A DNA stretch of 64,000 bases from a bacterium (GCA_965213625.1 CBDBZU010000004.1:960001-1024000), one strand, 5' to 3'; counted from the stretch's first letter, positions 1 through 64,000 are shown. Translations and numbers: made by a program. The notes: a model not told the origin generated them from the letters alone.

Positions 1-17
1 GGCGCATGCATGAGCCC

Positions 18-488
18 TCACTCGTTCACACGCCAGGTGTCGCGCATCGCGCAACCGCTCGCCTTGAAGAGGTTGTAGACCGGGCACCTGCGGAAATAGT
101 CCGCCTTGAGCGCTTCCAGCTGTTCGTCGTTCGCGTCGATCTCGAGCCAAATCTCGCTGTGCGCCTCGCTGGGGTTCGAGTCGTAGCCGTCCTGTCCCGC
201 GATGCCTCTCGGGCTGTAGACGATGGTGGATTTCACCTTGAGGGAGCCTATCTCGAGCTTCGCTTCTTTTGCGCATCTTTCGAGTATTACCGCCGTACAG
301 CCTGCGAGCGAAATGACGAGATAGCCCGTCGGCGAGGGGCCCTCGTCCGAGCCGCCCAGGCGCTTCGGCTCATCCACCACCATGGTATGCCCGCCCTTCA
401 CGGTGACGATGCTCTTCGCATGGCCCTTAAAGTCGGCTTCCGCCCAGTTATCCGTGGTTTCTGGTAGTTCTTTCGGTCGAATCGCCAT
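18..488 (-). CDS. OsmC/Ohr family protein
   Basis: DEP..LGG.D.GPSP...LAGC and RRCPV motifs (two-Cys OsmC fold); ATG at 488 preferred as start. Confidence 0.85.
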   Translation of the reverse strand: MAIRPKELPETTDNWAEADFKGHAKSIVTVKGGHTMVVDEPKRLGGSDEGPSPTGYLVISLAGCTAVILERCAKEAKLEIGSLKVKSTIVYSPRGIAGQDGYDSNPSEAHSEIWLEIDANDEQLEALKADYFRRCPVYNLFKASGCAMRDTWRVNE

Positions 489-657
489 TCTGTGCGCTCC
501 ATCTGATAATGAGAAATAAAATTCCTTGCCCAAGACGCATCCGCGCGGGCCGCTATCGTCCGCGTCTTGTAGCAGGGAATCCGGGAAAAGGGTAACTGGG
601 GTTGGGTAAATTCGGAGTCATTGCCGGAATGACGAGCAAAACCACTCGCCGGCAATT

Positions 658-704
658 GTAGGGACAGGCCCCTGTGCCTGTCCGAGGTCGCGACCTGTCC
701 CTAC
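658..704. repeat. 47-bp composite GTAG-type REP palindrome
   Basis: GTAGGGACAGGCCCCTGTGCCTGTCCGAGGTCGCGACCTGTCCCTAC; near-identical copies at 3250-3296 and 7909-7955. Confidence 0.85.
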
Positions 705-754
705 GGAACAATTCCTTCTCGATTGGGCTCGACGCGACAAGGCCGACACAGCAC

Positions 755-790
755 AAAAAAATCGCCCCGCTCCCGGAAGAGCGAGGCGAT
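755..790 (-). terminator. Rho-independent terminator of bcp
   Basis: Minus strand ATCGCCTCGCTC-loop-GAGCGGGGCGAT followed by T6, just after the bcp stop. Confidence 0.75.
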
Positions 791-809
791 ATGTATTTGA
801 AAGGCTCGC

Positions 810-1268
810 CTATAGGGCTTTCAGCACGTCCTTCGTATGCCCGTCCACTTTGACGTCCCGGAACACTTTCTCGATGACGCCCGACTCGTCGATGATGTAG
901 GTGGTGCGGTAGATGCCGTTGAACTTCTCGCCGAACAGCGTCTTCTCCCCGTACGCCCCGTATTTGGAGGAGATCAAGCCGTCGGGGTCCGCCAGCAGGG
1001 TGAAGTCCAGCTCCAGTTGCTCGGAAAACTTCTTGTGGCTGACCTCGTTGTCCGGGCTGACGCCGATTACGGTCGCGTTCTTCTTCTGTATCCGCTGCAG
1101 TTGCTTGTTGAAGTCCTGCGCCTCCGCCGTGCATCCGGGCGTGTTGTCCTTCGGGTAGAAGTAAAGCACGACCTTCTGGCCCTTGTATTTCGAGAGCCGG
1201 TGCACTTTGCCGTTCTCATCCCTCAAGGCGAAGGCGGGGGCTTTCGCTCCTTCTTTTAGCGCTGCCAT
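810..1268 (-). CDS. bcp: Peroxiredoxin BCP/PrxQ (single Cys)
   Basis: YFYPKDNTPGCTAEA peroxidatic motif; GIYRTTYIID; only one Cys. Confidence 0.92.
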   Translation of the reverse strand: MAALKEGAKAPAFALRDENGKVHRLSKYKGQKVVLYFYPKDNTPGCTAEAQDFNKQLQRIQKKNATVIGVSPDNEVSHKKFSEQLELDFTLLADPDGLISSKYGAYGEKTLFGEKFNGIYRTTYIIDESGVIEKVFRDVKVDGHTKDVLKAL

Positions 1269-1408
1269 TTCGCCCTCCTGTCGTTGCAGTCCTAGAGTTC
1301 AATAAAAACCACGCGTCTTGAGCCGCATGTTTGAGATATTGCAGGAGTAATCGACGTTCGGGAAATTATAATGCCACAGAAGGGAGCAGACTTCAAGCGC
1401 TTCCGGCG

Positions 1409-2230
1409 TTACAGCCCCCAATCGCGCGCGTAGCGGAAGTCGCGGTCGATGGTGCGCTGGCTGAGCTTGGCGATGAGCGGCAGACGCCTCTTGTACTGGC
1501 TGCGCTGCACCAGCCGCTGGATGCCGTCCACGAGTTCGGGCGGGAAGCCCTCGCCCAGCAGTTCCTCGCGCGTGTAGCGGCAGTCGATCATCCGGTACAG
1601 GACGGCGTCGGCCACCTCGTAGGTGTAGCCGAGTTCCTGCTCGTCGGTCTGGCCCACCCACAAGTCCGCGCTCGGGGCCTTCTCCACCACCTGCGCGGGC
1701 ACGCCGACGTGGCGCGAGAGCTGGCGCACCTGCGTCTTGAACAGATCGCCGATGGGGTTCACCGCGCTCGCCATGTCCCCGAACAGGGTCCCGTAGCCGA
1801 GCAGGAGTTCGGTCTTGTTGCTCGTGCCCACCACCAGCGCGCTTAGGAAGGCGGAGTGATCATACAGAATCGTCATCCGCTCGCGCGCCATCTTGTTGCC
1901 CCGGCGGAGGTTGTCCGCATCGGGATATCGCTCGTAATACGCATCCACCTGGGGCGAGATGTCCACCACCTCGATGTGGATGCCGCTCGCCTCGGCCACC
2001 GCGCGCGCATCCGCCTCGCTCTGTGGGTTCGAGAGGCGGTAGGGCATGATGACGCCCGTCACGTTCTCAGGGCCCATGGCCGCTGCCGCCAGAAAGGCGG
2101 AAAGCGCGCTGTCGATCCCGCCCGAAAGGCCCAGGACGAGTTTCTTCACGCCCACTTTCGAGACCTCATCACGAATGAAGCCCGCCAGCAGGCCTGCGGC
2201 GAGCTCGCCGTCGAGTTCGAGTTCCGCCAT
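1409..2230 (-). CDS. nadE: NAD+ synthetase, synthetase-only subunit
   Basis: [53 protein letters not shown]. Confidence 0.95.
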
Positions 2231-2409
2231 CGCGCCTTCAATGAGTCCTTCGTCGAGCAAACCGTATCTCCACATTGAGGAGGGTTTCAGCAGGTTCCGC
2301 TCCTATCATGCCTCCCGTCCGCGCGCCGCGCAACGCTGCCGGGCCATTGACCCCGCACGGCGCGGGGGATACCTTTCTCCCATCCATCCACCGATTCTAT
2401 GGAGTTCTT

Positions 2410-3189
2410 ATGCCATACGTGGGAAACATCGAAGACGTCAAATGGGTCTACGATCAGGAAGAGGCGCTGCGCAAAGGCTCGCCCATACTCATCAATACGC
2501 CGAATCTGGAAGTGCGGGCCATCGTTCTCCCGCCGGGCAAGTATCCGCCTTATCACGCCCATCACGAGGAGATGGACGAGGGCTACCTCATCTATAACGG
2601 GAGCGGGCTTATCCTCAATAACGGGGAGACGTTCGAAGTCGACAAAGGCGACGTGCTCCTGAACCCGCGCGGCGCGATGCACAACATGAAAAACATAGGC
2701 GATGACGAGCTGATAGAGTTCAACTTCAGGGGCGGCCGAATGCCTTCGGGCTTCTTGTTACCGCTGGGCGATCCGCCCCCCAGTCCCGACCCCGAAGCGG
2801 CGGGAAACCCCATGTCGCCTCCCGTCCCCTACATCAAGGGCGACGTCGCCTCACTCACGGGTCCGTTCGACGCAGGCTCCGTGAAGGAGAAGGGTCTCGC
2901 GCGCGCCATCGCCACCGAATACCTGGAGTGCCAGATCGTCTCGTTCCCTCCCGGGGGGAGACCGCACGTCCATCGTCACCAGGAAACGATTGACGAGGGA
3001 ACTCTCGTTCTGGAAGGACGCATGAACATCATCATCGAAGACGAGACCATCGAGGCGTCGGTGGGCGACCTCGTCCACACCCCCGGCGGCGCATGGCACA
3101 CCGTGCACAACGCGAGCGACGCTCCCGCCACCTTGTTCAACTTCCGGGGCGGCTCGCTGCCCTCCAGAACCGAATGGCGCGACGCGTAG
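2410..3189 (+). CDS. Bicupin (two cupin domains)
   Basis: Two HxH..E..E / PxG..H cupin motifs (HAHHEEMDEG..PRGAMH; HRHQETIDEG..PGGAWH); GGAG upstream of ATG 2410. Confidence 0.85.
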   Translation: MPYVGNIEDVKWVYDQEEALRKGSPILINTPNLEVRAIVLPPGKYPPYHAHHEEMDEGYLIYNGSGLILNNGETFEVDKGDVLLNPRGAMHNMKNIGDDELIEFNFRGGRMPSGFLLPLGDPPPSPDPEAAGNPMSPPVPYIKGDVASLTGPFDAGSVKEKGLARAIATEYLECQIVSFPPGGRPHVHRHQETIDEGTLVLEGRMNIIIEDETIEASVGDLVHTPGGAWHTVHNASDAPATLFNFRGGSLPSRTEWRDA

Positions 3190-3202
3190 AGAGAGGTCAC
3201 CC

Positions 3203-3490
3203 GTAGGGGCGGACCGATGCGTCCACCCGTCTCGATTCTCAATGCCTTTGTAGGGAAAGGCCCCTGTGCCTGTCCGAGGTCGCATCCTGTCCCTACGGAG
3301 AGAGGCAACAACGGGGCAAAGTTTCTTGTCGGTGGCGCTCCCTCCTCGGGAGCGCCCCACGCATATATGGGGCCCATGGTTTAACGGCGAAGAAACAGGG
3401 ATGCATGTATGCATCCCCTACAATGCCATCGTGCTTTTCTTAGTAGAACAGACTAGGGGGTTTCGGACAGACACGGAGGCCTATCCCTAC
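3203..3490. repeat. Cluster of GTAG-type REPs
   Basis: GTAGGGGCGGAC..GTCCACCC (3203-3228), composite REP 3250-3296, inverted REP ending CCCTAC at 3490. Confidence 0.75.
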
Positions 3491-3561
3491 GGATCCCGGT
3501 CGGTTATATCTTCCGAATCACGAAATCGAAACTCATTCAACAAATCCTCCCCGCTCGGGGT

Positions 3562-4422
3562 TCACCCTTCCCGCGAGCGCTGGATGCGGCGGAGTTCGCG
3601 CAGGGTGAGGTGCAGGTCTTCATCCCGGAGCGTGGGGGATGCGATGCGCGCGCGCCGCACGTTCGCCGTGTCCACTTCTGTGACGAGCAGTTGCTCGCTT
3701 GCGCGCTCCGCCTGGGCGAGGGGCTCCCCGCTGGGCGCGAGTATCTCAGACCCGCCCCAGAAGTTGATGCCGTCCTCATACCCCACCCGGTTGCTGAAGA
3801 CGACGTGCTGGTTGTAGGACGCGGCGTAGGTTCTCGTGAGCGACTGCCAGACGCGCTGTATCGCGAGGCCGCCCTCGCCGTTCGCCTTGCTCACCCCGCG
3901 CGCCGGACTCGCCGAGGGAACGATGAGCAAATCCGCCCCGTCGAGCGAGGCGATGCCCGCCAGGCTCGGGTGCCAGGCGTCCTCGCAGATGAGAATCGCC
4001 GCACGCCCGAACCGCGTGTCGAAAGCGCGCACCTTGTCTCCCTTGCCCACGTAGCGGTTCTCGTCGAACAGCCCGTATGTCGGCAGGTACACCTTGCGGT
4101 GCACGTGGAGCAGTTCGCCGTTCTCGAAATAGGCCGCGGAATTGAAAAACCCGTGCCTGCCGGATTCCTCCACGAAGCCCACCACCAGGGAGAGGTTCTT
4201 GCTCAAGGCGGCGATTTCCTTTATCGCCGAGGTATTGCGCCGGATGGCCACCTCGGGAACCATGTCCTTCAGGAAATAGCCGGTGAGGGAGAGTTCGGGA
4301 AAAACGAGGAGGTCGACGCCTTCCGCCTCGGCCTTTCTCACTTCTTCGACCAGCAATTCACGGTTCGCGTCGAGGTTTCCAAGCCTCGGCCCTATCTGGG
4401 CCGTAGCCGCCAGAAATTTCAT
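3562..4422 (-). CDS. Carbon-nitrogen hydrolase; likely glutaminase subunit of NAD synthetase
   Basis: E-K-C triad: FPELSLTGY, HRKVYLPTYGLFDENRY, ICEDAWH; same strand as and near nadE. Confidence 0.85.
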   Translation of the reverse strand: MKFLAATAQIGPRLGNLDANRELLVEEVRKAEAEGVDLLVFPELSLTGYFLKDMVPEVAIRRNTSAIKEIAALSKNLSLVVGFVEESGRHGFFNSAAYFENGELLHVHRKVYLPTYGLFDENRYVGKGDKVRAFDTRFGRAAILICEDAWHPSLAGIASLDGADLLIVPSASPARGVSKANGEGGLAIQRVWQSLTRTYAASYNQHVVFSNRVGYEDGINFWGGSEILAPSGEPLAQAERASEQLLVTEVDTANVRRARIASPTLRDEDLHLTLRELRRIQRSREG

Positions 4423-4562
4423 GTCGTCTTCCTGTCGAGATTGGATAAGAAATTCAATTCGTCATGCGCATCGCGGCATGTAACGCCGCCGCGCTCATCT
4501 TTGTCTAGCACATTATCGGCGATCCTAGGAAACCGGCGCGGGAAAACCGCGAAGGAACCTGC

Positions 4563-4937
4563 TCAAATGAAAAGCTTGGTCTCCGCCCCTTTTGTTTTCC
4601 GCATGAACTCAGGGAGGCTGATTACCTCGTCCACGACGTCCGCCACGTCCTCGGGCGCGAGGTCCAGGAGCTTGGGCTGCGCGGCGCAGGCATATATCTT
4701 GAGCTTGCCGAGCCTTCTGGCGGCTTCGATGAGTTCCTCCGCCGAATGCGCCCCGCGCGCGCCCTCTCCCGCCGGGAGCGCGGCATCCAGATCGTCGTCC
4801 ACGAATCGCTTGAGCGCGCCGAAGAAGAGGATGACGTGCGCCTCATCCCCGTTTGCGGCGGCGCTCGCCGCGAGGGTGGCTATCTGGTGGATGCGCTCGG
4901 GATCACCGCTGTGGGCGTATATGACGAACTGGGACAT
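4563..4937 (-). CDS. DsrE/DsrF-like family protein
   Basis: AAANGDEAHVILFFGAL, KIYAC, C-terminal KLFI pattern. Confidence 0.75.
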   Translation of the reverse strand: MSQFVIYAHSGDPERIHQIATLAASAAANGDEAHVILFFGALKRFVDDDLDAALPAGEGARGAHSAEELIEAARRLGKLKIYACAAQPKLLDLAPEDVADVVDEVISLPEFMRKTKGAETKLFI

Positions 4938-5012
4938 ATGGGCCTTAATCTTTGTGCGGGGGCGGGCGGCGCAATGGCGAAACCTGCTGAAAAGGCAATG
5001 ATTGCGTTTGTT

Positions 5013-5124
5013 GTAGGGGCGGGCCTCCGTGCCCGCCCTGTATTTTATTTATTCGACAATTCCATCTGCGTATCGTAGGGGTGAATACATACAAAGCTGG
5101 GCGGGCACGGAGGCCCGCCCCCAC
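5013..5124. repeat. Inverted REP doublet (REPIN-like)
   Basis: GTAGGGGCGGGCCTCCGTGCCCGCCC at 5013-5038 and its inverted copy at 5099-5124. Confidence 0.8.
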
Positions 5125-5177
5125 GGATCACACTAGCCCAATCCAGCCGGTCGCGGAAATCCGATCCTCGAACCGCA

Positions 5178-5450
5178 TCACTCGAAATCTTTCGGTTCCA
5201 CGTCTTTGAAATCATACTCGGGCAGATCCGAGCGGGGCGGCGGGTCGACGTCCTCATCCTGCATGTGGCGAGGCTTCGGGTTCGAGGCCAGAAGGTGGGC
5301 GATCAAGCGATAGACGCCGTATATCAGACCGAAGGCCGCGACGAACCAGAGCGCCCCTATAAAATCTCGTTGGTAGAAGTAGTATGCGATGCCCAGCCAG
5401 AAGACAAACCCTGCGAATATGCCCAGAGCCGATCGACCGTTTTCCATCAC
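5178..5450 (-). CDS. Small membrane protein (2 TM, acidic tail), hypothetical
   Basis: Two hydrophobic segments and D/E/P-rich C-terminus; follows bactofilin on the same strand. Confidence 0.65.
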   Translation of the reverse strand: MMENGRSALGIFAGFVFWLGIAYYFYQRDFIGALWFVAAFGLIYGVYRLIAHLLASNPKPRHMQDEDVDPPPRSDLPEYDFKDVEPKDFE

Positions 5451-5486
5451 CAGCCGCCTTTGTTATCAGCCGTGTAGCGCCCGTTT

Positions 5487-5927
5487 TCAGTCTGACTCGG
5501 GAGCGGGCGCCGAGGATTTGTTCTCTTCTGAACCCTCCTCAGCCTCAGGAGCCTCCTCTGCTTCCTCGGCGCTCGTTATCGAGCCTCCTTCTTCGCCCGT
5601 CATGTGGCAGGCGCCTTCGAACACGGCGCCTTCTTCAATGTATATGCTCGGCGTGAAAATCTCGCCGCTCACGTGGGAGCCGACTCTCATCTCACACTTT
5701 TCCTTCGCCTCTATCTTGCCCTCCATCCGGCCCATCACGATGACGACGCCGGCCCTGACCTCGGCCTTTACCTTCGCCGCTGTCCCGATGATGAAGGTGT
5801 CGTCCGTGATCACCTCTCCCTCGAGGACGCCGTCCACGCGCACGGTTCCCTCGAAGGAAATGACGCCCTTGAACTCGGTGCCTTCCCCCAGAAAGGCGCG
5901 TATGCTCTTCTCGTAGTTTTTCGCCAT
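5487..5927 (-). CDS. Bactofilin (polymer-forming cytoskeletal protein)
   Basis: FLGEGTEFKGVISFEGTVRVDG...IEEGAVFEGACHM beta-helix repeats; acidic C-terminal tail. Confidence 0.92.
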   Translation of the reverse strand: MAKNYEKSIRAFLGEGTEFKGVISFEGTVRVDGVLEGEVITDDTFIIGTAAKVKAEVRAGVVIVMGRMEGKIEAKEKCEMRVGSHVSGEIFTPSIYIEEGAVFEGACHMTGEEGGSITSAEEAEEAPEAEEGSEENKSSAPAPESD

Positions 5928-5965
5928 ACATCGACCCTCGCATGATTCCCGAGAAAAAACCAGAG

Positions 5966-6892
5966 CTAACAAAGCCGCTGGAGCAATCCCTCGAGCGTCT
6001 CCCTCGTATAATACTCTATTTCTATCTTTCCGCTCTCCTCATCGCCGGAAATCGCGACTTTCGTACCGAGTGCGCCTCTGAGCCGCTCCGCCGCATCGCG
6101 CAGATAAAGCGCCTGCGGTCCCGAGGGCCCGTTCTGGGGAGCCGTTCGCGGCAAGGTTTCCCTCTTCTCGCTCCCGCCCTCGAGCACGCGCCGCACGCGC
6201 ATTTCGAGCTGGCGCACGGAGAGTCGTTTTTCGGTGGCGGTCCTGGCGTGGCTCTCCATCTCCTCATCCGTGCGCAAGGACAGGAGCGCCCTGGCGTGCC
6301 CCATGGAGAGGAGTCCCGCGGCAACGCTCTCCTGAACCGGGGCGGGCAGATTGAGCAGGCGGACGTAGTTCGCAACCGTGGAGCGGTCCTTGCCCACGCG
6401 GGCGGCGACCTCTTCCTGCGTGAGGCCCAGGCGCTCCATCATGCTCGCGTATGCGGCCGACTCTTCCATGGGGTTCAGGTCGGCGCGCTGCACGTTCTCG
6501 ACGATGGCGAGTTCGAGCGCCTCCTCTCCCCCCGCGTCGGTGAGGATGGCGGGAACCTCGTCGACTTCCGCCAGCCGGGCGGCCCGCCAGCGCCGCTCCC
6601 CGGCCACGATCTCATACCCCCCGCTCGCGGCGCGCCGGATAAGCAGGGGCTGTATCACCCCGTGACGCTTCACGGATTCGGCCAGTTCGGCCAAGTCTTC
6701 CTCGTCGAAGTCAACGCGCGGCTGGTGAACGCCGGGGGTGAGGCGGTCGGGAGAGAGCCGCATCAGAATGCCCGCTTCCTCGGCGGCGGTTCTCGGCGCA
6801 TCCAGCACCGCCGGCGCGGGCTCTTGCCCATCATGGGAGGCCAGGAGCGCGTCCAGGCCACGCCCGAGCACTTTTTTCCGAATGGTCGTCAT
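5966..6892 (-). CDS. parB: Chromosome partitioning protein ParB
   Basis: LGRGLDAL, QPR..F, GVIQPLL, IVAGERRWRAA, ENVQRADLNP, HTH. Confidence 0.97.
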   Translation of the reverse strand: MTTIRKKVLGRGLDALLASHDGQEPAPAVLDAPRTAAEEAGILMRLSPDRLTPGVHQPRVDFDEEDLAELAESVKRHGVIQPLLIRRAASGGYEIVAGERRWRAARLAEVDEVPAILTDAGGEEALELAIVENVQRADLNPMEESAAYASMMERLGLTQEEVAARVGKDRSTVANYVRLLNLPAPVQESVAAGLLSMGHARALLSLRTDEEMESHARTATEKRLSVRQLEMRVRRVLEGGSEKRETLPRTAPQNGPSGPQALYLRDAAERLRGALGTKVAISGDEESGKIEIEYYTRETLEGLLQRLC

Positions 6893-7734
6893 GTCTGGTT
6901 TTTCATCCTTTCCTTCGAGCGCGTGATGAACTCGCCCGCCAGCGCGAGATACGCCTGTGCGCCCGGCGAGGAGATGTCGTAGGTGATTACCGGCTTCCCG
7001 TGGCTCGGCGCCTCGGCGAGGCGCACGTTCCTGGGAATCACGACACGGTAGGTCAATTCCGGCAGATGGGAGCGCAAGTCCTCGCTCACCTGACGCGAAA
7101 GGTTCGTCCTCGAATCATACATCGTGAGCAGAATACCGCCTATCCTGAGCCCAGGGTGGACGCTCCCGCGAATCCGCTCCACCGTCTTCATGAGCCGGGC
7201 CAGGCCCTCGAGCGCAAAATACTCCGCCTGGATGGGAATCAGCACCTCATCCGCCGCCCGCAGGCCGTTCAGGGTGAGAAAGCCCAGAGAGGGCGGGCAG
7301 TCGATGAGGATATAGCGGAACCGGCTCCGGAGCGGTTCGATAATGTTCCGCAAACGGCTTTCCCTTTGCGGCAAATCCGCTATCTCCACCTCCGCGCCCG
7401 CCAGGTCGATGGAGGAGGGAAAAACGCTTAGTCCTTTAATATCAGAGTTATACAAGGAATCGTCGTCTATCGAATCGCCAAGCACAAGCGCCCGGTAGAG
7501 AGAAGACGAAGGCGAAAATATACCGAAATTGCTCGTCGCATTCGATTGCGGGTCCATGTCGACCAGCAGCGTCGGCTGATCCGCCACGGCGAGGCAGGCC
7601 GCCAGGTTGACGGCCGTCGTCGTCTTGCCGACGCCGCCTTTCTGGTTCACGACGGCCACGACCGTACAAGGGGCCTCATTCGCCCTGGCTTCGGGAACGC
7701 TCGGGGAAATGGTCACTCCGGGTGTGATTTCCAT
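6889..7734 (-). CDS. parA: Chromosome partitioning ATPase ParA/Soj
   Basis: NQKGGVGKTTT, DMDPQSN, DCPPSLG, IPRNVRLAEAPSHG; 4-nt overlap with parB. Confidence 0.97.
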   Translation of the reverse strand: MEITPGVTISPSVPEARANEAPCTVVAVVNQKGGVGKTTTAVNLAACLAVADQPTLLVDMDPQSNATSNFGIFSPSSSLYRALVLGDSIDDDSLYNSDIKGLSVFPSSIDLAGAEVEIADLPQRESRLRNIIEPLRSRFRYILIDCPPSLGFLTLNGLRAADEVLIPIQAEYFALEGLARLMKTVERIRGSVHPGLRIGGILLTMYDSRTNLSRQVSEDLRSHLPELTYRVVIPRNVRLAEAPSHGKPVITYDISSPGAQAYLALAGEFITRSKERMKNQT

Positions 7735-7812
7735 GTGTTTTTATTTCAGGGCGGGTGAAGACGGCTTCCGATGAACAAAGATTCTCACACCACACCCGAA
7801 AAAACAACCGGA

Positions 7813-7828
7813 TGTTTCACGTGGAACA
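7813..7828. promoter_or_regulatory. parS site
   Basis: TGTTTCACGTGGAACA, 1 mismatch to canonical TGTTTCACGTGAAACA. Confidence 0.92.
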
Positions 7829-7859
7829 GATTTTCCTGAAAATTCAGGGGGGGGGAGAA

Positions 7860-7875
7860 TGTTCCACGTGGAACA
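7860..7875. promoter_or_regulatory. parS site
   Basis: TGTTCCACGTGGAACA, perfect palindrome. Confidence 0.92.
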
Positions 7876-7908
7876 ACGGTAAATCTGCAACGGGACGGTT
7901 GCTCTGTG

Positions 7909-7955
7909 GTAGGGAAAGGCCCCCGTGCCTGTCCGAGGTCGCGACCTGTCCCGAC
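7909..7955. repeat. 47-bp composite REP
   Basis: Near-copy of 658-704. Confidence 0.8.
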
Positions 7956-8105
7956 GGGCCTCAAAAAGTCGTAAAGGTAGGATTGCGGCCATTTCGTAAG
8001 GCCAGAAACCACAAAGACCGTAGGGGCGGTTCGCAAGTGGCCCACGTGTACTGCCCAGAATTACACCATTAAAGCGCAATTCCGGTTCGCCATAAAATCA
8101 ATAAT

Positions 8106-8121
8106 CGTTTCACGTGGAACG
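8106..8121. promoter_or_regulatory. parS site
   Basis: CGTTTCACGTGGAACG. Confidence 0.85.
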
Positions 8122-8156
8122 GTGGGGAATTTTGACGATCTGAGGGGTGGTCTCTC

Positions 8157-8184
8157 GTAGGGACAGGTCGCGACCTGTCCCTAC
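8157..8184. repeat. 28-bp perfect REP palindrome
   Basis: GTAGGGACAGGTCGCGACCTGTCCCTAC, identical to 12068-12095. Confidence 0.9.
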
Positions 8185-8224
8185 AGATCAGTTCCGGCCT
8201 AAAAGAAAGACTCCCCGACGATCC

Positions 8225-10144
8225 TCACGAAACAGTCGCTGAGGCCTCCTCCCGCGCATTTCCGCTATGTTTGCGGATGTAGACTTCCAGCACGGCGACG
8301 GCGGCGGGCGTTACGCCCGAGATGCGGCTCGCCTGTCCGAGCGTTTCGGGACGTATCTGCTCGAGACGCTGCCTGACTTCCGCCGTCAGGTGGCCCACAT
8401 CGGAATAGGAGATGCTCTCGGGTATCTTCACCCGGTCCGCCATCCTCAGGTGGTGAACCTGCTGGTATTCCCGCTCGAAATACTCCTTGTACTTCACCTC
8501 CGCCAGCACGTATCGCCGCGATTCGCGGTCAAGTGCCTCCCAAATCGCCTGAAAGCGACCTTTATCGATGGAATCGACCCGAATCGCCAGTTCCGGCCCC
8601 GCCTCGGGGCGTCTCAAAATATCCCCCAGGGTGGACGGCTTCTTGAGTGGCCGGGAACCGGCTACTTCCATCGCGCTTCGTACGTCCGGTTTGGGGTTCA
8701 CAGTCGTGCTTTCGAGATACGCGATGGCCTCTTTCGCCTGTTTCGACTTGTCTTCAAAGGCGCGCCAGGTGGCTTCATCTAGGGAACCGACCCTGTGGCC
8801 GAGCTGCATCAGCCGGAAATCCGCGTTGTCGTGGCGGAGCAGGAGCCTGTGCTCGGCTCGGCTGGTGAACATCCGGTAAGGCTCGGCCGTCCCCTTGGTG
8901 ATGAGATCGTCTATCAAAACGCCGATGTAGGCCTCTTCACGGCTCAATACGACAGGCTCCTTATCGCCCAGGTAGTGAACGGCGTTGATCCCCGCCATGA
9001 TCCCTTGGGCGGCGGCCTCCTCGTAGCCGGTCGTCCCGTTAATCTGGCCGGCGTGGAAGAGCCCCGGCATCTTTTTCGTCATCAGGCTCGGCCCGAGTTC
9101 GGTCGGCTCCACGTGGTCGTACTCGACGGCGTAGCCCGGACGCATCATCTCTGCTCGCTCTAAGCCTTTGATAGTTCTCAACATACGGGTTTGCACGTCC
9201 ACCGGCAGACTGGTGGAAAGCCCGTTCACGTAGATCTCGCATGTCTCGCGTCCTTCGGGCTCCAGGAAAATCTGGTGCTCCTGCTTGCCCTCGAAGCGCA
9301 TGATTTTATCCTCGATGCTCGGGCAATAACGCACGCCGATGGCGTCTATCTGGCCGTTGTACATGGGCGCGCGCTCGATGTTCTGGCGGATTACATCGTG
9401 CGTCGCCGGGTTCGTGTAGGTGATCCAGCACGGCATTTGCTCTTGTTCGATGGCCGCGGTGCGGTATGAGAACGGAAGCGGCGGGTCGTCGCCGGGCTGA
9501 ACGTCAAGTGATTGAAAATCAATGGATTTCGCGTCCAGGCGAGGCGGCGTTCCCGTCTTCATTCGGCCGATGGCGAAGCCGAACGAGACGAGTTGCTGCG
9601 TCAGTTCGTTCGCGGAACCCTCGCCCGCGCGCCCGCCCTCGACTTTCCTGTCGCCGTAGTGGAGAAGACCGCGCGTGAAGGTGCCCGGCGTCAGCACAAC
9701 GGCCTTGGCCTCCCAGGTTTCCCCGAAATGATCCTGAAGCCCCGCTATCGCTCCGTCCTTAACGAGAAGTCTCTGCACCATTCCCTGCTTGAGATCGAGG
9801 TTCTCCTGGCTTTCGACCGCATATTTCATGTACGCGCGGTAGCGCTGCTTGTCCGCCTGGGCGCGCAGGGCCTGTACGGCGGGGCCTTTTTTCGTGTTGA
9901 GCATCCGGAACTGGATGCCCGTGGTGTCGATGGCGCGGGCCATCTCGCCTCCCAGGGCGTCCACTTCGCGCACCAATACGCCCTTCGCCAGCCCGCCGAT
10001 GGCCGGATTGCACGACATCAAGCCCACTGTGTCCAGGTTCATCGTGAGCATCATGGCGCGCGCGCCCATCCGCGCGGCGGCGAGGGCCGCCTCGCACCCG
10101 GCGTGCCCGCCGCCCACGACGATGACGTCATACTTGACTTTCAA
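8225..10144 (-). CDS. mnmG: tRNA uridine-5-carboxymethylaminomethyl modification enzyme MnmG/GidA
   Basis: [51 protein letters not shown]; TTG start. Confidence 0.98.
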
Positions 10145-10234
10145 TTCAAAACCTCCAAATAATCATAAAATCACGCATAAACAACTATAATTTATCTAAA
10201 TATATTGTCTTTCTGCTCTGTCTTTATATTATTT

Positions 10235-11659
10235 TCATTTTCCGATGCAAAAAGTGGAAAATATCTTATCCAGCAAAGCCTGTCCATAGTCTCTTCCCAG
10301 GAGTTCTGCGAGCGCGGTTTGCGCCTCGTTCAGGTGAACCGCCACTAGTTCGGGGGAAAGCTCGCCCTCGGCGCCCGTCCGAGCGTTTCTAACCGCTTCC
10401 AGGCATTTCGCAATCTGGCCGTGGTGCCGCTCCCGCGTGAGAACGGATTCCGCGCCTGATAGACGATCCTCATCCATCAAAACATGCGCCACTTCCTCGC
10501 GCAACTCAGGGATTCCCTCACCCGTAAGCGCCGAGATGAAGAGCGACTCTCGCACATCCAGCGCGTGCTCACTCAAAATCGTGCGGGCGCGCGATTGCGC
10601 TTGAGGCGAGGCCTTATCCATCTTATTGAAAACAAATAAGTTTTTGCAACCTGGCATGCTCGCCTCCGCCGCCGCCCACCTGATTTCTTCATAACCCTCC
10701 GTCAGGTCCATCACCATCAGGCTCAAGTCCGCTTCTTCCGCCGCCTTGCGTGCGCGTTCGGTGCCTTCCAGCTCCACCGGGTCGCCCGTGTCGCGCAGGC
10801 CCGCCGTGTCGATGAGCCGCACCGGCGCGCCTCCAAAATCGCAGACTTCTTCCACGGTGTCGCGCGTGGTGCCCGGAATCTCGCTGGTAATGGCGCGATC
10901 CGCCCCCAAAAACACGTTCAGAAGGGTGGATTTCCCCGCGTTGGGCCTGCCGAGTATGGCCACGCGCGCGCCTTCCCTCAGTATCCTGCCAGAGCGGTAG
11001 CTCTCGATGAGCCGCGCGAGCGTTTCTTCTATCTCCGCGAAAAGCTCGGCCAGTTCTGCGCTTCCCATCGGAGCGCCCGAAACCGAAGGCCCAGCACCCG
11101 GCTCGAATTCGTCCGGGAAATCGATTGCCGCCTCGATGTGCGCGCCCGCCTCCACAATTTTCTCCCACACGCCTTCCAGCGCCTTTGAGAGGCGTCCTTC
11201 GAGGTGGTGGAGCGCGGCGCGCGCCGCCTTTTCGGTCTGGGCCGTGACGAGGTCGGCCACTGCTTCGGCCTGCAGGAGGTCGATCTTCCCCTCGAGGAAG
11301 GCGCGCCGGGTGAACTCGCCCTCTACCGCCGGCCTGGCGCCCATCTCACGTGCAAGACGCAGAATCGCACCTACGATGGCCGGGCCGCCGTGGCAGTGCA
11401 TCTCGACCACGTCCTCGCCGGTTACGGAATTCGGCGCCTGATGATAGAGCGCAAGTCCCTCATCGAATGCGTGGCCGTTATCCACAAAGCGCCCCAGCAC
11501 GGGTCGTCCTCTGGGAAAGGCGCTTCTTTCCTTGTTGGGCTGAAAAATACCCGTCAGGATGGAGAGCGACTTCGCGCCGCTCAGGCGGACGACCGCGATG
11601 GCCCCGCGCCCCGGCGCCGTCGAGAGCGCGAAGATGGTCTCTCTCTTGAAATCGCTCAT
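10235..11659 (-). CDS. mnmE: tRNA modification GTPase MnmE/TrmE
   Basis: GRPNAGKS, GTTRD, DTAG, NKMD, C-terminal FCIGK. Confidence 0.98.
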   Translation of the reverse strand: MSDFKRETIFALSTAPGRGAIAVVRLSGAKSLSILTGIFQPNKERSAFPRGRPVLGRFVDNGHAFDEGLALYHQAPNSVTGEDVVEMHCHGGPAIVGAILRLAREMGARPAVEGEFTRRAFLEGKIDLLQAEAVADLVTAQTEKAARAALHHLEGRLSKALEGVWEKIVEAGAHIEAAIDFPDEFEPGAGPSVSGAPMGSAELAELFAEIEETLARLIESYRSGRILREGARVAILGRPNAGKSTLLNVFLGADRAITSEIPGTTRDTVEEVCDFGGAPVRLIDTAGLRDTGDPVELEGTERARKAAEEADLSLMVMDLTEGYEEIRWAAAEASMPGCKNLFVFNKMDKASPQAQSRARTILSEHALDVRESLFISALTGEGIPELREEVAHVLMDEDRLSGAESVLTRERHHGQIAKCLEAVRNARTGAEGELSPELVAVHLNEAQTALAELLGRDYGQALLDKIFSTFCIGK

Positions 11660-11869
11660 CCGCTCTGCTTCTCCATCGCTGGTGGTTGCGCGCTCCCTTG
11701 AGCCGCGTTCGTCCGTAATGAAGCGGATTTACGGCTTTATTGCAAGGGCGGGCGGAAAGAGGCGTCTGGTGATCCGATCCGTCAATCAGGGATATGCCGT
11801 AGGGACTGGACCTAAGCGTCCGCCCGATCTGTTGCCGCTCGTCTCCGCACGAGGGATCACGCAGCCGTA

Positions 11870-12066
11870 GGGGGTTGTTGAATAAGTCCTCTCCGCCTCA
11901 TCCTGAGTAGCGGCGAAGCCGCGTATCGAAGGATGCCCTCTCGCCCGGCGCGAGACGTTCGTCTCCCCTCGCCCTTCGATACGCCGCCTTCGGCGGCTAC
12001 TCAGGGTGAGGAAAGAGGCGTTGGCGGTTTGCGGGGGTCGCAGACGGGGGTTTTTCAACAGCCCCC
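11870..12066. mobile_element. 197-bp MITE-like element with TIRs and 4-bp target duplication
   Basis: TIRs GGGGGTTGTTGAA / TTCAACAGCCCCC; CGTA at 11866-11869 and 12067-12070; long internal palindrome 11896-12011. Confidence 0.75.
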
Positions 12067-12067
12067 C

Positions 12068-12095
12068 GTAGGGACAGGTCGCGACCTGTCCCTAC
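12068..12095. repeat. 28-bp perfect REP palindrome
   Basis: Identical to 8157-8184. Confidence 0.9.
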
Positions 12096-12261
12096 AAAAC
12101 CGGTAACACAACTGAGGATGAGCGAAACGGAATCTGGGCGGAAAAAAACTGCCTCGGTTCTGGATTCCGGCATTCGCCAGTATGACGAGAAAAAACCAAT
12201 CAGGGAAATTGCGTATCGATTACGAGTATCTTGTATGCGCTGCTTGGTTGTGTGCCCGTCC

Positions 12262-13290
12262 CTACTTTTTCACTCCATGGTCCGCCAGTCCGCGCAGGAG
12301 GGTTTCGCGTGAGACGGCGCCGACGACGGCGCCGGCGGTGTCCACCACCCGCAACGGCGCAGCGCTATCGATGCACTTGGGAAGCATGTCCTGAAGCACG
12401 GTGTCGCGCGATACGACCGGACCGGTGGTCTCGCTGCACGGAGGCGTCATGATGGAGGCCGCCGTCACCACGCGGCCCCGCTTCACGTCGCGCACGAACT
12501 CGCGCACGTATTCGGTGGCCGGGTTGAGCAGAATCTCCTCCGGCCCGCCTATCTGGTCGATCACGCCGTCCTTCAAGATGGCGACGTCATCGCCCAGCTT
12601 GAGCGCCTCGTCCAGATCATGGGTGATGAACACGATGGTCTTCTTGAGGTCGCGCTGGAGCGCGATGAGGTGTTCCTGCATCTGCTTGCGGATGAGCGGG
12701 TCCAGAGCGCTGAAGGGCTCGTCCATAAGGAGAATCTCGGGGTCCGTGCACAGCGCGCGCGACAACCCCACCCGCTGTTGCATGCCGCCCGAGAGCTGGG
12801 CCGGATAGGCGTTCTCGTATCCGATGAGACCCACGTCCTCTATCCACCGCATCGCGCGCCGACGCCGCTCGGCAGGTTCCACCCCCTGGACTTCCAGGCC
12901 GTAGCCCACGTTCTCGATGACCGTCATGTGCGGAAAGAGCGCGAAACGCTGAAAGACCATGCTCACGGCGCCCCGGCGGAACGCGAGCAACTCCTCGGTC
13001 GAGAACTCGAGAACGTCCCGCCCGTCGACGAGTATCTGGCCCGTCGTCGGGTCGATCAGCCGGTTGATGTGGCGGATCAAAGTCGATTTTCCTGAACCCG
13101 AAAGGCCCATGACCACGAATATCTCGCCGCGCTCGACGGAGAGGCTCACGTCCTTTAAGCCCAGCGTGCAGCCGGTCTCGACCAGCACGTCGTTCTTCTC
13201 GACTCCCGATTGGGCCAGGTCGAGCGCCGTGTCCAGCGCGCGTCCCGTTCCGAATATCTTGTAGACGTTACGCACCTCGATCAGCGCCAT
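12262..13290 (-). CDS. proV: Glycine betaine/proline ABC transporter ATP-binding protein
   Basis: MGLSGSGKST, LSGGMQQRVGL, LMDEPFSALDPLIR. Confidence 0.92.
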   Translation of the reverse strand: MALIEVRNVYKIFGTGRALDTALDLAQSGVEKNDVLVETGCTLGLKDVSLSVERGEIFVVMGLSGSGKSTLIRHINRLIDPTTGQILVDGRDVLEFSTEELLAFRRGAVSMVFQRFALFPHMTVIENVGYGLEVQGVEPAERRRRAMRWIEDVGLIGYENAYPAQLSGGMQQRVGLSRALCTDPEILLMDEPFSALDPLIRKQMQEHLIALQRDLKKTIVFITHDLDEALKLGDDVAILKDGVIDQIGGPEEILLNPATEYVREFVRDVKRGRVVTAASIMTPPCSETTGPVVSRDTVLQDMLPKCIDSAAPLRVVDTAGAVVGAVSRETLLRGLADHGVKK

Positions 13291-13294
13291 CGGC

Positions 13295-14203
13295 TCAGCC
13301 CCTCACGTCCATGCGGATGAAGCGCCCGCCGTAAGCCTGGGTGACGCGGTCCATGACGATGGCGAGCAGCACAATGGCCACGCCGGCTTCGAGCGCGCGG
13401 CCGACGTTGAGCTGCTGGAGGCCGATGAGCACCTCGGTGCCGAGCCCCCGCGTTCCGATCATCGAGGCGATCACCACCATCGCGAGCGCCATCATCGTGG
13501 TCTGGTTGACCCCCTGCATAATGTTGGGCAGGGCCATCGGTATCTGCACGCGAAGGAGCTTCTGCCTCTTGCTCGCGCCCATGGCGTCGGAAGCTTCGAC
13601 GATGTCCTCATCCACCAGGCGGATGCCCAAGTCGGTCAGGCGTATCACCGGCGGGATGGCGTAGATAACCGTGGCGAAGACGGCGGGTACCGCGCCCAGG
13701 CCGAAGAGCATGATCGCCGGAATGAGATAGACGAAGCTCGGCATGGTCTGCATCAGGTCGAGTGCGGGCAGCACCATGTCGCGCATCCGGTCGTTTCTCG
13801 ATATCGCGATACCGACCGGAACGCCCACTCCGATGCAGATGAGGGTAGAAACCAGCATCACCGAAAGGGTCATCATCGACAAATCCCAGAGCCTGGGATC
13901 GGTGAGACCGATGAAGAACATACAGGCGGCCACGAGCGCGGTCAGGCCCCATTTGCGCCCGCTGGAATAGAATGTGACCGCTCCCACGCCGAGGAATACG
14001 ACAACCCACGGGAGGTCGCGCAGGAAGCGCTCCAGGCCCACCAGCACCACGAGTATGGCGTCCGAGGCGGTCTCGAAGATGACCCCGTACTCGGTGACCA
14101 GCCACTCCACGAAATCGTTGGTCCATCTGTTGAGCGGCAGGTTGAGATTCTTTGGCCACTCGACCGCCCACCCGGGGAACAGTCCGCGGATAAAATTCAT
14201 CAT
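13295..14203 (-). CDS. proW: Glycine betaine/proline ABC transporter permease
   Basis: LDLMQTMPSFVYLIP, RLTDLGI, GVNQTTMMALAMVVIASMIG. Confidence 0.92.
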   Translation of the reverse strand: MMNFIRGLFPGWAVEWPKNLNLPLNRWTNDFVEWLVTEYGVIFETASDAILVVLVGLERFLRDLPWVVVFLGVGAVTFYSSGRKWGLTALVAACMFFIGLTDPRLWDLSMMTLSVMLVSTLICIGVGVPVGIAISRNDRMRDMVLPALDLMQTMPSFVYLIPAIMLFGLGAVPAVFATVIYAIPPVIRLTDLGIRLVDEDIVEASDAMGASKRQKLLRVQIPMALPNIMQGVNQTTMMALAMVVIASMIGTRGLGTEVLIGLQQLNVGRALEAGVAIVLLAIVMDRVTQAYGGRFIRMDVRG

Positions 14204-14264
14204 GGGCGGACCTCCCCGGGACTTAACGCTGCTTCACGAGTGAAAAGCATCGCGCGGGCGCGGC

Positions 14265-15302
14265 TTACGTAGATTTGAGCGCCTCCTCGACCTTTTTCGC
14301 CACGTCGGCCGGAACCCATTTCTTCCAGACCTTATTGGTCTTCAGGAAATGGATTGCGGTGGTTTTGGCGTCGCCGCCGGCTTTGGTCTCGAGATAGGCC
14401 AGCATCCTTGAGACCTCTTTGGATGGAAGCGTGTATTTCTCGATGAAGGCGACGATCTCAGGGTGCTTGGCCGCGAACTTTGTCGTGACCGATTTCGGCA
14501 ACTCCGCCGTCCGGTAGGCTGTCGCCTTCTTCGGATTACCCAAGGCCTCCATTCCGCCCTTCTTGAGCGCGTCCATGTGCTTCACCACATCGTTCCAGTC
14601 GGCCTCGTTCCATTTGGGCTCTTCGAGCTGGACGAGATCAAGTTGTCCCAGGAGCGGCGTCGGCGCCCAGTAATAGGCGAGCACGGGCTTTTTCTTGAGA
14701 TACGCGCCCTTGATGGCCGCCGCGAGCGCGCCGCCCGAACCGGGCCGGAAATTGGTGAAGTGTTTTTCCAGCCCGTAGGCGCGCAACTTCACCGTGTTGA
14801 TGACCTCGCAGGACCAGCCGGGTATGCAGTTCACGAACCGGCCTTTCGAGGGTTCTTCGGGATCCTTGAAGAGGTGCTTGTATTTGGGCAGGTCGAAGAC
14901 CGATTTGAGGCCGGGATTCGCTTCCTGGACGAAGCGCGGGATGAACCAGCCCTGTATGCTGTCGGGCGTGTTGACCCCCACTTGTTTGACCTTGCCGCTC
15001 TTCATGGCGGGGTCGTACTGCGCCTTCACGTTGTCGTACCAAAGCTCCATGACAATGTCGTTCTTGCCCTCGTAGTGGGCCGTCATGATCGGCAGCGTGC
15101 CGCCGTAGATGAGCCGCACCCGGCAGCCGTAGCCGTGCTCCAGGATGAACGCGGTCACCTGATCGTGAAAGTTGGCGCTGTCCCAGTTCAGGTCGCCGAT
15201 GCGGACCCTGCAGGCGGCGTCCGCCCGGCTGGGAATGGATACGAGCGCCGCCGTCCCGATGGCGATGGTCAGAATGAAGATAAGAGCTGTTCTTGATTTC
15301 AT
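14265..15302 (-). CDS. proX: Glycine betaine/proline-type ABC substrate-binding protein
   Basis: Signal peptide; DLNWDSA, NCIPGWSC, YYWAPT; ATG at 15302. Confidence 0.85.
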   Translation of the reverse strand: MKSRTALIFILTIAIGTAALVSIPSRADAACRVRIGDLNWDSANFHDQVTAFILEHGYGCRVRLIYGGTLPIMTAHYEGKNDIVMELWYDNVKAQYDPAMKSGKVKQVGVNTPDSIQGWFIPRFVQEANPGLKSVFDLPKYKHLFKDPEEPSKGRFVNCIPGWSCEVINTVKLRAYGLEKHFTNFRPGSGGALAAAIKGAYLKKKPVLAYYWAPTPLLGQLDLVQLEEPKWNEADWNDVVKHMDALKKGGMEALGNPKKATAYRTAELPKSVTTKFAAKHPEIVAFIEKYTLPSKEVSRMLAYLETKAGGDAKTTAIHFLKTNKVWKKWVPADVAKKVEEALKST

Positions 15303-15629
15303 GGTTGGCCCCCTGTTCTCGTTATGCGTTCGGTCGATTCGAAGAAAGTTTCGGGGCCTCCTCGCAAGAGAAAGTCCAACCCCTCTCCCAGGGCCCCCTG
15401 TGAGATTGTATGAAGATTGATTATTCGGCGGCTTCGCACCGCCGGGTCTTGTTTTTAAACTTTCATAGTTTAATGAGGGCGGTGTGAAAACGCAAACAAC
15501 ACCCTTTCCGGTTCGGTTGCAAGCCACCGCGCGGCTCCGCAACTCCTCGTCCGGAAACTTCTCGCACCGAAATTATCGATCATGCTAACATCGCTCCAGT
15601 ATCGATATCCAGAAAAAAGTGAGGCGCTC

Positions 15630-16697
15630 ATGCCCGAGTCCAGATACGACCCGCATCGCGGCGAATGGACGCTCATCGCACCCGACAGGCGCGCGCGGCC
15701 CCATCCCGCCCATTACGCGAACGCCACGCCCGTAAAAGAGGACCCGGCTTGTCCTTTCTGCCCGGGCAACGAGCGCATGACGCCGCCCGAGATCGCGGCC
15801 ATTAGAGACGAGAGCGTGGAGAACGCGCCTGGTTGGAGCGCGCGCTGCGTGGCGAACAAATATCCCGCGGTGGGAAGCGGGGAACTCAAACGTGAAGAAG
15901 ATGACGTCTTCACCTCCCTTAAGGGTGGAGGACGCCACGAAGTGCTCATCGATTCTCCCCATCACACGAAGAGCCTCGCCGATCTGGGCGAAGCGCATGC
16001 GGGCGCCGTCCTCGGTCTGCTGCAAGAGAGGGCGCGAGAGCTCGCCGGAGCCCCCGGCGTTCGCTTCGTCTACGCCTTCAAGAATCATGGCGCGCAGGCG
16101 GGCGCATCCATCCTCCATTCGCACTTCCAGATACTCGGCCTCCCGATCCGCACCGGAACCGACGAGAAGAAACTCGAACAAGAGGCGGTCTTTTACGAGA
16201 AACGAAATGCCGCGCTTCTGGATCGCGTAATCGCGGCGGAGCGTGGGCGGGAAGAAAGGATCGTTGAATCGGGAGAAGAGGGCGCCGTCGTCTTCTGCCC
16301 GTGGGCGTCGCGTTTTCCCTATCTCGCCTGCATCGCCCCGTGGCCGACGGAAGCCTCGTTCGCCGGGAGCGCACCCGAAACGATCGCCGCGGTGGGCGCA
16401 GCGCTTGCGCGCACCTTAAAACGATATAAGGCGCTTCTCCACGACCCGCCCGTCAATCTTTCTATTTTGTTGGCGATGAATGACGTGGCGGAAACCCCCG
16501 AGGCGCATCGCTGGCATATCGAGCTTTTCCCGCGCCTCACGCCTCTGGCCGGCCTGGAGACGGGTCTGGGCGCGCACATCAACGAGGTGGCTCCCGAGCG
16601 CGCCGCCGATGAATTAAGAAATACCGCTCCCGGGGAGCTTGCCCCATCGTCTTCCACATCTTTTCCCTGTCTTCAAAGAGGACCCGGCCATGAATAA
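15630..16697 (+). CDS. galT: Galactose-1-phosphate uridylyltransferase (GalT/HIT-like)
   Basis: RxRPH, CPFCPGNE, NKYPA, NHGAQAGASILHSHFQ. Confidence 0.85.
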   Translation: MPESRYDPHRGEWTLIAPDRRARPHPAHYANATPVKEDPACPFCPGNERMTPPEIAAIRDESVENAPGWSARCVANKYPAVGSGELKREEDDVFTSLKGGGRHEVLIDSPHHTKSLADLGEAHAGAVLGLLQERARELAGAPGVRFVYAFKNHGAQAGASILHSHFQILGLPIRTGTDEKKLEQEAVFYEKRNAALLDRVIAAERGREERIVESGEEGAVVFCPWASRFPYLACIAPWPTEASFAGSAPETIAAVGAALARTLKRYKALLHDPPVNLSILLAMNDVAETPEAHRWHIELFPRLTPLAGLETGLGAHINEVAPERAADELRNTAPGELAPSSSTSFPCLQRGPGHE

Positions 16698-17745
16698 GAA
16701 GAAACCACAGAAAACCGTCTCTTTTCTCACGGGCGGGGATATCGCGCCCGACAGGGATTCGGCCAAGGGAATGTTCGGCCGCCTGGGGAACCTGTACCGC
16801 GACGCAGATTTTTCTTTCGCGAACCTCGAGAACGCGCTCTCGACGCGAGGAGAACTTATGAAAGGAAAGGCGACAAAGCATCGGGGACACCCCTCGCTCG
16901 TAGCGGGACTCGTGGATGCCGGCTTCGACGCGTTGGGAATCGCGAACAACCATCTGCTCGATTTCGGGGTTTCCTCACTCGAGGAAACCATGGTGACGCT
17001 GCGCCGCGCGAGGATCCCTTTCACGGGAGCGGGGATGGACCTGGAAGAAGCGAAAGCCCCCGTTGTGCTCGAACGCGGCGGGTTGAGAGTTGGCCTGCTC
17101 GCCTACTCATCCGTGTTGCCACAAGGCCACGCGGCCGGCCCGGAAGAGGCGGGTGTAAACCCACTGCGCGTCAGAACGTCCTACACGCCGCTCAGAAATC
17201 TGGATGAATACCCGGCTTCAGAACCCGTCATCCACTCATGGGCGGAGGCGGAAGACCTTTCTCGAATGAAGAAGGACATCCGATCCCTCAAGCGGCGGGC
17301 CGACCTCGTCTTCGTCTACCACCACTGGGGAGCAAGCATGCGCCACGAGGTGCACGAGCACCAAAGGGAGATCGGCCAAGCGGCGATCGACACGGGCGCC
17401 TGCGCCGTCTTCGGTGGACACCAGCACGTGCTCTCGGCGATCGAGTTCTACAAGGGACGGCCCATCGTCCATTGCACCGGGAATCTGATTTTCGATGAAA
17501 TCGAGCCTTTCTTCACGGAGGCGACGCTTCAAACATTCCTGCTGGGCGGGCGGATGGACAAGCAAGGGCTGAGCGATCTATACCTCATCCCCTGCCGCTG
17601 CGGCGTGGGCGGCGCGCCCAGGCCCCTTTCGCCGAAGCGCGGTGAGGGCCGCGCAATCGTGGATATGATGCAGAAATTCTCCGCCCCTTACGGGACGGAA
17701 ATTGCCGTCAGGGACGGGGAGGTGGCCGTCTCTCCGCTTGCGTAA
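16690..17745 (+). CDS. CapA/PGA_cap family metallophosphoesterase
   Basis: GGD, ANLE, ANNHLLDFG, HWG, GGHQHV, GNLIFD. Confidence 0.9.
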   Translation: MNKKKPQKTVSFLTGGDIAPDRDSAKGMFGRLGNLYRDADFSFANLENALSTRGELMKGKATKHRGHPSLVAGLVDAGFDALGIANNHLLDFGVSSLEETMVTLRRARIPFTGAGMDLEEAKAPVVLERGGLRVGLLAYSSVLPQGHAAGPEEAGVNPLRVRTSYTPLRNLDEYPASEPVIHSWAEAEDLSRMKKDIRSLKRRADLVFVYHHWGASMRHEVHEHQREIGQAAIDTGACAVFGGHQHVLSAIEFYKGRPIVHCTGNLIFDEIEPFFTEATLQTFLLGGRMDKQGLSDLYLIPCRCGVGGAPRPLSPKRGEGRAIVDMMQKFSAPYGTEIAVRDGEVAVSPLA

Positions 17746-17755
17746 GAACGCAAAA

Positions 17756-17773
17756 GGCCCGCCGTAGCGGGCC
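17756..17773. terminator. Hairpin between convergent genes (probable terminator)
   Basis: GGCCCGC-CGTA-GCGGGCC, preceded by AAAA. Confidence 0.55.
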
Positions 17774-17797
17774 CTTCCTCGCCGGAGTCGCTCGCTG

Positions 17798-18196
17798 CTA
17801 GAGCGCGCGCTCCATGAGGCTCCGGATGCTCGCCATGTCCACGTCGCCCGTCGAGCGGCCCTTCTCCTGCGCGCCCTTGAAGGCGATGATGGTCGACTGA
17901 AAGCGAACGCCGAGCGCCTTCGCAGAATCACGCTGGGTGTCGTAGTCCACCACGTATGTGGCGGCGTTTGCGAATTTCTTCTCTTTAATCAGGGACTGAA
18001 GCAGCGGCACCTGCTGCCTGCACGTCCCTCACCAGTCGGCATGGACAACCACGAAAATCGTCTTTCCGTCCTTTTGGGCCTGGGTGAACGCCTTGGCGTC
18101 ATAGGGCTTCCACCCATCGAGGGCGAGAGCGGCCTGCGGTAAAACCAGAATTGCGGCGAGCAAGACCAAACCAATCACAAGCAGGGAACGTCGCAT
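17798..18196 (-). CDS. Exported thioredoxin-like selenoprotein (W-U-G-T-C)
   Basis: ATG 18196 after GAGGAGG; signal peptide; in-frame TGA at 18031-18029 in HADW-U-GTC; frame continues into the C-terminal Trx half (ORF 17798-18010, VRFQSTIIAFKG); hairpin directly after TGA. Confidence 0.85.
17992..18028 (-). promoter_or_regulatory. Putative bacterial SECIS element
   Basis: GGGAC...GCAGC-AGGTGCC-GCTGC...GTCCC stem-loop starting immediately 3' of the UGA. Confidence 0.65.
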
Positions 18197-18283
18197 TTGC
18201 GTGCCTCCTCTGGTGTCTAGACGGCTATTAAACCTCGTGACTCGATAATACCACGAATTCGCACATTACTCTTTCATAGCCCG

Positions 18284-19042
18284 TTAGTTCACATACTGTC
18301 CGCCGTTCACGTCGATGGTCGCGCCGGTGACGTAGCCGCAGCCCGGCGTGGAGAAATACCATATCGCGTCGGCGATATCCTCAGGCTCCCCGCCGAAGCC
18401 TACGGGCAGGTTCGCCACTATCTGCGGCACGCGTTCCTGGTGCACCAGGCGAAAGCGCTTGGTGAGCGTCACGCCCGGGGCCACGGCATTCACCGTAATG
18501 CCGTGAGGGGCGAGTTCCGCCGCGAGCCTCCTCGTGAAGCCCTGCATCGCTGATTTCGCGGCGCTGTAGACAAGGGATACGTTCGCCAGGGCGTCGCGCG
18601 CGGAGATGGAGGATACGTTCACGATTCGGCCATAGCCCCGTTCTTTCATCGGGGCCGTCGCCGCCCGGGTGGCGAGATAGCAGCTTGTCAGGTTCCATTC
18701 GACAATCTTCTCCCACTCCGCCTCGTCGAGGTCCTCGATGTCGGACACCTCCACGAAACCGCCCGCGCAGTTCACGAGAATGTCGAGGCGGCCCCAGGTG
18801 CCGAGCGCCCGGGCGAACAGAAGATCGACGTCCTCTTTTTGCGCGGCGTCGCCCTGGACGTAGATGGCGTCGCCGTGCGCGCTCACCGTGGCCAGGGCCG
18901 CCGAGCCACGATCCGGATCGCGCCCGGTAATGACCACCTTCGCGCCCTCATCGGCGAATCGTATCGCCGTCGCCAGACCGATGCCGTCGGTCGCGCCGGT
19001 GACGATGGCGACGTGATCTTTTATCGATGACCGCTCATGCAC
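18284..19042 (-). CDS. SDR family oxidoreductase (FabG-like)
   Basis: VTGATDGIG, LVNCAG, YSAAK, NAVAPG, DVNGG. Confidence 0.92.
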   Translation of the reverse strand: MHERSSIKDHVAIVTGATDGIGLATAIRFADEGAKVVITGRDPDRGSAALATVSAHGDAIYVQGDAAQKEDVDLLFARALGTWGRLDILVNCAGGFVEVSDIEDLDEAEWEKIVEWNLTSCYLATRAATAPMKERGYGRIVNVSSISARDALANVSLVYSAAKSAMQGFTRRLAAELAPHGITVNAVAPGVTLTKRFRLVHQERVPQIVANLPVGFGGEPEDIADAIWYFSTPGCGYVTGATIDVNGGQYVN

Positions 19043-19055
19043 GCGATTGTCCTTT

Positions 19056-19817
19056 CTAGTGAACGTACCTGCCGCCGTTGACGTCGAGCACCACGCCGGT
19101 AACGTAGCGCGCTTGTGGTCTGGCGAGATACCAAACGGCGTCGGCGATATCCGCAGCGTCCGCCAGGCGGCGCGCCGGAATTTTCGAGACTATCTCGGGC
19201 AATCTGTCCTTGTGGAGAACGGCCGTCCTCGGGGTGATCACGACGCCCGGAGTCACCGTGTTCACCGTTACGCCGTGGGGAGCGACTTCCACCGCCAGCC
19301 GCCTGCCAAACCCGAACAGGCCCGCCTTGGCGGCGCTGTAGGCGAGGCCGGTCTCGATGATGGCGTCGCGGCCCGACTGGGAGGAAACGTTCACGATGCG
19401 GCCGTAGCCGGCTTTCTTCATAAAGGGCATAGACGCGCGCGCGCACAGGTAGGCGCTCTTCAGGTTCAGGTCCACGACCCGGCGCCACTGCGACTCGTCG
19501 ATCTCTTCGATGGCCGGGTTTTCCACGAATCCGCCCGCGCAGTTCACCAGAATGTCAAGACGCCCCCAGGTGACGAGCGCCTCCTCTACCGCCGCTTTCA
19601 CCTCATTCGCCGAGGTTGCGTCGGTATTGATGAAGCGGGCTTCGCCCCCCTCATCGCATATTCGGCGCGCCGTCGCCTCGCCCAGCGCATCGTCGAGGTC
19701 CAGTAGCGCAACGCGCGCGCCCTCATGCGCGAGGCGCTCGGCTATCGCTTCGCCGATGCCCACCGCGCCCGCCGTCACGAGCGCCACGTGTCCTTGGATC
19801 GAGGATTTATCTTCCAT
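19056..19817 (-). CDS. SDR family oxidoreductase, tandem paralog
   Basis: VTAGAVGIG, LVNCAG, YSAAK, DVNGG. Confidence 0.92.
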   Translation of the reverse strand: MEDKSSIQGHVALVTAGAVGIGEAIAERLAHEGARVALLDLDDALGEATARRICDEGGEARFINTDATSANEVKAAVEEALVTWGRLDILVNCAGGFVENPAIEEIDESQWRRVVDLNLKSAYLCARASMPFMKKAGYGRIVNVSSQSGRDAIIETGLAYSAAKAGLFGFGRRLAVEVAPHGVTVNTVTPGVVITPRTAVLHKDRLPEIVSKIPARRLADAADIADAVWYLARPQARYVTGVVLDVNGGRYVH

Positions 19818-19857
19818 CTCGTATGCCGCCTCGCTTGCGTCCACCGAGAAATTCCGT

Positions 19858-20232
19858 TTAAGAATCCCGCCCGGACGACCGAATCATAAAAAATCCCTCA
19901 TAGGCGAGGAAGGGAACCGTAAAAGGCACCAGAACCAGCCACAAGGTTCCGCTCTCGAGGCCGCTGCCCGCCATCTTCGCCAGATAGTTATAGGCGTAAA
20001 AATTCACCAGCACGCCGCCCGCTATCGCCGCAACAACCCGGTGCCACACGGCCTCGCTGTCCATCATATCGCGTATGTTCGTGATGAGAACGTACGCCAT
20101 GGCGGCGATGACGGCGGCGTCGAGCCAATGAAAAACAACCTTGGCCGCCTTGGGGTTCATCGCGAAAAACTGGTTGTTGAGCATCAGCGCAATCGCAACC
20201 GCCAGAACGAGGAAGCCCCCTTTTGAGCGCAT
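19858..20232 (-). CDS. Hypothetical membrane protein (about 4 TM)
   Basis: GGAGGA RBS before ATG 20232; four hydrophobic segments. Confidence 0.7.
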   Translation of the reverse strand: MRSKGGFLVLAVAIALMLNNQFFAMNPKAAKVVFHWLDAAVIAAMAYVLITNIRDMMDSEAVWHRVVAAIAGGVLVNFYAYNYLAKMAGSGLESGTLWLVLVPFTVPFLAYEGFFMIRSSGRDS

Positions 20233-20358
20233 GTTTCCTCCTCCCGACAAAAAACCCGAGTCGCTCTTCGCCTCGCACCGTCTCCCCTCACGCCGAGGGT
20301 TCGCATGGCTCGCCGATAATGAGTGGATTATAGCGCATCGCCACCGCCTTGCCAGCCG

Positions 20359-20955
20359 CTAGGGGGCGCTTGCGGCGGCGAAATAGGTGTTGCCGTCGAA
20401 ATCCCACCAGCGGGCTTTTCGAAACCCCGCCTCGCGCAACTCCGCCACGAGTTCTCGGGGCTCAAAGCTCGCTTCGAGGGGCGGCCCCATGTCCATGGGC
20501 TTCTTGTGCCAGTCGATGAGCGTGATGGCGGCGCCCTTTTTCATCGCGCGGCTTGATTCGGCGAGCAGGGCCTGGATGTCGGCCAACCCGTGTAGCACGA
20601 ACGCGATGAGGACGAAGTCCGCACACGCATCCGGAAAGGGGATTCGGGATCCCTGGTTTCGCTTCGCCGTCAGGTTGGCGTAGCCGCGCTCTTTGGCTCC
20701 CGCCCGAAGTTCGGTGATCATCACGGGCGAGACGTCGCAGGCGAACACGCGGCCGTGTTTTCCCACGATTCTGCAAGCGGGGATCGCGAAATATCCTGGG
20801 CCGCAGCCGATATCCAGGAAACCCATGCCGCGTTTCAGGCCCAGGGCGCGCAGCGTCTTGACGGGCGGCATGGCCCGCCGCCTTCCCCTTGTGAGCAGGA
20901 GGTGTCGGTTGCGGACGGGAAGCGTCCACTTCTTACGTGCGGCCGACTCGCTCAA
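20359..20955 (-). CDS. Class I SAM-dependent methyltransferase
   Basis: LDIGCGPGYF, ACDVS, FVLHG, IDWHK..GPP; TTG start overlaps the upstream stop. Confidence 0.88.
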   Translation of the reverse strand: MSESAARKKWTLPVRNRHLLLTRGRRRAMPPVKTLRALGLKRGMGFLDIGCGPGYFAIPACRIVGKHGRVFACDVSPVMITELRAGAKERGYANLTAKRNQGSRIPFPDACADFVLIAFVLHGLADIQALLAESSRAMKKGAAITLIDWHKKPMDMGPPLEASFEPRELVAELREAGFRKARWWDFDGNTYFAAASAP

Positions 20956-22043
20956 GCCTCATCCTCGAGATAGCCGCCGAGCGCCTCACGGATGAATTCC
21001 TCCGGGTGCCCCTCTCGGATGAGCATGAAGCCCTCCGCCAGGCACTCGAGCTTTCTGCGCTCCCTGTCGAGTCGCGTCTGCCCCTTCCGGCTGAGGAGCC
21101 TCTCGACGTCTTCTATCGTGGCGCCCTCGAGCGCCCACTTGAGCCCCGTCTTGAGGAGGGGTTCCTGAATCCATTCGAGGCGCTCGGCAATCGCGCCGCC
21201 CTCGTCGCGGGAAGCGAGGCCAGCGAGTTCCACGCAAAGGCTGATGATGTCGACCGTGGCTTGTGCCGAGGGAGAAAACCGGACGCCCGGCAGGCGCTCG
21301 TAATCCGCCTCGCCCTCGGGCAGGAATGCGACGAGCCTCGCGCGCGCGCGGTCCTCGCTCACGCCCTCGAGAATCGCCAGCGCGCCCTCGATGGCGATCT
21401 CCTTGTTTCTTTCAACTGCGCTGAGGGAGGATTCGATTTGCCTGACGAGAATCAACTCGGCCTCATCCCAGGGCGCCTGGTCGACCAGCATTCGAAGGCC
21501 GGTCGAGAAAATTCCGTCCGGGCTCCTCTCGAGGGCCGGCTCGAGGGAGAGCAACCCGTGCTGCTCCGCCCACGCGGCCAGTGCGACGATGAGCGAAACG
21601 GCGTGCTCGGCCTTGCTGTCAGATGAGTGAAACGCGGCGAGCCCTTCTTCGAGCGCCCGATCCAGCGGTGGAATGGCGTCGTCGGCGGGGCCATCGAATG
21701 TAATGTCGCCGTGGTTTTTCATGGCGTAGGCGGTCTGCATCAACATCTGGCGCGCCTCGACGCTCCGCTCGTTCTCCACAGCGCCCGAACGCTCGATTTC
21801 CTCGCGAATATGGGACGCGTTTTTGGAGGATACGTTCCTGAGCACCCGCTCGACCACGCGCGGCTGCGCGTCGCGTAGCGCCAGTACGAGGATTTCCAGG
21901 TCCATGCGCTCGATGACACGCCTTAACGCACGGCCCGACATCTCTGCGATGGGGCTCAGGTCGGGGTTCTCGCCGGGGGAGAAGTAGTGAAAGCCCGGAC
22001 CCTCCATCCCGCCCTCGTCCCAGCCGTCGCCACTAAAGTTCAT
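20952..22043 (-). CDS. FliG C-terminal domain fused to two MotA-like cytoplasmic modules
   Basis: aa ~28-115 resemble FliG_C; aa ~146-242 and ~264-360 resemble the MotA cytoplasmic loop plus C-tail; no TM segments. Confidence 0.75.
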   Translation of the reverse strand: MNFSGDGWDEGGMEGPGFHYFSPGENPDLSPIAEMSGRALRRVIERMDLEILVLALRDAQPRVVERVLRNVSSKNASHIREEIERSGAVENERSVEARQMLMQTAYAMKNHGDITFDGPADDAIPPLDRALEEGLAAFHSSDSKAEHAVSLIVALAAWAEQHGLLSLEPALERSPDGIFSTGLRMLVDQAPWDEAELILVRQIESSLSAVERNKEIAIEGALAILEGVSEDRARARLVAFLPEGEADYERLPGVRFSPSAQATVDIISLCVELAGLASRDEGGAIAERLEWIQEPLLKTGLKWALEGATIEDVERLLSRKGQTRLDRERRKLECLAEGFMLIREGHPEEFIREALGGYLEDEA

Positions 22044-22127
22044 TTTCTCGTCTTCCGGACTTTCGAGGAGCGCCGCGCCGAGCGGGCCGGCAGGGTTGTT
22101 TCAGGAGCCGCCAGAACATGATCCGCG

Positions 22128-23771
22128 TCAATTCTCCTCGGCCAGCTTGGGCGGCTGCACGGAACGGTTCACATAGAATTGCTGCGCGATGGAGAGGAGG
22201 TTGTTCACGAGCCAGTAGATAACCAGCCCCACGGGCACGGGATAGAAGATGAACATGCCCGTGAAGACGATGGGCATAAACATCATCATCTTCGCCTGGG
22301 TGGGGTCGCCCGCGGTGGGCGTCATCTTCTGCTGCAAGAACATCGAGGCGCCCATAAGTATCGTATATACGTGGTAGGGGTCCTGCACGGAGAGATCCTG
22401 CACCCAGCCGAAAAAGGGCGCGTTACGCAACTCTATCGACACCAGGAGCGCTTCGTATAGCCCGAAGAAGACGGGTATCTGTATCAGCATGGGCAGACAG
22501 CCCATCATCGGGTTGACCTTGTGCTCCTTATATAAGGCCATGGTCTGCTCGTTCAGCCTGTTCTTGTCGTCCTTGTATATCTCGCGCAACTGCGTGATGC
22601 GCGGCTGGAGCTTCTGCATCTCCTTCATGTTGCGCATGCTGACGTGGGTGAGGGGGTAGAAGATGATTTTCACCACGATCGTCAGCAGGATGATGGCCAC
22701 GCCCCAGTTGCCTACGATCCCGTGGAAAAAACGCAGAATCGACATGAGCGGCTTGGCGATGAAGGAGAACATCCCGTAGTCCAGGGAATCCTCGAGGTTG
22801 ACCTTGAGCTTTTCGAGGTGCTCCACCGCCTTCGGCCCCACATAGATGTCGAAGTCCGCTTCGACGTTCGTTCCCCGTGAGAAGGGCACGATGGCGGCAT
22901 ATTCGCTCAAATCATCCGTTTTGCTTAACAAGCGAATCTCCGCACCGCCCGCACCGCCTCGGGGAATGAGCGCCGCGATAAAGTGCTTCGATTGGAGCGA
23001 AGTCCACTTGAGGCTCTCGCCGTGGGTGACGGGTTTCGCTTCCTCGGGATAGTCGTATTCGAGTTCTTCGCCCACGAAGCTCATCGGCCCCTCGATGACG
23101 CCGCCATACGTGTTGCCGTCGCTTCCGCCCACGCGCGGCCCCCAGACGATTCCCATCGCCTCCGTCCCGGAAGGACGCGTGACGCTTATATTCGTGCGGA
23201 TATTGAATTCGTTGTGGCGGAAGGTGAGCGCCTTCTCCGCCGAGAGGCCATCGGCGCCTCGGTAGAGGAAGCGAACCGTTCCCTCAGGATTCGTCTTCGA
23301 GAGCGAGAGGTCGCCGCCTACGACCTGGTAGGAAGCCTCGTTGAGCCGCTGCGCCGTCTTTCCGCCCCAGAAGAAAAGAGGCCGCACGTCCGGGCGGCCC
23401 GAAGGCACGAGCTGGACGAAGTTCTTCTCGCCCTGTTTGTATTTCAAAAGGCGTGCGGACAAAAAGCCCGCGCCCCGGTTGGTCAGTTCATACACTGCGT
23501 CGCCAATGTCCACGCGAACGCGTCGCCCCGGAGCAGCTTCCGTGGGCGTAGCAGGAGCGGCGGGTGTGGCCGGCTGGCCGGCGACGGAAGCGGGCGCTTT
23601 AAGTGGCGTGCTCGCGGCGCTCGATTGTCCCTTCTTCTGGGCCGCCGCGCGCGCCTTGGCCACCTTTTGCTTCTGGGCCTGCTCGTCTTCCATGGGCTTG
23701 ACGATGAGGTATTGCCAGCCAATCAGTATCGCCATCGACAAGACGGCGGCGAGAATCGCGTTTCTTTCCAT
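22128..23771 (-). CDS. yidC: Membrane protein insertase YidC
   Basis: YVGPK, LDYG, NWGVAIILLT, GCLPMLIQIPVF, LVIYWLVNN; start MERNAIL at 23771. Confidence 0.97.
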   Translation of the reverse strand: MERNAILAAVLSMAILIGWQYLIVKPMEDEQAQKQKVAKARAAAQKKGQSSAASTPLKAPASVAGQPATPAAPATPTEAAPGRRVRVDIGDAVYELTNRGAGFLSARLLKYKQGEKNFVQLVPSGRPDVRPLFFWGGKTAQRLNEASYQVVGGDLSLSKTNPEGTVRFLYRGADGLSAEKALTFRHNEFNIRTNISVTRPSGTEAMGIVWGPRVGGSDGNTYGGVIEGPMSFVGEELEYDYPEEAKPVTHGESLKWTSLQSKHFIAALIPRGGAGGAEIRLLSKTDDLSEYAAIVPFSRGTNVEADFDIYVGPKAVEHLEKLKVNLEDSLDYGMFSFIAKPLMSILRFFHGIVGNWGVAIILLTIVVKIIFYPLTHVSMRNMKEMQKLQPRITQLREIYKDDKNRLNEQTMALYKEHKVNPMMGCLPMLIQIPVFFGLYEALLVSIELRNAPFFGWVQDLSVQDPYHVYTILMGASMFLQQKMTPTAGDPTQAKMMMFMPIVFTGMFIFYPVPVGLVIYWLVNNLLSIAQQFYVNRSVQPPKLAEEN

Positions 23772-23797
23772 GATGTAAAGCGCCTCCGCCGGACCCC

Positions 23798-24055
23798 TCA
23801 GGGAACCGGATCGTTTCCCCCGGGGTGAAATGGATGGCAGCGCCCGATGCGGCGCACGGTGAGCCATAGGGCCCGCGCGGGTGCGTGACGCCGAAACGCC
23901 TCGAGCGCGTAATGAGAACAAGAAGGTGAAAAGCGGCAACTGCCAGGCATCACGGGAGACAAAACGAGTTGATACCCCCGAATCAAGATCGTCGCCAATA
24001 CACAGATCGCCCGAGAGACGGGGCCGATCTCTTTTTCAGGAATTCGTTTTTCCAT
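23798..24055 (-). CDS. yidD: Membrane protein insertion efficiency factor YidD
   Basis: YQ..LSP...CRFSPSCSHY..EA...RIGRCHPFHPGG.DPVP. Confidence 0.95.
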   Translation of the reverse strand: MEKRIPEKEIGPVSRAICVLATILIRGYQLVLSPVMPGSCRFSPSCSHYALEAFRRHAPARALWLTVRRIGRCHPFHPGGNDPVP

Positions 24056-24383
24056 GGATAGCGTTGCGGAACGACCTTTCAACATCCTCTAGCCTCGCCA
24101 TGGCGATCGAGTTCCTCGCCACGGCCACAAGGTCTACTCCCGCAGGGAGTTGAGAGCCGTGACGCCGAAACACCTCGCGGAGAAGCCGCTTGGCGCGATT
24201 CCTCTGAACGGCGCCGCCCACCCGGCGCGACGCGATGATGCCAATTCGTGCGCGTCTCCGCGAAGGAGTCGACAGGATATGCAACGTGAAATTCGGACAC
24301 TTGTGCTTGCGTCCTTTTCTGAGAACGACGGCGAATTCACTCCCCTTGCGAATTCGCCGCTCCGGCGGGAAGCTCTCGTCCAT
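24036..24383 (-). CDS. rnpA: Ribonuclease P protein component
   Basis: RIGIIASRRVGGAVQRNRAKRLLRE (RNR motif). Confidence 0.95.
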   Translation of the reverse strand: MDESFPPERRIRKGSEFAVVLRKGRKHKCPNFTLHILSTPSRRRARIGIIASRRVGGAVQRNRAKRLLREVFRRHGSQLPAGVDLVAVARNSIAMARLEDVERSFRNAIHGKTNS

Positions 24384-24427
24384 GCCCGCGCCCTCCCGTT
24401 CGAGGGTCGGCAAGTCCGGCGCGCCGT

Positions 24428-24568
24428 CTAGGCGGAAACGCCGAGACGCTTGCGGCCCTTGACCCGGCGGCGTTTTATAACCGCGCGGCCGCCGGTGGTC
24501 TTCATCCGGCGACGAAATCCGTGCGTCTTCACTCGTTTTCTTCTGTTCGGCTGGTATGTTCGTTTCAC
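24428..24568 (-). CDS. rpmH: 50S ribosomal protein L34 (not in ORF track)
   Basis: Manual translation [49 protein letters not shown] start. Confidence 0.97.
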
Positions 24569-24757
24569 CAAAAACTCCGTCTACCGGCCCCAAGGCCGAT
24601 CTTTCAACCCGCCATATAAATGATAAAGGTGGGTATCCCCTAGAAACCGAGCGTAAAGTAGCCACCAAAGTCCTGATTGTCAAGAACTACTTGTTAGGGG
24701 CATGACAAAATTGACAAGCTCAAGGGATCGGGGTATTTTCCTCGACCTTGGTTTGCT

Positions 24758-24901
24758 TTACCCACAAAGAAGGTTCATTTCCGTTCATAAATGACAAAAT
24801 ACCCGAAAGACGCTCCTTTTTGTGGAAAAATACTTGCCAACACCCAGGGTTTTGTGGAAAAATGCCTTCTCAGGTCAACTCCAGTCTCGCCCTGTGGAAA
24901 A
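24758..24901. promoter_or_regulatory. DnaA-box cluster upstream of dnaA
   Basis: TTACCCACA at 24758; TGTGGAAAA (reverse complement TTTTCCACA) at 24821, 24853, 24893. Confidence 0.8.
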
Positions 24902-24963
24902 CCGGCTGCTGAGCGGCTCAATGCCCCTCGCTCCGAGATCTTTGTCGTGAATTGGTGCTCTAA

Positions 24964-26325
24964 ATGACGACCCTTTGGCGGCGCTGCGCAGAAAAAATCG
25001 AGCAAGAGGTCTCCTCCCAGACGTACTCACGCTGGTTTGCCGGCATAGAGGAGCTTGATTCAAGCGATTCTTCCCTGGCGATTCAGGCCCCTGATCCATT
25101 TACGGCGGAAACCCTGCGCACACGCTATTGGGGAATTATCAAGGACATCCTCGAACAAGAGGCCGGGCCGAACGTTGTGCTCACCCTCTCGGCGAGTGAT
25201 GGCGTGGTCAACGGAGCCAACGCCCTGCGTACGATCGCCGAACCGTTTCCAGCAAATGAGGACCCCGGGCCTTTGGCAATATCTAAGGCCCCTCCGGAGA
25301 AACCGGACTTCCTGAACCCAAAATACCGTTTCGAGAACTTCGTGGTGGGCAGCTCAAACGAATTCGCCCACGCCTGCAGCCTTCGTTTGGCTGAGGGCAA
25401 GGGGGTTGCGCTCAACCCCCTTTTCATCTACGGCGGCGTAGGTCTCGGTAAAACCCACCTGATGCACGCCATCGCTCACCACGTCCTCGATCAACACCCG
25501 AGGACACGCATCTTCTACACATCGTCGGAAAACTTCATTAACGATCTCATCACCTCGATCAGACAGAATCAGATGACCGCCTTCAGAAGCAAATACCGGA
25601 AAGTGGACATCCTGATGATAGACGACATCCAGTTTATCGCCGGAAAAGAGCGCACCCAGGAAGAATTCTTCTTTACTTTCAACGATTTACAAGATACGAG
25701 AAAACAGATCGTCATCACGAGCGATAAAATACCCAAAGACACCCCAGGGCTGGAAGATCGTCTCAGGTCGCGATTTATCTCAGGGATGATTGCGGACATC
25801 GGCGCACCGGACTTCGAAACCAAGGTTGCCATCCTGCAGAAGAAAGCGAGCGAACAGGGACTTTCGCTCAACCGGGATGTCGCCCACTATATCGCCGAGA
25901 AAGTCCGCTCTAACGTCCGGGAACTCGAGGGCTGCCTTATCAAGCTCAGCATTCATGCTTCTTTGTACGATACCGAGGTTGATCTCCCTGTCGCGCAAGA
26001 AGTGTTGCGCGGCATCATCCGGGACCCCGCCCGCAACTCTTCGGTAGATAATATCCAGAAGATCGTCGCCGATCACTTTCAGGTTAGGGTTAGCGACCTT
26101 AAATCGAAAAACCGCTCGCGATCTTTTGCCGTTCCCCGGCAGATCGCCATGTTCCTCGCAAGAAAACTCACGCGCGCCTCGACAACGGAAATAGGTCGTC
26201 GCTTCGGCGGAAAGGATCATTCCACGGTAATACACTCCACAAACAAGATTGAGAACCTGCTCAAAACGGATCAGTCTCTCTCCGCCACCATCCAGACCCT
26301 CGAGCAAAAGATAGACTTATCCTGA
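24964..26325 (+). CDS. dnaA: Chromosomal replication initiator DnaA
   Basis: NPLFIYGGVGLGKTHL, IDDIQF, NVRELEG, FGGKDHSTV. Confidence 0.99.
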   Translation: MTTLWRRCAEKIEQEVSSQTYSRWFAGIEELDSSDSSLAIQAPDPFTAETLRTRYWGIIKDILEQEAGPNVVLTLSASDGVVNGANALRTIAEPFPANEDPGPLAISKAPPEKPDFLNPKYRFENFVVGSSNEFAHACSLRLAEGKGVALNPLFIYGGVGLGKTHLMHAIAHHVLDQHPRTRIFYTSSENFINDLITSIRQNQMTAFRSKYRKVDILMIDDIQFIAGKERTQEEFFFTFNDLQDTRKQIVITSDKIPKDTPGLEDRLRSRFISGMIADIGAPDFETKVAILQKKASEQGLSLNRDVAHYIAEKVRSNVRELEGCLIKLSIHASLYDTEVDLPVAQEVLRGIIRDPARNSSVDNIQKIVADHFQVRVSDLKSKNRSRSFAVPRQIAMFLARKLTRASTTEIGRRFGGKDHSTVIHSTNKIENLLKTDQSLSATIQTLEQKIDLS

Positions 26326-26561
26326 AACACCCGTGGAAAGGGTTGTGGATAACCATGTTGAAATCCCCCTTCTTCGCCGCGTTCAAGGAAAAAATCCCCA
26401 GCCTCCTACATTTACCCACAAGCGACTCCACACCCCTCCATTTGAACAAAAGCTTCAATTTGAACACCTTGGAAGGATGTCCACAATATCCCGGTTTCTA
26501 CTACTACTACTATTTTGATCTTATCCTTGGCCTTAAAAGAACTAGTGCCTGAGGATATCCT
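26326..26561. other. oriC unwinding region (DnaA boxes, DnaA-trios, AT-rich tract)
   Basis: TGTGGATAA 26344-26352, TTACCCACA 26412-26420, ATGTCCACA 26477-26485, (CTA)5 at 26498-26512 then TTTT. Confidence 0.85.
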
Positions 26562-27677
26562 TTGCGCCTCGCTGAGTTGACGCTCAAAAACTTCAGGAAT
26601 TACCAAAAACTCGGTTTCCGACCACACTCGGGATTTAACTATATTTTTGGAGACAACGGCTCGGGAAAGACAAATCTGCTCGAAGCTATTTATTACCTTT
26701 CGCACCTTCGGTCCTTCCGCCGGATATCCAGAGAGAAGATGGTGTTGCACGGTGGCGAGGGAATGTATACGTCCGGCGTGTTCATCGATGAGGGGAATGC
26801 AAAAGAAACGAGGCTCGAAGCAGCGTTCCACGGGCGCGAGAGAAAATACAAGAAAGATGGCCAGGAACTGCGGGGCCTGTTGTCCTATCTCGATAGTTCG
26901 CACGTTATTGTTTTTTTTCCCGAGACGCCTCAAGTCATCAAGGAGGGCCCCGGCGCGAGAAGGCGGTTTTTCGATCAAGCGATAGCGGCCGTCGAACCCC
27001 GGCATATCGAGGATTCCAGGGGGTATTTGAAACTACTTTCCGAGAGAAATCACCTTTTGAGAAATGGGGGCGAATCTGCTATGATTCTGGTGTGGCAAGA
27101 GCGACTAATCGAGATGGCCGCCCGCATTATCGTCCGCAGAAAAAGATATATACATTCTCTAAAAAACCGGCTGAACCATCTAGAGAATTTATTTGGAGAA
27201 ACGCGAGAAGCTAGGGTTTCCGTGTCGTATGAAGCCAGAGGTCTCCAGGGGAGAGACGAAGACGCGGAAGAGGAAATACGAGAGGGCTTACGAGCGACGG
27301 CGCGGAGACTCGCAAGGGAGGAAATGGCGAGAAGGACAACGCTTTGGGGTCCGCAGCTCGATGACTTTCACTTGTCGTGGGACGGGCGCCGCGCGAAAGA
27401 AGTCGCTTCCCAGGGAGAGCAGCGCCTCATCACGATTTTGCTGGTATCGGCGAACGCTGAGGAATACAAGAGTAGAAGAAAGAAAGCTCCCGTCGTATTG
27501 CTCGATGATTTGGGATCGGAGCTCGACGCGGGCAGGAAAAAGAGGGTGTTGTTGTTCCTGGGTTCCTTGGGAGCGCAAACTTTTATTACCTCGACCGAGG
27601 AACCGCGGTTAAACGAAAACGAGATTGAAGGAAGAACTTTTCTTGTTCGAGACGCAACGGTTGAAAGGGTAGATTGA
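26562..27677 (+). CDS. recF: DNA replication/repair protein RecF
   Basis: NFRNY, GDNGSGKTNLLEAIY, GPGARRRFFD, SQGEQR, LLDDLGSELD. Confidence 0.95.
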   Translation: MRLAELTLKNFRNYQKLGFRPHSGFNYIFGDNGSGKTNLLEAIYYLSHLRSFRRISREKMVLHGGEGMYTSGVFIDEGNAKETRLEAAFHGRERKYKKDGQELRGLLSYLDSSHVIVFFPETPQVIKEGPGARRRFFDQAIAAVEPRHIEDSRGYLKLLSERNHLLRNGGESAMILVWQERLIEMAARIIVRRKRYIHSLKNRLNHLENLFGETREARVSVSYEARGLQGRDEDAEEEIREGLRATARRLAREEMARRTTLWGPQLDDFHLSWDGRRAKEVASQGEQRLITILLVSANAEEYKSRRKKAPVVLLDDLGSELDAGRKKRVLLFLGSLGAQTFITSTEEPRLNENEIEGRTFLVRDATVERVD

Positions 27678-30185
<2,508 letters not shown>

Positions 30186-30228
30186 CGTCCTCTCATGCCG
30201 TGAGTGAAAGCCAGTTAATTTTCCGGAA

Positions 30229-30696
30229 CTAGAAACGCGCCTCTTCGTGACAGCGCACGCACGCGGCGTGGACTTCGAACAGCGCCTTGGCGGTCGAAGC
30301 GATTTCTTTGCTCTTCGCCGCCTTCCCGAGGCTTACCGCTGCGCCTTCGAGTTGGCGCGAGATGACGAGCATGGAATTATCTCCCCGAAATTCCTCGACA
30401 GAGGGGAGGATTTTCGCCGTTTTGGCAATGGCCTCCGCCTGTTTTTCGATGGTTGCGTATGGCGTCTCGCTCACGAGTTCCTGAACCGAGGCGATGAGGA
30501 CGGCCTTCACAAGCGCGCCGAAATCCGCGTCGAGTTTTTCCATCAGGTCCCCCACTTCAGGTGAGTGAGTCCCTTCTTGGTCGTCCTTGTGACTTTCCAC
30601 GGCTACCGAGGAGGTGAGAAAAGCCATCGCAAAGATGATGGCCACAACAAGGCGTGTGAATGAGATGAAAGGCTTGAATCTCTCGGGAGGCCGCAT
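30229..30696 (-). CDS. Periplasmic helical c-type cytochrome (class II, c'-like)
   Basis: N-terminal signal/TM segment, helical body, single C-terminal CxxCH (ACVRCH). Confidence 0.75.
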   Translation of the reverse strand: MRPPERFKPFISFTRLVVAIIFAMAFLTSSVAVESHKDDQEGTHSPEVGDLMEKLDADFGALVKAVLIASVQELVSETPYATIEKQAEAIAKTAKILPSVEEFRGDNSMLVISRQLEGAAVSLGKAAKSKEIASTAKALFEVHAACVRCHEEARF

Positions 30697-31004
30697 GATT
30701 TTCCTCCAAGACAAGAGGGAGAGACTGGGGATTGACATGTGTTTTTATGGTCTTATTGTCCACGAACGAAGCCTCTTGGGCAATCAGGCGGCCGAGTAAA
30801 AACGTGAGCCCTAAAGTCTTTGAAATAAGGGAGCTTGCGCCCTCCCGAAATGCAGCGCAAGCAGTTTCTCTAGTTTGCCGATGAGACCCTTTTTGTGGTA
30901 AAAGATAGTGTTTGCGATCCGCCCACCTGGGTTCGCCCCTGCCTGGTCATCATACCTTTGGGACGGCCTTTGTCTCGCGCCGTCAGCAGGAGAAATTCGA
31001 AAGC

Positions 31005-33434
<2,430 letters not shown>

Positions 33435-33445
33435 ACACTGGGTGG

Positions 33446-35062
33446 GTGATGCGAAAAAAGAATAAACGGGTGGTGTTCCCGTCTCGGCTCTCTGCGTGTT
33501 TCCTCGTACTGGCCTTCTTGAGTTTCGGCTGTGACGGCGTAGAGCCGCCTGTTCAGGAGGCGATAATACCTGAGCGAGAAGCCGTAAAGGCCGCCCCTCT
33601 TCCCGCCCAAACCCTTCAGCGAACACCTGTTCCAGTACCGGCAATTACTCCTCCGCCGGTGAACAAGCCGCTTTCTATTCATGAAGCTGCGCCCTCGCTG
33701 GAATCCGAACCCTCGCCGGTATTCGAGCCGTCCCCACCGAGCCGCGCTGCGATCTTGAGCGACGTAGGAGAAACGGCGTACCGACAAGAAGATTACAAAT
33801 TTGCAGAGAAGAATTTTCGCGAGGCGCTCGTTCACGAGCCGGAGCTTCTCCATGCGCTTACGGGCCTTGGCTGGACCCTGTATGACTCGAATCGTCCCGA
33901 TGAGGCCTTTTTACTTTTTCAGCTTGCGAACGAGCGTTATCCCGAAAGCGGCAGCGCGCAGCGCGGGCTCGCTTACTTGTTTTTTCGCTACGGGCGGATG
34001 AAAGAGGCGAAGGCGCTGCTCGGCTCGCTCGATAAGGCGAGGTGGCCCGAACTTGCCAACATCGAGGATGAACTCAAGGCGCGCGCCATCAAGGGTCTGC
34101 CCGCGCCTCGGCTGCCCACGAAAGACAATAAACAAGAGGAACCCGAAGAATCTCCAACCGTGCCTGAGCCGGAGAAACCATCCACCAAGCACGAACTGCA
34201 AATAAAGGCCGAGCAAGGACGAACGCCGAAACCAGAGACCAAGACCGAAGTCGCGAAACTCACGCCCCCCGAATCTGCGCCAGATGAGCTGAAACCGCCG
34301 CGCCCGCCTGACGAGGACATTGCCCCGCCGCCTCCCGTCCGCAAGCCCTCTCTCGAGGGAATGGTCACCATTCCCGGCGGTCGCTTTATGATGGGTGTTG
34401 AATTCACCAACCCGAATCGCTCGCGCAAAAGAAGGCGTAGCAGGCGCGTGAACCTTAGGACAACAGGTGGACATCCCGTCGAGGTCGCGTCGTTTCGGCT
34501 GGATAAGTTCGAGGTAACGAACGCACTTTACGAGGATTTCGTGCGGGCTACGAACGGGGCCGAGCCTCCATTTTGGCGCAAAATTCACTTCATCGGCCCG
34601 CACCTCCCCGTGGTGGGGATAACGTGGGATGAGGCGCGCGCGTATTGCGCGTGGGCGGGGAAGCGCCTGCCAACGGAGGCCGAATGGGAATACGCCGCAC
34701 AGGGCGCGGGGAAGAAGAGGCGGTATCCATGGGGCAACGCGCAACGCGACAGGAACGCCGTTTTCGGTTTAAGCCCCGACGCGGGAGGCCCCAAAGCCGT
34801 GGGAAGACGTCCCGAGGGCTCCAGCATTCAGGGTGTCGAGGACCTGGCCGGAAACGTCTGGGAGTGGGTAGAGGATGAGTTCAGGGCGAAACCAAAAGAC
34901 GCCCTGCCGCTCAGTCGAAACGGCCGTACGCTGCGAACGCTCAAGGGCGGTTCCTGGGTAAACGGGTGGTGGGCGCTGGCCTCATCGCGCAGAACGGGCG
35001 ATTTGCCAGATCGCCGATTACCCGCATACGGGTTTCGATGCGCGGCGGATGCGCCGAAATGA
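33446..35062 (+). CDS. Putative lipoprotein with TPR region and FGE-sulfatase (SUMF1-like) domain
   Basis: Lipobox-like LSFGC; TPR-like helices; RLPTEAEWEYAA, LAGNVWEW, KGGSW, GFRCA. Confidence 0.88.
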   Translation: MMRKKNKRVVFPSRLSACFLVLAFLSFGCDGVEPPVQEAIIPEREAVKAAPLPAQTLQRTPVPVPAITPPPVNKPLSIHEAAPSLESEPSPVFEPSPPSRAAILSDVGETAYRQEDYKFAEKNFREALVHEPELLHALTGLGWTLYDSNRPDEAFLLFQLANERYPESGSAQRGLAYLFFRYGRMKEAKALLGSLDKARWPELANIEDELKARAIKGLPAPRLPTKDNKQEEPEESPTVPEPEKPSTKHELQIKAEQGRTPKPETKTEVAKLTPPESAPDELKPPRPPDEDIAPPPPVRKPSLEGMVTIPGGRFMMGVEFTNPNRSRKRRRSRRVNLRTTGGHPVEVASFRLDKFEVTNALYEDFVRATNGAEPPFWRKIHFIGPHLPVVGITWDEARAYCAWAGKRLPTEAEWEYAAQGAGKKRRYPWGNAQRDRNAVFGLSPDAGGPKAVGRRPEGSSIQGVEDLAGNVWEWVEDEFRAKPKDALPLSRNGRTLRTLKGGSWVNGWWALASSRRTGDLPDRRLPAYGFRCAADAPK

Positions 35063-35134
35063 GATATATGGGTATAATCCCCCACACGTTTTAAGCAAAA
35101 CACGAATCTAGGCTCCCCGGAAAAGGAGAGTATT

Positions 35135-35677
35135 ATGCGTTCGAGAAATAAACAGTTTCTATCGGTGTTGATCGCAATGCTCGGGGTGCTCCTTTTGGCG
35201 GTGTGCGCCGAAGCGCAGAGCTTGACACCGCCTCCGCTGACACCGCCTGAAACCCCGCCTGCAGCGCCCGGCGCGGTTCCGGGCCAGCCTCAGACGGCCC
35301 CGGCGCTGGCGCCTCCCGCGCCCGCGATGCCGCAGCAAGCTCCCTTGACGCCGACGGAACCGCAGCGGCCCTTGGACCTCATCGTCACGATAACGCTGGC
35401 CACGGGCAAAGCCGAGACTTTCGCCCGCGAAATCGACCGGCTTGAGATTATCACCGGCGCCGGCGGTGCGGTCGAGATGGTTCATCTGCTTCTCGTTACT
35501 GGAGGGGAGCGCAACACGCACGTCTGGTACAATTATGGGCAGGTCGCCAAGCTGAGCTATCGCTTCGTCACTCACGAGGGGAAGGCGAAAGTGTATGTGC
35601 GCCCGCTGCAGGCCTCGCCGCCGACGAGGGAACTCACAGACAGGCTCGAGCCGCTCAGCCCGCGTGAATTTCGCTAG
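35135..35677 (+). CDS. Secreted Pro-rich hypothetical protein
   Basis: AGGAG RBS, signal peptide ending AEA, Pro-rich linker, beta-rich C-domain. Confidence 0.75.
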   Translation: MRSRNKQFLSVLIAMLGVLLLAVCAEAQSLTPPPLTPPETPPAAPGAVPGQPQTAPALAPPAPAMPQQAPLTPTEPQRPLDLIVTITLATGKAETFAREIDRLEIITGAGGAVEMVHLLLVTGGERNTHVWYNYGQVAKLSYRFVTHEGKAKVYVRPLQASPPTRELTDRLEPLSPREFR

Positions 35678-35689
35678 GGTGCTGTACCG

Positions 35690-36589
35690 ATGAACGATAA
35701 AGGCTACGCGAATCCGGGCCTTGCTCTTACGCCCGCGCAGCTAAAAGAGCGAATCGGCGAGCGCAAAAGCGATGACCTCGTCATCATCGATACCCGCCAG
35801 GCGCCTGAGTTTTGCTCGGGCCACATCGAAGGCGCCGCGCATCTGGATCTCTACGGAATTTCGCTCAACGACACCCGCCCGCAAGCGCTGGCCGCCTTCA
35901 CCTGGATGCTCGCCTATCTCATGGAGATACGAGGCGTCGATTACGACAAGACGGTGGTCTTCTATCAGGAGAACTCGGGCTTCCGCTCCGCGAGAGGATT
36001 CTGGTTCTTGGAATATCTCGGCCATGAAGATGTCCACATCCTGGACGGCGGCATCGACGCCTGGAAGGCCGAGGGGCTGCCCGTAACGCGCGAGGCCTGG
36101 CCGATGGCGGGTGGCCCTTATGAGGCGGGTGCCGAAGGCCACAAACGCATCCTGAGAACCTCGTTCGCGAGCCGGCTGAAACCATACAAGGAGGGCCGCA
36201 TCGCTACAGCGGACTACATCCTAAACCAACTGGGCAATTCGGACGTCGCGATTCACGACACGCGCTCGGAAGGCGAGTTTTTCGCCGAAAACGTCCGGGC
36301 TGCGCGTGGTGGCGCGATTCCGGGGTCGGTTCACTTGGAATGGAGCGAGGCCATCGCGAAGGACGGGGCACTCAAGCCCGCCGCCGAACTGGCGGAGCTG
36401 CTGGAACCGAGGGGCCTGACGCCCGACAAGGAAATGGTGCCGCTCTGCCAGGGCGGCTATCGCTCGGCGCACGCCTATCTCATCTACCGACTGCTCGGCT
36501 ACCCGAGGATCAGGAACTATCTCGGCTCCTGGAAGGAGTGGGGCGACAGGGAAGATTTACCCATCGAGGTCCCCAAACGAAGCGCTTAA
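35690..36589 (+). CDS. Two-domain rhodanese sulfurtransferase
   Basis: GHIEGA, LDGGIDAW, GAIPGS, CQGGYRS, YLGSWKEW. Confidence 0.92.
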   Translation: MNDKGYANPGLALTPAQLKERIGERKSDDLVIIDTRQAPEFCSGHIEGAAHLDLYGISLNDTRPQALAAFTWMLAYLMEIRGVDYDKTVVFYQENSGFRSARGFWFLEYLGHEDVHILDGGIDAWKAEGLPVTREAWPMAGGPYEAGAEGHKRILRTSFASRLKPYKEGRIATADYILNQLGNSDVAIHDTRSEGEFFAENVRAARGGAIPGSVHLEWSEAIAKDGALKPAAELAELLEPRGLTPDKEMVPLCQGGYRSAHAYLIYRLLGYPRIRNYLGSWKEWGDREDLPIEVPKRSA

Positions 36590-36614
36590 ACCCCCGGATC
36601 GAACACGGTGTGCC

Positions 36615-37133
36615 TTAGTCGCCCTTCATCATGCGCCAGACAGTTTGCGCGACGATGCCCGCCAATGGCGGGATCCAGAATACAGAGATTACGCGGAAGG
36701 TGAAGAACTCCGTTCCGAGGATGGGGATTTCGTACGCGAACGCGCGCACCGGGCCAATCAGCGCCGCCGAGGTGAGCATTGTTATCATCGGCCCGAAGCC
36801 GGCGCCTCCCTGCATCAGCCCGGCCACGAGCGGATAGAGGACGAAAGGCGCGCCCATGGGGAACATGAATCCCGCCAGCCAGCCAATGACGATGCCGCGC
36901 CAGCCGGAGCGATCGGAGAGCCAGTTCTGCAGTATTTCCTTCGGCAGGACGTCGGCCACAAGCGCACCGATGAACATGCCGATCATGAGCTTGGGAAGAA
37001 TGGTCACGATGAGGCTTCCCGCGCGGCCCGCGGGAGCCCAGGGCAACTCGCCTGATTTCTGGTACGCCAGAAACGCCAGGAGCAGCGCGATGCCCGCGAG
37101 AAAAAGAGAGGTTTTGTCGAATATGCCGGACAT
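36615..37133 (-). CDS. Small permease-like membrane protein
   Basis: Several TM segments; LPKE....WL, PMGAPFVLYPLVAGL pattern. Confidence 0.7.
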   Translation of the reverse strand: MSGIFDKTSLFLAGIALLLAFLAYQKSGELPWAPAGRAGSLIVTILPKLMIGMFIGALVADVLPKEILQNWLSDRSGWRGIVIGWLAGFMFPMGAPFVLYPLVAGLMQGGAGFGPMITMLTSAALIGPVRAFAYEIPILGTEFFTFRVISVFWIPPLAGIVAQTVWRMMKGD

Positions 37134-37291
37134 GTTCGTTCCTCATGAAAAGTGAGTCCAAAAGACGCCGGTGGAATCCGCTCGGCAGGAATTGTGAGTA
37201 TAGCCCCAACTAGCGCGCCTAGTGAACCAATCCGGCAGGTTTTGCCAAGAAGGCGAGGGCGTAGCGCTTCATCGGTTTTTGGGAGAGGAAA

Positions 37292-38560
37292 TTGACGGGA
37301 GCGTATCTCACCGATTCCGTGTCCGGTATTGGCGGGCGCCTGCGCGCGAGGCCCGAGGATTTCCGCGTGGAAGAAATTCCGCTCACGCCACCGAGCGGCG
37401 ACGGTGAGCATCTCCACTTGCGGGTGGAGAAGCGGGGCGTCTCCACCATCGAGGCGCTGCGCGTTTTGTGCCGGGCGCTGGAGACTCCCGAGGCGGAGGC
37501 GGGCTATGCGGGCCTGAAAGACGCCAATGCGGTGACGAAGCAGTGGTTTTCATTCAAGACGAAAACACAGATGATTCCGGACGCCGTCTTGAGGCTGGAG
37601 CAAAAGGGGATCCGGGTTCTGGAGGCAGAGCGCTCTCGAACACGGGTGAAACGCGGCGCACTTTCAGGCAATCGTTTCGAGATTTTGGTTCGAGATGTCG
37701 GCCCAGGCGCCGAGGAGAAAGCCCGAAAGATTCTGGACTGCCTCATCGCGAGGGGATTGCCCAATGCTTTCGGCGATCAGAGGTTCGGCGTTCACGGCCA
37801 TACGGCGCAGGTCGGGCTTGCGATCTCGAGGGGAGACTGGCGGGGCGTTCTCGATGCGCTCTTTGGTTCCGCGAGATTCTCCCATGCGCAGGGTGGTGTC
37901 GATGCCCGCCTCCTGGAAGCCGCCCAGAGGTATGAGGCGGGCGAGTTCAGAGATGCGAGGAAACTCTATCCCCCCTCATGGGAGGCGGAAAGGCGTGCGC
38001 TTTCCGGCCTGGAGAAAGGAGCCTCACCTCGGCAGGCGGTGGCTTCGATTCCCCTGAGGGAGCGGGTCCTGTATGGCGGCGCGTTTCAGGCGGCAGTTTT
38101 TAACTTATGTCTTGCAAGAAGACTCGAAGCGCGTGCGCACGATCGAGCCTGGGCGGGCGACGTGATTTTTCATCACGAAACGGGCAAGACCAGGAGGGTA
38201 GGCGCCCCCGAAGCGGTGGAGCTTGCACTCGATCAATTTCAAGTGAGCCCGGCGGGACCGTTGATTGGCCGGAAACTCCTCGAAGCCCGCGGGGAGGCGG
38301 GAAAACTCGAGCGAAGCGTGCTAGACTCCCTCGGCGTTGGAGGCTTGGAAGTTCTCGACGGGTTGGAAAGACTGAAGCTTCATGGCTCCAGGCGACCGTA
38401 TCGTGTACAAATAAAAGAAGTGTGCCTGAGGCTGGAAAATGAAGGCCTGCGCCTCGTCTTCACGCTATCGCCGGGGGCGTATGCGAGCGAGGTATTGCGG
38501 GAGTTGACGAAGAACGATCCGCCGGTGGGCGCCGTCACGCGCATCGGAGGCGAATGCTGA
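37292..38560 (+). CDS. truD: tRNA pseudouridine(13) synthase TruD
   Basis: PEDFRVEE, YAGLKD..AVT.QW, GNRFEI, PNAFGDQRFG, LSPGAYA. Confidence 0.93.
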   Translation: MTGAYLTDSVSGIGGRLRARPEDFRVEEIPLTPPSGDGEHLHLRVEKRGVSTIEALRVLCRALETPEAEAGYAGLKDANAVTKQWFSFKTKTQMIPDAVLRLEQKGIRVLEAERSRTRVKRGALSGNRFEILVRDVGPGAEEKARKILDCLIARGLPNAFGDQRFGVHGHTAQVGLAISRGDWRGVLDALFGSARFSHAQGGVDARLLEAAQRYEAGEFRDARKLYPPSWEAERRALSGLEKGASPRQAVASIPLRERVLYGGAFQAAVFNLCLARRLEARAHDRAWAGDVIFHHETGKTRRVGAPEAVELALDQFQVSPAGPLIGRKLLEARGEAGKLERSVLDSLGVGGLEVLDGLERLKLHGSRRPYRVQIKEVCLRLENEGLRLVFTLSPGAYASEVLRELTKNDPPVGAVTRIGGEC

Positions 38561-38596
38561 GCGGACGCATCCGCTTTGTGGGGGAGGAAGTGAATA

Positions 38597-39499
38597 ATGA
38601 AGGTTTTTCTGACGGGCGGAACTGGATATGTCGGCGGCACCCTGCTTTCACTTCTGTCGCTGGCGGGCCATGAGATCAGGGTGCTTTCACGCGACCCCGA
38701 GCCGGCGAGGCAGCGCCTCGCCTCGGTGAGCGGGGCCTTTCCCGTGCGCGGCGACATAACGGAGTATTCGGTCGATCAACTCGCCGAACTGATGAAGAAA
38801 CAAGACGCCGTGATCCACCTGGTGGGCATCATTATCGAGAAGGGAACGCCCGGCTTCGAGGCCATCCACACGGAAGGCACGCGCCGCATGGTGGCCGCCG
38901 CCGAGCAGGCGGGGGTGAAGCGCTTTGTGCACATGAGCGCGCTGGGCACGAGGGAGAACGCCGTCGCCCGATATCACAAATCCAAATTCGCAGCCGAGCA
39001 GTTCGTTCGCGAGAGTGACCTGGACTGGACGATTTTCAGGCCCTCCATCATCTTCGGCGAGAACGACGAATTCCTGAACACCTTCGCCGGTATCGCGCGC
39101 ATGGCGCCCGCGCTTCCCCTTATTGGTGGAGGCACGGGCAAGCTCCAGCCCATCTGGGTGGAGGACGTGTGCCGCTGCTTTGCGCAATGCCTGGGCATGC
39201 CCGAGACCATCGGACAGACGTACGATATGGGGGGAGGCACGGCCTATCCGGTCAGGGAGATTCTTTCCATACTGTTGAAGGCGATGGGTAAAAAGAGGCT
39301 GCTCGTGCCTCTGCCCATCGCCATCGCTCGCTTACAGGCCAAGCTGTTCAATTTGCTCCCGATGAAGCCCCCCTTCACCGAGGATCAGATAACGATGCTG
39401 GGTGAAGACAACGTGTGCGACCCGGCGCCAATGAAAGAAGCTTTCGGCCTTACACCCAGAACGCTCGAGAATTATCTGGCGGATCATTTCGGCAGGTAG
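38597..39499 (+). CDS. NAD-dependent epimerase/dehydratase (NDUFA9-like atypical SDR)
   Basis: TGGTGYVG, HMSALG, YHKSK, LQPIWVEDV. Confidence 0.88.
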   Translation: MKVFLTGGTGYVGGTLLSLLSLAGHEIRVLSRDPEPARQRLASVSGAFPVRGDITEYSVDQLAELMKKQDAVIHLVGIIIEKGTPGFEAIHTEGTRRMVAAAEQAGVKRFVHMSALGTRENAVARYHKSKFAAEQFVRESDLDWTIFRPSIIFGENDEFLNTFAGIARMAPALPLIGGGTGKLQPIWVEDVCRCFAQCLGMPETIGQTYDMGGGTAYPVREILSILLKAMGKKRLLVPLPIAIARLQAKLFNLLPMKPPFTEDQITMLGEDNVCDPAPMKEAFGLTPRTLENYLADHFGR

Positions 39500-39541
39500 G
39501 TTTCAAGCGACAGATTTTAATAGCGGAGGCGCGCCCGCGCC

Positions 39542-40678
39542 TTACAGCTCGCCTTGTATTCCATGATGTGCGCTTTTTGCCGCGCGCCACGCGGCCCGCT
39601 GGGCGGAGGAGACCGCCAGCGTGCGGAAATCCTCCTCGGACGCCCAAAAGAGGCCGTCCCGATTCGTTGCTGGCGCTTCCTTCTCGAACAATACCGCCAG
39701 ATGCACGACGAACAGAATCTTCCTGTGGGTGAGAGTTCTCGTGATTCTGGCGAGTTCGCGCCCCGGGCGCCAGCCCGGCCCGAGGAGCTTTGCGCACTGC
39801 GCTTTCAGGAGGCGCGGGTCGGCCCTCTCGAGGTGGCCCCCCACCATAAAACCGGGCAACTCCCACATGCCGCCGAAGAGGCCGGTTTTCCCCCTTTGGG
39901 AGAGTAGAACCAGCCCGTCCCGTTCCGCCCGGAACTGGAAGACGGTTACCGGAGCGGGCGGCTTTTTGGCGGTTTTCACCGGCAGGACGTTCTGGGTTTC
40001 GGCTTCGTTTGCTGCGCACTGAACCCGGGCAGGGCATCGCGCGCAATCGGGGTTTTTGGGAAGACAAACTTGAGAACCCAAGTCCATCAACGCCTGGTTG
40101 AAGTCGCCGGGTCTTGCGCGCGAAACCAGGGCTTGCGTTTCCTCGCGGATGGTTTTTTGAGCAGGCGGAGTGTCGACGGGGAGCGAGAGGTTGAGAATTC
40201 TGCTCATAATTCGCAGGACGTTCCCGTCGATGGCCGCGCAGCGCTCCCCGAAGGCGATGCTGGCGATCGCCCCCGCCATGTAAGGGCCGACCCCAGGAAG
40301 AGCCAGCAGCGCATCACGCGTTTGGGGCATCGCGCCATCGCCCATCACCTCCTGCGCGGCGCGGTGGAGATTTCTCGCGCGTCCGTAATAGCCGAGGCCC
40401 TGCCATTCGGCCAGCACGGCGTCGAGAGGCGCGTCTGCCAGAGCGGGGAGTGTGGGAAACCGCCTAATGAAGATCGGGTAGCGGAGGCGGACGGTTTCCG
40501 CGCGGGTCTGCTGGAGCATGGCCTCCGACACCCATATCCGGTAGGGGTCTTTCTCCCCGCGCCAGGGGAGTTCTCTTTTCTCCCGGTCGTACCAGCTCAG
40601 GATGCGCCTTCTGAACCTTCTGCGATCGGAAGGAGTGAGCAGGAGGCTCTTTGGTATATTTTTCATTTTGTTTGACAT
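39542..40678 (-). CDS. mutY: A/G-specific adenine glycosylase
   Basis: WVSEAMLQQT, WQGLGYY.RARNL, LPGVGPY, DGNV.R, C-x6-C-x2-C-x5-C FeS motif. Confidence 0.96.
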   Translation of the reverse strand: MSNKMKNIPKSLLLTPSDRRRFRRRILSWYDREKRELPWRGEKDPYRIWVSEAMLQQTRAETVRLRYPIFIRRFPTLPALADAPLDAVLAEWQGLGYYGRARNLHRAAQEVMGDGAMPQTRDALLALPGVGPYMAGAIASIAFGERCAAIDGNVLRIMSRILNLSLPVDTPPAQKTIREETQALVSRARPGDFNQALMDLGSQVCLPKNPDCARCPARVQCAANEAETQNVLPVKTAKKPPAPVTVFQFRAERDGLVLLSQRGKTGLFGGMWELPGFMVGGHLERADPRLLKAQCAKLLGPGWRPGRELARITRTLTHRKILFVVHLAVLFEKEAPATNRDGLFWASEEDFRTLAVSSAQRAAWRAAKSAHHGIQGEL

Positions 40679-40753
40679 GCGTCGGGCCAGCCGTTATCAA
40701 ATTAAATAGGGTTTCCGAATACGGCGCTCGAAGTTTCGGGGTAATGATAGAAC

Positions 40754-41926
40754 ATGAGCGTGGCGATCAAAAACGGATGGCGTATGCGGTGGGTGGCGGC
40801 GCTGGCGGCATTCATTTGCGTCTGCGCATGGGCTGTGGATTCGGCCCCGGCAGAGAGAATCGTCGTCGGTTCGGCGCTTGATCTCACAGGCCCGGGCGCG
40901 GCTGGAGGCCGGGAAGCCCGTAACGCTCTGTTGCTCGAAATGGCGCGTATCAACCGCAGGGGCGTCGCCGGCGGCCGCATCTTTCTTCTTACCCTCGACA
41001 CCAAGGGAAGCCCCGAGGGGACGACTTTTGCGGTCCGCGAACTCGCTCGAAAGCATAAAGCCGTCGCCGTAATCGGGCCTGTCGAACATTACGCCGCCAT
41101 CGCCGCCGCCAAAGCGGCGCAAGAAGAACGAATACCGCTATTCTCCCTGACCGCGCCTGAGGAAATTCTCGTACCGCCGCGCAAATGGGTATTCTCCACG
41201 GCAAGGCCGGCGCCGCTGCCCGGTCGCTTGATACTTGGCCACATGAAGAGCAGGGGAATCAGGCGCGTGGCGATGCTGGGCTCCTCCCGGGGCTACGGCA
41301 CGGAGGGGCGTGAGCAGATTACCGCGCTCGCGCCCGATTTCGGCGTGTCCATCCTGTTTAACGAATCCTTCAAATCGGGCGAACATAATTTTCTGCCCTT
41401 TCTGAAGCGAGCCTCCCTGCGCGGCGTCGGGGGCTTCGTGCACTGGGCGCGCGGGGGGTCACGCCTGGATCTTGTGCGAGCCCGCGCGGCGCTCGACCTC
41501 AAGATGCCGCTCTACCTCTCCCATGCGTCTCCCGGGATGCTCGGCTCCAAAAGCGGGGGAAAAGCCGCCGAGGGCGTAGTGTTTCCGGCTTCGTGGATCA
41601 TGGTTGCCCACCTTCTTCCCGAGTCGCACTCCGCCAGGATGGCCCTCACGGCGTTTCGGGACGAGTACCTGAAGACCTACAAGAGCGCGCCGGGCGAGAC
41701 GGCCGCCGCCGCCGTCGACGCGCTGCGTATCTTGGCGTGGTCCGCCCGGGGCGTGGGCGCGAACCGGGCGAGAATCCCTGCCGGCGTGGAGGGGGCGCGT
41801 TATTTCACGGGACTGAACGGGACTTATGGCTTTTCCAAAAACGACCACAACGGACTCGACGCCGATTCCCTTGTGCTGGTGCAGGTGCAAAATGGCAAGT
41901 GGGAGTTGGTGAAGGAGGGGAAATAG
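40754..41926 (+). CDS. Branched-chain amino acid-type ABC substrate-binding protein (orphan)
   Basis: Signal peptide; LTGPGA..G, INRRGVAG, YGTEG, GLNGTYGFS..DHNGL. Confidence 0.85.
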   Translation: MSVAIKNGWRMRWVAALAAFICVCAWAVDSAPAERIVVGSALDLTGPGAAGGREARNALLLEMARINRRGVAGGRIFLLTLDTKGSPEGTTFAVRELARKHKAVAVIGPVEHYAAIAAAKAAQEERIPLFSLTAPEEILVPPRKWVFSTARPAPLPGRLILGHMKSRGIRRVAMLGSSRGYGTEGREQITALAPDFGVSILFNESFKSGEHNFLPFLKRASLRGVGGFVHWARGGSRLDLVRARAALDLKMPLYLSHASPGMLGSKSGGKAAEGVVFPASWIMVAHLLPESHSARMALTAFRDEYLKTYKSAPGETAAAAVDALRILAWSARGVGANRARIPAGVEGARYFTGLNGTYGFSKNDHNGLDADSLVLVQVQNGKWELVKEGK

Positions 41927-42016
41927 GTTGCGGCGCGATTAACCGGAGATAACGCAATCGGCGTTGGCAGACTGCCCCCATCCCCTCTTAAGTGTTGATT
42001 TTATAGCCACAAACCC

Positions 42017-42079
42017 TTGACAGAAACCCGTTTGGGGCGTATATATGCGACTGGATGGGTCGGCGACCATTTGGGTCGC
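42017..42079 (+). promoter_or_regulatory. sigma70-like isc promoter with tandem IscR-like operators
   Basis: TTGACA(42017)-17 bp-TATATA(42040); two GAC-N7-GTC palindromes at 42049-42061 and 42065-42077. Confidence 0.6.
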
Positions 42080-42161
42080 ATTTGTTGGGGGAAAGACGCC
42101 GTCAGCTTCCAAATGGTCGGATTTGACCGATAACCCTGTATAATTCAAGGCGGTAAGTGAG

Positions 42162-42587
42162 ATGTTCGCGATTGCAAAGCGTACGGATTACGGCTTGATG
42201 GCTCTATGCTACCTCGCGGAGTGCGAAGAGGATGCGGCCATTACATCGCGCGCCATCGCAGAGAGGTTCCACATTCCCGCCGAACTGCTTGCGAAGACGA
42301 TGCAGCTTCTGGCCAAAAACGGACTCGTGGAGTCGAGAAACGGGCCCAAGGGCGGCTACGTTCTCTCGCGTAGACCGGAGACGGTTTCGGTGGCGGAGGT
42401 CATTCGAGCCATCGAGGGACCCATCGCCATGGCGACGTGCCAGATTGGCGACGCCACGGGTTGTGAACAATACGAGAAATGCACCATTTTTTATCCCATG
42501 GAAAAGATCCAGAGAAAGGTGACCGACGTGCTTGAGGGAATGACCCTTCAGGACATGGTGGGTACGCCGGCAGGAGAGATCAGATGA
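42162..42587 (+). CDS. iscR: Rrf2 family regulator IscR
   Basis: [19 protein letters not shown], three Cys (C-x7-C-x5-C); first gene of the isc operon. Confidence 0.88.
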
Positions 42588-43804
42588 GCTTGAAGTTCCC
42601 GATATACATGGATTACCAGGCGACGACGCCCATGGACCCGCGGGTTCATGAAGAGATGAATCCCTACTTCGACGAGAAGTTCGGAAACGCTGCGAGCCGC
42701 AACCACAGCTTCGGCTGGGAGGCGGAGAAGGCCGTGGACGACTCCCGGGAGAAACTCGCCGCCGTCATCAATGCGGACCCGCGCGAGATCATCTTCACGA
42801 GCGGGGCCACGGAGTCGGACAACATGGCGCTCAAGGGCGTCGCCGAGATGTACAAGAAAAAGGGCAACCACATCATCACCTCGGCGATCGAGCACAAGGC
42901 CATCATCGATTCCGCCAAGCGCCTGGAGACCTGGGGTTTCGACGTCACCTACATCGAGCCTCCAGAGGACGGCATCACGACGGCCGAGATGGTCGAGGAC
43001 GCCATGCGCGACGACACCATCCTCGTCTCCATCATGGCGGCGAACAACGAGGTCGGCGTGCTGAACCCCATCGCCGAGATCGGCGCGCTGTGCCGGGGCC
43101 GCGGCATCCTCTTCCACACGGACGCCACGCAGGGCTACGGCAAGATTCCCATCGACGTAGAGGAGATGAACATCGACCTCCTCTCGGCCTCCGCGCACAA
43201 GGTCTACGGGCCCAAGGGCGTGGGGTTGATTTATGTGCGCAGGCGCAGGCCGCGTGTGCGTCTTTCGGCCATCATCGACGGCGGCGGCCACGAGCGCGGA
43301 ATGCGATCGGGCACGCTGAACGTTTCGGGCATCGTCGGCTTCGGCAAGGCGGCCGAGTTGTGCATGGAGGAGATGGAGGAAGAGAACATCCGCCTGACGA
43401 ACCTGCGCGACAAGTTCAAGGCCACCATGTTCGAGAGCTTGGAAGATGTGTACGTGAATGGACATGAGACCAATCGCCTCTCTGGCAACCTGAACCTGAG
43501 CTTCCCCTACGTGGAGGGCGAATCGCTCATCATGGGGCTGAGCGACGTGGCCGTATCCTCAGGCTCGGCCTGCACATCGGCGAGTCTCGAGCCGAGCTAC
43601 GTGCTCAAGGCCATGGGCCGGGGCGACGAATTGGCGCATTCATCGATTCGTTATGGCTTCGGGCGCTTCTCCACCGAGGAGGAGATAGACTACGTGGCCG
43701 AGAAGACGACGGACATCGTGAACCGGCTTCGCGAGATGAGCCCGCTCTATGAGATGGTGAAAGAGGGCGTGGACCTCTCCAAGGTGGAATGGCAGTCGCA
43801 TTAA
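42584..43804 (+). CDS. iscS: Cysteine desulfurase
   Basis: [33 protein letters not shown]. Confidence 0.98.
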
Positions 43805-43887
43805 AGGAGCGTTAAGCTTATTTTGATTTAGAGCCTGCGGCTCACGGAAACTCAGATTCGCAGTGATTGGAAAAAGGAGAATGAAAA

Positions 43888-44298
43888 ATGGCTTACAGCG
43901 ACAAGGTGGTCGATCATTACAACAACCCGCGCAACGTCGGCTCGCTCGACAAGGCCGACCAGACGGTAGGCACGGGCGTCGTCGGCGCGCCCGAATGCGG
44001 CGACGTGATGAAGCTTCAGATCAAGGTGAACGACGGCGGCCTCATCGAGGATGCGAAGTTCAAGACCTTCGGCTGCGGAAGCGCCATCGCATCGAGTTCC
44101 CTGGCCACCGAGTGGCTCAAGGGCAAGACGGTGGACGAGGCCGAGGAGATCAGGAACACGCAGATCGTCGAGGAGTTGAACCTCCCGCCGGTGAAGATTC
44201 ACTGCTCCGTGCTGGCCGAAGACGCCATCAAGACCGCGCTGAACGATTTTCGCGAGAAAAACGGGATGCCGGTCGTCGAGCGCAAGGGCCACCACTAG
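43888..44298 (+). CDS. iscU: Fe-S scaffold protein
   Basis: NPRNVG, APECGDVM, TFGCGSA, LPPVKIHC. Confidence 0.98.
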   Translation: MAYSDKVVDHYNNPRNVGSLDKADQTVGTGVVGAPECGDVMKLQIKVNDGGLIEDAKFKTFGCGSAIASSSLATEWLKGKTVDEAEEIRNTQIVEELNLPPVKIHCSVLAEDAIKTALNDFREKNGMPVVERKGHH

Positions 44299-44329
44299 AA
44301 GCGGGCGATTCATCTGCAAGGGGTAGGAT

Positions 44330-44686
44330 ATGGATACCGCCGCGAAAAGACTGAGCATCGAGATAACCGACAAGGCGGTGGAGCACGTGAACCGCTTCAG
44401 GGAGAAAGAAGGGGCGCAAGGTCACGTCCTCCGCGTCGGCGTGAAGGGAGGAGGCTGCTCCGGGCTTTCCTACGTCCTCCAGTTCGAGGGTGAGGAACGC
44501 ATCAATCAGCTCATGGACGAAGTGTTCGAAAAAGACGGCGTCCGGGTGATCGTGGACAAGAAGAGTCTCTTTTTCCTGGCGGGCACCACGCTGGATTTTG
44601 AAGACGGGCTGATGGGCAAGGGGTTTGTGTTCAAAAACCCCAACGCACGCCAGTCCTGTGGTTGCGGGGAAAGCTTTTCCGCGTAA
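44330..44686 (+). CDS. iscA: Fe-S assembly accessory protein
   Basis: GGGCSGLSY, NPNA..SCGCGESF. Confidence 0.95.
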   Translation: MDTAAKRLSIEITDKAVEHVNRFREKEGAQGHVLRVGVKGGGCSGLSYVLQFEGEERINQLMDEVFEKDGVRVIVDKKSLFFLAGTTLDFEDGLMGKGFVFKNPNARQSCGCGESFSA

Positions 44687-44791
44687 CGCAACCGGGATGA
44701 AACGCGCCGCGCCCATACCACTTGGGATAGCGACGCGTTTTTCTTTTGAGTTCATAGCGCCCGGCGGTTCATGCGGGCCTGGAATCGTGAG

Positions 44792-45433
44792 ATGAGCGAA
44801 GCGACGAAAGAAAAGCCTTTTTCCGTTTTCAATGAAGATGGCGAGATTGAAGCCATCCCCGCCGAGGTCGATCATTTTACTTTGCTGGGCGTTCGGCGGA
44901 AATTCAAGGCCGATGCCGATGCGCTCGAGGCCAGATTCTACGAACTGAACCGGAAACTTCACCCTGATTTCTTTATGGATGCGCCCGTCGCGGCGCGGAT
45001 TCGGAGTCTGGACGCGACGGCCCGCATCAACGAGGCGTACCAGACCCTCAAGGATCCGATTGCGCGCGTCGTCTACCTCGTGCAGCTCGAAAGCGGAAAG
45101 CTCGAGGAAAACGAGCGGAGACCCCCGCCCGAGCTGTTCGAGGAGATATTCGAGGCCCAGGAGGCGGCGGCGGAGTTTCAGTGCTGCGCGGACGAAGAGG
45201 AAGCCGAGAACCTGCGCGAACGCTTGAGCGCGGCCATGGGATGTTTTTCCGCACTCAGGGACGGCCAGCGCACGGCGCTCGACAGGCTGGGCGCCGACTG
45301 GGACGAAGCGGTGGAAAATGACGAGCCCGTACCACCTGAAGTCGTCAAAACAATGCGCTCCATCCTCGGACAGAGGAACTACATCGAGAACACCCTCACG
45401 AGCCTCAAGCGCGCCCTGGAGGAGAGCGAATGA
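44792..45433 (+). CDS. hscB: Fe-S co-chaperone
   Basis: J-domain HPD, INEAYQTLKDP; position in operon. Confidence 0.92.
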   Translation: MSEATKEKPFSVFNEDGEIEAIPAEVDHFTLLGVRRKFKADADALEARFYELNRKLHPDFFMDAPVAARIRSLDATARINEAYQTLKDPIARVVYLVQLESGKLEENERRPPPELFEEIFEAQEAAAEFQCCADEEEAENLRERLSAAMGCFSALRDGQRTALDRLGADWDEAVENDEPVPPEVVKTMRSILGQRNYIENTLTSLKRALEESE

Positions 45434-47265
45434 GCGATATCGTCGGGATCGACCTGGGCACGACGAACAGCCTGGTCGCTTCCGTGTCGGGAGGGGAGCC
45501 TGCGATACTCGCCCCAGAAGGCGAGCGCGGCATCGTTCCTTCCGTGGTCAGTTTTCACTCCGACCGCGTTCTCACCGGCGATGAGGCGCAGGAAGAGCGC
45601 GTCTCCAACAGCCGCAACACCATATTTTCCATCAAGCGATTCATGGGCAGGGGCTATGAGGACGTGAAAGACGAGATGCGTCACCTGCCCTTCGACGCGG
45701 ACCCCGATGAGCGGGAAGTCGTTCATATGCTGGCGCAGGGCCGTTCCTACAGCGCGCCCGAAGTCAGCGCCCTGGTGCTTAGACGACTCAAGTCAAGGGC
45801 CCAGAAAACGCTCGGCAGGCCCGTCCTCAGGGCGGTGGTAACGGTTCCGGCGTATTTCAACGACGCGCAGCGCCAGGCGACGAAAGATGCAGGCAAGCTC
45901 GCGGGCCTGGAAGTGCTCCGCATCATCAACGAACCAACGGCGGCTTCTCTCGCCTATGGCCTTCATGAGCGAAACCGCGGTGTCGTCGCGGTCTACGACC
46001 TGGGTGGGGGTACGTTCGACATCTCGCTGTTGAGGATCAAGGACGGCGTGTTCGAGGTGCTCTCCACCGGCGGAGACACCCACCTGGGCGGAGATGATTT
46101 CGATCGGGCGATCTCTCTCCATATCCAGAAAGGAATTCATGAGCAACATGGCGTGGATTTGAGCGAAACGCCCGAAGCGCTGGCCGAGCTCGCGCTATTG
46201 GCCGAACACGTCAAGAAGACGCTCTCAGACAGCGAATCTACGGAATACATTCTCGAAAACCCCGGCGGCGTCCCGCTCTCTCATAAGGGAAGTCTCACCC
46301 GAGAGGAGATGGAAGCGCTCCTTTGGCCCATTGCCCAGCGCACGTTGGCGCCTTGTAGGCGCGCGCTTGCGGACGCGGACCTCACGCCTGGAGGGGTGGA
46401 TGAAGTCGTTCTGGTGGGTGGGTCCACGCGCATGCCCCTCATCCGCCGCATGGTGGAGGAGTTGTTCGAAAAACGCCCGCATGCGGACCTGGACCCGGAC
46501 GAGGTGGTGGCCCTGGGCGCCGCAGTGCAGGCGGATATCCTGGCAGGCGGCCGAAAGGACATGCTGCTCCTCGACGTGACGCCGCTGTCTTTGGGCATCG
46601 AGACCATGGGCGGCGTCATGGGGTGGATTATTCCGCGGAACACAACCATCCCCACGAGCGCCAGGGAGACCTACACCACCTTCAAGGACAACCAGACGGG
46701 CGTGGACATCCATGTGCTCCAGGGCGAGCGTGAACTGGTGAAGGACAACCGCTCGCTCGCGCATTTCCGCCTGACCGTCGACCCGGCCCCCGCCGGACTC
46801 GCCCGGGTGGAGGTGACGTTTCTGCTCGACGCGAACGGCATCCTGAACGTGACCGCCCGGGACCTCAAGAGCGGCAAGGCGGCCTCGGTGGATGTGCAAC
46901 CCTCTTACGGGCTGACGGACGAGCAGGTAGAACGCATGCTCATCGAATCTTTCGAACACGCCGAGCAGGACATCCGCTCCCGACAGGTTCTGGACGCCAG
47001 AACGGAGGCGGAGACCATCCTCATGGCCACGGTCCGCGCGATGAACGATTATGGAGAGGATGCCGTTTCTCTCGAGGAACGCGCGAAGATTCAGGCAGCC
47101 GTGAGCGCGCTGGAAGAGTCCTGCCGGTGCGAGGATGCAGGCCAGATTCGCGACATGGTCGACGCGCTCAACGAAGTCACAATGCCGCTCGCAGAGCGGA
47201 TGATGGATAATGTTTTGAAATCTGCCTTGGAGAACAAGAGGGTGAGCGAAGCCCTCAACGACTAG
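45430..47265 (+). CDS. hscA: Fe-S chaperone (Hsp70 family)
   Basis: [30 protein letters not shown]; position in operon. Confidence 0.95.
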
Positions 47266-47303
47266 AAACCGCGGACAACTCGAGCGGAGCGCAGGGGAAG
47301 AAA

Positions 47304-47660
47304 ATGGCGAAACTTTATTTCACGGAAGAGAAGCAGACGATTGACATCCATGTGGGTGAGAACATTCTCGAAGTGGCGCTTGAAAACGGCATCGACCTGG
47401 ATCATGCCTGCGGCGGCGTATGCGCCTGCTCGACGTGCCATGTGAAGATCCGCACCGGTGCGGATTCCTTCAACGAATCGACCGATGACGAGGAAGATCA
47501 ACTCGATGACGCGCGTGACGTAGACCTCGACAGCCGCTTGGCCTGCCAGGCGACTCTGGAGGAGGACACGGACGAGGTCATCGAACTAGAGGTGCCGTTC
47601 TGGAACGTGAATCTCGTGCAGGAAGGCCCGGACGCGGCCCGGGAGCAACACGCTCATTAG
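47304..47660 (+). CDS. fdx: ISC [2Fe-2S] ferredoxin
   Basis: HACGGVCACSTCH, SRLACQ. Confidence 0.95.
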   Translation: MAKLYFTEEKQTIDIHVGENILEVALENGIDLDHACGGVCACSTCHVKIRTGADSFNESTDDEEDQLDDARDVDLDSRLACQATLEEDTDEVIELEVPFWNVNLVQEGPDAAREQHAH

Positions 47661-47682
47661 TAATTTTGTTTCAGGAGAAAAA

Positions 47683-47904
47683 TTGGTGGATACGTTTGGC
47701 TGGGAAGACGCCGAGGATATCGGCATCGTGCTGTATGAGAAATTTCCGAAGGTAGACCCGCTCTCCGTCCGTTTCACCGATTTGCACGAGTGGGTATGCG
47801 AGCTGGAGGAGTTCAAAGACGATCCGATGTCCTCGACGGAGGGAAAGCTCGAGGCCATTCAGATGGCGTGGCTCGAAGAATACAAGGATGCGCAGGAAGC
47901 ATAA
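47683..47904 (+). CDS. iscX: Fe-S assembly protein IscX
   Basis: W.D..DI.I.L.E..P.VDP..VRFTDL..W, LEAIQMAW. Confidence 0.95.
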   Translation: MVDTFGWEDAEDIGIVLYEKFPKVDPLSVRFTDLHEWVCELEEFKDDPMSSTEGKLEAIQMAWLEEYKDAQEA

Positions 47905-47998
47905 TCATTTTTCCCGTTTATCGAACAAGCGGCGCTGCTTTTCCGGCCGGTGCGCTCAGGCATTAAGTACTTACAAAGAATGATTCGAGGCGAGTGAC

Positions 47999-48808
47999 GT
48001 GAGCGAAGAACAACGTGCGGACGGAAAAATACTGCTCTCCAGGAAAGATGCGGTGGCGACGATCACCTTCAACGCGCCCGAGCGGCTGAACGCTATCGAA
48101 TATGAGATGTGGGTGGAAATCGGCAGTCTCATGCCCGAGCTCGACGCGGACGATTCGGTGCGCGCCGTCGTCTTCAGGGGTGCCGGTGAGCGCGCCTTCT
48201 CCGCCGGTGCGGACATCTTGCGCTTCAAGCAGGAGCGTTATAGTTCCGAGCAAGCCAAACATTTCTCGGAAACAGGTTTTCTGCGCGGCCTCGATGCGGT
48301 CGATGCGTTCTCAAAACCCGTCATCTGCCTCATACGCGGCGCCTGCGTGGGCGGGGGCGTGGAGCTCGCCGCCGCTACGGACCTGCGGGTCGCGGGCGAG
48401 AGTTCGCGTTTCGGGATTCCTGTGGCCAAGCTCGGCCTCGTGGCGGGATATTCCGAGCTCAGGCGATTCGTATATTCCATCGGCCCCGCGCGCACGCTGG
48501 ACATGCTGCTCACCGCCAAACTCTTCACGGCCCGGGAAATGCTCGATGCAGGCTTTCTGGCGCGCGTCGTGCCGGATGAAGAGGTGGAAGCTGCGGCGTA
48601 CGGGATGGCGGAGCGCATCGTTTCCCTGGCGCCACTCGTACACAAATGGCACAAGAGCTTCGTGAAAAAGGTGCTTCTGGACCCGAGCCTCTCTTCTCTC
48701 ACCGAAGAAGAGAAGGCGCGCGAGGTCGCTTGTTTCGATACAGAAGATTTCAGAGAGGGCGTGGAGGCGTTTTTGAACAAGCGTACGCCTGAATTCCGGG
48801 GAAAATAA
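47999..48808 (+). CDS. Enoyl-CoA hydratase/isomerase
   Basis: AFSAGADI, GGGVELA, DFREGVEAFL.KR.P.F.G. Confidence 0.93.
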   Translation: MSEEQRADGKILLSRKDAVATITFNAPERLNAIEYEMWVEIGSLMPELDADDSVRAVVFRGAGERAFSAGADILRFKQERYSSEQAKHFSETGFLRGLDAVDAFSKPVICLIRGACVGGGVELAAATDLRVAGESSRFGIPVAKLGLVAGYSELRRFVYSIGPARTLDMLLTAKLFTAREMLDAGFLARVVPDEEVEAAAYGMAERIVSLAPLVHKWHKSFVKKVLLDPSLSSLTEEEKAREVACFDTEDFREGVEAFLNKRTPEFRGK

Positions 48809-48813
48809 TACTG

Positions 48814-50016
48814 ATGAGCCGAAAGACGGGAGGGCCGCTCGAGGGCGTACGCGTGCTGGAGGTCTGCCAGGTGATGGCCGGCCCGTTCTGCGGGTGCCTG
48901 CTGGCGGATATGGGTGCGGACGTCATCAAGATCGAAAATCCCGACGGCGGGGACAGCGCGCGCCATCTCGGCCGCTATTTCGACGGCGGCGAAGCGCACG
49001 GCTTCATGAACCTGAATCGCAACAAGCGCAGCATTTCGGTGAACATGAAAACGCCGGAAGGCGTCGCGCTCATGAAAGAACTCGCGAAAAAGGTCGACGT
49101 GTTCGTCGAGAACATACGGCCCGGCATCATGACGAGAATCGGCCTGGGTTATGAGGACTTGAAAGAACTCAATCCCGGTCTCGTCTACGCTTCCATCTCC
49201 GGCTATGGCGACTCCGGCCCTTTCGCGGGCAAGGGCGGGTTCGATCTCGTCTCACAAGGCCTCTCGAGCCTCATGAGCTTCACGGGCGAACCCGGCGGCG
49301 CGCCTGCGAAGATACCCGTTCCGATATGCGACTTGAACGCAGGCATGTACACGGCGCTCTCGATTCTCTCCGCCTACATCCACAAGCAGCGAACCGGCGA
49401 AGGCCAGCGCATCGACATGGCGCTGACCGACGCAGGACTCGGCTACACCTTCTGGCAGGCGTCACAGTTCTTCCCATCGGGCGAGCCGCCGGAACCGCTC
49501 GGCTCCGCACACGAGATGACGGCGCCTTATCAGGCATTTCAGTGCAAAGACGGCTATCTGGCCCTGGGCGCCGCCAACCAGAGAAACTGGGAGCTATTCT
49601 GCGGAACTATCGGGCGGGAAGATCTTCTCGATCGCGAGGAATACGCGACCGACGGCTTGAGGCGCGAGAACTATCTCGCACTCGCGGGTGAGCTGGACGA
49701 GGTGTTCATCGAAAAGTCGCGAGACGAGTGGGTGGCGCTTCTCGATTCAGGCGGAATCCCCTGCGGGCCGATTCTGAACATGGCGGAAACCTTTGCGCAT
49801 CCTCAAGTTCAGGCCAGGGAGATGAGCGTCGAGATGGAACACCCCGCGGCGGGACGGATACGGGTTCTCGGCTTCCCGCCCAAGCTGTCCGAGACGCGCG
49901 TCGGCGTGAGAACGCCCGCGCCCCTGCTGGGTGAGCACACAGACGAGGTGCTGCGTGAGTTCGGAACGAGCGAGGATGAAATAGCAAACCTGCGAGAAGC
50001 GGGCGTCGTGGCCTGA
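48814..50016 (+). CDS. CaiB/BaiF family CoA-transferase
   Basis: MAGPFC..LLADMGADVIKIE, NRNKRS, PLLGEHT. Confidence 0.95.
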   Translation: MSRKTGGPLEGVRVLEVCQVMAGPFCGCLLADMGADVIKIENPDGGDSARHLGRYFDGGEAHGFMNLNRNKRSISVNMKTPEGVALMKELAKKVDVFVENIRPGIMTRIGLGYEDLKELNPGLVYASISGYGDSGPFAGKGGFDLVSQGLSSLMSFTGEPGGAPAKIPVPICDLNAGMYTALSILSAYIHKQRTGEGQRIDMALTDAGLGYTFWQASQFFPSGEPPEPLGSAHEMTAPYQAFQCKDGYLALGAANQRNWELFCGTIGREDLLDREEYATDGLRRENYLALAGELDEVFIEKSRDEWVALLDSGGIPCGPILNMAETFAHPQVQAREMSVEMEHPAAGRIRVLGFPPKLSETRVGVRTPAPLLGEHTDEVLREFGTSEDEIANLREAGVVA

Positions 50017-50020
50017 GCGC

Positions 50021-50734
50021 ATGGCCAAACCGCCGCCGCCCCTCTCCCCCGGCGTCTATCTCGTCGCCACACCGATTGGTAATTTAGAAGACATCACTGA
50101 ACGCGCCCGCCGCGTGCTGGAAGAATGCGACCTCATTGCCTGTGAGGATACGCGCCATACGGGCAGGCTGCTCTCCCGTCTCGGCGTCAAGAAGCCCCTC
50201 GTCAGCTACCATGAGCACAACGAGGCGAGGCGCGCGGGCGAGCTGGCGGAACGCGCGCTGGGCGGCGAGCGCGTCGCCGTGGTGTCGGATGCGGGCACGC
50301 CGGGCGTCTCCGATCCAGCCTACCGGGTGGTGCGCGCCGCGATAGAAGCAGGCGTTCAAGTCGTTCCCGTACCCGGAGCGTCTTCCGTTCTGGCCGCGCT
50401 CACCGCCTCGGGTCTTCCCACCGACAGCTTCGTATTCGAGGGGTTTCTTCCTTCCAAGGGCCGGAAGAGACTTCAAAAGATCGAGGCGCTGCTCGAAGAG
50501 GAGCGCACGGTCGTCGTGTTCGAATCCCCCCACAGAACGCCAAGGCTCGTGAGTGAAATCGCCTCCATCGCCCCCGCACGGCCCCTCGCCCTTGCGCGCG
50601 AGATCACGAAACTCCACGAGGAGATTTTAAGGGATACGGCGCAGGGGCTGGCCGATACGCTGAAAAACAAAAAGATAAAAGGCGAGTGCGTCCTGCTTAT
50701 GGGGCCGAAGCGCATGGAAAAGACGGACGATTGA
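50021..50734 (+). CDS. rsmI: 16S rRNA (cytidine1402-2'-O)-methyltransferase
   Basis: VATPIGNLEDIT.RA, CEDTR, SDAGTPGVSDP, ARE.TK.HEE. Confidence 0.96.
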   Translation: MAKPPPPLSPGVYLVATPIGNLEDITERARRVLEECDLIACEDTRHTGRLLSRLGVKKPLVSYHEHNEARRAGELAERALGGERVAVVSDAGTPGVSDPAYRVVRAAIEAGVQVVPVPGASSVLAALTASGLPTDSFVFEGFLPSKGRKRLQKIEALLEEERTVVVFESPHRTPRLVSEIASIAPARPLALAREITKLHEEILRDTAQGLADTLKNKKIKGECVLLMGPKRMEKTDD

Positions 50735-50813
50735 GGGCGGAAGGCAAGCCTGAGTGAATTGTTGTATGATCACTGTTTCCCAATTACTCGCCACGCCTTC
50801 AGGAGGTCACGTC

Positions 50814-51683
50814 ATGACGCGCCCACCTATCGTAAAAATTGCAACGCTCGCCCTCACAATCTCATTCGTCTTCATATCCACCGCGTCCGCTGCAACCAAG
50901 AGCGGCCCGAAGACGACGGTGGAGGGCATCGTCGCGCAAGTCGGAGACATTCCCATAACATTGGAGGCGTTTTACACCTTCATCAACGAGTTGCCGTCCA
51001 ACATGCAGGCGCAGGCGAAGGCGAACAAGGCGGCGTTCCTGGAAGCCCTCATTCAGCGCATGCTCATGCTCCGGCATGCGGATGAAAGTAATTTTCTGGG
51101 TACCGAGCGGGTGAAAATGCAGTTGGCGCGCGCGCGGCGCGAGATTCTCATCGGCGAGGCGCTTCGCAGAATCGAGGAGGGTTCCAGACCCAAGGCGGCC
51201 GAGATTCTCGCGGAGTATGAGCAGAACAAGGTGAAATACACCGAGCACGGGAAAGTCACCGCGTCCCACATCATGGTCTCGTCCGAGAAAGAGGCGAAGG
51301 ATCTGCTGGCGAAGATCGTGAAGGGAGAGGATTTCGCCGAGCTGGCGAAGAAGTACTCCCTGGCGCCCGAGCGCGCGCTCGGCGGAAGCCTGGGGGAGAT
51401 GGAACGGGGTTCCAGCAAAAGGACGGGTCTGCCCGAGATTATCGAGCAGACGGCTTTTTCTCTGGAGGCAGGCGCGCACAGCGGCGTGGTTCGCAGCATC
51501 TACGGCTGGCACGTCGTGAAAACCTCCAAAAAGGAGGGAGGCAAGCAGCTCAGCTTCCTGGACGTGCAGGAGAAGATCACCAAAGAGATGGGCGAGCGCA
51601 ACAGGCAGGAGGCGATGCGCCAGAAGTTTCTGGAACTCACCGAACGCTACGAGGTGAAAAGGTATTTCGAGAATCTCAAATAG
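50814..51683 (+). CDS. Exported parvulin-type peptidyl-prolyl isomerase
   Basis: AGGAGG RBS; signal peptide; ASHIMV, FAELAKKYS, GGSLG, YGWHVV. Confidence 0.9.
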   Translation: MTRPPIVKIATLALTISFVFISTASAATKSGPKTTVEGIVAQVGDIPITLEAFYTFINELPSNMQAQAKANKAAFLEALIQRMLMLRHADESNFLGTERVKMQLARARREILIGEALRRIEEGSRPKAAEILAEYEQNKVKYTEHGKVTASHIMVSSEKEAKDLLAKIVKGEDFAELAKKYSLAPERALGGSLGEMERGSSKRTGLPEIIEQTAFSLEAGAHSGVVRSIYGWHVVKTSKKEGGKQLSFLDVQEKITKEMGERNRQEAMRQKFLELTERYEVKRYFENLK

Positions 51684-51764
51684 CCATTCCTGCCTTGGTC
51701 CCTGGCTATCTCTTTCATGTGTCCCCGCCGCTGGGGCGGTCTCTAAGAATATGTGGATGAGCAA

Positions 51765-51794
51765 GGAGGGGACGAGAGTCGTCTCGCCCCCTCC
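51765..51794. terminator. Hairpin between convergent genes
   Basis: GGAGGGGACGAGA-GTCG-TCTCGCCCCCTCC. Confidence 0.55.
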
Positions 51795-51798
51795 CGGT

Positions 51799-52853
51799 CT
51801 AGAAGTTGTAACTGAGCGAGAGGACGGCCTTGGTTCCTTTGGATGCGATGAGATCCACGCCGCCGAGGTTCACCGTGGCGTCTTCGTAGTTCAAGCCGAA
51901 GTTCGCAGATAATCCCCGCGCGATGTCGTATTGGACGCCCAGGGCGGCGGAAGTCTTCTCCTCTCCTTCGACCCGTCCGTAGTGGCCTTCGACGGAGACG
52001 CTCAGGACGCCGAATTTAATGCGTACGCCCGTTGAGACGTACCATTGCTCGAACTCCAGGCCGGGCGATGAGAGGGTTTCATAGCCCGCGCCGAGATCGA
52101 ACAAGGCGCTGCCGTAGATGAATTCGCCCACGCCGCTTACGGCGCTGGTGTCGAACCGCCTCAGCCCGTCAGCTGAAGTGAACGCGCCCTGGGTGTATCG
52201 CGCCGTCAGCCGATAGTCTTGCTCACCGATGGGACGTTGATACATTGTCCCGATGTCGAAGCCCCCCTCCTCATCCACCGCTGCGCTCAGGACCCAGGGC
52301 CCGAGACGAATATGATAGCCACCGCCCGACTTATCGAGTGAACCGAAGACGTCGTCGAAGGAGAGAGAAGACGCTCCCGCCCCGCGCGCCGGGTCTGGTT
52401 GCGAACGAGTTCCGTTACGTTGCCGACCGCCGCCGTGCCCCAGATGCCGCCGATGGAGAAGACGGCGTCGTCCTCGTATTCCTCATCCACGCGAGAGGCG
52501 AAACCCGCGTCGGGGTTGTCTTGTGGGTCGGTGGCGTAGCGCCCCGAATAAGTCAGGCGCACCCGCCAGCGGTTGGATAATTGCGTCTGTGCGCCGAGCT
52601 GAAAACCGCCGTTAAAACTCTCGTCCGTGTCTTCGCTTTCCCGGCGATAAGTCCACACGCCGTCCACCTGGCCTTTCGCAACGAGCGTTACGTCGCCGAT
52701 TTCGGTGGCGAGAGGCGCTTCGAGCAGCGACATGTCATCGTAATTGAGAAAGGCATCCTGCGCCCCGGCGGGTCTGGTCGACCCGATGGCGCAGATAAAA
52801 ATAACCGCCGCCCCGAGAAGGCGAAACCACGCAAATTTATTATGTCTCGCCAT
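51799..52853 (-). pseudogene. Outer-membrane beta-barrel/porin split by a single frameshift
   Basis: 5' ORF has a signal peptide; 3' frame is open from ~52385 and ends LSLSYNF; one added base near 52385 gives a ~351-aa protein. Confidence 0.7.
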
Positions 52854-52857
52854 GTTC

Positions 52858-54234
52858 TCAAACCTTTTTCGGTAATGTGGAATGAAATGCCTGGCGCGCG
52901 ATGTCTCGCCCTGCCTTCAATGCCTGTGTGTTATCGATTTCCCAATGAACGCCGCCGTAGATGCGGCTCATCCCGTTTTCTTCCGCCATGTGGGTGAGGC
53001 TGCGCCAGTGCCTGGTGACGCCCCTCAGTTGCGGCCACAACACCTGATCGGGCGAGCGGCCCGAGAATGAAACGTCGTCGCGGCCATGAATCAGCGCGAT
53101 CAACTCGGCGGCGGCGCCGCCGAACGTGGAATGTCCCGAAGTGTAGGAGGGAAATTCCGGGGTCGGAATGTAGCTGCGCCAGCCGGCTTGCCGCTTCACG
53201 CGCGGGTCGGGGTTGCCGAATTTGGGCGCGCGCATGCGAATGGCCGTTTCCGGGCGGAGGACGTCGTAATGATATTTGTTGTCCCACGCGCAAATGGAGG
53301 CGTCGCACTGCGTCATGCCGACCAGGGCGAGGGCGCGCGCGAGTTCGATGAAGCCGAGATCGCGATCCTGCAAGATCTGCATGGCGATATAGATCATGTG
53401 CCCGGGCTGGGTGATGCCCCAGGGGCCGTCTTCCCAGAAGAGCGCAATCTCCGCCTCCTCGGGGGTCCGGATGGTGCTGTCCATTCCCCCGATGCGGCGG
53501 ATGCGGTCGAATTCTTCGGCGAACTCGGGGCTGGCCGGATTGTGGAAACCAGAGACGCGAAACTGTGAGCCGCTTTTCATCGTCCAGGGCTTGATCCGTC
53601 CTTGTCCCGGATACAGACCGCGATCGAAAGAGGCGAACGCCGGCCCCGGTTTCGCGCCATAGAACGGGCCGGTGGGGCGCCACCGCAAAGAGTCCTTGCG
53701 CCGCTCGTAGCGGCCCAGATAATAGTTGGTCTCGCTGGGTTCGGCGCCGTCGTTCGTCCGTATCGAGAGCACCTTGTCGGCGGCCGCGCGACCCCACTTT
53801 ACACCGAGGTCTTTCGCCTCACTTCCGGGGAAGCGATTCAAAAACGCCATGCGCTCCAAGAGAAAGGGCTGCTGGAACGCTTCCGCCGCCGCGTGGGCGA
53901 AGGCCACGCCGTAGGCGACTTCCGGGTCCGCACCGCGCGGACCGGACCCGACGCCGAAAGGCTCCTCGTAAGCTTGGAGAATCCCGTTCGCGGCGAGAAA
54001 GCCGGCGGCCAGGGGCAGGCTGCAGCAATATGCCGCCAGGGGCGCGGTGGCCCTTTGGTCGCGCACCTGTTGCAGGGCCTCATCCACCCAGCGAAAGACG
54101 GTGTTCCGGTTTTTGGGTTTGATGATCTGGCTCGTGTAGGAGGTTTTGTTGCCTTGGGGACCGGCGCACCCGGTCGCGAGTAGTGCGGAGGCTGCTGTGG
54201 TGCTCTTCAAAAACTGCCTTCTCGTGTAGTTCAT
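52858..54234 (-). CDS. Vanadium-dependent haloperoxidase (PAP2 superfamily), Tat lipoprotein
   Basis: TRRQFLK plus ATGC; WDNKYHYDVLRP, PSYTSGHS, SRIYGGVH. Confidence 0.88.
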   Translation of the reverse strand: MNYTRRQFLKSTTAASALLATGCAGPQGNKTSYTSQIIKPKNRNTVFRWVDEALQQVRDQRATAPLAAYCCSLPLAAGFLAANGILQAYEEPFGVGSGPRGADPEVAYGVAFAHAAAEAFQQPFLLERMAFLNRFPGSEAKDLGVKWGRAAADKVLSIRTNDGAEPSETNYYLGRYERRKDSLRWRPTGPFYGAKPGPAFASFDRGLYPGQGRIKPWTMKSGSQFRVSGFHNPASPEFAEEFDRIRRIGGMDSTIRTPEEAEIALFWEDGPWGITQPGHMIYIAMQILQDRDLGFIELARALALVGMTQCDASICAWDNKYHYDVLRPETAIRMRAPKFGNPDPRVKRQAGWRSYIPTPEFPSYTSGHSTFGGAAAELIALIHGRDDVSFSGRSPDQVLWPQLRGVTRHWRSLTHMAEENGMSRIYGGVHWEIDNTQALKAGRDIARQAFHSTLPKKV

Positions 54235-54760
54235 TGCTCGGATCCTTTCTATGAATGCAATGAATGAAAACCGTTCCCGGACCCGTTCGACGTGATTCCA
54301 GAGCCAAGAAGTCGCGCCTCGAGCGTAATCGCGCACTTCGCCATCCTCACGCACGCTTCCGGACAGGCGGATAGACGCAATGGCGTCGCGGCGCTCTTGG
54401 GTGGACTTCTTTGTTCTGGAAAAAAGGACGAACAGGTAGGGACTTACCTTTCCGTATTTCCCTTAACTTAACTTTCTATTTCCTGGTACACCAACCTTTC
54501 TTAACTACCCCATGGAACCAAATTTCAAGACGGTACAAAATCCAAAGCCATACGAGTGGAAATAGACAAGACCTTCCAGTTGTTACTCGCAGAATCGCCC
54601 CCTCGCAGGCGATGCAGGAGATGTTGGAAAATCATTTCCTAAGCTGATGGCTCGGGACATATCTCATAGCCCCAAAACCGAGTCAAGCATGAAAGCAGGT
54701 GAACCGTCGTCTTGCCGATTTTTCATGGCGTCCCAAATAGGGGAGGAAATGCGCTCTCTC

Positions 54761-56068
54761 CTACCTCGGTTCCAGGCCGTGTCTACGCATGTATGCCTGC
54801 AGCCAGAGCGCGAGGGCTAACGAGACGAACATGAAGGCGATGATGGTGGCGAAAGGAATGAAGTAGCTCTTCGTGTAGTCGAACATGAAGCCCGCGAATG
54901 GAGCGCCGACGACCCCTCCCAGCCCATAGAAGATCTCCATGAAGCCGATGATGACGCCGTAGGTACGTCCCCCGAAGCAATCCCCCGCCAGGGCGGAATA
55001 GCACGCGCTCATGGCGCCGATGCCGATGCCGTACACGAGCGCGAAGGCGTAGCCCGGCAGAATGCCCCCGCCGAAGTAAGGGATGAGGATGAGGAGCGTG
55101 AGGCCCGCAGCCACTACCACGGCTGCAAGCGCTACCCCGCGCCCGCGCCCGATGAGGTCCCCCACCCATCCACCGCCGATGCTTCCGAACGTTCGGATGA
55201 AGCCGACGGAGCCGAAGATGATCGCGGCAAGGGCGGTGCCGTATCCCACGTCGACGAGATAGAGCTGCAACTGGCTCATGATGGTGTTGTTGTTCAGCCC
55301 GATTGCGAAGACCATCAGCAGGAGGCACCAAAAGCGGATGTCACGCTTCACGACGGAAAAGACCTCCCACACGCCCTTGCCCTCGCCGCCGTGGCCGACG
55401 CCCGCTCTCGCCAGCTCCTCGGGGGTGCGGGGCGGGTCGCCGTCCGGCCCCTGCCCGACGTCTTCGGGCACATCGCGCAGTAGCAGAAATGCAGTTGGCG
55501 CGACGACGCACAGCACGACGAGGCCGTAAATCACGTACGTGTAGCGCCAGCCGACCGAGGCGATGAGCCGCTCGATCAGGGGCGCCAGGAGGAGGATGCC
55601 GATTCCGATGCCCGAGAGTGCGATCCCCGTGGCGCGGCCACGTTTTCTGATGAACCAGCGCGGCATGATGGCGCTGTGCGTGGAGAAACCACTCAGCGAG
55701 AGACCGAAGCCGGCGAAAAGCCCGAAGAGGATGTAAAGATGCCAGAGTGAGGAGACGAAGTAACACGCGATGAACGTGAGGCCCAGTATCACCGAACCCC
55801 ATGGCAGAATGGCGCGCGGGCCTTTTTTCTCCAAAAGCGAGCCGGCAAATGGTGCGCCGATGGCGTAGGTAGCCATGGATAGCGAGAACGCCCCGCTCAG
55901 AAGGCCCCGACTCCAGCCGAACTCCTCGAGCAGGGGAACCTGGAAGATGCCGAAGGAAAACCGCGTGACGACGTGGAACGCCAGCGTGGCGAAAGAGAGC
56001 CAGACGATGAGCCAGCCGTAGTAGAACCTGGGCTTGTTGGCGGGGCTGCTACCTTGGGACCTGGACAT
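54761..56068 (-). CDS. MFS transporter (OFA/MCT-like)
   Basis: About 12 TM; FYYGW, EFGWSRG, WF..KRG.ATG. Confidence 0.92.
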   Translation of the reverse strand: MSRSQGSSPANKPRFYYGWLIVWLSFATLAFHVVTRFSFGIFQVPLLEEFGWSRGLLSGAFSLSMATYAIGAPFAGSLLEKKGPRAILPWGSVILGLTFIACYFVSSLWHLYILFGLFAGFGLSLSGFSTHSAIMPRWFIRKRGRATGIALSGIGIGILLLAPLIERLIASVGWRYTYVIYGLVVLCVVAPTAFLLLRDVPEDVGQGPDGDPPRTPEELARAGVGHGGEGKGVWEVFSVVKRDIRFWCLLLMVFAIGLNNNTIMSQLQLYLVDVGYGTALAAIIFGSVGFIRTFGSIGGGWVGDLIGRGRGVALAAVVVAAGLTLLILIPYFGGGILPGYAFALVYGIGIGAMSACYSALAGDCFGGRTYGVIIGFMEIFYGLGGVVGAPFAGFMFDYTKSYFIPFATIIAFMFVSLALALWLQAYMRRHGLEPR

Positions 56069-56147
56069 TCGCTTCCTTATTGTTGCGACGAATCACGAAA
56101 TTTGAGGGGAGTATACATCCCGTCCTCGTTCCGGGCGAAGCGATGCA

Positions 56148-57050
56148 TCAATCTTCCCCAAAACACATCGCCGTCTGAAAATGGATGTCTACGGTATCCG
56201 CAGGGTTCTGGGCGTATCCGCCGCCCAGGGTCCCTGCCACGGGAATTCCGTGCGCACGGCATTGTTCGAGGACGTACGCATCGCGCCGTTTCAAGCCTTC
56301 CTTCGATAGCTTGAGCGTTCCGAGTTGATCCCCCGCATAGGGGTCCGCCCCCGCTTGATACATCACCAAGTCGGGCTTGTGCTCATCGAGTATCTTCGGG
56401 ATATGTTTTTCCAGGTGCGGAAGGTATTCATCCTCCGTCGCGAGGTCGTAGAGGCCGATATCCAAATCGCTTCTTTTCTTCTGCGGGTAGATGTTCTCCT
56501 GATGGATAGAGAATGTGAACACCGACTCCTCGCGCCTGAAGATGACGGCGGTGCCGTTTCCCTGGTGCAGGTCGCAATCGATCACGGCGGCTCTTTTGAT
56601 GGCGCCCTCATTGATGAGTACGCGCACGGCGACCGCCAGGTCGTTCACGTAGCAAAACCCTTCGGCCTGATCGGCGAAGGCATGATGGAAGCCGCCCGTG
56701 AGGTTCAGGGCGCGGCCTCTCTGAATCGCCTCGCGCGCGGCGAGAATCGTGCCGCCCGTCGCCAGAAAGCTCGCATCCACGATCTGCTTGCTGATGGGGA
56801 GCTCGCTCGGCGCCGTGCGTGCGGTGTGAACGCTAGAGCGCAGATCCGCCAGATATTCCTGCGTGTGAACGAGGGCCAGCTCCTCATCCGTCGCGGCGCG
56901 GGGCGCCAGAAAAGCGGCATCGGGAAGACCGGCCTCTCTCAGTCTGGCGTGGGTTTTCTGGTATTTTTCGGCTTGCAGGACGTGCTGGCCGATGTAGGCG
57001 TAATAACCTTCGTGAAAGATGAAAACGCAGTGCTCAGGAGGCGCTCTCAT
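56148..57050 (-). CDS. Histone deacetylase family protein
   Basis: GGFHHA..GFCYVND, DCDLHQGNGT, AGAD, GGGY. Confidence 0.93.
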   Translation of the reverse strand: MRAPPEHCVFIFHEGYYAYIGQHVLQAEKYQKTHARLREAGLPDAAFLAPRAATDEELALVHTQEYLADLRSSVHTARTAPSELPISKQIVDASFLATGGTILAAREAIQRGRALNLTGGFHHAFADQAEGFCYVNDLAVAVRVLINEGAIKRAAVIDCDLHQGNGTAVIFRREESVFTFSIHQENIYPQKKRSDLDIGLYDLATEDEYLPHLEKHIPKILDEHKPDLVMYQAGADPYAGDQLGTLKLSKEGLKRRDAYVLEQCRAHGIPVAGTLGGGYAQNPADTVDIHFQTAMCFGED

Positions 57051-57058
57051 CGCGGGGG

Positions 57059-58258
57059 CTAGACGATTCCCTTGTCTCTTAAGCCGGATATGGTCGCGCT
57101 GTCGTAGCCGATTCCTTCGAGCACCTCGTCGGTATGCTTGCCCATGGGAGGCCCCGCCCAGCGGATTGTGCCCGGCGAGCCGTTGAGCCTCGGGATCACG
57201 TTTTGCATCTTGATGGGGCCGAGCTCCTCATCCTCCACGGTGGTGATGGTCTCGCGCGCTTGAACGTGGGGGTCCGCCATGAACTGGGCCACGTCGTAAA
57301 TGGGCCCCAGGGCGCATTCGTGTTTTTCGAAATGAGCAATCGTCTCATCGAGCGTGTGCTCGCTTATCCAGGCCTGGATGGCGCCGTCGAGTTCGCCCAT
57401 GTTCTCCACCCGGCCCGCCTGGGTCACCATCCTGGGGTCGTCGCCGAGATCCTCACGCCCCACGGCGCGCATGACGCGCTTGAAGATGTTCTCCGCACTT
57501 GCGGATATCACGACGTAGCGCCCGTCCTTGCAGCGGTAGGCGTTCCTCGGCGCGGCGAAGGGGATGGCGTTTCCGGTGCGCATCTGGACGTAACCGAGCT
57601 GGTCGTATTCGAGCGGCTGGGGTCCCAGCACCATGGTGATGGGTTCGTAGATGGCGATGTCGATCTCCTGTCCCGGCGCGTCGTGGACGTCCCGGTGGTA
57701 GAGCGCCATCATCACGGCGTAGGTGCCGCACAGCGCGCTGATGCCGTCGGCCAGGGCGAAGGGCGGCAGCGTGGGCGGCCCGTCGGGGAAGCCCGTGATG
57801 TGCGCGAAGCCGCTCATCGCCTCGGCCAGCGTGCCGAAGCCGGGCCTTTGCGCGTAGGGGCCTTTTTGCCCGAAGCCGCTCGTCCGCGCCAAGATGAGCT
57901 TGGGGTTCAAGGCGTGGAGGCTCTCCCAGGAAAAGCCCCATCGCTCCATCGTGCCGGGGCGGAAGTTCTCCACCAAGACGTCGGCGCTCTCGCACAGCTT
58001 GCGGACAATCTCCTGCCCCTCGGGCGAAGAGATGTTGCAAGTGATGGATTTCTTGTTCCGGCTCGCGAGCTTCCACCACAGCGAGACGCCGTCTTTCTGG
58101 GAGGCGAAGTTTCGGAGAGAGTCGCCGCGCGGGTGTTCGATCTTGATCACCTCGGCTCCGAAATCCGCCATGTAGGTGGCTATCCAGGGGCCGGCGAACA
58201 GGGTTCCGATGTCGATGACCCGCACGCCCTCGAGGGGCATTTTTTTTGTTTCGCTCAT
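57059..58258 (-). CDS. CaiB/BaiF family CoA-transferase
   Basis: FAGPW..ADFGAEVIKIE, RNKKS, ENFRPGT. Confidence 0.95.
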   Translation of the reverse strand: MSETKKMPLEGVRVIDIGTLFAGPWIATYMADFGAEVIKIEHPRGDSLRNFASQKDGVSLWWKLASRNKKSITCNISSPEGQEIVRKLCESADVLVENFRPGTMERWGFSWESLHALNPKLILARTSGFGQKGPYAQRPGFGTLAEAMSGFAHITGFPDGPPTLPPFALADGISALCGTYAVMMALYHRDVHDAPGQEIDIAIYEPITMVLGPQPLEYDQLGYVQMRTGNAIPFAAPRNAYRCKDGRYVVISASAENIFKRVMRAVGREDLGDDPRMVTQAGRVENMGELDGAIQAWISEHTLDETIAHFEKHECALGPIYDVAQFMADPHVQARETITTVEDEELGPIKMQNVIPRLNGSPGTIRWAGPPMGKHTDEVLEGIGYDSATISGLRDKGIV

Positions 58259-58559
58259 GGAATCGGCGCATCCTCAGGATTAGGAGCCAATGTATCACGG
58301 CCCCGGATGGGTCACGAAGTACGTTTCGCGGGACGCCCCGATGGTAGCAAAGCGCGGATGCGCCAGCAACGATTCGGGCGGATTCACGCCCCATGCCGAC
58401 TGGCCGTTCGGCGGGAGATCGATTCCAATCGGGCAGGGTTGTCTTCTTTCTTGCAGGGTCCGTATACGGGGTTGTTGAAAATGCCCGACGAGGGAGGGTT
58501 CGACCCCACCGGCGCGGCGGCGAGCTTCACAGAACCCCAGACGCCCAAGAGCCCCTAAC

Positions 58560-58671
58560 CCTCAACCTGAGTAGGCGCGTGAGCGCCGTATCGAAGGATG
58601 GGGGGCGCATCTATCCGGTGGGTGCTGACTTCGCCCTTCGATACGCGGCTTCGCCGCTACTCAGGGTGAGG
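58560..58671. repeat. Second copy of the branched palindromic element
   Basis: CCTCAACCTGAGTAG-hairpin-GTATCGAAGG ... CCTTCGATACG-hairpin-CTACTCAGGGTGAGG; lone TIR-like GGGGTTGTTGAAAA at 58468-58481. Confidence 0.8.
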
Positions 58672-58858
58672 TGGAGCGGTGGGCTGCGCAGGACGGGGAG
58701 GAGAGGGCGAGGGGAGTGTTTTCGAGCCAAGGGACATGAGGCTCGCTGACGCGAAACTTTCTTTTTGCATGGACTTATCTCTCCCATGTTGGGATAATCC
58801 AGATTCCTGAAACGGCCCTTTTTTGCTTTTCGGGTCTTGCCGCATTCGGAGGTTTCGC

Positions 58859-59992
58859 ATGAAGTCTATTTTCATCGCCTTGTTGTTCGCGTTGTTGTTT
58901 CTGGCCCCCGCGCACCTGGGTGCGCCTTCACGCACGCCCGAAGGCATGGGCATGGTGATTCAAGAAGCCGAGGCGAGGCGCTTCGGCGGATTCCGCTCCT
59001 TCGGGTTCCGCGGCTCGCGCGGGTTCGGCAGCTTCGGGCGCAGGGGCTTCTCCAGGCGCTCGTTCGGATCGCGTCCCCGCGCCCGCGGTTTTACGCGAAG
59101 ACCGTTCCAGAGGCGCTCGTTCCTGGGTGGGGGCTTAGGCTCGGGCCTGTTCGCCGGCATCGGCGGGTTTCTGCTGGGCGGGATGATTGGACGCATGCTC
59201 TTCGGCGGGATGGGCGGCATGGGAATGGGAGGCGGATTCGGAATTCTGGAAATTCTCCTTATCGGCGGCATCATCTTCTTCATCTTCCGGATGATGAGAA
59301 ACCGCACCGCCGCCGCTTCCCAGGAGCCGCGCTATTCGGGAGAGCGCTACGCCGAGGCCGACCCCTACGGCGTGGGGGGATATGAGGAGGAGCCGCACGA
59401 CAGGTACGAAGAACCCCGCAGGCAGGAGAGGTCAGGCGGCGTATACCGCGGCCCGGATATCGGTTCGGCCGGCGGTTCGACCCGTTCGGCAAGAGGTTCG
59501 AGCGGTGGCCCGGCCCCCGGGGATCGGGCCACCCACCGTGATTCCGCGAGTGATGCGGCGCTTCGGAAAATGAGCGAGAGCGACGCTTCTTTTTCGGAAC
59601 AAGCCTTCGTCGGCCTGGCGAAGGAGAACTTCATCCGATTCCAGAACGCCTGGACGGCGCGCGATCTGGGTCCCGTCCGTGACCTGATGGACAAGGAGAT
59701 TTACACCGAGGTCGAGCGGGACCTCGAAGGCCTTAAGAGCGAGGGGAAGATCAACAAGCTCGACGACGTGGACATCAAAAGCGCCGAGATTGTCGAGGCC
59801 TGGAACGAAGAGGGTTATGATTTCATCACCTTGCGCTATGAGGCGAGCCTTTGCGATTACGTGGTGGACGAGCGAAGCGGGAATATCGTCGAGGGCAGCC
59901 GTACGGAGCGGGTGAATTTCTCGGAACACTGGACGTGGGTGCGGCCCGAGGGGCCGAACCAGTGGTTCTTATCCGCCATCGAGCAGGCGTGA
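58859..59992 (+). CDS. Tim44-like domain protein
   Basis: Signal/anchor, Gly-rich TM region, C-terminal F.RFQ.AW...D....F.E.WT...W.L.AIEQ. Confidence 0.88.
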   Translation: MKSIFIALLFALLFLAPAHLGAPSRTPEGMGMVIQEAEARRFGGFRSFGFRGSRGFGSFGRRGFSRRSFGSRPRARGFTRRPFQRRSFLGGGLGSGLFAGIGGFLLGGMIGRMLFGGMGGMGMGGGFGILEILLIGGIIFFIFRMMRNRTAAASQEPRYSGERYAEADPYGVGGYEEEPHDRYEEPRRQERSGGVYRGPDIGSAGGSTRSARGSSGGPAPGDRATHRDSASDAALRKMSESDASFSEQAFVGLAKENFIRFQNAWTARDLGPVRDLMDKEIYTEVERDLEGLKSEGKINKLDDVDIKSAEIVEAWNEEGYDFITLRYEASLCDYVVDERSGNIVEGSRTERVNFSEHWTWVRPEGPNQWFLSAIEQA

Positions 59993-60005
59993 TACCTGGA
60001 AAATC

Positions 60006-60371
60006 TTAAGGAGCGGACACCTTGTCCGAATCGGGGGCGGGGACTTCCTCGTCTTCTTCGCCGTAGCGCCTGCCGCCTTCCCAATCCTTGAGCGACCACC
60101 AGAAGTAGATGATGCTGCCCATGATAGCCGTCATGACGAGGGCGAATCCCACCAGAAAATACTGCGGTAGCGCGGAGCGGTAGGCGACGGGCGGAGCGTT
60201 TGCGCCCGGTGCGGCTCCGGTGGTTTGCGCGGGTGGGGCCATTTTCGCCTGGATAATGGCTTGTTCGGCCTGAAATGCCGTGTAGCCCCAGTAGATCATC
60301 CCGCCCACGAGCGCGAGAATGAGGACGGTGCAGACGGGCCATTTGAGGCCGGTTTTTTTCGTCTCGCTCAA
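60006..60371 (-). CDS. Hypothetical 2-TM membrane protein
   Basis: Two TM segments with a Pro/Ala linker; 4-nt overlap with the LLM gene. Confidence 0.65.
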   Translation of the reverse strand: MSETKKTGLKWPVCTVLILALVGGMIYWGYTAFQAEQAIIQAKMAPPAQTTGAAPGANAPPVAYRSALPQYFLVGFALVMTAIMGSIIYFWWSLKDWEGGRRYGEEDEEVPAPDSDKVSAP

Positions 60372-61318
60372 TTTCTCACCTCGGGTATCACCTCTTCCGC
60401 CAGAAGCGCCATCTGGTCCATTTCTTCATCCGCCGGGCCTGCGTGCTTGAAGATGAAGTGCGTTGCGCCCGCCTCCTGGAACTCCGCTATCTGCTCCAGG
60501 CAACGCTCGCGCGGCCCATAGAATAAATACTTTTGGGCGATGCCGTCAAAATCCATGTTGTAGCGTCTGGAGAGATTCTTGATGCCCTCGCGCAGGGCGT
60601 GTTCCGCATCCTCGTGAACATAGATGAACGCATGGTGCGCGGGCGTCCACGCGCCTCCTTCGATATCGAGAGACCTTCCCGCTTCTTCCGCCCATTGCTT
60701 CATGTCTTCCAGTCCCTTGGCGAAGCGGGGCGCGGAGAACATATAGGAGACGTAGCCCTCACACCTGAGCGCCGCTCTTTTACGGGCGGCGTCGCTGCGT
60801 CCCCCGACCCAGATGGGGGGGCCGCCGGGCGTGGACGGGGCCGGCGTCTGGCGCGCGTCCGTAAAACGCCAGAAACGCCCCTCGTGGCTCACCGCTTCGC
60901 CGCTCCAGAGTTTTCGCACGATTTCGATGGACTCATCCGTCCTTGCGCCGCGCTCTTTTACGGGCACGCCGCAAAGCTCGAACTCGGTTTTTCCCTCGCC
61001 CCCTACGCCGACGCCGAAGACGAAGCGTCCCCCACCCGTGAGGTAATCCACAGTGGCGGCGGTCTTGGCGGCGATGGCGGGTCTCCTGAGCGGCAGGAGG
61101 TAGACGCCCACCCCCAGCGTGATGCGGCTGGTGCGCGCCGCGAAGGCGGCCAGCGTTGTGAGGCTCTCGGTGTAATGGCCGTGAAAGGAAATGTGATCGC
61201 CGATCCACAGAGAATCGTAGCCCAGGGCTTCGGCGCTCTCGACGAACGTGTACAATTCATCCGGCGTAAAAATGCGCTCGGGGTGCATGCCGAAGCTGAT
61301 GCCGAATTTCGTTTTCAT
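60368..61318 (-). CDS. LLM class flavin-dependent oxidoreductase
   Basis: AEALGYDSLWIGDH, GRFVFGVGVG, PPIWVGG. Confidence 0.92.
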   Translation of the reverse strand: MKTKFGISFGMHPERIFTPDELYTFVESAEALGYDSLWIGDHISFHGHYTESLTTLAAFAARTSRITLGVGVYLLPLRRPAIAAKTAATVDYLTGGGRFVFGVGVGGEGKTEFELCGVPVKERGARTDESIEIVRKLWSGEAVSHEGRFWRFTDARQTPAPSTPGGPPIWVGGRSDAARKRAALRCEGYVSYMFSAPRFAKGLEDMKQWAEEAGRSLDIEGGAWTPAHHAFIYVHEDAEHALREGIKNLSRRYNMDFDGIAQKYLFYGPRERCLEQIAEFQEAGATHFIFKHAGPADEEMDQMALLAEEVIPEVRN

Positions 61319-61542
61319 CCCTGGTTTTCCTCGTTCACGATTTTAAATTCCGCCCCTGTGGATAATGTTGAGGAAACTAGAGCACCCGCCCACGGGGGTC
61401 AACTCGCCCGGGCGAAACACCGGAATGTGAGCAGAAACATTCAAATCCATCGCATCGGCCCGATCGTGTTTTGACACACCTCTCGGGCGACTTTAATATC
61501 CCCTCGCCGCTGTTCTCATCGTTTTCTTGAAAGGGGTATTTC

Positions 61543-62856
61543 GTGGTTCAGGTTCGGGCGTTTCGCGCGCTGAGATATTCGAATATCGCACCGGAAGAAA
61601 TGGGAGATGTCTCCTCCCCGCCTTATGATGTCTTTACCTCCGAGATCAGGCGTTCGTTTTACGAGCGTCACCCGCTGAACATCGTGCGGCTGATTCAGGG
61701 CGAAATCCTGAAGGGTGAGGATGGAGACGCGGGCCGCGTGGGGCGCGCGGTCGATTATCTCAAGAACTGGCGCGCGAACGGGGAGATGACCCTGGACGAT
61801 ACGCCCGCGCTCTATCCCTACCGCCAGCGTTTCGCGCTGCCCGACGGGACGCGTCTGGAGCGGAATGCGTTTTTCGCGGCGGTGAAGCTCGAACCCTACG
61901 GCGCGGGCGAAATCCACCCCCACGAGCAGACCTTCCCCAAGCCCAAGGGTTATCTGTTTGATCTTTGGGGGAGGAGCGGCGCGCATCTCGGGCCGATTTT
62001 CAGCTTTTACGACGAACCCAACGAAACGGCGAACAACGCCTTAAAGAACGCGGAGAAGGGCGCTCCCATCGCTGATTTCGAGGACGACGGCGTGCGCCAC
62101 ACGCTGTGGCGGTGCGATGATCCAGAAGTTATCGCTATCGCGCAGGAATCGCTTCTTGGGAAAGAGGCGTTCATCGCCGACGGCCACCACCGCTATGAGA
62201 CGTCCCTGGACTTGAGAGACGCCGCCCGCGCGAATGGCGCTGCCTTAGGGGGCGAGGCGGACTTCACGCTCATGTGCCTGGCCAACATTGCGGACCCGGG
62301 CATGGTGATTCTGCCCACCTACAGGCTGCTCAAGAAGGTATCCGCCACGACCGAAGAAGCGCTCGCCGCGCTGGCCGGGAAATACGATGTCCTGGAAGAG
62401 ACGGCGCCCGAGGCGGGCGCCTGCGGCCGGGTGGCCGAGCGGCTGTCGGCATTATCCGGAGCGAACGGCGGGGCCAGCGTGTTCTGTCTCTATGACGGCG
62501 GCGCGAACGTCCGCTATCTCATCGGCAGACACGGCGCGGCAGCCGCCTCCGTGGAAGAAGCCGTCGCCGCGCTCGATGTGAGCCGCCTCCATGCGGACAT
62601 CGTGGATGGCGCGTTCCAGGCCTCTCACGAGGAGGGGGATATCGCCTTCACGCCCGATCCGGAGATTGCGTTTTCCTGCGCCAGGAGCGGGGAGTGCGCG
62701 GTGGCCGTTTTGCTGAATCCCACGCCCCTCGAGTCGGTGTGCGAGATCGCCAAGGCGGGCGGGAAGATGCCGCACAAGTCCACCTATTTCTATCCCAAGA
62801 TACGCACCGGCTTGGTTGTTCACGCATACGCTCCCCCGGCAGGGGATACCTCCTGA
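61543..62856 (+). CDS. DUF1015 family protein
   Basis: PPYDV, PHEQT..K, IADGHHRYET, MPHKSTYFYPK. Confidence 0.9.
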   Translation: MVQVRAFRALRYSNIAPEEMGDVSSPPYDVFTSEIRRSFYERHPLNIVRLIQGEILKGEDGDAGRVGRAVDYLKNWRANGEMTLDDTPALYPYRQRFALPDGTRLERNAFFAAVKLEPYGAGEIHPHEQTFPKPKGYLFDLWGRSGAHLGPIFSFYDEPNETANNALKNAEKGAPIADFEDDGVRHTLWRCDDPEVIAIAQESLLGKEAFIADGHHRYETSLDLRDAARANGAALGGEADFTLMCLANIADPGMVILPTYRLLKKVSATTEEALAALAGKYDVLEETAPEAGACGRVAERLSALSGANGGASVFCLYDGGANVRYLIGRHGAAAASVEEAVAALDVSRLHADIVDGAFQASHEEGDIAFTPDPEIAFSCARSGECAVAVLLNPTPLESVCEIAKAGGKMPHKSTYFYPKIRTGLVVHAYAPPAGDTS

Positions 62857-62866
62857 CGCTTGCGGT

Positions 62867-63493
62867 ATGAGAATCCAAAACGCGCAATTCATCACAAGCG
62901 CCGCCGATCGTGGAGGCTGGCCGAGGGCGGCGTTGCCCGAGGTCGCCTTTGCAGGCAGGAGCAACGTCGGGAAATCCTCGCTCATCAATTTCCTGACCAA
63001 CCGCAAGAACCTGGCCAAGACGAGCGCTACGCCGGGCAAGACGCAGCTCGTCAATTTTTTTGAAGTGGATGATCGCTTCAATCTCGTGGATTTGCCGGGC
63101 TATGGCTACGCGAAGGTGCCGCTCGTCGAAAGGGCCCGCTGGCGGCCGATGATCGAGACCTATCTCGAGCACCGCGAAACGCTCCAGGGCGTGGTGGTGC
63201 TCATCGATTCGCGCCGCGGAGCGCGGGAGATGGACCTGCACCTGCTCGAATGGCTCGCGGCGGTGAATCTGCCGGCCTGTCTGGCGCTCACGAAGGCGGA
63301 CAAGCTGAAGCAAAACGAGCGCAAAGGCGTTCTGGACGCGCTCGTGAAAACCATGGTCGACGGCGGCGGATTGTACGGTCACTGGTCCGGCCCGATTCTC
63401 TGCAGCGCGAACACGGGGCTCGGCAAGCGGGAGATTCTCGCCCAGATGGCCGAGTGGCTGAGCGAGCCGCCCCGCGACGCGCCCGCCGCATAA
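62867..63493 (+). CDS. engB: Ribosome biogenesis GTPase YihA/YsxC
   Basis: GRSNVGKSS, TPGKT, DLPGYGYA, TKADK. Confidence 0.96.
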   Translation: MRIQNAQFITSAADRGGWPRAALPEVAFAGRSNVGKSSLINFLTNRKNLAKTSATPGKTQLVNFFEVDDRFNLVDLPGYGYAKVPLVERARWRPMIETYLEHRETLQGVVVLIDSRRGAREMDLHLLEWLAAVNLPACLALTKADKLKQNERKGVLDALVKTMVDGGGLYGHWSGPILCSANTGLGKREILAQMAEWLSEPPRDAPAA

Positions 63494-63616
63494 ATTCCGA
63501 AGGGGAGGATTCTCGCAGCATGCGCGCATATCTGCTAGAGTGGGCCATCGACCGCCTGAAAGAGCGTTCCGACAAAAAAACAGCACCTTTGCGCGATACA
63601 TCACCTGAGGACGAGC

Positions 63617-64000
63617 GTGCCGGAAAAGAAAAAAGCGGCTCCGAAAGCAGCCAGGAAGAAAGCGGCGAAGCCAAAACCAAAAGCTGACGTGCGCGGCTGG
63701 GCGCCGGGGGTTCCAAAGGAAAAGCCGAAAGGCAGAACCTATGACGGCCCCTTGAACGTGAACGCGAAACCCAAGCGGGCGGACAGGATTTTCTTCGGCA
63801 CGGGCGGGGTTCCGCATTCGGCCAAGCCGCAGACCCACCCGGCGGCGGTGCGCAGGCTTCACGAGCTGGGCCTGGGCGTCTACGAGATGGAATTCGTCCA
63901 CGGCGTGCGCATCCGCGAGGAGACCTGCGAAGAGGTGATGGCCGCCCAGGCCGAGACGGGCGTTCAGGTCACCGCGCACGGGCCCTATTACGTGAACCTC
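63617..64000 (+). CDS. Endonuclease IV-like TIM-barrel protein, truncated by window end (not in ORF track)
   Basis: Manual translation from GTG 63617: MPEKKKAAPKAARKKAAKPKPK...FFGTGGVP...EMEFVHGV...TAHGPYYVNL. Confidence 0.8.
   Translation, partial: MPEKKKAAPKAARKKAAKPKPKADVRGWAPGVPKEKPKGRTYDGPLNVNAKPKRADRIFFGTGGVPHSAKPQTHPAAVRRLHELGLGVYEMEFVHGVRIREETCEEVMAAQAETGVQVTAHGPYYVNL

What the first reader, a model, noticed from the sequence alone, without database searches (positions are those of the whole stretch)
20952..22043. Soluble FliG_C-MotA-MotA fusion: rotor and stator interface domains in one polypeptide, next to yidC
Seen: aa ~28-115 align by eye with the FliG C-terminal ARM/torque domain (RALRRVIERMDLEILVLALRDA...VLRNVS...IREEI..G.V....EARQ...GDI). 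aa ~146-242 and ~264-360 are two repeats. Each resembles the MotA cytoplasmic loop (LA..AE..GLLSLE...D.IF..GL.MLVD) joined directly to the MotA C-tail (E...EG.L.I.EG.......L..FL), with the intervening TM helices missing. The protein has no TM segment and there are no flagellar genes in the window. Established: FliG_C and the MotA cytoplasmic domain form the torque-generating contact of the flagellar motor. Here the basic contact residues look altered (ARREG to AEQHG; GPVR to GAVE) while acidic ones persist. Inference: this could be a motor decoy or brake, a soluble MotA-ring scaffold, or an exapted non-flagellar module. It occupies the slot after yidC that usually holds jag and is coupled to a methyltransferase gene.
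Basis: partly seen in the sequence, partly recalled or inferred. Interest (0 to 1): 0.8.

Follow-up and report, generated by a model that had tools for sequence, protein, structure and literature searches.

The report
Soluble FliG–MotA interface protein without flagella
This gene encodes a cytoplasmic protein made from the two surfaces that normally meet to turn the bacterial flagellum, the rotor's FliG C-terminal domain and two membrane-less copies of the stator's MotA cytoplasmic domain, and it is conserved in bacteria that appear to have no flagellum.

Summary
The ORF at 20952..22043 (-), 363 aa, has a FliG_C domain (Pfam E 2.1e-14; structure Z 15.2, rmsd 1.2 A). It also has two tandem repeats of the MotA cytoplasmic "torque-generating interface" (TGI) joined to the MotA C-tail, with the TM3-TM4 hairpin missing (NCBIfam MotA E 1.1e-11; structure Z 14.7-14.8; internal repeat E 1e-7). 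No TM segment was found.

The genome (96.6% complete) gave no match to FlhA, FliF, flagellin or the MotB plug, and this is its only FliG_C match. The gene is not decaying: median dN/dS is 0.16 across 20 species of the genus. It lies downstream of yidC in all 10 loci examined.

It is not a one-off fusion. Profile searches place it in a large, unnamed superfamily that combines FliG_C with TM-less TGI modules. Variants carry one, two or many repeats, ECF sigma-factor fusions, or true MotA fused to FliG_C. [quoted passage not shown]

Function is unknown. My best reading is a rotor-stator-derived docking module, re-purposed in this flagellum-less genus, where the MotA R90-equivalent arginine has been lost. 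Five literature searches found no description of it.

The parts
20952..22043 (-). Whole gene: 363-aa soluble FliG_C + 2 x TM-less MotA cytoplasmic (TGI) repeats, including the stop codon
22051..22056 (-). SD-like GGAAGA, 8-13 nt upstream of the ATG
   Evidence: read from the sequence; not tested further
21960..22043 (-). aa 1-28: N-terminal tail, pLDDT below 50 for aa 1-17, with the genus-conserved PGENPDL motif
   Evidence: dN/dS 0.25
21696..21959 (-). aa 29-116: FliG_C domain with the torque-helix charges kept (R57, K74, E81, E82). The R297-equivalent is E90
   Evidence: Pfam E 2.1e-14; Z 15.2, rmsd 1.2 A over 91 aa; residue mapping
21615..21695 (-). aa 117-143: linker with the invariant GPADD..PP motif and one short helix
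21315..21614 (-). aa 144-243: repeat 1, made of the MotA TGI loop (MotA ~73-135) joined to the MotA C-tail (~219-252), with TM3-TM4 missing. The R90-equivalent is E160 and the E98-equivalent is E168
21273..21314 (-). aa 244-257: inter-repeat linker (EGEADYERLPGVRF), unchanged at protein level across the genus, modelled as an exposed loop (pLDDT 63-67)
   Evidence: median dN about 0 in 173 pairs
20955..21272 (-). aa 258-363: repeat 2, a second TM-less MotA TGI + C-tail module. The R90-equivalent is S278 (followed by R279) and the E98-equivalent is A286
20359..20955 (-). Downstream class I SAM-dependent methyltransferase gene (198 aa), overlapping the stop by 4 nt. It follows the gene in 7 of 10 loci examined
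   Evidence: Pfam Methyltransf_25/11 and UbiE-type, E ~1e-16
22128..23939 (-). Upstream yidC (longest ORF). The true start is probably near 23771, where relatives' ORFs begin MERNAI/MEKNAI. An 84-nt gap separates it from the gene, with no terminator or promoter match
   Evidence: Pfam 60KD_IMP E 6.3e-62 and YidC_periplas E 5.8e-27

Best explanation
SHOWN. The gene encodes a cytoplasmic protein built from both halves of the flagellar torque-generating contact. It has one FliG C-terminal (torque-helix) domain and two tandem MotA cytoplasmic modules. Each module is the TM2-TM3 loop (the "torque-generating interface", TGI) joined to the post-TM4 tail, with the TM3-TM4 hairpin and TM1-TM2 absent.

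It belongs to a large, unnamed superfamily that combines FliG_C with TM-less TGI modules in many orders and copy numbers.

In this genus, where searches for flagellar genes found nothing, it is kept under purifying selection. It sits in a conserved yidC - gene - (methyltransferase) - SDR - SDR arrangement.

INFERRED. FliG_C and TGI are a known binding pair, they recur together in one polypeptide, and the superfamily conserves the canonical charge residues. So the working core is probably a FliG_C-TGI contact, made within the chain or between chains, that forms a compact docking module.

In flagellated carriers the module most likely docks on the motor. The TGI repeats would sit on the FliG ring like a stator, and FliG_C would sit on MotA like a rotor. 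That could brake or bridge the motor, or tether fused cargo such as ECF sigma factors.

In this genus the R90-equivalent arginines of both repeats have been replaced. The protein has probably been re-purposed as a non-flagellar scaffold or adaptor whose partner is unknown.

My odds: the architecture and superfamily membership, 0.95. A non-flagellar role in this organism, 0.8. A FliG_C-TGI contact as the functional core, 0.5. Motor docking in flagellated relatives, 0.35.
For: Architecture.
- Pfam FliG_C matches at E 2.1e-14.
- NCBIfam MotA matches at E 1.1e-11 in 2 stretches.
- PDB MotA alignments cover the loop and the C-tail but skip TM3-TM4.
- The internal repeat aligns at E 1e-7.
- The AF2 model has pLDDT 86.7 and pTM 0.81.
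- Structural matches are FliG_C at Z 15.2 and MotA/PomA at Z 14.7-14.8. Unrelated chains score 6.9 or less, and ExbB 5.4.

Homology to real stators.
- An HMM built only from soluble repeats finds genuine 4-TM MotAs at residues ~72-136 with E down to 1e-26.
- Genuine MotAs match the family profile in two pieces, MotA 67-143 and 203-245. The roughly 59 aa of TM3-TM4 between them are skipped.

No flagellum found.
- FlhA, flagellin, FliF and MotB_plug gave no match in the 96.6%-complete genome.
- This protein is the only FliG_C match.
- The 3 MotA_ExbB genes are each followed by a small ORF that I read by eye as ExbD/TolR-like; I did not run a profile on them.
- FlhA was found in 0 of 23 genomes of the genus, counting this one.

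Conservation.
- The gene is in 28 of 51 genomes of the phylum, 21 of 23 in the genus (one of them split).
- Median dN/dS is 0.161 over 190 pairs, and between 0.12 and 0.18 in each domain.
- The position downstream of yidC holds in 10 of 10 loci examined. These were 4 of the 20 genus loci plus all 6 from other genera.

Superfamily.
- The profile of 23 family members found 272 representatives at E<=1e-10. They include full-length collinear look-alikes of 350-375 aa (alignment).
- A second profile found 617 clusters at E<=1e-10 among 7999 scored. They include single-repeat forms, forms with an N-terminal extension, ECF-sigma fusions and MotA(TM)-FliG_C fusions.

Contact residues across 29 wider-family proteins.
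- FliG R281-equivalent: R in 29 of 29.
- FliG D289-equivalent: E in 28 of 29.
- Repeat-1 R90-equivalent: R or K in 27 of 29.
- Repeat-1 E98-equivalent: E in 26 of 29.
- Repeat-2 R90-equivalent: R in 28 of 29.
- The paper PMC12505986 (passages read) states that MotA R90/FliG D288-D289 and MotA E98/FliG R281 are the rotor-stator pairs. It also states that the TGI is specific to flagellar stators.

Shift in the flagellum-less carriers. The repeat-1 R90-equivalent is R in 3 of 5 FlhA-positive carriers and in 0 of 21 FlhA-negative ones.
Against: No direct evidence of function, partner, expression or oligomeric state was obtained.

I could not read model coordinates. Whether FliG_C touches a TGI repeat through the canonical surfaces is therefore untested. 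pTM 0.81 only says the domains are placed confidently relative to one another.

In this protein a canonical contact would set acid against acid (E160 facing E81/E82). That argues against the textbook interface here.

The R-to-E pattern in flagellum-less carriers is essentially one evolutionary event, so it is an anecdote and not statistics.

In the FliG_C tree the family is a long branch that does not sit inside the wider soluble group. Common origin with the superfamily therefore rests on three things:
- the TGI tree, which has only 65 columns;
- the collinear full-length alignment at 18-23% identity;
- the single-stretch profile matches.
Independent assembly of the same architecture is not excluded.

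In the other phylum the link with flagella is only an enrichment. FlhA is in 11 of 15 carriers against 42 of 106 other genomes. Genome completeness there is unknown, and the genomes are related to one another.

Conserved synteny next to yidC within one bacterial family may be inheritance and not a functional link. The five wider-family loci I inspected showed no yidC nearby, judged from ORF lists without profile annotation.
Confidence: 0.5

Rival explanations
1. It is an active flagellar regulator in this organism: a decoy, brake or clutch that binds the FliG ring or MotA stators.
For: Both domains come from the rotor-stator interface. Four of the five FliG charge residues are kept. Relatives in flagellated genomes carry the gene (6 of 28 carriers have FlhA).
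Against: FlhA, FliF, flagellin, MotB plug and a second FliG_C gave no match in the 96.6%-complete, 4-contig genome. FlhA was found in 0 of 23 genomes of the genus, several of which are single-contig assemblies. The MotA R90-equivalents of both repeats are replaced.
Confidence: 0.04
2. It is a decaying remnant of flagellar genes left after loss of the flagellum, with no function.
For: The flagellum appears lost in the genus while flagellated relatives exist in the same family. One genome (G024) carries the gene in two pieces that abut at residue 200/201, and two genomes gave no match. Canonical contact arginines are lost.
Against: The gene is intact and full-length in 20 of 23 genomes of the genus. 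Median dN/dS is 0.16, and 0.12-0.18 in every domain. One linker is invariant at protein level although its dS is 0.34. The AF2 model is confident. The architecture is shared with hundreds of clusters elsewhere.
Confidence: 0.03
3. It is an adaptor for another ion-driven 5:2 motor of this cell (TolQR or ExbBD). It would couple motor rotation or assembly to a cytoplasmic process through stator-like and rotor-like surfaces.
For: The genome keeps three MotA_ExbB-family genes, each followed by a small ORF that I read by eye as ExbD/TolR-like. True MotA-family membrane proteins fused to FliG_C exist in the superfamily. So FliG_C does pair with membrane motors outside the classical rotor.
Against: According to PMC12505986 (passages), ExbB and TolQ lack the TGI that FliG_C recognises. 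ExbB matches the model only at Z about 5. The gene is not next to any of the three loci. No binding test was run.
Confidence: 0.12
4. It is a regulatory partner of transcription factors, acting like an anti-sigma or sigma-tethering module. The FliG_C-TGI unit would act as a switchable sequestration domain.
For: Superfamily members have ECF sigma regions 2 and 4 fused N-terminally to FliG_C plus TGI: P0059 and P0277 by my Pfam scans, and P0280 and P0285 by precomputed Pfam labels. One carrier genome (G051) has two tandem paralogues. Variable N-terminal cargo domains and such paralogy are typical of signalling adaptors.
Against: This protein has no DNA-binding or sigma domain. I saw no sigma factor gene among the neighbours. 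The fusions are a minority of the listed architectures.
Confidence: 0.1
5. Its function is tied to YidC-dependent membrane protein biogenesis or to the neighbouring methyltransferase and SDR enzymes, as part of one operon.
For: It is downstream of yidC in 10 of 10 loci examined, down to 46-54% protein identity. There is no terminator or promoter match in the 84-nt gap. A 4-nt overlap joins it to the next gene, whichever gene that is: the methyltransferase in L005, L007 and L027, an SDR in L026.
Against: All carriers belong to one bacterial family, so the synteny may be inherited. In two genera a DsbA-like plus MauE/DoxX-like gene pair (my reading by eye) lies between yidC and the gene. The methyltransferase is missing in 3 of 10 loci. 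I saw no yidC in the five wider-family loci (ORF lists only). No binding test was run.
Confidence: 0.1

Closest known systems
FliG (flagellar rotor / switch protein), C-terminal torque domain (Pfam PF01706; PDB 1lkv, 1qc7, 8wiw)
   Same: aa 29-116 have the same fold: Z 15.2, rmsd 1.2 A over 91 aa, 21-25% identity. Four of the five charged residues that face MotA are kept: the K264, R281, D288 and D289 equivalents.
   Different: There is no FliG_N or FliG_M domain, so no FliF or FliM binding parts. TIGR00207 scores 36 bits against a cut-off of 226.7. The R297-equivalent is lost. The domain is at the N-terminus instead of the C-terminus. The gene is not in a flagellar locus, and searches of the genome found no flagellar genes.
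MotA / PomA (flagellar stator A subunit), cytoplasmic torque-generating interface (PDB 6ysl, 6ysf, 8ucs, 8brd, 9lu9)
   Same: Each repeat matches the TM2-TM3 loop and the post-TM4 tail in sequence and in structure (Z 14.7-14.8). The E98-equivalent of repeat 1 is invariant in the family, 23 of 23.
   Different: There are no transmembrane helices, no ion path and no MotB partner. PF01618 does not match, and the maximum hydropathy is 1.37. The module is duplicated in tandem and fused to its own binding partner. The R90-equivalent is E160 in repeat 1 and S278 in repeat 2. In the TGI tree the soluble repeats separate from 4-TM MotAs, including those of flagellated relatives, with 96/93 support.
MotAB-FliG_C complex (PDB 8ucs)
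   Same: It holds the same two domain types that make the torque contact. 8ucs_C is the best Foldseek hit, at E 2.1e-3.
   Different: In 8ucs the two domains are on separate proteins in a membrane motor. Here they are in one soluble chain. I could not test whether they touch in the same way, because no model coordinates are available.
Soluble motor effectors that bind FliG or MotA (YcgR and other PilZ brakes, the EpsE clutch, MotI) - recalled from general knowledge, not from a call
   Same: A possible functional analogy for the flagellated relatives: a cytoplasmic protein that engages the rotor-stator interface.
   Different: No shared domains: Pfam finds no PilZ or glycosyltransferase domain. 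Those proteins act only where a flagellum exists.
ExbB / TolQ / AglR (non-flagellar 5:2 motor A subunits)
   Same: A distant common ancestry with MotA.
   Different: According to PMC12505986 (passages) they have condensed cytoplasmic domains without the TGI. ExbB and TolQ chains match the model only at Z 4.6-5.4. The three paralogues in this genome are ordinary membrane proteins elsewhere on the chromosome.

Membership tests
FliG (flagellar motor switch protein, TIGR00207) | C-terminal torque domain (FliG_C) | tested here: met
   PF01706 E 2.1e-14, above the cut-off; Z 15.2, rmsd 1.2 A
FliG (flagellar motor switch protein, TIGR00207) | FliG_N and FliG_M domains, with a full-length equivalog score | tested here: not met
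   No FliG_N or FliG_M match at E<=1. TIGR00207 scores 36 bits against a cut-off of 226.7, and only profile positions 244-328 match
FliG (flagellar motor switch protein, TIGR00207) | Works in a flagellar basal body (FliF, FlhA and other parts present) | tested here: not met
   No FHIPEP, YscJ_FliF, Flagellin_N or MotB_plug match in the 96.6%-complete genome
MotA/PomA flagellar stator subunit (NF005997, PF01618) | Cytoplasmic torque-generating interface between TM2 and TM3, plus the C-terminal tail | tested here: met
   NF005997 E 1.1e-11 in 2 stretches; PDB MotA alignments; Z 14.7-14.8. A repeat-only HMM finds real MotAs at E down to 1e-26
MotA/PomA flagellar stator subunit (NF005997, PF01618) | Four transmembrane helices forming the ion channel | tested here: not met
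   No PF01618 match. Maximum KD-19 hydropathy is 1.37, while real MotAs gave 2-5 segments at 1.6 or above with the same scan. NF005997 scores 44 bits against a cut-off of 340
MotA/PomA flagellar stator subunit (NF005997, PF01618) | Adjacent motB/pomB partner gene | tested here: not met
   No MotB_plug match anywhere in the genome. The neighbours are yidC and a methyltransferase
Unnamed superfamily of FliG_C + TM-less MotA-TGI proteins (defined here) | FliG_C and one or more TGI modules in one chain without TM helices | tested here: met
   The same layout is seen in P0045, P0048, P0054, P0068 and others
Unnamed superfamily of FliG_C + TM-less MotA-TGI proteins (defined here) | Full-length collinear homology to other members | tested here: met
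   The profile of this family matches P0045 (361 aa) over positions 30-361 in one stretch at E 5.1e-25, and at least nine other proteins of 350-375 aa. The alignment has 18-23% identity
Unnamed superfamily of FliG_C + TM-less MotA-TGI proteins (defined here) | Common descent of both domains with the other members | tested here: inconclusive
   In the TGI tree the repeats fall on the soluble side of a 96/93 split. In the FliG_C tree the family is a long branch outside the main soluble group
Unnamed superfamily of FliG_C + TM-less MotA-TGI proteins (defined here) | Conserved MotA R90-equivalent arginine in the repeats | tested here: not met
   Wider family: R or K in 27 of 29 (repeat 1) and R in 28 of 29 (repeat 2). 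This protein has E160 and S278. Its own family has R in 5 of 23 and 7 of 23
PilZ-type or other known motor brakes (YcgR, MotI, EpsE) | PilZ or glycosyltransferase domain | tested here: not met
   Pfam lists only FliG_C and a weak MgtE_N match
Jag/KhpB (the gene often found after yidC) | Jag_N, KH and R3H domains | tested here: not met
   None in this protein. Jag_N has no match in the genome
Anti-phage defence systems (for example Zorya, which uses MotAB homologues) | Match to a PADLOC model | tested here: not met
   0 PADLOC families for this protein and for 3 of the 5 relatives scanned (P0054, P0212, P0281); P0059 and P0216 gave only weak matches, E 2e-4 or worse

The most novel reading that the evidence does not exclude
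FliG_C and the MotA torque interface, freed from the membrane and joined in one chain, form a self-recognising, switchable docking pair. Bacteria would use this pair as a general cytoplasmic adaptor. It would close on itself or assemble head-to-tail, carry cargo such as ECF sigma factors, and work without a flagellum in lineages such as this one. The flagellar rotor-stator contact would then have a second, non-motor life as a signalling or scaffolding module.
Probability: 0.2. Interest if true: 0.85.

Novelty: new variant of a known kind. Interest (0 to 1): 0.7.

Why it matters
The FliG-MotA contact is among the most studied protein interfaces in bacterial motility, and it has been treated as exclusive to the flagellar motor. 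The MotA torque interface has been described as a flagellum-specific innovation (PMC12505986, passages read).

Here the same two surfaces occur as soluble modules in one chain, in hundreds of protein clusters. In at least one genus they have outlived the flagellum under purifying selection.

If the modules still bind each other, they offer a small, soluble, membrane-free system for studying the torque interface. If they dock on motors, they are a new class of motor effectors and a possible route from motor state to gene expression, through the sigma-factor fusions. If they work without flagella, they are a clear case of exaptation of motor parts.

A practical point for annotation: the TGI repeat is not covered by any Pfam model that matched here. 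These proteins are therefore labelled only by their FliG_C domain, or mislabelled "MotA".

Tried and rejected
Binding and expression.
- Homodimer prediction (2 copies, alignment A1): score 0.17-0.20 against a mark of 0.42, so no verdict. It is not evidence either way.
- Expression: no RNA holder was listed. The 4 runs that hold the stretch come from one study and their kind is not on record.

Tools and searches that gave nothing.
- The search for related loci found nothing for the single proteins P0054, P0048 and P0253. Alignment A4 then worked.
- Foldseek alone gave only E 2.1e-3, because the missing TM hairpin spoils a global superposition (rmsd ~16 A). The VIA second look resolved this.
- PADLOC gave no defence-system match for the protein.
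[quoted passage not shown] It had no structure search for this sequence.

Context of the wider family. I listed ORFs around five loci (L041-L044, L051) and saw no recurrent neighbour. They were not annotated by profile.

A false lead. The many profile matches to positions 85-175 only, in the other phylum, looked like extra family members. All 14 ORFs I fetched were full-length FliG-like proteins without TGI, so I left them out of the carrier count.

A labelling slip. In the TGI tree my script labelled six 4-TM MotAs (L106, L110, L111, L115, L116, L118) as "single". I corrected this by hand.

E. coli MotA did not match the family profile. I therefore mapped R90 and E98 by the fixed spacing to the conserved G and E in the HMMER alignment with C. 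sporogenes MotA, not by a direct alignment.

Literature. Five full-text searches found no description of a soluble MotA-TGI protein or a FliG_C-TGI fusion.
Full report
**1. What is in the sequence**

The ORF 20952..22043 on the minus strand encodes 363 aa. An SD-like GGAAGA lies 8-13 nt before the ATG.

The gene lies 84 nt downstream of yidC (Pfam 60KD_IMP E 6.3e-62). I read the genes upstream of yidC as yidD and rnpA, and the diverging gene at 24964 as dnaA. Those three names come from reading the translations and from BLAST to relatives' ORFs, not from a profile test. The cumulative GC skew has its minimum at 24-26 kb, so the region is at the replication origin.

A class I SAM-dependent methyltransferase gene follows. 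It overlaps the stop codon by 4 nt (TTGA) if its TTG start is real. The simple scans found no terminator-like or promoter-like site between yidC and the gene.

**2. Domain anatomy**

FliG_C:
- Pfam finds FliG_C at aa 32-115, E 2.1e-14, above the curated cut-off.
- phmmer against PDB finds FliG chains at E 5.5e-6 to 1e-4.

MotA-like repeats:
- NCBIfam's MotA model NF005997 matches at E 1.1e-11 in two stretches.
- phmmer against PDB aligns aa 150-195 with MotA 82-127 and aa 212-245 with MotA 219-252. It aligns aa 246-329 with MotA 57-141.
- So each repeat is the TM2-TM3 loop followed directly by the post-TM4 tail.
- The two repeats align with each other at 28% identity over 95 residues without gaps, E 1e-7.

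Structure:
- An AlphaFold2 model built on 23 homologues is confident: pLDDT 86.7, pTM 0.81, all helical.
- Foldseek ranks only MotA, PomA and FliG chains at the top, but with weak E-values (best 2.1e-3).
- The VIA second look gives FliG_C Z 15.2, rmsd 1.2 A over 91 residues.
- It gives MotA and PomA Z 14.7-14.8 over 143-155 aligned residues, rmsd 4.2-5.6 A.
- The next unrelated chain scores Z 6.9, and ExbB 5.4.
- The MotA alignments span both repeats (model 140..363 against one MotA chain ~69..252). I cannot say from this how each repeat superposes on its own.

A hydropathy scan shows no TM segment: the maximum is 1.37, whereas real MotAs gave 2-5 segments at 1.6 or above with the same scan.

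**3. The repeats are homologous to real stator subunits**

I built an HMM only from the repeats of twelve soluble proteins. It finds genuine four-TM MotAs of 254-278 aa at residues ~72-136 with E down to 1e-26.

In the other direction, genuine MotAs match the full family profile in two pieces, MotA 67-143 and MotA 203-245. They skip the roughly 59 residues of TM3-TM4.

The paper PMC12505986 (passages read with "find") describes this cytoplasmic "torque-generating interface" as a trait of flagellar stators that ExbB, TolQ and AglR lack. It names MotA R90 with FliG D288/D289, and MotA E98 with FliG R281, as the contact pairs.

**4. Contact residues**

I confirmed the E. coli numbering on K-12 sequences and mapped it onto the family (the MotA side by fixed spacing in the alignment).

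In this protein:

| E. coli residue | Equivalent here |
|---|---|
| FliG K264 | R57 |
| FliG R281 | K74 |
| FliG D288 | E81 |
| FliG D289 | E82 |
| FliG R297 | E90 |
| MotA R90, repeat 1 | E160 |
| MotA E98, repeat 1 | E168 |
| MotA R90, repeat 2 | S278 (R279 follows) |
| MotA E98, repeat 2 | A286 |

Across 29 proteins of the wider family the canonical residues are largely kept:
- R281-equivalent: R in 29 of 29.
- D289-equivalent: E in 28 of 29.
- Repeat-1 R90-equivalent: R or K in 27 of 29.
- Repeat-1 E98-equivalent: E in 26 of 29.
- Repeat-2 R90-equivalent: R in 28 of 29.
- Not kept: the repeat-2 E98-equivalent (E in 4 of 29) and the R297-equivalent (basic in 3 of 29).

**5. The organism appears to have no flagellum**

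The genome is 4.15 Mb in 4 contigs and 96.6% complete. It has no match to FHIPEP (FlhA), YscJ_FliF, Flagellin_N or MotB_plug. Its only FliG_C match is this protein. Its three MotA_ExbB genes are each followed by a small ORF that I read by eye as ExbD/TolR-like, without a profile test.

**6. Distribution in the phylum**

The phylum has 51 species genomes, and the gene is present in 28 of them:
- 21 of the 23 genomes of the genus. One of these, G024, has it in two abutting pieces. G017 and G028 gave no match with this query.
- 7 genomes from five other genera of the same family.

FlhA is found in 9 of the 51 genomes and in 0 of the 23 of this genus. Six carriers have FlhA and 22 do not. Three FlhA-positive genomes (G010, G036, G008) gave only FliG-type matches.

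The flagellated relatives have ordinary MotA genes elsewhere, E about 1e-58. Both repeats of their copy match MotA profile positions ~73-142.

**7. The gene is not decaying**

Over 190 pairs among 20 genus orthologues, median dN/dS is 0.161. By region it is 0.177 for FliG_C, 0.136 for repeat 1 and 0.117 for repeat 2. The linker aa 244-257 has a median dN of about 0 at dS 0.34.

**8. Gene neighbourhood**

I examined 10 loci: 4 of the 20 genus loci and all 6 loci from other genera.
- The gene follows yidC in 10 of 10.
- The methyltransferase follows it in 7 of 10.
- An SDR or a pair of SDR genes follows in 7 of the 10 (L024-L030); the stored stretches of L005, L007 and L021 end before that point.

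In G012 and G041 two extra genes lie between yidC and the gene. I read them by eye as DsbA-like and MauE/DoxX-like.

**9. It belongs to a much larger family**

A profile of the 23 homologues, scored against 1.84 billion representatives, found 3622 proteins at E<=1e-3, 272 at E<=1e-10 and 6 at E<=1e-30. These include real FliGs. They also include:
- proteins of 350-375 aa that match over positions ~30-360 in a single stretch (P0045 at E 5.1e-25, and P0048, P0054, P0068, P0071, P0074, P0079, P0096, P0104, P0108);
- forms of ~435-450 aa with an N-terminal extension;
- forms of ~230-250 aa with one repeat;
- giants of 948-1699 aa with up to 7 matched stretches.

Aligned with this protein, the 350-375 aa proteins are collinear at 18-23% identity. 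They show textbook MotA motifs in both repeats.

A second profile (A3) found 617 clusters at E<=1e-10 among 7999 scored candidates. Pfam scans and my own HMMs show these architectures:
- FliG_C-TGI and FliG_C-TGI-TGI;
- N-terminal domain, then FliG_C, then TGI once or twice;
- two FliG_C domains plus TGI repeats;
- ECF sigma (regions 2 and 4), then FliG_C, then TGI;
- TGI, an intervening region, then FliG_C;
- true four-TM MotA with a C-terminal FliG_C.

[quoted passage not shown] Organism labels include Latescibacterota, Handelsmanbacteria, Gemmatimonadetes and a Treponema MAG. The ESM Atlas lists clusters with the same generic name in which Thermodesulfobacteriota, Bacillota or Myxococcota are the commonest labels.

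**10. Trees**

TGI loops (79 rows, only 65 columns). One branch with 96/93 support separates two groups:
- 24 rows: 18 four-TM MotAs including those of this phylum's flagellated members, 4 MotA-FliG_C fusions, and both repeats of the long-branched P0071.
- 55 rows: all the other soluble repeats.

This family's repeat 1 (100/98) and repeat 2 (99/96) are each one clade. They sit together inside a group of repeat-2 sequences with weaker support (93/89, 94/85). So the repeats were not copied recently from the lineage's own motA.

FliG_C (56 rows). This family is one long-branched clade (100/98). It is apart from the relatives' true FliG, which group with E. coli FliG (98/94 for the relatives). It does not sit inside the main soluble group either, so this tree does not settle common descent of the FliG_C part.

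**11. Link with flagella elsewhere**

In 121 genomes sampled from the phylum that holds G051-G055, matches that include TGI parts occur in 15 genomes. I selected these by eye, by query range. Eleven of the 15 have FlhA at E<=1e-20, against 42 of the other 106. Completeness of these genomes is not given, and they are related to one another. This is therefore an enrichment and not a rule.

Within this phylum, the repeat-1 R90-equivalent is arginine in 3 of 5 FlhA-positive carriers and in 0 of 21 FlhA-negative ones. That is essentially one lineage event.

**12. Reading**

What is shown:
- the protein is a real, conserved, soluble protein;
- it consists of FliG_C plus two TM-less MotA cytoplasmic modules;
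- it belongs to a wide uncharacterised superfamily;
- here it sits in a genome where flagellar gene searches found nothing.

What is inferred. Two domains known to bind each other recur together in one chain in many arrangements, with their contact charges conserved across the superfamily. That suggests the FliG_C-TGI contact itself is the working principle, within the chain or between chains.

In flagellated carriers the module could dock on the motor from both sides, or tether cargo to it. In this genus the arginines are gone while selection stays strong. The role must therefore be non-flagellar, and the partner is unknown.

Rival readings are listed with odds: a TolQR/ExbBD adaptor, a transcription-factor partner, a YidC- or methyltransferase-linked role, a brake acting in this cell, and a decaying remnant. 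The last two are nearly excluded.

**13. What remains open**

- The homodimer job gave no verdict.
- No RNA data were found.
- Paper supplements are closed.
- Five literature searches found no description of this architecture. I read only passages of PMC12505986 and one table passage of PMC13066512. All other papers were seen as search listings only.

Noticed in passing
window 21273-21314 (aa 244-257): The linker between the two repeats (EGEADYERLPGVRF, within the invariant FLP.G..D....P.....PS pattern) is the most conserved part of the protein in its family. Median dN is about 0 in 173 pairs at dS 0.34. It is modelled as an exposed loop (pLDDT 63-67). It looks like a short linear binding motif.
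   Followed up: partly
G139, G131, G115 (loci L124-L137): Genomes of the phylum around G051 carry several full-length FliG-like paralogues. Six were fetched from G139, five from G131 and three from G115. They are 342-404 aa with FliG_C at the C-terminus and no TGI. Some have identical FliG_C segments within a genome (G131) or between genomes (G139 and G115). Most bacteria have one fliG (recalled).
   Followed up: partly
P0059, P0277, P0280, P0285 (metagenome proteins): ECF sigma factors (regions 2 and 4) are fused N-terminally to FliG_C plus one or two MotA-TGI repeats. This would be a possible wiring of a rotor-stator-type module to transcription.
   Followed up: partly
P0271, P0272, P0274, P0281; L051 5003-6115: True four-TM MotA-family proteins carry a C-terminal FliG_C domain (370-516 aa), for example in a Latescibacterota MAG. 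The stator subunit is tethered to a copy of its own rotor partner.
   Followed up: partly
L025 5062-5975 and L030 5095-5963: In two genera a DsbA-like thioredoxin-fold gene and a MauE/DoxX-like membrane protein gene lie between yidC and the FliG_C-TGI gene. I identified them by eye only.
   Followed up: no
G024:C4:1268187-1269276: In one species of the genus the gene is in two abutting frames (residues 1-200 and 201-363). This is either a frameshift pseudogene or an assembly error.
   Followed up: no
loci L045-L120: The ~80-aa N-terminal helical domain of the 433-446 aa family members (consensus PSLEQLKKQAKDL...EYGF..W) also occurs alone at the start of otherwise unrelated ORFs. The MAGs are labelled Planctomycetota, Verrucomicrobiota, Acidobacteriota, Actinomycetes and others. 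No Pfam model reached its cut-off on it.
   Followed up: no
window 18284-19844: Two tandem SDR (FabG-like) paralogues follow the methyltransferase and a small membrane protein gene (19858-20250). SDR genes were found downstream of the gene in 7 of the 10 loci examined, twice over in four of them.
   Followed up: partly
window 24000-26400: The cumulative GC-skew minimum lies at 24-26 kb. It coincides with the divergent rnpA-yidD-yidC and dnaA genes, so the window spans the replication origin. GC content drops to 52-55% at 24-28 kb.
   Followed up: no
window 20359-20955: The methyltransferase matches the PADLOC model mad2 at E 5.6e-20 over its methyltransferase core only. I read this as generic SAM-methyltransferase similarity, not a defence system.
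   Followed up: no
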